From Promethearchaeota archaeon (GTDB lineage: Archaea; Asgardarchaeota; Thorarchaeia; Thorarchaeales; Thorarchaeaceae): 31,891 nucleotides of DNA. Where the stretch lies: positions 1 through 31,891 of the forward strand of contig WJMJ01000050.1 in the NCBI GenBank assembly GCA_014728035.1, in the 5' to 3' direction. The translations under genes and the position numbers were made by a program. The first letter of the stretch is position 1. Each line of letters begins with the position of its first letter. The notes under the pieces are model-generated. The model saw only the letters and a program-made list of their open reading frames with translations. It had not been told where the DNA came from and ran no database searches. Below, one piece after another: positions 1 through 31,891 of this stretch.

Positions 1-139
1 AGGAGTTTATATGGAGTGATCTGGAATAGAGATTTGGTCTACAGACACAGGATCCCTGACCAGGACCGAGCCAGTTCCAGTACCGTTTCTGGACGGACAA
101 AGCTCGGGTGTCTAAGTTTGTCCAACTAAAAATGAACGG
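1..139 (+). mobile_element. Right end of an IS607-family element (partial, runs off window start)
   Basis: TGTCTAAGTTTGTCCA (109-124) is a 15/16 reverse-complement match to TGGACAAAGTTAGACA (29394-29409) just upstream of the IS607 tnpA. The segment ends in GG (138-139), the IS607 crossover dinucleotide, exactly where an LLM-like reading frame becomes recognisable. Confidence 0.7.
60..139 (+). ncRNA. Candidate 3' part of a TnpB omega-RNA (reRNA) scaffold
   Basis: Hairpins TCCAG(76-80)/CTGGA(89-93) and GGACAAA(95-101)/TTTGTCC(117-123). CCGAGC(66-71) is complementary to GCTCGG(102-107) in the loop of the second hairpin, giving a pseudoknot. Position at an IS607 right end fits. Transcription is inferred only. 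Confidence 0.4.
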
Positions 140-286
140 TCTCCTGGCGATGTCATCGAAAGATTGGCCGCATACAGAGATTATGTGGATGTAGTGAATA
201 TTTGTCTTCCAATCATTGGAAATCCTAGAGATAACGGTCTCGAAACCATTCGCATTTTATCTGAACAGATAATACAACATCTATAG
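140..286 (+). pseudogene. C-terminal fragment of a luciferase-like (LLM-class flavin/F420-dependent) oxidoreductase, cut by the IS
   Basis: Frame 2 reads SPGDVIERLAAYRDYVDVVNICLPIIGNPRDNGLETIRILSEQIIQHL*. This matches the typical LLM C-terminus (G[ST]P..V.E.L..Y...VD.......L..I..L.E.IIP). No start codon; upstream is IS sequence. Confidence 0.65.
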
Positions 287-383
287 CACCAATGGCCTGA
301 AAGAAGACTCAGTTTGAAATGGTAAAATTCTGAGAATCCCAAGTCTTAAATTAACTATAATTAATTTATATATGGGATAGACG

Positions 384-1595
384 ATGGAAGAGCATCATGA
401 AGCAACAGTGCCAGAGAGTACAACAAAAAGAAAAACCAGTCCGTGGAAATTACCAGTGGTACAAATTGTTCTGGCCAGCACATTCCTAGCTCCATTAGGT
501 GTGCCTTTTATCAGTCCGTCACTGCCGTTGATTCAACAAATCTTTTCAGTCACAGAACAACTAGCGAGTCTGGCAATCAGCGCATATTTTATTGTTGGAA
601 TTGCATTCTCACCATTCATAGGTTCAATAATTGATCGTGTTGACGAACGACGAGTTCTTGCGGTCTCGTTAGTACTCTTTGGTATTGCTGGAGGAGTAAC
701 GGTATTTGTATTCGACTTTTGGTTATTCATTGTACTCAGATTGATACAAGGTACAGCAGCAGCTGGTTTGTTTATCGCGACTGTTACACTGATTACAGCT
801 AACTTCGAAGGTGTGCAACAGAACCGAGTACTCGGAATGAACAACGCAATACTATCGTTGAGCGCAGCAATCCTTCCTGTTGTAGGAGGGGCGATTGTTG
901 CAATTTCTTGGAATGCACCATTTGCTGCTTATTTGCTTGCAATTCCAATTGGTTACCTTGCAATGAAGAAGATTGAATGCCCGAAATGTGATGCCACACG
1001 AGGTGGTTTAAGTATTAGATCAGCTCTCAACTCGCTAAGAACCAAAAAGATGGTAGTACCGTATAGCACGGCGGTCTTCAGCGAAATAATACTCTTTGGT
1101 GCGGTCTTCACAACACTACCGTTCTTCTTATCAACTCAGTATGCCTTAGATTCTTTGACAATTGGTTTTGTGGTTTCTATTGGAAGTATAGCATCAGCAT
1201 TAGCTTCAGTCGCTAGTGGAAAGGTTGCAGAATACATTACTAATCGACAGATGATAGCTCTGGCCTTTGTGTTCAATGCTATTGGGCTTGTTGGTCTATG
1301 GGCAGCACCAACATTGATACTAACAATCCTCGCAGCTTCTCAAATCGGAGCAGCGGTAGGTTTCTCATTACCAGCTGTAGATGCAAGAATATCTGCAATA
1401 ATAGAGGAAAAACACCGTGGAGAAGCTCTCAGTATCAGAAACAGCTTCACATTTCTAGGTAGAACTCTAGGACCTCTCCTTTTTACGGGTATAGCCGCCT
1501 CAATTGGATATCCCCCATTATTGCTTTGGACAGGAATACTCTGTATAATAGTGGTCATTTTTCTCTCGGTTGCGTATCGAGGCAAAGATGATTAA
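384..1595 (+). CDS. MFS transporter (DHA1/drug:H+ antiporter-like)
   Basis: 403 aa with about 12 hydrophobic segments. Motif-A-like GSIIDRVDERRVL, motif-B LRLIQG, and late RGEALS/GRTLGPLL. Confidence 0.9.
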   Translation: MEEHHEATVPESTTKRKTSPWKLPVVQIVLASTFLAPLGVPFISPSLPLIQQIFSVTEQLASLAISAYFIVGIAFSPFIGSIIDRVDERRVLAVSLVLFGIAGGVTVFVFDFWLFIVLRLIQGTAAAGLFIATVTLITANFEGVQQNRVLGMNNAILSLSAAILPVVGGAIVAISWNAPFAAYLLAIPIGYLAMKKIECPKCDATRGGLSIRSALNSLRTKKMVVPYSTAVFSEIILFGAVFTTLPFFLSTQYALDSLTIGFVVSIGSIASALASVASGKVAEYITNRQMIALAFVFNAIGLVGLWAAPTLILTILAASQIGAAVGFSLPAVDARISAIIEEKHRGEALSIRNSFTFLGRTLGPLLFTGIAASIGYPPLLLWTGILCIIVVIFLSVAYRGKDD

Positions 1596-1652
1596 TCAAG
1601 TATATACCAGTCTATTCACAACCTTCACCTTCAAACCAAATTATGCTGAAAA

Positions 1653-1667
1653 TGAAAGGATTAAATC
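1653..1667 (+). promoter_or_regulatory. Archaeal BRE/TATA-like promoter, probably a leaderless transcript
   Basis: GAAAGGA-TTAAAT centred ~28-30 nt upstream of the ATG at 1692. Confidence 0.45.
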
Positions 1668-1691
1668 ATACCTTTTTTACAATTCGTAACC

Positions 1692-3545
1692 ATGAGATTC
1701 TCTATTGGAATAATACTTTTCACAACTGCATTGTTGTGTTTGCCGCTCCCTGTCCACCCAATCACATATGAGAGCTCAAATCATACGGTTGCACAGGATA
1801 TCATCTATTCAACAGATATTGCCTCAGAAGTATATCATGCAGCAGACATAAACTTGTACAGAGGATATCTGCAAGAACTAACTGCAAATGGATCTAGAGG
1901 GTATGGGTCAGCCCAGAATGAACATGCACGAAACTGGCTGATTGAGAAATTCGACGAACTCACTGGAGGAAAAGCTGTAGTTACTGTGGAAGGGCATTAT
2001 GACAACATAATTGCACGACTACCAGGAACACTTGGTGATTCGGCTCCATCTCTAGTTGTCGGAGCACATTATGATACCGTGAATTGTGATGGAGCAAATG
2101 ATGATGGTAGTGGCACTGTTGCACTATTAGAACTGGCAAGAATTCTTTCGCCACATACATTTCCACTTGATATCTATCTATGCGCGTGGAATGCGGAAGA
2201 ATTTGGATTGTATGGAAGTGCAGAAACTGCACCTAGTTTTATAGAAAATGAGATTGACATTTTAGCATATTATAACATAGACATGCTTCTTTATGCAAAC
2301 CCAGCTCTTCCTTCCGATGAGCTTGTCTACATGTTTTACACTAATGCAGGAACTTCTATCTATCAAGATGCTCAACTGTGGGCTGAGCAAGCTGAAGCAA
2401 TGAATCAAAACTTCGGTACAAGAATAATACAGTCTGAACCCCAGACATTATGTCCATATTGGCGTCAGTCAGACCATTATCCATTCTATACTGAAGGGTA
2501 CAAGTCAGTGATATTCACCACTGAATCAGGTCTTGCAGCAGATACTTTCCTCCACACAGAGGAAGATACTTGGGATAATCCCGAATATGATTACATGCCA
2601 GCCATAGAAACAGTAGCAAGCCTAGGGGCTTCAATTGCCTTTGGAGCACAACGTCCTCAGAATCAACTAATACATGAGAAATACTCTATGACTTTGGATG
2701 CTAGTGAAAACAAGAGCTTGCTCGTCTGTATCACAAAAGAAACCCCATTCGAAGCGGTTGCAAATATGAGTGTCAATCAAGAATATCAAATACAACTTCG
2801 GAATCCCGATGGTGGATTAGTATATGATTCAACGAAGACATTGGGTAGTACTATCCAAGAAACAATTGTATCAACAGATGTCACAGAACTAGGACAATAC
2901 GAGTTGATAATCATCAACAAAGGTGCATCCACTGCAACTGTTGAAGTTGATATAACTCATGACTTTGACTATGAAGGAAATGGTGTATCAGACTCAACAG
3001 AGTCATGGGTCAATGGATTCGATGCTGATTCTGATAACGACCTAATTAGTGATTCGTGGGAAGAAATAATGGGTACTCAGAGATTCAATGCCGACGAAGA
3101 TAACGATGGTCTATCGGATTATGAAGAGATCTATATCTACAAGACATCGCCCAGTAGCAACGATACAGATAGAGACCTGATGAGCGATTCTTATGAGGTC
3201 TTGAATGGATTACAACCAAAACGTGATGATGCTGAAGAAGACTTGGATGGGGATGGGCTAACTAATCTAGAAGAATTCTTACTAGGAACAAAAGCAAATA
3301 GTACAGATTCTGACTCGGATGGAATGCCGGATTCATGGGAAGTATATTATGGAACAGATCCATGTGTTGATGATGCAAGATTGGATCCAGATGGAGACCT
3401 ACTAGTAAATATTGACGAGTATCGGAGTGGAACCAATCCTTTTGTTGCGGATTCGATTACGTTGATGATTGTACTTGTAGGTACAATAATGATTGTGCCA
3501 GTCGCAATACTATACATTCTCAAGAGAAAGAACATCATTTCGTAG
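1692..3545 (+). CDS. Secreted, membrane-anchored M28-family Zn aminopeptidase with Ca-binding DxDxDG repeats
   Basis: N-terminal signal peptide. M28 motifs GAHYDT, GANDDGSG, AEEFGLYGS, NIDM, SDHYPF, HTEEDT. C-terminal DxDxDG repeats, then a TM helix and basic tail (KRK). Confidence 0.9.
   Translation: MRFSIGIILFTTALLCLPLPVHPITYESSNHTVAQDIIYSTDIASEVYHAADINLYRGYLQELTANGSRGYGSAQNEHARNWLIEKFDELTGGKAVVTVEGHYDNIIARLPGTLGDSAPSLVVGAHYDTVNCDGANDDGSGTVALLELARILSPHTFPLDIYLCAWNAEEFGLYGSAETAPSFIENEIDILAYYNIDMLLYANPALPSDELVYMFYTNAGTSIYQDAQLWAEQAEAMNQNFGTRIIQSEPQTLCPYWRQSDHYPFYTEGYKSVIFTTESGLAADTFLHTEEDTWDNPEYDYMPAIETVASLGASIAFGAQRPQNQLIHEKYSMTLDASENKSLLVCITKETPFEAVANMSVNQEYQIQLRNPDGGLVYDSTKTLGSTIQETIVSTDVTELGQYELIIINKGASTATVEVDITHDFDYEGNGVSDSTESWVNGFDADSDNDLISDSWEEIMGTQRFNADEDNDGLSDYEEIYIYKTSPSSNDTDRDLMSDSYEVLNGLQPKRDDAEEDLDGDGLTNLEEFLLGTKANSTDSDSDGMPDSWEVYYGTDPCVDDARLDPDGDLLVNIDEYRSGTNPFVADSITLMIVLVGTIMIVPVAILYILKRKNIIS
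2961..3452 (+). repeat. Intragenic tandem DxDxDG..D.EE (thrombospondin type-3 / binary-toxin Ca-binding-like) repeats
   Basis: DSDNDLISDSWE, DEDNDGLSDYEE, DTDRDLMSDSYE, DLDGDGLTNLEE, DSDSDGMPDSWE, DPDGDLLVNIDE. Confidence 0.85.
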
Positions 3546-3559
3546 ATTCTGATCAATAA

Positions 3560-3598
3560 TGGGACGGCAGTATTCTGTCAGTCCCACTCTATTTTTCT
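3560..3598 (+). terminator. Hairpin + T-rich tract after the M28 peptidase
   Basis: TGGGAC-GGCAG-tatt-CTGTC-a-GTCCCA followed by CTCTATTTTTCT. Confidence 0.5.
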
Positions 3599-4113
3599 CA
3601 GATTAGAATAGAATACCAGCACCTCCAAAACAATCGCATCAAAAGACTTCAATTCCATTATTGAAAAACAAACTTCATTTTTGTATCTTTAGACATCTAT
3701 AGTTGCCAAAGTCCGCAATGCGCTTTTTGCCCGATTTAAATAAGAAAAGTATGCACAAGAAACTGAACTACTCATTATATGGTCTCAGATGAGTAATGAA
3801 TTGAACTGGCGATGTCATCGCACAAGAAAATTACACCTTGTAAACCTTCAAGGAATTCATCGAGTCAGAATTGAATTTTTCTAAGATGGTTGCGAATGGT
3901 GTAATTTTCTCACTACTTGATTAGGTATGACTCGTTCTTGATTAGAATTACTGGACTCATAATGGCAATCTTCAGATCTATAATATTTGGAGGTGGCTTA
4001 TGTCAGTGGAGGATATTCAAAACCATAGAAGAAAACAAAGGAATATACTAAGTAGAATATCGCAACCGAGTAGATTGAATTAGTACAGAAACCTACTCGA
4101 TTGGTTCATTATT

Positions 4114-5127
4114 CTACCTTCTTTTGAAGAAGATAACTAATGCAATAAGACATATCCCAATCGCCGTTCCAGTTAACACTAATTCGGTTGGAAAAGTCAA
4201 TGGTTCAATAACTGTTGCATTAGTTGTTGTAGTTAATCCCCATGTTGTGGTATTCATAACTGTAGGAGAAGAATCTACTTGCCACTGAATTATATTCATA
4301 ATTAAGGGCCATTCCGAATCCTCATCAGAATATCTATCCATGTAAGTAGTACCATCTAAATCGTTGTTTTCTTCATATTCGAATTGAGGGCTGGAAATGA
4401 AGACATTACCTTCCCCATAGTTAGATGCAATCATCGCAGGTTTATTGTTATAGGAGTAGTTTGCAATGCATATTACTTCTTGACCCGGGTCTGGTTCAAA
4501 ATATCTTCCAGTTCTAAATAGGACATTGAGCTGAGAAGGCATAGTTGATAGGTCTGGACCTGTACATTCTTGATTGATCTCTAATGGTGTAACAACGATA
4601 TATCCCAAATCAGGCATTCCAACACTAGTCCCATTGATCAGTCCCAAACGAAATGATTCGTGTCGGCCCTCAAAATTTCCATCAGTAACTGCGATGGATG
4701 AACTTCCTCTGACACCAATATACGAACCGCCAGCTTTGACCCATGCCCGAATAGCTTCAAGACCATCTGTGCCAAGATTACTCTCTATATTTGGGCCAAG
4801 TCCCTCTGGAATAACAAATACCTCAAAGGCCCATAGTGCACCTAGTTCAATATCGGTACGATTTATGATTTCAACAGTAGCGTTCATCCAACTTAGCATA
4901 TTGTATAATGCAGTTCTGCTCTCTTCAACTCTTGAATCTAGAGAGGAGTAATAACTCTCATATAAAGCAACTCTAATCCCACTCAAATCAGTATTTGCCT
5001 GATTCACATCCTGAATAGCATCATATTGTTCGGCTGGTGTGTCAATCATTGAGCTATCTGTCATTGGGAAGGACATGACAATCAAACATGCTAAGATGGC
5101 TGTAATGAATGTGTTAGATATTCTCAT
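4114..5127 (-). CDS. Secreted, TM-anchored BPL_N / class I glutamine-amidotransferase-like protein (catalytic residues degenerate)
   Basis: Likely start ATG 5127 (MRISNTFITAILACL signal peptide). VFVIPEG, AIRAWVKAGGSYIG and YGEGNVFISSPQFE resemble the BPL_N fold. Thr-rich linker, TM helix and KRR tail. Confidence 0.7.
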   Translation of the reverse strand: MRISNTFITAILACLIVMSFPMTDSSMIDTPAEQYDAIQDVNQANTDLSGIRVALYESYYSSLDSRVEESRTALYNMLSWMNATVEIINRTDIELGALWAFEVFVIPEGLGPNIESNLGTDGLEAIRAWVKAGGSYIGVRGSSSIAVTDGNFEGRHESFRLGLINGTSVGMPDLGYIVVTPLEINQECTGPDLSTMPSQLNVLFRTGRYFEPDPGQEVICIANYSYNNKPAMIASNYGEGNVFISSPQFEYEENNDLDGTTYMDRYSDEDSEWPLIMNIIQWQVDSSPTVMNTTTWGLTTTTNATVIEPLTFPTELVLTGTAIGICLIALVIFFKRR

Positions 5128-5611
5128 TCTGATAATCACTCGCGCTACAACACGAAGAAAAATCAGAATTAAGTCAAGAGAACAACGCATTGCGGTTAAC
5201 AGTGTATTTTCACATATAATGTCCCAATACCGAAGTCTCTTTTTCACTTTTGACAAGATATTCTATGCAAGCTTGAAGCAAATATCCTATGAAAGAAAAA
5301 ACTGCTATAGGAATTAAATGATAATCAAATTCCTATTATGTTCAAATTTTGGAAAGTCGCGCCAGAAAACAGACTATATTTGGGAAATACATTCATAGGG
5401 GACAAAAAACGACGACGATAATAATGAGTAGAAGCAAAATTGCTTAGATTCTATAATAAATATTTCAAAACAAAACATCACAAGTTTGTTTTTATGCGAA
5501 GATTCGAGAATGAACATGTACGGTCGTGAATGCTGATACAAGATAGGGGACATATCACACTGATATAGGCTGGACCTACGACCGATGACCAATGAAAGGG
5601 GACCAAAATTC

Positions 5612-6226
5612 ATGAAACGCTTAAAACCGTTTGACTACAAAGCCTACGTTACTGGACCTTTCCAGTCAGGAAAGACATCGTTAATTCACGCGTTAGATCC
5701 AGATGCAATATCGATTGAACGTGCAATGAAGGAAGCTTACAGAGGCGAAGTCGGAACCACAACAACAGGATTCGACCTTGGTAGAGTTGTATGGGCGAGA
5801 AATAGCCCTACAGCAGACGGATTGATCATTCCAAAGAAAGAATACGAACGAGAAAAAGCAGAATATGAAGGGTGGGGAACCAAAGAGATTGAGCTTCGTG
5901 GGGTTCCAGGACAATTACACTTCAAATTCGTGCGAGATACTATGAGAAGCAGTTCTGATGGAGTGTTAATGATTGTGGACTCTTCAGACCCAGGAATGGT
6001 TGGTGAAGCTTTAACAATCTTAGCAGAAACTCAAGCTGCTTTTACAGATATCCCGATAGAGGTCATCGCGAACAAACAAGACAGAGATGATGCATCTCCT
6101 CCAGACCAAGTAGCAAGTTGGCTTGGTGTTGAAAATGCAACAGGAATGTCAACATTCGACCGTGAGTCTTGTAAGGATGCACTAATAATGCTTCTAAAGA
6201 AAGTAGAAGAATCAAAAGGTGTATAG
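5612..6226 (+). CDS. Small Ras-superfamily GTPase, MglA/conservon-type
   Basis: G1 GPFQSGKT, G2 TTTTGFD, MglA-style G3 GVPGQ (no Asp), G4 NKQD. Start taken at ATG 5612 (alternative 5585). Confidence 0.88.
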   Translation: MKRLKPFDYKAYVTGPFQSGKTSLIHALDPDAISIERAMKEAYRGEVGTTTTGFDLGRVVWARNSPTADGLIIPKKEYEREKAEYEGWGTKEIELRGVPGQLHFKFVRDTMRSSSDGVLMIVDSSDPGMVGEALTILAETQAAFTDIPIEVIANKQDRDDASPPDQVASWLGVENATGMSTFDRESCKDALIMLLKKVEESKGV

Positions 6227-6237
6227 GAGGCTATTGA

Positions 6238-6687
6238 ATGTCTGATATAACAATACCACCAGTTGCAAAAATCGAAAACCTATTAGCTGGATTTGAAGAA
6301 CGCGTGCCAGTTTGGGGGATCACTGTCTTTACAGTCGACGGATACATTATAGCTCATAGATTATTCTATAACAAAATGCCTCCAGATATTGAAATGGCAG
6401 TTAGCAGCCTTTCAGCCAGCCTTATTACAATCGCGGAGAATTTCATAGGGTTTATCGACCCTGAGAAAGTCTTCAGACAGATTACATTTGATGCAATGGA
6501 CGATGCAGGTGGAATTGCTTTCACCATTCTGCTGAAGCAAGTTGCAGACAATGTTTTATTGACATGTATCTTCCCAAGCTCAGTTCAACTCGGACTTGTA
6601 GTATTCGAGCTCGAAACACTGTCAGACTCGATAGTCGAAACAGTCAATGAGTGGGAAGTCAAGCTACACGAAGAAACTATGACTTGA
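6238..6687 (+). CDS. Roadblock/LC7 (MglB-like) domain protein
   Basis: Helix, then GITVFTVDGYIIAH, AVSSLSASL helix, strands and a C-terminal LGLVVFEL helix. GGAGG RBS upstream. Confidence 0.75.
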   Translation: MSDITIPPVAKIENLLAGFEERVPVWGITVFTVDGYIIAHRLFYNKMPPDIEMAVSSLSASLITIAENFIGFIDPEKVFRQITFDAMDDAGGIAFTILLKQVADNVLLTCIFPSSVQLGLVVFELETLSDSIVETVNEWEVKLHEETMT

Positions 6688-6697
6688 GGAAAGATAG

Positions 6698-7114
6698 ATG
6701 AGTGAAGGAAGATCGGACAGATTAACAAGAGTTCTTGAAGAGTTATTCAAGAGAGGCAATGGCAGATTTCAAAGTGCTGTTGTCACAAATGAGCGAGGAC
6801 TTATAGTAACCAAGATGATTCGAGGAGATCATCCTGATGAAAGCTTGGCTGCTATGACCGCACTTCTGTCGGACGCTTCTGTCAGGGTTAATTCAAACCT
6901 TGAATTGGGAAATCCCGAATCAGCTATTGTAAGGTCTTCGACTGCACAACTAGCAGTGAAGGAATTTCCCGTAAGAAAGAAACCATTCAGAATCGGCCTA
7001 GTTGTCAAAGAGAAAAAAACTCGATGGTGGCGTAGAGGTCTGACACCGGAGAAGATTGAAGAATCGCTCTCGGAAGCAGCTGAATCGGTACGTGAAATAC
7101 TTGAAAGCAAATAA
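6698..7114 (+). CDS. Roadblock/LC7 (MglB-like) domain protein with a basic/aromatic insert
   Basis: LTRVLEEL...SAVVTNERGLIV...LAAMTALL...VNSNLELGNPE. Insert KKTRWWRRG before the last helix. Confidence 0.85.
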   Translation: MSEGRSDRLTRVLEELFKRGNGRFQSAVVTNERGLIVTKMIRGDHPDESLAAMTALLSDASVRVNSNLELGNPESAIVRSSTAQLAVKEFPVRKKPFRIGLVVKEKKTRWWRRGLTPEKIEESLSEAAESVREILESK

Positions 7115-7148
7115 GGGGAACTAATATACAAAACGGGGTAAAACGAGA

Positions 7149-7511
7149 ATGAGTGCAAGGGTAAAGAAACTTACTTCAGTTCTAGAAGAACTGGAGAAGA
7201 ATTGTGAAATCACGAACTCTGCAATAGTTACCGAGAAAGGACAAATGGTAGCCCACAGTCTTCACGAAGGCGTTGATGAGAAATCAGTCTCAGCAATGGG
7301 TGCAGCTATTCTCTCAATCGGTAACAGAGTCGGTACTGTTCTATCAGCTGGCAACCCAAAGGCCATCATGATCAATGGAACGGAGAGCATTGTAATCCTC
7401 CGACACATTGGTAAAATGGTCTTGATCAGCCTAGCTCCCAAGGATGCAAAAGTCGGTCTTATCGACTTTGAACTTGAGAAGGCTTCAGAACAGATTGAAG
7501 GACTCCTATAG
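7149..7511 (+). CDS. Roadblock/LC7 (MglB-like) domain protein
   Basis: Canonical pattern LTSVLEEL..SAIVTEKGQMVA..VSAMGAAIL..G..IMING...KVGLIDFELEKA. Confidence 0.9.
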   Translation: MSARVKKLTSVLEELEKNCEITNSAIVTEKGQMVAHSLHEGVDEKSVSAMGAAILSIGNRVGTVLSAGNPKAIMINGTESIVILRHIGKMVLISLAPKDAKVGLIDFELEKASEQIEGLL

Positions 7512-7515
7512 AATA

Positions 7516-7580
7516 AGGGGACAACGATGATGACCAGTGCTAAACTGTACTGGACCATCTCCCTCTAATTTTTTATTTTA
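7516..7580 (+). terminator. Stem-loop + T-rich tract closing the GTPase-roadblock operon
   Basis: CCAGTGC/GTACTGG stem, outer GATG/CATC and GGGGA/TCCCT pairs, then AATTTTTTATTTT. Confidence 0.55.
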
Positions 7581-7949
7581 ATTGATGGTTGAATATTACA
7601 ATTATCCATCGGACTTTAGAACTCTCAGATTCCAGTTTCCTTCAAATGGTAGTGTACTAAATAGCTTGTTCTCTAGTTTCTGTTTTTGAATTGTTTGAAA
7701 AGACTCCAATCCGATTACCTTCTAGTTCATTCTTGGAAAAACTAGTAATATTAGCAAGACGATAATTGCTGAAAACGGTTTCATAATCCATGACCATTTG
7801 GAGACTCTAAACACTTCCAGACACCACTCGATTGAAAATATAGAGCAAATATCGCTTTTCGTTATTAATCCATAAACCAATGCAATCACTAATAATATTG
7901 GATAACCAATCTACATTACACAGTAAACAAAGAATGGATTGAACTCGTA

Positions 7950-8078
7950 ATGTCTTGTGAGACGTGCAGAACAATAGTACGATACGGAAAACGAGTTGCA
8001 TCAGGCAAACAAGTATGTATTGATTGTTGGAAAATAGAAAAAGAAGACAGGATAAGAGAAAATGAAGAAGAGAAGTAA
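7950..8078 (+). CDS. 42-aa zinc-finger microprotein (below the ORF-track cutoff)
   Basis: MSCETCRTIVRYGKRVASGKQVCIDCWKIEKEDRIRENEEEK*: two CxxC pairs and a charged tail. Confidence 0.6.
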   Translation: MSCETCRTIVRYGKRVASGKQVCIDCWKIEKEDRIRENEEEK

Positions 8079-8133
8079 GGCTTAGAGAAGAAGGAAGAGG
8101 TCCACAAGAATGCTTGTAGACCATATTCTGTAA

Positions 8134-9834
8134 TCAGAATATCTTTGGTTCTTCCCACTCACCAAATACTTCACGCCAGACATCCATGATTTCACCAACA
8201 GAAGCATATGCACGAACTGCTTTTACAACCCAAGGCATGACATTTTCATCGCCCTCAGATGCTTTCTTCAGTCCTGCAAGAGCCTCTTCGACCTCAGAAC
8301 TATCACGCTCTTCTCGAACTTGCTGTAGTCGTTCTACCTGTTTTCGCTCAACATCAGGATCAATCTTGAGAACAGGAATACTGGTGTCTTCACCCTCTAA
8401 CACGTATTCATTAACACCAACAATGATTCGTCGGTTTGTTTCAATCTCACGTTGGTATTTGTACGAGGCTTCAGCAATCTCTCGTTGGAAGAATCCCTTT
8501 TCGATGGCAGGAATAACCCCACCCAGCGCTTCAACCTTGTCAAAATACTTGTAGGTCTCTTCTTCCATCTGATTGGTCAACGCTTCAACATAATAAGAGC
8601 CAGCTAACGGATCAATTGTGTTGGGAACCCCACTCTCATGTGCAATGACCTGTTGAGTTCGTAGAGCAACACGTACCGCATCTTCAGTAGGAAGACAAAG
8701 TGCTTCATCCATACTGTTCGTGTGGAGAGATTGTGTTCCACCCATAACTGCTGCGAGAGCTTGATAGGCGGTTCGAACAACATTTACCGTTGGTTGCTGT
8801 GCTGTCAAAGAACATCCAGCAGTCTGAGTGTGGAAACGCATCCACAATGAGCGTTTCTTCTTTGCCCCAAAGCGTTCTTTCATCTCTCTTGCCCAAATTC
8901 GTCTGGCTGCTCGATATTTGGCAACTTCTTCAAAGATGTCGTTATGAGCATTAAAGAAGAAAGATAGTCGAGGGGCGAATTTATCAACATCAAGACCTCT
9001 CTCAACACCCCATTTAACATATTCAAGACCATTCATGAGTGTGAAAGCTAACTCTTGAACAGCTGTGGAACCAGCTTCCCGAATGTGATAACCAGAAATC
9101 GAGATGGTGTTCCACCGAGGAATGTTTTCAGTAGCATATTCAATAATGTCTGTGATGATTCTGAGAGAAGGTTCAGGTGCCAATATCCAAGATTTTTGTG
9201 CCTGGTATTCCTTCAAGAGATCATTCTGTATAGTCCCACCGATCTTGTCAGCAGGAACTCCCTGTTTCTCAGCTGTGACCATATACATCGCAAGAAGAAT
9301 AGAAGCAGGTGCATTGATGGTCATTGATGTCGTTACCTTGTCAAGGGGAATTCCATCAAAGAGGATTTCCATGTCCTTTAACGTATCAATGGCAACTCCG
9401 AGTTTTCCAACCTCTCCAAGAGCGTAAGGATGATCGGAATCACGTCCGAAGAGGGTGGGGAGATGAAATGCAACACTTAAACCTGTTTGCCCATTAGCTA
9501 AAAGAAACTTGAATCTCTGATTAGATTCCTCTGCAGTACCCATTCCAGCAAATTGGCGCATGGTCCAAATCCTTCCACGGTACATTGTGGGTTGAACTCC
9601 ACGAGTATAGGGAAATTGGCTGGGAAAACCAAGATCTCGAAGATAGTCAAAATCAGGAATGTCAGCAGGAGTATACAGCCTTCTTACTGGTACACTAGAG
9701 GTCGAAATGAACTCCTCTTCGCGCTCAGGGTATTTCTTCTCGTGAGGTTGTAGTACTTCTTCTTCCCACTGCATCTTGGCTTTGCGAATCTCTTCCAGAT
9801 CTTCGCAATTCTTGGATTTCTTCTTATCCGCCAT
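8134..9834 (-). CDS. AdoCbl-dependent acyl-CoA mutase large (substrate-binding) subunit, methylmalonyl-CoA mutase family, isobutyryl-CoA-mutase-type residues
   Basis: [62 protein letters not shown]. No C-terminal B12-binding domain (split type). Start ATG 9834. Confidence 0.95.
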
Positions 9835-9989
9835 ATGAACTAGCTCCACTCAATGACTACTTAGACCGCTTCAAGCCGGTGTTATTAAGCTATCCGATTT
9901 GTAGAAGAAACCGTATCATTGAAGCATCGTATTAGTTATTAGGTTGAACTTGTTTTGGAGAGTAGTATTTTATTCAACGAGGGAAATTC

Positions 9990-10514
9990 ATGAAGATACT
10001 GCAAGTGCCTTTCATTGAACAACAAATGAACAATGACTGTGTAATCGCATGTCTTGAAATGATATTCAGATACCTAAAGACCCAGTATAAAGAGATTGCA
10101 ATATTTTCCAGAAAAGAACTGCTGAAGATTTTAGATATATCCGTTATTGGTACAAGAATTTGTGATGTTGAATTACTAAATGAGCATAAAAAGCTTGAAA
10201 ATCATCGTTGGCGACCAAAGTTTCATTGTAGTCCAGGTTCAATTGGACATATATGGGAACAAATAGATAAGGAACAACCAATAATAGCATATATTGTAAA
10301 GAGATTTCTCGGAAATCAAATCAAACATGCAATACTGATAAATGGATATTCTAAAGACAAGACAGAATTATCAATATGTGACCCCCTAGAAGAACAGCAA
10401 ACAATAATATCCACTGGCGAGTTCCAAGAAAAATGGAAGCTCTTTCTTCAGTATCATGTGTACTATGACGTTACGGAAGTCTTACAGCCAAAGATAACGG
10501 AGTTTATTGACTAA
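9990..10514 (+). CDS. C39-like papain-fold cysteine peptidase (stand-alone)
   Basis: VPFIEQQMNNDCVIAC (oxyanion Gln + catalytic Cys), HAILINGY (His), ICDP (Asp). Confidence 0.8.
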   Translation: MKILQVPFIEQQMNNDCVIACLEMIFRYLKTQYKEIAIFSRKELLKILDISVIGTRICDVELLNEHKKLENHRWRPKFHCSPGSIGHIWEQIDKEQPIIAYIVKRFLGNQIKHAILINGYSKDKTELSICDPLEEQQTIISTGEFQEKWKLFLQYHVYYDVTEVLQPKITEFID

Positions 10515-11474
10515 ATGGAGAGATTAGAGATGGAAGCTCGTAGACAAATTGAGGAATACATATTCAAATCATACGGACACTTGGTGCTTCATGATCCTCC
10601 AAAATTTGACAAAGAGAGAGCGCTTTGGATTACAAATCTCCGTTCTGACTATCCAATATTGATAAGAGACGATAAAAGAATGACAAAAACGCTGAAGTTC
10701 CTGAAAATACACTCTTTAGGACACGTTGTTTTTGATAAACAATTACATCTGATAGAAAGTAAAACAACCGAAGAAGAAGAAATTGAAGATCGCGTGCGAA
10801 AATATTTAGATATGTGGAGGTCTTACGCGGAGGATATCGTAGTCAAAGCTTCAGCAGAAAGGATAGCAAGTTTGGGTGAAGTGCGTTTATCACTAAATCC
10901 AATTTTTGAAATCATTAATTTCATCGACATCAACGGGTCAATATCTAGAAGTCAGATATTTGAGAGAATGTCAAAGAAGAAAAACAAAATGAGTAGATAC
11001 CTTTCGCTATTGCAAGATTTAGAAATAGTACGTCCACACGAGGCGCATTTTCAGCCTGGAAATCTATTTGTTGCACTCAAAGAAAGATTTCCTTCTGATT
11101 TTGACAAGTTCATTTCATCAATATTCTCAGAAATCCTAAGAAAAAGGTATTCTTATCTTCGTGATATTATTCAAACACAAAACCTATCCAAATTAATCAG
11201 TGTAGAGAATATAATCTATTATCCTGAAATTCATACAGAGGAAGCAATACCGAGAGACTACAAAACACTTGTTAAAGAATACAGAACAGAATATCAATCA
11301 CCAATAAGCGAACCAGCAATTGCTGGATATTTGCGGAAACTAGAACAAATTGAGTTAATTGATGAGGAAAATGGACTCTATCACGGAACGCAGGACATGA
11401 GAGAAAGAATATCTGAACTGCGAACCGAAACAACTTCACCCGAATCCATATGGTCAATTCCGAGTCCCTATTAG
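10515..11474 (+). CDS. Hypothetical protein with probable winged-helix domains, coupled to the C39 gene
   Basis: 319 aa, starting directly after the C39 stop. Two wHTH-like segments: MSRYLSLLQDLEIVR and IAGYLRKLEQIELIDEENGLY. Confidence 0.75.
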   Translation: MERLEMEARRQIEEYIFKSYGHLVLHDPPKFDKERALWITNLRSDYPILIRDDKRMTKTLKFLKIHSLGHVVFDKQLHLIESKTTEEEEIEDRVRKYLDMWRSYAEDIVVKASAERIASLGEVRLSLNPIFEIINFIDINGSISRSQIFERMSKKKNKMSRYLSLLQDLEIVRPHEAHFQPGNLFVALKERFPSDFDKFISSIFSEILRKRYSYLRDIIQTQNLSKLISVENIIYYPEIHTEEAIPRDYKTLVKEYRTEYQSPISEPAIAGYLRKLEQIELIDEENGLYHGTQDMRERISELRTETTSPESIWSIPSPY

Positions 11475-11493
11475 ATTGGGTTGCGGACGTTCA

Positions 11494-12057
11494 TTAATAC
11501 TCAAATCCCTTGCGAGCTTCCAACTTTTCGGTTTCGAAATAATGCTTTACTTCTCTCATCTCAGTGACAAGGTCAGCAGCTGCTATCACTTCATCACGAG
11601 CATATCGACCAGTCATAATCAGCTCAACATCATCAGGTTTCTCTTTGATTAGAGCTAGCTGGTCTTTTAGATCAATAAGATTCCACTCAACAGCTACATT
11701 GATTTCATCGAGAATTAGAACATCACATTTGTGCTCACGAAGAGCGTCTTGTGCCATCTTTAATCCATCTTGGGCCATCTTGATATCGATTGGGTCAGGG
11801 TTTTCTTTATCCACCCATGATTGACGACCCATCGGAATAATAGTGTAGTTTGGAATTGCTTCTACACTCTTAAACTCACCATAATTGATGTCATCTCCAT
11901 CACCACGCCAAGCTACTTTAGCTTTCATGAACGAAATGACCAAAACCTTTAGTCCATGTCCTGCAGCTCGTAGTCCTGCACCAAGTGCGCATGTTGTCTT
12001 TCCCTTTCCATTTCCAGTATAGACCTGCACTTGTCCTGGTTTTGCTGGTGAAACCAT
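11494..12057 (-). CDS. cobO: Cob(I)alamin adenosyltransferase (CobO/BtuR type)
   Basis: VYTGNGKGKTT, GLRAAGHG, LILDEI, MTGR, ADLVTEMREVKH. Confidence 0.95.
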   Translation of the reverse strand: MVSPAKPGQVQVYTGNGKGKTTCALGAGLRAAGHGLKVLVISFMKAKVAWRGDGDDINYGEFKSVEAIPNYTIIPMGRQSWVDKENPDPIDIKMAQDGLKMAQDALREHKCDVLILDEINVAVEWNLIDLKDQLALIKEKPDDVELIMTGRYARDEVIAAADLVTEMREVKHYFETEKLEARKGFEY

Positions 12058-12070
12058 CTTTATAGCTCCA

Positions 12071-12700
12071 TCAGTTGAGTCTTTTTACAAGCTCAGCAAT
12101 ACGCTTTCCAAGTCCTTGACTGGCGGATATTGCAAGAGTATCGTCTTTCGCAGAACGCCATCCACCCTCATCTTTCTGCATTGCTCCTGAGCCAAAGGGA
12201 CCATCCTTTACTGGACTGCCCACACCGCCAGCAACAATCATACCATGAGCAAGAGCAAAACGATGAAGTAATTCGATAACTGGTTCTTGTCCACCGTATC
12301 TAAGCCCTGCATAGGTTATTGCTCCAAAGACCTTGTCCTGCAATTCGTGGTCTAACATCTTCATTGTGCGCGATCGGTCCATGAAGTCCTTGAGTACACC
12401 AGGAACTGACGTGAAATAAGATGGAGCGGCGATGATTATTGCGTCAGCTTGCTTCAGCTTCTCTTCAATTTTTGGCATGTCATCTTCTGCACTCTCGGGA
12501 CAGGGTTTCTTGCGAACACAAGCATCACAGCCAGTGCACTGGTGTATCTCAAAATCACTGATATCCAGAAGAAGTGTTGTTGCACTCTTAGTTTCTCCGT
12601 CCGATAATACATCGGAAGCTGCTTCTAATGCTTTCTGAAGAAGAAAGCGTGTGCTAGAGTTCTTACGTTTTGGTGAACCACAGATGCCTACTATTAACAT
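12071..12700 (-). CDS. Iron-sulfur flavoprotein / NADPH-dependent FMN reductase (flavodoxin family)
   Basis: GICGSPKR, CTGCDACVRKKPC (Cx2Cx2Cx5C), ADAIIIAAPSYF, LKDFMDR, GGQE. Confidence 0.9.
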   Translation of the reverse strand: MLIVGICGSPKRKNSSTRFLLQKALEAASDVLSDGETKSATTLLLDISDFEIHQCTGCDACVRKKPCPESAEDDMPKIEEKLKQADAIIIAAPSYFTSVPGVLKDFMDRSRTMKMLDHELQDKVFGAITYAGLRYGGQEPVIELLHRFALAHGMIVAGGVGSPVKDGPFGSGAMQKDEGGWRSAKDDTLAISASQGLGKRIAELVKRLN

Positions 12701-12745
12701 GCTGAATCATGCGTACAGAATATTTGGGTAATTTAGAATTTGTGT

Positions 12746-13486
12746 TTATTTTGATAAAGTATCATTCAGAGCATGAGCAAGCTCACCTATCGCTTGTACC
12801 GCTCCAAGTCGACCTGACTCTTTGTACCCGGCCACCGCAACAGTCATCGAACGTACTTTCAGCAGTTGAACGAGGTATCCTCGAACTTTGATGGTAGTTG
12901 GAACAATGTCAGCACTCGGTTTAACTGTCCCTGTAGTAATCTCACGAGCTATTCTTTTCATATGGTTTGCTGGAACATTGCCACTAATCATTCTGGCCTT
13001 GGCGTCGAAGATCCCAACATAAGCTACTTGATGATTCTCTAAAGTTTCATTAACTAACGAAATGATGACATCCTGGGTTGCTGGGTCCGGAAGGGTCAAA
13101 TCAAACCGCAGGTAACGACTCACTAATACATCAATCTCCGCAATCTCTCCTATATCACCATTCCATACACGAAGAAGTTCGCCAAACCCTTTCGCAATAG
13201 AAGTGCCTAAGGAGATTGCTTTCTTTCTAACAGTACCCATGTCACAATCTTTTTTCGCTCCTAAAACCAACGAAAACGATTCGTAAAAGACAAAGAAGTA
13301 GACCATTCCATTTTGACCTAGGTGATACGGTCTTTCAAGCATGGTGCTGGGTCTCGAACGAAAAAGAGTTGAACATGCTGTTACATTGCCTGGAACCATG
13401 ATATCTTCAACTGGGGAGCCGTCCTCAATTCGTCTGGCATATATTCTCTCGGTTCCATCTCGTAATACGTAGATTTCAGAAATCAT
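12746..13486 (-). CDS. Hypothetical two-domain protein: longin-like N-terminus, roadblock/profilin-like C-terminus
   Basis: N-terminal MISEIYVLRDGTERIYAR and later YFFVFYESFSLVLGA..helix resemble longin topology. C-terminal helix-VAYVGIFDAKARMISG...TVAVAG-helix resembles roadblock/profilin. Fold is inferred by eye. Confidence 0.6.
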   Translation of the reverse strand: MISEIYVLRDGTERIYARRIEDGSPVEDIMVPGNVTACSTLFRSRPSTMLERPYHLGQNGMVYFFVFYESFSLVLGAKKDCDMGTVRKKAISLGTSIAKGFGELLRVWNGDIGEIAEIDVLVSRYLRFDLTLPDPATQDVIISLVNETLENHQVAYVGIFDAKARMISGNVPANHMKRIAREITTGTVKPSADIVPTTIKVRGYLVQLLKVRSMTVAVAGYKESGRLGAVQAIGELAHALNDTLSK

Positions 13487-13631
13487 CTAAGCACACTTAC
13501 CACTTTGCAATCTCTATTTTCGTTTCATAAGCATTGTTTGTTGATACACAAAAGAGATATTCGAGGAGTGCTAAGATACATGTAACATCGCCTTTTTATT
13601 TACAGATAGGCGCGTATGAATAGTGAGGATA

Positions 13632-13946
13632 ATGACCGAAAGAAGAAAGAAACGCAAAAAGCGTCTAAAGCGTACTCGGTATGATATATACGCAGAACTA
13701 ATCAGAGTCATCTACGTCTATGGATATTGTCCTCTAACACGAGCAGCTAGGTCCACAAATATGCCCGTTGACAGAGCAAAGACTACTATTGGCGAACTCC
13801 TTGAGAGAGGACTTTTGGAAGAGGAGGACGATGATGGACAGATTGTCTATAAAGTCACTGTCAGAGGTCATCAATATCTCGAACTCTATAAGAGAATGGC
13901 AGGTCTCGTCGGTATCCCCATTCCAGAACCCATTATTGGAATGTAA
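13632..13946 (+). CDS. Archaeal winged-helix DNA-binding protein (HTH_45-like)
   Basis: RTRYDIYAELI, LTRAARSTNM, ELLERGLL, YKVTVRGHQYL. Basic N-terminus. ATG 13632 follows GTGAGG. Confidence 0.85.
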   Translation: MTERRKKRKKRLKRTRYDIYAELIRVIYVYGYCPLTRAARSTNMPVDRAKTTIGELLERGLLEEEDDDGQIVYKVTVRGHQYLELYKRMAGLVGIPIPEPIIGM

Positions 13947-13985
13947 TTCATCTACATAGAAAATTGAAGAAAGAATCGGAATAAA

Positions 13986-14537
13986 TCAAGAATCAGATGG
14001 AGGGAAAAAATATGTTCTCAAATCATCTGTAGATGCTTCGTATTCTAAGGCTACTCGGTTGAACATATATCCCATCATATAACCCAATTTTTCACGCCAA
14101 GGGCTTTTTATAGCTGCAAAACGCGTAGTAATGATTTTTGGTTGATATTCGCTAGAGATAGTGCTTATTTGTGTCAAATCGATAAATGCGGGTTTATGGG
14201 AAAATTCTAATCGCGGCGATAAAAAAAAGAAAAATGGTCTTCTATATTCTGACAATTCCTTTATCCTTTTGATAATTTCTCTTTGTATCTTATGAGGTTC
14301 CTTGTTCCCATGCTTTTCTTGGAGTTGATCAATAATAATATTCAATTGAAAAACTGGAGATATCAAAATCCGTTGTAGTCCTTTAGGATTAGCCAAGTCA
14401 CAGGTATAAGTCAAGATTATGAATATTTTGTAATCAGAATTCACCTCTGGAAAAATATCATCATCAAAACTGCGAAAAAGATCACCTTGACACAACTGTC
14501 CTGGTACTGGTTCGCAATATATGTCAGGAAACTCCAC
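13986..14537 (-). CDS. Hypothetical protein with QGD...LTxxCD motif (PemK/MazF-like SH3 barrel candidate)
   Basis: LCQGDLF...IILTYTCDL...ILISPV...FIDLTQISTI...RFAAIKSPWREKL...MFNRVA. Third gene of an AT-rich operon; GTG start. Confidence 0.7.
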   Translation of the reverse strand: MEFPDIYCEPVPGQLCQGDLFRSFDDDIFPEVNSDYKIFIILTYTCDLANPKGLQRILISPVFQLNIIIDQLQEKHGNKEPHKIQREIIKRIKELSEYRRPFFFFLSPRLEFSHKPAFIDLTQISTISSEYQPKIITTRFAAIKSPWREKLGYMMGYMFNRVALEYEASTDDLRTYFFPPSDS

Positions 14538-14558
14538 CCAATACCACCAAATACCATA

Positions 14559-14891
14559 TTATTCCATATCATCAAGCCAAGAATCAGGAATTCTGGATTC
14601 TAAACGTCTTGATTTGTTAATCTTCTCTAGTTTTATTTTTAACTGTTCATATTGAGAAGCAAGATTCTCAATTCGTTTATTTGTTTGTTCTACCAGTTTT
14701 TCATATCGTTCATTTAATTCAATTAACTTGTTAAAGAGTTGCCAATTTTGTTTTCGAAGGAACTCTACTTCATTCTCTTTGAATTGTGCAGTATCACCAT
14801 ATGGTTTCATTTCTGAATTATGTAATGATTCTGTTGGACTGTGTTCAAAATCTAACTCTGATTCTAATCTAGTATTCATGTGATTATTCAC
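14559..14891 (-). CDS. Small coiled-coil protein
   Basis: Heptad pattern VEFLRKQNWQLFNKLIELNERYEKLVEQTNKRIENLASQYEQLKIKLEKI. Overlaps the upstream gene's stop. Confidence 0.65.
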   Translation of the reverse strand: MNNHMNTRLESELDFEHSPTESLHNSEMKPYGDTAQFKENEVEFLRKQNWQLFNKLIELNERYEKLVEQTNKRIENLASQYEQLKIKLEKINKSRRLESRIPDSWLDDME

Positions 14892-15621
14892 CTCTCAAGC
14901 TTTCAAGGAATTTGTCGGTGATATTTTTGTGAAATTCCGTTACTATTAGATTATGTAATTTCTCTGAAATTGTTTCTATTTGATTTGAGGTCATAACTTC
15001 AACTGAGTATCCGTCAATATCAATAATGTATTTTGGGATTCCATCCTCGAATGATAAATTATTTCTCAGTGTGACGAGTCCCTCATCGTGTCGGACTCTG
15101 TATTCTGTTTGAAATGTAATAGGCGCATCCTCCTCAATTCTGGATCGGGAAATTATGGGATTGAATCGCTTCAATATATATTCTATGACATTATTTTCAT
15201 GAGGAAGGGGGATTTCATTGATATACCGTAATCCCAATCGATTGAAATTTTGTAATTTTGTTGTTTTAGTGAATTCATTGAATGCAAATGTGTAATTTTC
15301 TCTGAATTCTGAATAATTCTTGTACTCTTTTGTAACAAAAATTAGTCTATCCATTGAGAGACGAATGTGTGATGTCTTATCTTTTGTTGAAAATTCCCAT
15401 TGTATTGATTCGGGAGATTCCTGAAAAGGCAACCCAATTGAAAAAGATACCCCTTTTCCCAAACCTGGGTACTTGCCACGTATTTTTTCCTGAAAAGTAG
15501 GAACTTTTTGCTGAATTGCAAGCAAAGGATCAAACCTAACTTCAAAAGTAACACTAGTTAGGAAATTAATTGGAAAAGTTTCATCATAGTTTCTTGTTGA
15601 CAATTTACTCCAATCCCACAT
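14884..15621 (-). CDS. TIGR04255-like sporadically distributed protein
   Basis: FLTSVTFEVRF, FQEKIRGKYP, WEFST, Y..YSEFR, RLGLRYINEI, YIIDIDGY, LHNLIVTEFHKNIT match the family pattern as recalled. TATA-like TTTATA ~30 nt upstream on the minus strand. Confidence 0.75.
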   Translation of the reverse strand: MWDWSKLSTRNYDETFPINFLTSVTFEVRFDPLLAIQQKVPTFQEKIRGKYPGLGKGVSFSIGLPFQESPESIQWEFSTKDKTSHIRLSMDRLIFVTKEYKNYSEFRENYTFAFNEFTKTTKLQNFNRLGLRYINEIPLPHENNVIEYILKRFNPIISRSRIEEDAPITFQTEYRVRHDEGLVTLRNNLSFEDGIPKYIIDIDGYSVEVMTSNQIETISEKLHNLIVTEFHKNITDKFLESLRGE

Positions 15622-15839
15622 TTATCTATTGAGATATAATTGCTCACAATATAAATGATATCATATACTATTGATTTCTGTAAACGCAAGGGTAATAAAA
15701 TTGAGATAGAATAAGTGAAATAAAATCATAACTGAGCTAAGATATCATAGTAACAAATTGTGACCATAATTTGTGTGTCCGCTTTATATACCCAGTTTCA
15801 TCAGATAATAGTGAATCACATGTTCAAAAGGTGAACACA

Positions 15840-17075
15840 ATGGCGGAAAAATACAAAAACGAATCAAGACTCGAGCTAGGTCCAATAGAAGGAGACCTCG
15901 AGTTAGATAACGTTGAAAGAATCTATCCCAAAGAGGGAGAAGAGATTGTTGTCAACGGAAAAATCAGAATAAAAGGTGAAACCGAGTTCGAAGGAACTCT
16001 CAAAGCACATAGCATAGAAGTCAGAAGTAGAGACCGTTTAACAATCCATGGAGACCTCGTTCTACAAGGTGATGCACTAGTCAAGAAAGGTAGTCTCGTT
16101 GTCAATGGCTCTGCAACAGGACGTCTGTTTGACGTTGGAGGCAGTTTCAGCGTTAGAGAAAACCTAGAATGTGAAGCAGCCCGAGGTGGTGGATCTGTTA
16201 AGGTTGAAGGTAATGCAACTGCTCAACGAATCATGGGCGGAGGCTCTGTAAAGATACAAGGGGATGCCAAGGTAGCTAGACTTCAAGGTGGAGGCTCAGT
16301 TAAAGTGGGCAGACTAGTTACAACAGATGAACTCAGTGCAGGCGGCTCTGGAAAAGTAAACCAAGGTGAAATCGGAAAGGTCGAGGTCGGAGGTAGTTTC
16401 AAATCGACCGGTCCTGTTGTAGTTGAAGATATTGATGTTGGTGGGTCAGTAAAGCTAGCTGGTGGATCCAAGGTAGAAGCTGTAGATGTTGGTGGGTCCT
16501 TCAAGACAGATGGAGACCTCGAATTTGGCGACATCGACGTCGGTGGAACTGTAAAGATATCTGGAACAGCAAAAGGTAAGACAATTGATGTTGGTGGAAC
16601 TGTCGTAATCGGTGGAACCCTACATCTCGAAAACATCGAAGTCGGTGGAAAAGTGGAAGTTGACGAAGACCTTCACTGTACAAGGAAGATTAAAGTTGGC
16701 GGAACTGTTAGCGTTGGCGGACGAATCAACACATTCAGGATTGTTGTTGGAGGGCGTATCGAGGCCAAATATATCAAAGCCAGCGATGGATTTCGAATTG
16801 GAAAGAGAGCAGAAGTCACAGGAAATGTGGAATCTGGTGAGATTCTTATCAGAGAACGTGCTCGAACCAAATCATTGTATGGCGACGATATAAGAATTGA
16901 AGAACGTGCTCGCGTTGGAGCAATCTATGGACGAACCATTTACATTGAGCGAGATGCAATTGTAGAGGGTGAAGTTCTCTATACAGAAACTCTTGATGCT
17001 GAGCATGATGTAAAGTTTCGAGTCGAACCAAAAAAGGTCGACCAACTACCACCACCAGAACAAGTACTAGAATAA
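15840..17075 (+). CDS. Large bactofilin-like (polymer-forming cytoskeletal) beta-helix protein
   Basis: Start ATG 15840. About 16-17-aa repeats xIxVGG[ST]VKx across most of ~411 aa. C-terminal IYGRTIYIERDAIVEGEVLY. TTTATATA box at ~15783. Confidence 0.8.
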   Translation: MAEKYKNESRLELGPIEGDLELDNVERIYPKEGEEIVVNGKIRIKGETEFEGTLKAHSIEVRSRDRLTIHGDLVLQGDALVKKGSLVVNGSATGRLFDVGGSFSVRENLECEAARGGGSVKVEGNATAQRIMGGGSVKIQGDAKVARLQGGGSVKVGRLVTTDELSAGGSGKVNQGEIGKVEVGGSFKSTGPVVVEDIDVGGSVKLAGGSKVEAVDVGGSFKTDGDLEFGDIDVGGTVKISGTAKGKTIDVGGTVVIGGTLHLENIEVGGKVEVDEDLHCTRKIKVGGTVSVGGRINTFRIVVGGRIEAKYIKASDGFRIGKRAEVTGNVESGEILIRERARTKSLYGDDIRIEERARVGAIYGRTIYIERDAIVEGEVLYTETLDAEHDVKFRVEPKKVDQLPPPEQVLE

Positions 17076-17076
17076 T

Positions 17077-17134
17077 CAGTGTGAAAGGTGATGGCCTCAC
17101 TTCGGGAGTTTACCGCCATCTCTTGTTCACACTG
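17077..17134. terminator. Long hairpin with a cUUCGg tetraloop between convergent genes
   Basis: CAGTGTGAA(17077-85)/TTCACACTG(17126-34), GATGGC/GCCATC, and apical CTC-a-C-TTCG-G-GAG. Confidence 0.6.
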
Positions 17135-17157
17135 TGAGGTCTGAACCTTGAAGGGGC

Positions 17158-17961
17158 CTAGACCCCTTCATCTGCTTCTAACATCTTTCTTTTCCTAAGA
17201 ATGAAAATCCTTCTTCCACTTTCTATTGTGTAAGGACTTGAATCAAATCCACCAAGTTCTTGTTCGACCTCAAATCCTGAAAAGTGTATCAAAAGGTCAG
17301 CTTCTCTGTTGAAAATCACTGATGCTCCAGAGGTGACCATAACTTCATTCTCTTCTATTCCCTGCTTATCAAATACTACGTATCTAAGGTCCAGACGAAG
17401 TATTTGTTTTACAAAATCAACATGAAATTCGCCCTCTCTAATTACAGTACGTCCATCCTGCATTCGAGTAGGGTTATCCTGAAACTTGGCATGCTCGTTC
17501 ATTACTGCACCCGGAAACAGGTCAAGAATGAATAGACCGTCATCTGAGAGGTGTTTGTGTATAGATTGAAGAGTTGAGAGTTGCTCTCCTGTAGTCATTG
17601 CATGCCCAAAAGAATTGGGGATAATTATCAGAGAGTATTTTCTATCCAAAGAAAAGTTCATCATATTGCCAGATACTAATTCTATTCGACTCCGCACTTC
17701 TGGAGTCAATCTGCTGACTAAATATTTTGAATGTTGAAGCATCGATGGAGAAGACTCCAAAGCAGTAACGTGGAATCCCTGCTGAGCGAGATATCTTGTA
17801 ACACGACCAGTTCCTGCTGCAATATCAAGAATTGGAGAACCACATCTCTGTGCATACTCTAAGTAGAAAGGGAGATCTGTATTATCTGAAAAAAGTTCAT
17901 AGAACTCTGCTACACCCTCGTATCCAGGGCCAATATCGTCGAAAAAATTCTCCTTACTCAT
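17158..17961 (-). CDS. Class I SAM-dependent methyltransferase
   Basis: ILDIAAGTGR motif I, LESSPSML, GNMMNF, HLSDDGLFILD. Start ATG 17961. Confidence 0.9.
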   Translation of the reverse strand: MSKENFFDDIGPGYEGVAEFYELFSDNTDLPFYLEYAQRCGSPILDIAAGTGRVTRYLAQQGFHVTALESSPSMLQHSKYLVSRLTPEVRSRIELVSGNMMNFSLDRKYSLIIIPNSFGHAMTTGEQLSTLQSIHKHLSDDGLFILDLFPGAVMNEHAKFQDNPTRMQDGRTVIREGEFHVDFVKQILRLDLRYVVFDKQGIEENEVMVTSGASVIFNREADLLIHFSGFEVEQELGGFDSSPYTIESGRRIFILRKRKMLEADEGV

Positions 17962-18023
17962 AGCCTTTTCGAGTCTAGTTTGCTCGAGGAGTATATCAAT
18001 TCTTGGTAAAACCAAGCTGAGCT

Positions 18024-19745
18024 CTATGTTGAAATAACATTCTCATATTCTCTACGATAACGATCTGGCACGGGATAGTTAGTGAATGAATGTGTATACC
18101 ACCGTTTGAATAGATCTCGAAGCTCTTCAGTCACTCGTTCATATAGTGTTGAATCAATTTCGGGACGGATTGACCAGACTCTTCCATGATGGGTCTGTTT
18201 GATTTTTCCTTTTTTGGAGAGAATAGAACCATCTTTGACTGTAAGAAATGTCTCTCCAAAGACACGGAGTATCAAGTCCGGATTCTCTGCCAAGTTGACT
18301 TTTGATGGGTAGTAGTCTAGTACGCACACATCTGCAGCAGCACCTAGACCAAGATGACCCTTGTGTTGTTCAAGACCTAAAATTTTACTTGGTGCAGCCC
18401 GAGTTGATATAGTCACCTCATAGAGACTCCATTCGCGATCCAATTCACCCAATAATGAGCGCTCAGATACAATTGGGTGCACTTTGTCTAACCACAAGTC
18501 CCGTTGCTTCTTACTCATCAACCAAGAGAGAACCAAAGGGTACTTTGTGAATGGTCCACCATTAGGATGATCAGTGGTCATTACAACTCGCCAGACATCA
18601 TCAATACTAAGTGCAAATTCCAGTGGGGTTGCCCATTGTATTGCATTTGCTGGTGATGTAGGATTGTAAGTATAGGGTACAACACCAGCACCACCCGGCA
18701 ACTCAGCATCAACGGATACGTTTGCCCACTTTTCTCCTGTCATCTTATGTAACGCAAATTGGAAGGGGCCATCTCCGGTCATGGTTGTGGCAGGTCCAAA
18801 AGTAATCTGGCCCAGATCAACAGTGAAGTGTCGATTCTTTTTGAAGTACTCTGCAAAAGTTAACCCACCTGAACTAACGTACTTCCATTCAGGTACACCA
18901 TCCTCCAACATACCAAGACAGTCAAAGGACATATGAGCTAGATGAGCAACAGACTCCCGTCCATTAAATCCCTTGATGTCGCTTATAGCATCTAAGGTCT
19001 CGATAGTGGTATGGACATTCCCTACTCTTCCAAGGTTGTTAGGATGAAGGTGAATTGTATGGGGGAGACCTAATTCTTCAACAGTCTGACACAATCCTCG
19101 AATGATATCTCTTGGGGTGATATCCCAGTCAGGAACAGGAGTGTCTATTCTTCGGATATTTCTACCATGTGCCCAAGCGTAAGTTCCACCAGGATTGACG
19201 ATCTTCACACCCCAACCGCCAGTGCTTCTCAAGAGCCAAGCAATATACCCTTTCAGGCCATCCAAATCATTCTCTTTGATATAATGAAAGGTGATCACAC
19301 TGTTGCAGAACATCGGTAGCATTGCAAGGTCTAAATTGGGGATATCTACAAGTTCTTCCCAAGCACCCAGAGCTTTCAAGGCTGGAAGTGCAGGTTCAAC
19401 AACAGTAGTGTATCCCATAATAGAATAGAGGTAGCCTGTGATATATGAGCTAGGCATAGTAAACCCTACTCCACTTCGCGTATGCTTTGATAAGAAAAAG
19501 GGATTGTTCCTATGGTCTTCTGGACACATCATCCGTCCCATACCTAATTTACTCCCGATTATATGGGCATGCATGTCAACTCCGCCCGGGAGAACTGCTC
19601 GTTTCTTCACATCTATGACTTGAGCAGATTCAGAAACTTTCTCAACAATCTTTCCCTCGGATATGCAGATATCTATGACTTCTCCATCAACACCATTGAG
19701 CGGATCATATACACACGCATTTTTCAGAATCATATCGTCTTTCAT
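18024..19745 (-). CDS. fwdA: Formylmethanofuran dehydrogenase subunit A (amidohydrolase)
   Basis: VYDPLNG, PGGVDMHAHI, MGYTTVVEP, VKIVNPGG, HLHPNNLG, TTDHPNGGPF, KGHLGLGA. Confidence 0.95.
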   Translation of the reverse strand: MKDDMILKNACVYDPLNGVDGEVIDICISEGKIVEKVSESAQVIDVKKRAVLPGGVDMHAHIIGSKLGMGRMMCPEDHRNNPFFLSKHTRSGVGFTMPSSYITGYLYSIMGYTTVVEPALPALKALGAWEELVDIPNLDLAMLPMFCNSVITFHYIKENDLDGLKGYIAWLLRSTGGWGVKIVNPGGTYAWAHGRNIRRIDTPVPDWDITPRDIIRGLCQTVEELGLPHTIHLHPNNLGRVGNVHTTIETLDAISDIKGFNGRESVAHLAHMSFDCLGMLEDGVPEWKYVSSGGLTFAEYFKKNRHFTVDLGQITFGPATTMTGDGPFQFALHKMTGEKWANVSVDAELPGGAGVVPYTYNPTSPANAIQWATPLEFALSIDDVWRVVMTTDHPNGGPFTKYPLVLSWLMSKKQRDLWLDKVHPIVSERSLLGELDREWSLYEVTISTRAAPSKILGLEQHKGHLGLGAAADVCVLDYYPSKVNLAENPDLILRVFGETFLTVKDGSILSKKGKIKQTHHGRVWSIRPEIDSTLYERVTEELRDLFKRWYTHSFTNYPVPDRYRREYENVIST

Positions 19746-21055
19746 GGTAGTACCTCCAGCAGACCATTGAATATCATTTTCAGAATATCTCGGTCAGGAA
19801 GTACACCCTCAGGAGGGGCTATCATCTTTTTCAGATACAGTGGAAGCCCATCCATTCGTACCGCAGCGCCATCACACTCAATTCCAGCAATTGCACTAGG
19901 AATATTCACTTCTGCAAGCAAAGAGGTCAGATTTCTTTTAGGATCGATATTGATAACAGGAATCTTACGCATATACTCTACAGCATCTTTTGGAAAATGA
20001 GCAGCTGGGTCAGCTCCTATGTTGAGGAGAACATCTACCTCACCCCGTGCAAGCAGGTCAACTGCAGTATATTCACCGGGCTGATATCGTGGGTAACCTC
20101 GTGAGAAATCCACTGCAAAAGGGTACCCAGTGGTCCAAGTCAGGGTCTTATTTGCTCCAGCTACGTTATAATGTCCCCTCATGGACATCATATTCCACTT
20201 GGTATAACTATTCAAATCTTGCACGAGACGAATAGCTGCGTCGACATTGTGATGTCGTCCATGTGATTGTGTGAGACCAAGACCGAAGAACAAAATACCA
20301 TACTTTGCTTTCTTCATAGTATCAGCGAGCTCTTTGATTTTTTGAATTGGAATTCCTGCAACATCAGACACATCAATCTCATGCCCTCTAACCACTGCTC
20401 GTAGAGAGGATAAAACTTCGAGGTCGCGACCCGGTTCAATCTTTATGAATTTGTCAGCAATATTTGCAGTAATGCTTTTTCGAATGTCAAAGACCCAGAT
20501 CCTACGGTCTTTCCTATAGTCTTTGATAAACTCTCCAGGAGTTCGTATGAATCTGCTTGTATGTCGAGGGTGTGCAAACTGAGGGTTAGAGCCCCAATAT
20601 ATCACCAAATCAGCTCTGTTCTTCACCTCGGATAAAGACCCAGCAGCTTCACCAGATACTTGAGTTCCAAGAATAGTAGGTCCATGACATACAGAAGAAG
20701 TATTGTCCACTACAGCTCCGAGAATCTCTGAGATCTTGTATGCTTCTCTGTGGGCGTCATTCTCAACTGAGGATAGCCCATACACAAGAGGCCGTTTTGC
20801 CTTGCTTAGAAGGTCGACGCTATGAGAGATTGCTGTTTCCAAATCAACATCTGTAAGTGATTCTCCAGTCCTTATCTGAGGTGACTCAATTCTATCTTTG
20901 AGATGATTGAGAAACTTAGATTTGCTGATTGCACACCCTTGTTCATTCTGTGCAATTACACCATCTTTCATATGGATAACAAGGTCATCACAGAGACATC
21001 CACAAAAAGGGCAAACGACATCTGAAACTATTCTAGAGCCAGGCAAAATCATCAT
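19742..21055 (-). CDS. fwdB: Formylmethanofuran dehydrogenase subunit B (W/Mo-bisPGD), Cys form
   Basis: CPFCGCLCDD, SSVCHG, EVKNRADL, HPRH, MRGHYNV, RMDG. Confidence 0.95.
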   Translation of the reverse strand: MMILPGSRIVSDVVCPFCGCLCDDLVIHMKDGVIAQNEQGCAISKSKFLNHLKDRIESPQIRTGESLTDVDLETAISHSVDLLSKAKRPLVYGLSSVENDAHREAYKISEILGAVVDNTSSVCHGPTILGTQVSGEAAGSLSEVKNRADLVIYWGSNPQFAHPRHTSRFIRTPGEFIKDYRKDRRIWVFDIRKSITANIADKFIKIEPGRDLEVLSSLRAVVRGHEIDVSDVAGIPIQKIKELADTMKKAKYGILFFGLGLTQSHGRHHNVDAAIRLVQDLNSYTKWNMMSMRGHYNVAGANKTLTWTTGYPFAVDFSRGYPRYQPGEYTAVDLLARGEVDVLLNIGADPAAHFPKDAVEYMRKIPVINIDPKRNLTSLLAEVNIPSAIAGIECDGAAVRMDGLPLYLKKMIAPPEGVLPDRDILKMIFNGLLEVLP

Positions 21056-21438
21056 CCTCTTATCAGGTCTTCCACTGAAGGAATTTCTTCTTCTTCAGCT
21101 GCAAAGACTAGAGCTTCAATATCTTTGAATCGAGGCATACCAGTCATCTCTGTGTCGGCATTCATCAACACATTAGCATAGGGCCCACTTGGAATAAACG
21201 CGATGCTGGATTCACCACGCCGACTGAGTTTGCTTCGAACTACAACAGACCCTTCTATAGTTTCAACTCGAACCGGAGTCCCTTCTTCAATGTCCAGAAC
21301 AGAGAATACAGTCTTATCCAACTCGCATATTGCAACAGCTTTGGCATACTCAGCAGAGAGTTTTCCAATCTCCATTCCAACTCCTTGTTTTAGAGTTCTA
21401 CCTGTGGTAAGGGTGACTTTCACTCCTGTTGTAGACAT
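21052..21438 (-). CDS. fwdD: Formylmethanofuran dehydrogenase subunit D
   Basis: LTTGRTLKQG, VRVETIEGSVVV, FIPSGPYAN, TGMPRFK. Start ATG 21438 (TTG 21459 possible). Confidence 0.92.
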   Translation of the reverse strand: MSTTGVKVTLTTGRTLKQGVGMEIGKLSAEYAKAVAICELDKTVFSVLDIEEGTPVRVETIEGSVVVRSKLSRRGESSIAFIPSGPYANVLMNADTEMTGMPRFKDIEALVFAAEEEEIPSVEDLIRG

Positions 21439-21565
21439 TTCAATCACTACTAGTCTCAACAGAGAATATCTTCCGAAATAGCAGTTGTGGTGGAAATGTC
21501 TGGTAGAAAAAGAGCATCTATGATTTTTCGCCCCATATTTTATATTCTTTCAAACTAGCAGCGTT

Positions 21566-24436
21566 TTGGCGAATACATTGAAAGTATATCACGGATTAAT
21601 TGCAATATGTTTTGTGTTACTCTTACTTCCAACAACAGGACAAGCTGTCGCCATTGGAGAAGATAACAATGCAAACGGACCATATCTCGATTATATTGAA
21701 TATCACGTAATCGATGAGTTTAATGATATAGATGCTCTGTTGAATGATGAAATTGATCTCATTGGTCGGATAATTGATCCTTCAGAATGGGACGCGGTTG
21801 AAAACGAGAATATTGAAACGAAAGTCACTTATAGAAATGGCTACGGCAGAATCACTTTCAACACCGAAAGATGGCCATTAAATTATAGTGCTTTACGACA
21901 AGCTTTTGCATATTCATTCAATAAATCATTGATTTGTGAGCTAGAAAACAACGAAATTACACCAATTGATTCAGTACTCCCACTCATCAATCCATTTAGT
22001 ATTGAAAACGAGTTTCCTGATACGTACTACGATGTTGATGTTGCTAGTGGAGCCGATCTTCTTGCAGATGCAGGCTTCTATGATTCAGACTTAGATGGAG
22101 ATCTTGATGCACCAAATGGAACAGCATTCCAAATTGTGTTCGAATATTATGGAGGCATTTCTGAACTAATAGCAAATGAATCAGTGGATGCATTCACCAG
22201 ACTTCAAATTAATGCCACTACAGTGAATAAAGACTTCTTTACAATAATTGATGACGTGACCAACACGGGTGATTTCGATATGACATTCCTAGGTCACCTA
22301 TTTCAAAGTTCAGATCCAAGTTGGTTAGCTAACGAGTACGGGTCTGAAACCGCTGGAGATCAAAGTCAGAATCCATCAGGTTTTGCGAATTCTACCTTTG
22401 ATTCATGGATTCCCCAACTGATTAACGGAACAACATTTGAGGCAGTCTACGAAGCAGCTGAGGCAATGCAGGAGATTCTGTGGGAGGCATGTCCAGTTAT
22501 CACTGTATATAGTAACATATTTCGATACGCTCATAGAAATGACACCTATGAGGGATTCGTAAATGATGCCTATGATGGAATAGCTTCATACTGGACTGAT
22601 ATGAAAACAAGGCAAATAACCACCGAAGCTGGACCCTTAGGTGGCACGCTTCGACGAAGTTTTCCATCAAATCACACATCTTTCAATTTCATGGCTGCAC
22701 AAGATTCGGGTTCGAAAGAAATCAACAAGATGCTTTGGGACACCCTACTTCAAGAAACACCTGAGAGGGAATTAATGCCATGGATTGCAGAGAGTTGGGA
22801 TATCAGAACGAATGAAACAGATCCAACCATAGATGATGGCCATGTTGTTTATACATTCTACTTGGTTCAAAATGCTACTTTCTCTGACGGACATCCGCTT
22901 ACAGCAGATGATGTAGCTTTCTCATTGCTCTTCTACAGGGATGATGTTTCTAATCCTAGCGGATTCAATCTGCAGGGAATGGTTGATGCTCAAGCTCTAT
23001 CAAATTATATTTTGCAGGTCGAGTTTGAAACTGAATCATTCTGGAATTTGTACCACACGGGATTGAGTCGAATTCTTCCCGAACACATAATGAACGTATA
23101 TTCTCCCAACCAGTACATGGATTGGGACCCTGATGCGGACCCAGAAAATATGGTAACATCCGGACCTTTCAAGGTCGTTGATTACCACCATGGTTTCAAC
23201 TGTACTTTGCAGCGAACACCAACTCATTGGAAGCATCTCGCACAACGCGATGACTCGGATGCACCTATCGTTGAAGATACATCTGATTTTACAATAGAAT
23301 GGGGCACACCTGCTGTCAGTATATTTTGGGATGCTACAGATGCCTATCCATATTTCTATCGTGTGTTCAAGAATAGCTCCATCGTGGAATCTGGAACATG
23401 GGATGGCTCATATATCCAATACAATATTGCTGAAACTCTGACACTGGGAGTTCATAATTTCACAATAGAATTCACAGACTACGGAGGAAGAACATCAACA
23501 GATTCCGTGTTCATCACTGTTTTGGATAACAAAGATCCAATCCTAGATGCAATCGGCACATCAGCCTACCAATTTGCGACCACAGGACATCAGCTAAACT
23601 TCACCTGTTTTGATGATCACCCAGATGCGTATGAATTCTATGCAAACAACGTACTAGTTGAATCTGGCGATTGGACGGGAGAAGACCTTGATTTCGATAT
23701 TGACGGTTATGCCATTGGTCTTTGGAACTTCACATTGCTCGTGAATGATACTAGTGGAAACACTGCTAGCGAGTCGGCCTATGTCACAGTTTACGAGTCA
23801 GCGAACCCATTGATTGAAGCACCCGATTCATACACATATCAATACGGAAGCACAGGACATTGGTTGAATTGGTCACTATATGATTTGGCACCCGACTCCT
23901 ATGAGTTCTATATCAATGATGAGCTGCAGGTTGCTGGAAATTGGAATGGACAAGACTTGAATTTCTCAGCCGATGGATACGACTTGGGAATATGGAAATT
24001 CACCCTCTTCGTGAACGATACGAGTGGAAATTCTGCTCGTGGAACCGCCTTTATCATTGTAGAAGATAGTGAAAGCCCTATCATTGTCGAACACGAATCA
24101 GTCGAATACATAGAGGGATCAACAGACAACTGGATTCGTTGGCAGGTGGATGATGTACTACCAGATAGCTACATCCTATACCGAAATGGTACTCCAATTG
24201 CTTCAGGAAGCTGGAACAGTGGCTACCTGAATGTGTCCATTGATGGTCTTAATCCAGGTGTATACAATTACAGACTTGTTGTACGAGACACAAGTGGAAA
24301 CATAGCTGAGAGCAGTGTTATTGTTACCGTCGCTCCAGCGACAACCCCACCACCTATGGTTATAATAGTAGTAGGTACCGCAATCGGCGTAATCGCCATT
24401 GTCTTTGCAGCTGTTGCTTGCAAAAGAAGACAGTAG
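21566..24436 (+). CDS. Family-5 (Opp/Dpp) ABC substrate-binding protein, circularly permuted, with tandem Ig-like repeats and a C-terminal TM anchor
   Basis: Signal peptide. ALRQAFAY, PWIAESW, YTFYL, FSDGHPLTADDVAFS, TSGPFK. Four ~87-aa beta-sandwich repeats, TM helix, KRR. Confidence 0.88.
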   Translation: MANTLKVYHGLIAICFVLLLLPTTGQAVAIGEDNNANGPYLDYIEYHVIDEFNDIDALLNDEIDLIGRIIDPSEWDAVENENIETKVTYRNGYGRITFNTERWPLNYSALRQAFAYSFNKSLICELENNEITPIDSVLPLINPFSIENEFPDTYYDVDVASGADLLADAGFYDSDLDGDLDAPNGTAFQIVFEYYGGISELIANESVDAFTRLQINATTVNKDFFTIIDDVTNTGDFDMTFLGHLFQSSDPSWLANEYGSETAGDQSQNPSGFANSTFDSWIPQLINGTTFEAVYEAAEAMQEILWEACPVITVYSNIFRYAHRNDTYEGFVNDAYDGIASYWTDMKTRQITTEAGPLGGTLRRSFPSNHTSFNFMAAQDSGSKEINKMLWDTLLQETPERELMPWIAESWDIRTNETDPTIDDGHVVYTFYLVQNATFSDGHPLTADDVAFSLLFYRDDVSNPSGFNLQGMVDAQALSNYILQVEFETESFWNLYHTGLSRILPEHIMNVYSPNQYMDWDPDADPENMVTSGPFKVVDYHHGFNCTLQRTPTHWKHLAQRDDSDAPIVEDTSDFTIEWGTPAVSIFWDATDAYPYFYRVFKNSSIVESGTWDGSYIQYNIAETLTLGVHNFTIEFTDYGGRTSTDSVFITVLDNKDPILDAIGTSAYQFATTGHQLNFTCFDDHPDAYEFYANNVLVESGDWTGEDLDFDIDGYAIGLWNFTLLVNDTSGNTASESAYVTVYESANPLIEAPDSYTYQYGSTGHWLNWSLYDLAPDSYEFYINDELQVAGNWNGQDLNFSADGYDLGIWKFTLFVNDTSGNSARGTAFIIVEDSESPIIVEHESVEYIEGSTDNWIRWQVDDVLPDSYILYRNGTPIASGSWNSGYLNVSIDGLNPGVYNYRLVVRDTSGNIAESSVIVTVAPATTPPPMVIIVVGTAIGVIAIVFAAVACKRRQ
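23249..24336 (+). repeat. Four tandem ~87-aa Ig-like repeats in the solute-binding protein
   Basis: Recurring P.I....F/Y..G.TG..L.W...D..P..Y..Y.N...V.SG.W.G....F.IDG...G.WNFTL.VND.SGN.A. Confidence 0.85.
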
Positions 24437-24445
24437 GACACAAAC

Positions 24446-24480
24446 GATGGCCTTCTTGGCCATCCCTTTTCTCTTTTTAT
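24446..24480 (+). terminator. Hairpin + T-tract
   Basis: Perfect GATGGCC-ttctt-GGCCATC followed by CCTTTTCTCTTTTTAT. Confidence 0.65.
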
Positions 24481-24624
24481 AGAAACATTCCAAGCTTTTG
24501 ATTTTTGGATCCTCTTGTTCGAATAATTAGCATCAAAGATAGACTAAAGGTTGCTTCGAAGAATTTATCAGACTCGCCTCTCGGATTCGCACAAAGCTCG
24601 AAGCCAATTAAGGCGGATATAATT

Positions 24625-25590
24625 ATGGTAAGCAAAAAGACCCTTGTTGAATTATACACAAGGACGCTCAAGGTTAGATTATTCGAGGAAAAAGTCTGGG
24701 ACCTTTTCGGTCAGAACCTAGTACCAGGAACTTTGCACTTGTATCTTGGACAGGAAGCCGTCGCTGCTGGAATCACCGCGGCGATGAAAGACTCTGACTG
24801 GGTACAGAGTACTCATAGAGGTCATGGACATGTAGTTGCTAAAGGTGCAGATCCAAAGAAAGCCCTTGCTGAACTACTTGGAAAGAAAACAGGTTCCTGC
24901 AAAGGAAAAGGTGGCTCTATGCACATCACCGAATTTGATGCTGGTGTGTTAGGAGCTACGGGAGTAGTTGCATCCGGACTACCAATAGCAGTCGGCGCAG
25001 CGCTCTCATCTCAAATGAAAGGAACCGATGATGTCGTTGCATGTTTCTTCGGAGATGGTGCCTCAAACAATGGTACATTCGGTGAGTCATTGAACATGGC
25101 AGCAATATGGAAACTACCTGTGATTTGGGTGGTAGAGAACAACTTCTACGCTATGGGTACTCCAATCAAACTCACTTGCCCCAGTGAAAACATTGCTGCT
25201 CGTGCTGATGGGTATTGTACTCCAAATGTTGTAGTTGATGGGAACAATGCACTAGAGGTTTACGAAGCTGCAGTTGAAGCAGTTAAACGTGCCAGAGCTG
25301 GAGAGGGACCAACACTCATAGAGTGCAAGACCTACCGAAAACGTGGACACTCCCGGTTTGACCCTGCAAAGTACAGACCTAAAGAGGAGGCTGAACACTG
25401 GCTTAGCCGAGACCCTGTCGATATCATCAAGAAAATTGCGATAGATGAAGGCGCACTAACAGAAACGAAAGCCGAGAAGATTCGAAAAGAACTAGAGAAA
25501 GAGATGGAAGATGCTGGAAAATTCGCAGTTGATTCCGACTATCCAGAACCAGAAAAAGCACTGGAAGATGTCTATGCGGAGGAGTTCTAA
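24625..25590 (+). CDS. pdhA: 2-oxoacid (pyruvate/acetoin-type) dehydrogenase E1 alpha
   Basis: HLYLGQEA, THRGHGH, GKGGSMH, TPP motif GDGA...ENN, TYRKRGHS. Start ATG 24625. Substrate not determinable. Confidence 0.92.
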   Translation: MVSKKTLVELYTRTLKVRLFEEKVWDLFGQNLVPGTLHLYLGQEAVAAGITAAMKDSDWVQSTHRGHGHVVAKGADPKKALAELLGKKTGSCKGKGGSMHITEFDAGVLGATGVVASGLPIAVGAALSSQMKGTDDVVACFFGDGASNNGTFGESLNMAAIWKLPVIWVVENNFYAMGTPIKLTCPSENIAARADGYCTPNVVVDGNNALEVYEAAVEAVKRARAGEGPTLIECKTYRKRGHSRFDPAKYRPKEEAEHWLSRDPVDIIKKIAIDEGALTETKAEKIRKELEKEMEDAGKFAVDSDYPEPEKALEDVYAEEF

Positions 25591-26565
25591 ATGGCAGAGA
25601 TCACATATCGAGAGGCCCTCAAGGCTGGATTACAGGAAGAGATGAAACGGGACAAGACCGTGTTCCTCATGGGCGAGGACATTGGTTTGAACTGGGGAGG
25701 TGCATTCAAAGTCACTAAGGGTCTTGCTGAAGAATTTGGCGAAGACCGAGTACGCGACACACCTATTTCTGAGAATACTATTGCAGGAACAGCAGTAGGT
25801 GCTGCAATAACCGGACTCAGACCAGTTGCAGAAATCATGTTTGGAGACCTCATCACACTTGCGATGGACCAAGTCTGTAATCAGGCTGCCAAGATGCGAT
25901 ACATGTTCGGTGGTCAGACTTCAGTCCCGCTCGTTATAAGAACTGTATTCGGTGGAGGAAAGAACATTGCTTCTCATCACTCACAGAGCCTTGAAGCATG
26001 GTTCATGCACACCCCTGGTCTCAAAATTGCAGTCCCAGCTTTTGCATATGATGTGAAAGGACTCATCAAGACTGCTATCCGAGACCCTGATCCAGTTATG
26101 TTCTTTGAGCACAAACTTGTCTACGATAAGAAAGAAGAGGTTCCTGACGATGACTACACCATCCCATTCGGAGAGGCTTCAGTAAAACGAGAAGGAGCTG
26201 ATGTAACGATTTGGGGTACGTTCCTTATGGTTCACAAGGCACTTGCGGTTGCAGAAGACTTGGCCAAGGAAGGAATCAGTGTCGAGGTCATTGACCCACG
26301 TACTCTTGTTCCACTAGACAAGAAGACATTGATCGACTCTGTGAAGAAGACTGGCAGACTGGTACTCGTTACCGAAGAAACCAAGACTGGTGCCACAACC
26401 GCAGAGATTGCTGCGATTGTTCAGGAAGAAGCCTTTGACTGGCTTGATGCTCCAATCACACGAGTCAATGCTCCCGACACCCCAGTACCCTTTGCACCTT
26501 CGTTGGAACAATACTTCATTCCTGATGAGAAGAGAATTGCTCAGGCAGTTCGAAACATTGTATAG
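25591..26565 (+). CDS. pdhB: 2-oxoacid dehydrogenase E1 beta
   Basis: MGEDIG, RVRDTPISE, RPVAEIMF, DQVCNQAAK, HSQSLEAW, EVIDPRTLVP. Confidence 0.95.
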   Translation: MAEITYREALKAGLQEEMKRDKTVFLMGEDIGLNWGGAFKVTKGLAEEFGEDRVRDTPISENTIAGTAVGAAITGLRPVAEIMFGDLITLAMDQVCNQAAKMRYMFGGQTSVPLVIRTVFGGGKNIASHHSQSLEAWFMHTPGLKIAVPAFAYDVKGLIKTAIRDPDPVMFFEHKLVYDKKEEVPDDDYTIPFGEASVKREGADVTIWGTFLMVHKALAVAEDLAKEGISVEVIDPRTLVPLDKKTLIDSVKKTGRLVLVTEETKTGATTAEIAAIVQEEAFDWLDAPITRVNAPDTPVPFAPSLEQYFIPDEKRIAQAVRNIV

Positions 26566-26576
26566 GAGGCCACAAA

Positions 26577-27800
26577 ATGGTCACAACTATGATCATGCAG
26601 CGAATGTCCGTTGCGATGGAGTACGGAGTCATTCTCAAATGGATAAAGAAAGAGGGTGACAAGATCAAGAAAGGAGACCCGGTTGTAGAAATCTTCGGGG
26701 AGAAAAACGAGTTCGAACTCGAGGCTCCTGAAGATGGTGTACTGCTCAAGATTCTTTGTGAGGTCAATGATGAGATTCCAATCTCAGAGCCTATTGCGTT
26801 CATTGGTGAAAAAGGTGAAGATATTCCCGATGTTCGGCCTAAGAAGCTCAACAAACCCGCAGAGGCCCTTGCTGAAGCATCTTCAACCCCCACACCCACG
26901 AAATCTGCACCAGCTCCAAAACCATCTGGTTCGTCACGGATGAAAGGTGGTAGAATCAAGGCATCCCCACGTGCAAAGAAGCGAGCAAAAGAGCTTGGTG
27001 TTGATATCAGTCTGATTTCAGGAACAGGTCCAGACGGAAGAATCATAGAAAAAGATGTCTTTGCCTTTGAAAAATCAGCTCCTCGTGTCGTAGATACGAC
27101 TGATGACCGAAAGGTCCGAAAGAGCGAGACTATCTCACATCTTCGGAGAACTATCGCTCGAAGAATGAGTGGAAGCTGGGAACACCCACATATCACAATG
27201 ATCACTGAGATTGACATGACTGAAGTTGTTGAACTTAGAAAAGAGATCAACTCTCGGACAGAGAAGACTCTGGGAATCAGAGTTTCTTTCAATGATATCA
27301 TTGTGAAAGCAGTAGCAGATACTCTAGAGAGATTCCCCAAGTTCAACGCTGCCCTCATCGAAAATCAGCTCATCATGTACGATGACGTTCACATCGGTAT
27401 AGCGGTAGCTGCTGATGATGGACTACTTGTCCCAGTAGTCAAGAGTGCAAACAAGAAGTCTATTACTGAGATTGCTCAGGAAACCAAAGCTCTTGGTAAA
27501 AAAGCAAGGAATGGTGAACTGGGGCCGGAAGATCTGACCGGAGGAACATTCACAATCTCCAATCTAGGGCCGTTCCAAGTTGATCTGTTTATTCCAGTCA
27601 TCAATCCACCCGAAACCGCAATTCTAGCACTTGGACAGATCAAGAAACAGCCAGTGGTTGTAGACGATATGATTGCAATCAGGTCCATGATGATGGCTAG
27701 CTGTGCTGTAGACCACCGAGTACTCGATGGAGCTCCAGCAGGACAATTTCTGTCTGCTCTCAAGGACTATCTTGAAAACCCATATTTCATGAAAATTTGA
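26577..27800 (+). CDS. pdhC: 2-oxoacid dehydrogenase E2 dihydrolipoamide acyltransferase
   Basis: Lipoyl domain (KKEGDKIKKGDPVVEIFGEK), E3-binding ASPRAKKRAKELGVDI..GTGPDGRI, TFTISNLG, catalytic DHRVLDGA. Confidence 0.95.
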   Translation: MVTTMIMQRMSVAMEYGVILKWIKKEGDKIKKGDPVVEIFGEKNEFELEAPEDGVLLKILCEVNDEIPISEPIAFIGEKGEDIPDVRPKKLNKPAEALAEASSTPTPTKSAPAPKPSGSSRMKGGRIKASPRAKKRAKELGVDISLISGTGPDGRIIEKDVFAFEKSAPRVVDTTDDRKVRKSETISHLRRTIARRMSGSWEHPHITMITEIDMTEVVELRKEINSRTEKTLGIRVSFNDIIVKAVADTLERFPKFNAALIENQLIMYDDVHIGIAVAADDGLLVPVVKSANKKSITEIAQETKALGKKARNGELGPEDLTGGTFTISNLGPFQVDLFIPVINPPETAILALGQIKKQPVVVDDMIAIRSMMMASCAVDHRVLDGAPAGQFLSALKDYLENPYFMKI

Positions 27801-27805
27801 AATCT

Positions 27806-27838
27806 GAGATCCTTCGGGGTCTCTGTTTCTTTATTTTA
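27806..27838 (+). terminator. cUUCGg hairpin + T-tract ending the E1/E2 operon
   Basis: GAGATCC-TTCG-GGGTCTC then TGTTTCTTTATTTT. Confidence 0.7.
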
Positions 27839-27869
27839 ACTGCCATCCAAGACTTTTCGACTATGAATA

Positions 27870-28380
27870 TAGAGAGCAAAAAAAACTTGAAGTCCAAATA
27901 TTCTCTAGTGGTCACATTGACGACCTTGCTACACCTTCATAGAAGACAGAATCTCTGCTGGTGAGAAGTATTCCTGTTTCAGCTACATTGTTTCTGAATG
28001 GTGCTGGTGCCTTATTGAGTACCTGTATGTCTATTGGAAGTCCTACATCAATAGTCCAATACCTATGAACCAAGACATTTCTTAGTCGCCTACTGATACT
28101 GATATCTGTCCTGACTCCTCAGGGAAATTATCTCTTTTTGATAGCCGAACAAAACAATTAGGACCTGACAGATTTTTCTCAGAAACAGTTCTTCAGGAGA
28201 TGCATACATATTCCATCAGAAGAATTAACTAGTTGAATTGACAGATATCTCAGTGCACAAAAACTAGTTTGAGTTAAACCTTCGAAATCATTTTTCACGA
28301 ATCTTTTCTTGTTCATCAATGGCATCGTGGATATTTCTGATTCTTGATTCAATGAAATCAATCTCAATCTGGTTTTTCAT
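27870..28380 (-). pseudogene. Decayed HEPN (HepT/DUF86) toxin fused by deletion to the C-terminus of an MNT (MntA) antitoxin
   Basis: Fragments across frameshifts/stops: MKNQIEIDFIESRIRNIHDAIDE, ALRYLSIQLVNSSDGICMHLL, CFVRL, RLRNVLVHRYWTID (HEPN Rx4H at 28065-28082), then in the same frame VGLPIDIQVLNKAPAPFRNNVAETGILL and later REYLDFK (MNT C-terminus). Confidence 0.75.
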
Positions 28381-28503
28381 TTGATAGAAATATGTTTCGT
28401 TAACCAGCAAATCTGATGTTGCTGTGGCAACTATCCTGCAACAAACAAGTCAGCAAATATTTGAGATAATGATAATAACTTTCACACAAAATAGACAACA
28501 ACG

Positions 28504-28809
28504 ATGAGATCAGGACAATGCCCAAAATGTGGTAGTGGCGAGATTGCAGGACCACACGGCACTTTGACAGGGGAAGGTCGCCTTAGAATCGACCTCCCAG
28601 GAATTCGTACGGCAACAGTACTTTCACTGACTTGTGAGAACTGTGGATACACAGAATTCTATGCAGATCGAGGTGGTCTGGAGAATCTTAGACGAGATGG
28701 TCGACAGTTCCAATCACAGACACAAAGGTCACATGAACGCTGTCCTCGATGTGGTACGAGAGTAACACCAATGTCATCACTTTGTAGTGAATGTGGTCAC
28801 GTTTTCTAA
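28504..28809 (+). CDS. Double zinc-ribbon protein
   Basis: CPKCG...CENCGYTEFY and CPRCG...CSECG. Confidence 0.85.
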   Translation: MRSGQCPKCGSGEIAGPHGTLTGEGRLRIDLPGIRTATVLSLTCENCGYTEFYADRGGLENLRRDGRQFQSQTQRSHERCPRCGTRVTPMSSLCSECGHVF

Positions 28810-28974
28810 TTGTGACCATCAAGAACAAATAATTGAAATGTAAGATTCTCCCCTAACCTGAAGATTCCATTTTTATATCTCAAAATTGGTTCAAGTGGAA
28901 AATTGTTTCCGCTCTTTATTAGAAGAAAAAATAAGAGAACAGAGAAACACTGAAGTTTCCTGTCCCAATAAGGT

Positions 28975-29160
28975 CTACTTCTTTAGTACTGCAAGAAAGC
29001 TGCTTTTTGGTTGATTCTTGCCAAGTTCTGCTAGTGGATAGACCATTCCGCATCCTTCGCATTTGATGGCACTATAGACAATCGATTGCCCCATAACATG
29101 TAGTTCATGGAGCACCAGCTTCAGCTTATCACCATCACATTGTTCACAAGTAATTTCCAT
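28975..29160 (-). CDS. Small zinc-finger protein (61 aa)
   Basis: MEITCEQC...IKCEGCGMVYPL. GGAG upstream of ATG 29160. Confidence 0.7.
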   Translation of the reverse strand: MEITCEQCDGDKLKLVLHELHVMGQSIVYSAIKCEGCGMVYPLAELGKNQPKSSFLAVLKK

Positions 29161-29320
29161 AAGAAATCTCTCCACTCTAGTAGAGTCCTGAACAATGATA
29201 TAGCTTTGGGAGTATTATTGTCAAGACCTATCAAAGTGATACAGTACTTCGTTCTGTTATCGATGGTGTTACGAGCTCGTAGCACAACTAAGAAGGTCTG
29301 TAATGCCATTTCTAGTCTGA

Positions 29321-29371
29321 TTGAAACCTGTTCTATTTTCAGGCGTTTTTGATAAAATGACGTTTATGGGG
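29321..29371 (+). pseudogene. Short upstream half of the interrupted LLM fragment (joins 140-286)
   Basis: LKPVLFSGVFDKMTFMG ends at the GGGG of the IS left junction and continues in frame as SPGDVIERL at position 140. Confidence 0.45.
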
Positions 29372-29438
29372 TGACGAACTGATACGAAATATCTGGACAA
29401 AGTTAGACATTGAATAGGTGGAAGTCTGTAGTGGAAGT

Positions 29439-30032
29439 ATGTTTTCGGTATCGATCGCCGCAGCTCGTCTTGGCGTATGCACCAAGACCATTCGAAGATG
29501 GGATAAACAGGGGCTGATAGAATGTTATCGAACTCCTGGCAACCATCGTCGCATCCCCCTCAGAGAGATAGCTCGGATCAAACATGGAACCACCCACGAG
29601 AAGGTCCTTCCAGCGCATCCAGCAGTCTATGCAAGAGTGTCCAGTCACCGACAGAAGGCGGCTGGAGATCTGGCTCGGCAGGTGGAGGAACTCTGTCACC
29701 ACTGTCCAACATCACCCAGAGTCTTCAAGGATGTGGGCTCGGGTCTCAATATGCAACGAAGAGGACTATGGAGGTTACTCACCGAGGCCAAGAAGGGAAC
29801 CATCACCTCGGTCTACATCACCCATCGCGATAGACTGGCTCGTTTTGGCACAGAGCTGGTAGAGTACATCCTCACCATCTTTGGCGTCACGGTACATCGT
29901 CTTTATGAGACCGAGGACAAGACCCCTCAGGAGGAGATCGTCTCGGACCTCATGGCCATCATAGCCTCTTTCTCCGGCCGGGTCTATGGTCTTCGTGGAG
30001 CTCTACTTCGTTCCCGTCGAACGAATCAATGA
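29439..30032 (+). CDS. tnpA: IS607-family serine-recombinase transposase
   Basis: N-terminal MerR-type HTH (LGVCTKTIRRWD..G.I...RTPGNHRR), catalytic YARVSS..QK..DL.RQ, DVGSGLN, DRLARFG, DLMAIIASFSGRVYGLR. Confidence 0.95.
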   Translation: MFSVSIAAARLGVCTKTIRRWDKQGLIECYRTPGNHRRIPLREIARIKHGTTHEKVLPAHPAVYARVSSHRQKAAGDLARQVEELCHHCPTSPRVFKDVGSGLNMQRRGLWRLLTEAKKGTITSVYITHRDRLARFGTELVEYILTIFGVTVHRLYETEDKTPQEEIVSDLMAIIASFSGRVYGLRGALLRSRRTNQ

Positions 30033-31714
30033 CTGATCGTGAACTTCTTCCTCTGAAGATACTGGCATGTCCGAGAGAACGAAAGGATATTCTTTGGAAA
30101 TATCACCAGATCAGCATTATTGATGACCACTTGTGTGGAATACATTCGATGTGACGATGTGTCAATGAACTGCATGCTCTCAAAGATTTCAGCAACCTCG
30201 ATGATGGTAAGGTCTATCTCTTGTAACGTTCTCATTTTTGGTGAGAGATCAGGAGTGAGAAAGAGAATGTTCCAACAGCGGGAATGGGGATGTTTCCACC
30301 TTGACAGGTCGGGGTCAGCAACGAGGGTGATGGATGGGCCATGACTCATTCTCAGTAGATCTTCTGCTGTAAGGGGGAGAGTGTATCTACTAAGATATGG
30401 GGATGCTTGACGATTTCGGTAGGTAAAGGGGCTGAGAAAGGTCAGAGAGACCGGACCGTGAGTAGTAGTGACCTCTTCATAGCTCACGTCTGTATCAAGG
30501 ACCCACCAATAGCGGTTCTCAAAGGGATGGCCTGTCGTCTGCGGGCTTCGGAGAGTCTGAATAACATCAAGGGTATTCAGATAGTGAAGGGTCTGGAGGG
30601 GAGTCTTGTCACTATCTCCTCCAGTCACACGAAAGAATTGTACCATATAGCTGGAGGTCACATCGTCGAGCGTGACTCTGCATCTTACATGGATAACACC
30701 CTCGGTCAATGAACTTAGAGAGGAGAGAGTTTTTCGCACAATATGCTGAAATGCGTTCTCGTGCAGGTTGATCTCTGGGGGACTTAAGTTCGAGACCAGT
30801 GCAGACGGAATACGTTTGTATCGAACCCATCTGATGGGAGCAGTTTCACCATGTGTAGGTCTACCATACTCGAAGATTCCCACGGGCCACCAACTCTCAA
30901 TGGTATCACCATCTTGCTGTGGACGCCACAGTACCAGATGTTCTCCCACTGGTTGGATAACGAGGGGAATACTCTGATTCCATGATATCGTACTCCATTC
31001 CTTCAACTCAAAGGGACTGGTCTCACAGGGATACCAGCCTCGTTGAAAGAGCGAGTCCTCGGAGCGATGGATCAGACCTGCAATAATCTCTGTTCTAGTA
31101 TGAGGTGACTGAAAGACTAACCAGTGATGGTCGCTCCCTACATCGATCATCAGTGCTTGGAGCATATCTGTCTCTTCCATAGCAGGGGACTCAGGGAGCT
31201 GGGCCACTCGCCATTGTAGATTTGTCCAGATGAACCAGAGATCATATTTTGACACGACTTCTTCCGCGATAGGTTCTTGGCCGAATCCAATATGGACCAA
31301 GATCCAGTCCGAGAAGGCCAGCCAGAGGACTCGCAGACTATCCTGTACCAAGAGCGTTTCACAGTCTCGTTGGAGCGCCAGAAGGAGGAGATAGAGGTAG
31401 TTTCCATACAGGAGTCCAATCTCATGATCTTCTTGCTCAAGCTTCGCGACCAAGGTCGATACTTCAGGTAGCAATGAATCTGAATGAAGTGCATTCTGTC
31501 GGATAGAACGTATCAATCGCCAGAAGTCTTTCGACTCTTTGTCTTGCCTCAATACGGTGCGGATTCGGTCCAATACGCTACCGGGTTCAGCTGTTCCTCC
31601 GTGAGCTTTGATACACGTGGTACAGAGGTCGATGATACGGTCCAAGAACCCAATCCAGTCGTGTTCATACTGCGGAGCAGCTCTCTTGAGGAGTAGTGCC
31701 GCCTGTCGAATCCG
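30026..31714 (-). CDS. Large hypothetical protein, probably an N-terminally truncated fragment carried inside the element
   Basis: Frame open for 562 codons from 31714. First start codon is TTG 31645. Helical N-part, beta-rich C-part, no recognisable motif. All three minus frames are closed further upstream. Confidence 0.6.
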   Translation of the reverse strand, partial: RIRQAALLLKRAAPQYEHDWIGFLDRIIDLCTTCIKAHGGTAEPGSVLDRIRTVLRQDKESKDFWRLIRSIRQNALHSDSLLPEVSTLVAKLEQEDHEIGLLYGNYLYLLLLALQRDCETLLVQDSLRVLWLAFSDWILVHIGFGQEPIAEEVVSKYDLWFIWTNLQWRVAQLPESPAMEETDMLQALMIDVGSDHHWLVFQSPHTRTEIIAGLIHRSEDSLFQRGWYPCETSPFELKEWSTISWNQSIPLVIQPVGEHLVLWRPQQDGDTIESWWPVGIFEYGRPTHGETAPIRWVRYKRIPSALVSNLSPPEINLHENAFQHIVRKTLSSLSSLTEGVIHVRCRVTLDDVTSSYMVQFFRVTGGDSDKTPLQTLHYLNTLDVIQTLRSPQTTGHPFENRYWWVLDTDVSYEEVTTTHGPVSLTFLSPFTYRNRQASPYLSRYTLPLTAEDLLRMSHGPSITLVADPDLSRWKHPHSRCWNILFLTPDLSPKMRTLQEIDLTIIEVAEIFESMQFIDTSSHRMYSTQVVINNADLVIFPKNILSFSRTCQYLQRKKFTISH

Positions 31715-31891
31715 TCACTATCTCAAACATAACCAGCCGGTGATGAGTAAGGCCTCAGGTCTGGTCCGAGACTGGCTAGAACACGGATATCCCTTCGAGA
31801 TTCCCCTGATGAAGAGCTTTGTCACGGATTACTCAGGTTCTACAGAGAACTCACCTGGGCAGGGGTACTGGTACTCCTGGGATACTGAGAG
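31713..31891 (+). CDS. Partial coding segment co-oriented with tnpA (possible internal piece of a TnpB-like protein)
   Basis: Open to the window end: RHYLKHNQPVMSKASGLVRDWLEHGYPFEIPLMKSFVTDYSGSTENSPGQGYWYSWDTE. TnpB identity is inferred from position only. Confidence 0.4.

Follow-up and report, generated by a model that had tools for sequence, protein, structure and literature searches.

A gene-less IS607-type mini-element of Thorarchaeota predicted to act as a standalone guide-RNA gene for a TnpB nuclease encoded elsewhere in the genome

Guide RNAs that move without a gene of their own have precedents. The standalone omega-RNAs (Altae-Tran 2021, as summarized in PMC10691335) and the PATEs of the IS200/IS605 family (10.1101/2023.03.14.532601) are mobile, gene-less and multi-copy, share a scaffold with a distant effector and take the guide from their flank. 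According to PMC10691335, it is not known what the standalone omega-RNAs do for the cell or the element. In the IS607 TnpB reRNAs of ISXfa1 (PMC10711439), CboIStron (10.1101/2023.11.20.567912) and ISFba1/RAGATH-18 (PMC11061315), a pseudoknot joins a loop to the 3' end beside the guide and the junction base belongs to the scaffold; the target motif equals the predicted TAM, from which the element's own end differs by one base. In the first two, this junction base is invariant and the TAM equals the transposase target. Cas1H-Asgard-1 and -2 place tnpB beside a giant Cas1-fold gene in an Asgard archaeon, and downstream of tnpB a conserved T precedes a hypervariable stretch (PMC10691335). Finally, Pro-Fanzor and Fanzor2 combine an association with IS607 TnpA and a terminal pseudoknot (PMC10711439). 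These likenesses recur, in part as predictions, at the locus described here.

The window, by which we mean the whole 31,891-nt stretch analysed (WJMJ01000050.1), is an entire contig (C16) of a Thorarchaeota genome, and its position 1 is an assembly break. The initial annotation had recognized an Asgard host, which is correct, and had read positions 1-160 as an IS607 right end. The family assignment stands, but the structure is neither the 3' end of a tnpB gene nor the end of the window's tnpA element. Positions 1-140 (forward strand) are the right 140 nt of a standalone, gene-less 190-bp mini-element with a TATA-like box, whose left-end 50 nt were lost at the contig start. Collecting copies by BLAST, as had been proposed, gives 52 matches in the genome with the full unit, corresponding to about 35 loci. 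Internal copies define a unit of 190 bp that starts with GGGT, ends with CGGT and has no ORF. Among the pieces at 96% identity or more, 3 are whole, 15 left-only and 13 right-only; since an assembler is expected to break at a 190-bp repeat, it is not surprising that many contigs hold only the left part or the right 140 nt. The same 50-nt left end is found in every copy that reaches upstream of window position 1, which identifies 1-140 as the right part of a mini-element and separates it from the tnpA element, which lies 29 kb away and does not end here. No tnpB coding sequence is contained in 1-75. The terminal GG reported at 138-139 is present, yet conservation among copies extends to T140 and the boundary lies there, not at 139. 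Beyond it the flank begins sharply: over its first 8 positions the commonest base never accounts for more than 12 of 27.

The mini-element has neither an effector nor a transposase gene, is multi-copy and has its probable effector encoded elsewhere in the genome. It has multiplied recently in this genome. Related units of 185-195 bp occur in many genomes of the host's family, and the named relatives are Thorarchaeota. The RNA covariance model matched the host's own family only, with none of 71 genomes from other Asgard families giving a match. Rfam offered nothing meaningful for the stretch (single match, E 5.6).

Positions 140-286 (forward strand) encode the C-terminal 48 codons of the interrupted host gene, which is about 340 aa long in relatives; the same-genus orthologue is 64% identical. 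The first 190 residues of its product are encoded on contig C38, which likewise ends in a mini-element. Mini-elements thus interrupt this oxidoreductase-like gene twice, near residue 190 on C38 and near residue 299 in the window, and its middle is absent from the assembly. Either there were two insertions 325 bp apart and a small contig was dropped, or the DNA between two copies was deleted.

An archaeal BRE/TATA-like box at 2-12 (forward strand; TATA at 6-12) forms a conserved island in 52 copies and is followed by a stretch, 13-33, that varies freely. The first helix begins 29-31 nt after the box in 47 of the 52 copies. At tnpB-linked ends, no TATA-like box is found at a comparable distance. 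We infer a transcription start near 35-36 and an RNA of about 105 nt through T140.

The fold of this RNA was deduced from covariation counts in 52 distinct copies from 14 genomes, averaging 70% column identity, a set whose kinship inflates the covariation figures. Neither single sequences nor the alignment yielded this structure when folded computationally, and with z = +0.35 the fold energy of 1-160 does not stand out from that of shuffles. In five helices taken together, 95.7% of the cells are paired (90.4 in shuffles, 32-46% in slid controls), and cells changed on both sides number 81 as against 21 in shuffles. The 5' stem P1 (35-39 with 58-62; feature 35-62) gives a best stem of 5.96 bp with its own partner and 4.93 with swapped partners (maximum 5.38, 300 swaps). 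Its loop, at 44-48, forms a long-range pseudoknot helix with 108-112, paired in 95% of the cells; pair 48/108, for instance, is CG in 35 copies, UA in 13, GC in 2 and UG in 2. The 6-bp pairing of 66-71 with 102-107, already noticed in the initial annotation, is the best-supported helix and covaries strongly across the 52 copies and 14 genomes (97% paired, two-sided changes in 4 of 6 pairs; pair 67/106 is AU 24, GC 19, GU 5, CG 3, UA 1). It stacks on 44-48/108-112.

The 5-bp hairpin at 76-93, also seen at the outset, holds in the copies; it is nexus-like and common to the 3' ends of tnpB genes. Its loop, 82-88, pairs with 134-140 as a terminal pseudoknot. This pairing is nearly invariant among mini-elements and covaries in 29 tnpB-linked ends (168 of 203 cells Watson-Crick, 147 in shuffles, maximum 161 in 20000). 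As judged from the sequences, it is the canonical TnpB-RNA pseudoknot, directly before the predicted guide; in TnpB RNAs this pseudoknot is reported to be both conserved and required. The least supported helix is the second hairpin, 95-123. Its 7-bp stem, 95-101/117-123, had been described and is present in the window, but only 95-100/118-123 holds in the copies (92% paired, with one clear compensatory pair, GC 44 and UA 5); pair 101/117 forms in just 19 of 52, and pair 97/121 is broken in one lineage. This stem overlaps the probable TnpA motifs (see below).

The mini-element covariance model also detects tnpB ends. The hairpin and pseudoknot are common to the mini-element and the 3' end of a Thorarchaeota-specific gene for a TnpB of about 715 aa, and the scaffold is of the omega-RNA type. 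The proposal of a pseudoknotted omega-RNA was right as to type, although it lacked the TnpB-defining helix 82-88/134-140 and two further helices. No clear counterpart of the three 5' helices (P1, 44-48/108-112 and 66-71/102-107) is seen in the tnpB-linked ends, and they might serve another purpose. A P1-like stem in the HADxNA codons of tnpB (19 of 35 Watson-Crick, 8.8 in shuffles) was noted post hoc among related sequences and is not relied on. Long-range pairing between the tnpB leader and the 3' linker was considered and rejected, cognate and non-cognate pairs both giving -12.2 kcal/mol.

The probable partner of this RNA is a 712-aa TnpB (counted from the first Met) encoded on contig C25, where a left end, a truncated tnpA, the intact tnpB and a right end follow one another. 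The right end is 83% identical to window 76-140, so that an intact, RuvC-bearing copy with the same end, as had been anticipated, does exist. TnpB homologues of 710-735 aa are present in 32 of 60 genomes of the host's family and in 0 of 40 others searched, a distribution that matches that of the RNA model. Residues D487, E596 and D691 and four zinc cysteines are invariant among the homologues (RuvC D-E-D and zinc finger intact), and the structural model of the protein matches Cas12f and TnpB structures. The RuvC-I motif is D-R-G in all homologues that cover the site, as opposed to D-P-G in Pro-Fanzors, and the RuvC-II glutamate occupies its canonical position 58 residues before the zinc finger, as opposed to 6. 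On both counts by which PMC10711439 recognizes pro-Fanzors, this TnpB falls outside that lineage, and the link to Fanzors suggested earlier must be given up.

Two relatives whose genomes are 97-98% complete have 31-38 RNA-model matches while only fragments of tnpB were assembled, which indicates that an intact nuclease gene is not needed for copies to survive, for some time at least. Contigs C128 and C123 (loci L001 and L003) carry two other TnpB-like frames, of 489 and 558 aa, whose ends do not fit the RNA model. Two genomes (G038 and G013) hold many short pieces left over from the last 30-60 codons of tnpB; these probably represent another class of short derivative, one in which the coding 3' end is kept.

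The tnpB genes themselves provide a means of calibrating the guide start. A second covarying hairpin lies within the first codons of 22 of 24 tnpB genes, followed downstream by a 7-bp covarying pseudoknot partner and then by a 12-nt guide (examples are L012:1501-3654 on the minus strand and L016:1501-3642 on the plus strand). These 12 nt match the promoter region of the same element about 80 nt upstream, at 11 or more of 12 positions in 20 of 24 genes and in 1 of 240 shuffles. The match starts at the first base past the pseudoknot strand. The targets read TG(G/A/T)T, with T at -1 in 22 of 23 and G at -3 in 20 of 23, while the last base of the leader scaffold is usually C. That the target has T at -1 even though the scaffold mostly ends in C assigns T140, by homology, to the scaffold, begins the guide at 141 and makes the TAM end in G-x-T. 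The guide start at 140 and the TAM ending in GG, put forward in the initial annotation, are most likely to be replaced by 141 and GGGT, the -4 base of this predicted TAM being provisional. The predicted guide thus occupies 141-160 (forward strand) in the host flank, for which PMC10711439 provides a precedent. The leader arrangement suggests that the core scaffold is the hairpin plus pseudoknot, about 65 nt, and that the 5' helices of the mini-element are an addition. A leader guide aimed at its own divergent promoter would probably serve autorepression. The C25 copy and one same-genus copy retain the leader guide, the target having been lost by deletion. For the guides of the mini-elements, no other near-perfect targets were found genome-wide.

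The mini-element has no terminal inverted repeats; short motifs lie inside both ends in inverted orientation. Two subterminal repeats of this kind lie at 109-125 (forward strand), in the opposite orientation to those of the left end; by analogy with PMC6188088 they are probable TnpA binding sites. The 15/16 inverted match on which the initial reading drew is real: 109-124 matches 29394-29409, and in the window's tnpA element these positions are 25-40 nt in from the left end. The chance expectation for such 16-mer inverted matches is about 0.045, and an unrelated 15/16 direct match is also present. The motifs listed at the outset are weak alone; it is the copy number and the covariation that make the element real.

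The sequence GGT is common to both junctions (138-140, forward strand, from comparison of copies and junctions); it includes the crossover core, and its T140 is the last scaffold base. Both GG (138-139) and GT (139-140) are compatible as crossover dinucleotide with the shared GGT. When the flanks of two same-genus copies are joined, a gapless match to orthologous genes is obtained only with GGGT. Likewise, two split contigs of this genome, a pair picked by eye, rejoin as one long reading frame only with GGGT, and at the window flank GGGT yields Gly-Ser-Pro where orthologues have Gly-Pro/Thr-Pro. Left and right contig pieces were matched through orthologues from relatives; paralogues within the genome gave no information. 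The empty site is N-GGGT-N, with no target duplication beyond the shared GGT, and a shared core without further duplication is also what is found in IS607 (PMC6188088). Complete elements that carry an IS607 TnpA, a serine recombinase with an N-terminal HTH, share the left and right ends of the mini-element (L173, L174 and L175). It appears, then, that the mini-element is a non-autonomous IS607-family derivative, and mobilization by TnpA is predicted.

Complete parents are 8-8.7 kb long. Between their left and right ends they carry tnpA, then a giant gene in the opposite orientation, and beyond a divergent promoter tnpB. The ORF after tnpA, which the initial annotation had proposed to identify, is the giant Cas1-fold gene, and tnpB comes after it. 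Window 29369-31891 is an internally deleted parent. Its left end (29369-29410, forward strand; GGGT plus two motifs) was assigned by comparison of ends, and TGGGG does stand at the left junction, at 29367-29371, as reported. An IS607 TnpA serine recombinase follows at 29418-30032 (forward strand; NF033518, 167 bits, cut-off 110); this tnpA is the only full-length one found in the assembly, and the assembly's only resolvase-family match. It probably mobilizes the mini-element in trans. The C-terminal third of the giant gene (1570-1880 aa) lies at 30026-31714 on the reverse strand, as seen by comparison with complete parents, and a tnpB fragment (residues 263-329, 67% identical to the intact C25 copy) at 31689-31889 on the forward strand is cut by the contig end.

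In sequence searches of Pfam, NCBIfam and PDB the giant protein found nothing, and Foldseek matches were weak (best E 0.012). Its N-terminal domain has a Cas1 fold according to VIA-align (Z 12.8, rmsd 4.2, 179 aligned), and the top 12 VIA-align matches of the protein are Cas1 or casposase. This fold links the loci to the aCas1-TnpB groups of PMC10691335. Some parent copies are without tnpA; the giant gene is always present. In this assembly the giant gene occurs only as fragments matching its C-terminal part.

Around window 29308-29371 the left end of the parent lies in a CRISPR leader, and one degenerate repeat stands some 46 nt away from it. The arrays on contigs C36 and C143 have leaders with 85% identity to this one. 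Here, then, a TnpB element adjoins a CRISPR leader, but no array is left on the window contig. Four genomes have a fixed giant gene and tnpB locus in common (L178:503(-), L183:10905(+), L184:2535(-), L185:2043(-)), with decayed end motifs and neither tnpA nor a left end that could be found. Its conserved flank is similar to the beginning of the tRNA-Lys gene next to it, in which this sequence comes after GGGC. The locus could be a relic insertion into a tRNA gene or, alternatively, hold a tRNA-directed guide. Other observations concern the genome at large (G000). Contig C26, with nineteen tRNA genes of sequences unlike the host's other tRNAs, is possibly a virus or other mobile element. On contigs C51 and C151 ARAGORN reports a CUA-anticodon tRNA, whose 5' end resembles tRNA-Arg(TCT) on C25, and a tRNA-Sec; the CUA call may represent a mutated Arg tRNA or a suppressor. 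Window 15771-17075 holds a 434-aa ORF with 51-nt periodic repeats, by eye of a polymer-forming or beta-helix type.

We propose, with a probability of roughly 0.7, that the mini-element is a non-autonomous 190-bp IS607 derivative acting as a standalone guide-RNA gene, its function being predicted from sequence comparisons. The TnpA encoded at 29418-30032 would excise and integrate the mini-element in trans, and each copy would be transcribed from about 35 through T140 into its flank. The C25 TnpB would load the RNA of a copy and cut the scarless GGGT-flank joint left by excision, and repair from an occupied chromosome copy would restore the element. Cutting and repair of the joint are modelled on CboIStron (10.1101/2023.11.20.567912), where TCGG and TGGG differ in the same manner; the C of the element's own CGGT end would block self-cleavage. 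As to origin, the mini-element could have come from an 8-9 kb parent through two deletions, of which one brought the left end up to the tnpB promoter and the other took out the tnpB ORF. The tnpB promoter and the mini-element have identical TATA-to-GAGG spacing, which makes these deletions a simple origin. The extra 5' helices would then stand in for the missing mRNA context.

A wider scheme, which we regard as speculative, has the TnpB of about 715 aa served by three classes of RNA built on one core of about 65 nt: the right-end guide, a promoter-parked leader guide within the first 30 codons, and dozens of promoter-bearing mobile guides with an added double-pseudoknot 5' domain. The mobile guides would protect insertions and compete for the enzyme, their copy number tuning expression of the Cas1-like and transposase genes.

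Competition alone has also been considered. If the RNA is made and binds TnpB mainly as a decoy, it would titrate the enzyme off the leader guide at its own promoter and raise expression of the mobility genes. The leader scaffold and its 12-nt promoter match do suggest repression by binding, and the mini-element guides have no other near-perfect genomic targets. Yet the guide position, the target motif and the CGGT/GGGT difference fit cutting of the donor joint, and the leader guide's target is deleted in this genome; a decoy role is improbable. Slightly less probable still is a plain MITE, of which nothing but the DNA ends would count, the RNA structure being left over from the parent or an effect of transposase sites. 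Subterminal motifs account for 95-125, genomes without intact tnpB bear many copies, and the fold z-score is +0.35. However, the spacer 13-33 drifts, whereas conservation with compensatory changes is seen for the TATA box, for its spacing and for three helices that tnpB ends lack, and DNA-binding motifs do not predict long-range compensatory pairs.

That the giant Cas1-fold protein rather than TnpA moves the mini-element is unlikely. The parent always has the giant gene, with some copies lacking tnpA, and aCas1 has been proposed as a transposase (PMC10691335); against this, the ends resemble those of IS607 in lacking a terminal inverted repeat and a conventional target duplication and in having a G-rich core, and the assembly retains a full tnpA but only C-terminal fragments of the giant gene, despite a recent burst of copies. 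Least probable is the initial reading, in which 1-139 is the right end of the window's full tnpA-tnpB element, the guide begins with T140 and the TAM has GG as its last bases. The contig start does hide the upstream sequence, and a GG crossover core at 138-139 is possible at the DNA level; but 1-75 is not tnpB coding, the 50-nt left end stands before these positions in every other copy, T140 is paired within the pseudoknot and the calibrated guide begins after it, and the window's tnpB fragment ends at residue 329.

Taken as a standalone guide-RNA gene, the mini-element has the PATEs (10.1101/2023.03.14.532601) and standalone omega-RNAs (PMC10691335) as precedents for mobile guide RNAs. It differs from both in its IS607 serine-recombinase ends, archaeal host, internal TATA-like promoter and three-helix 5' domain lacking in effector-linked ends. 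Standalone omega-RNA elements were already known; here the fold, guide start and target motif can be predicted in testable detail. Compared with the IS607 reRNA systems, the target is GGGT, not TGGG, AGGAG or GAGGG, the core scaffold is only about 65 nt, the TnpB has about 715 aa instead of about 390, and there is no intron. Unlike Cas1H-Asgard-1/-2 as described, several complete copies here also have an IS607 tnpA and IS607-type ends; mini-elements and a leader guide are not part of that description (PMC10691335). The downstream GTTCACTCA motif of the Cas1H-Asgard groups was not found after right ends at 15 loci, although the motif may concern only one of the two groups. A literature search of incomplete coverage returned no paper with both Thorarchae- and TnpB. 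The present analysis corrects the boundary and the TAM with an internal calibration, counts covariation over five helices and rejects the link to Fanzors; it has no bearing on Fanzor origins.

One genome thus supplies an intact nuclease, a transposase and some 35 naturally occurring guide genes, for which a likely promoter, a covarying fold and a calibrated guide start and TAM are at hand. If the proposal is true, this TnpB uses a dispersed, self-expanding library of guides with an unusually small core scaffold, which would represent a functional step towards CRISPR-like multi-guide systems.
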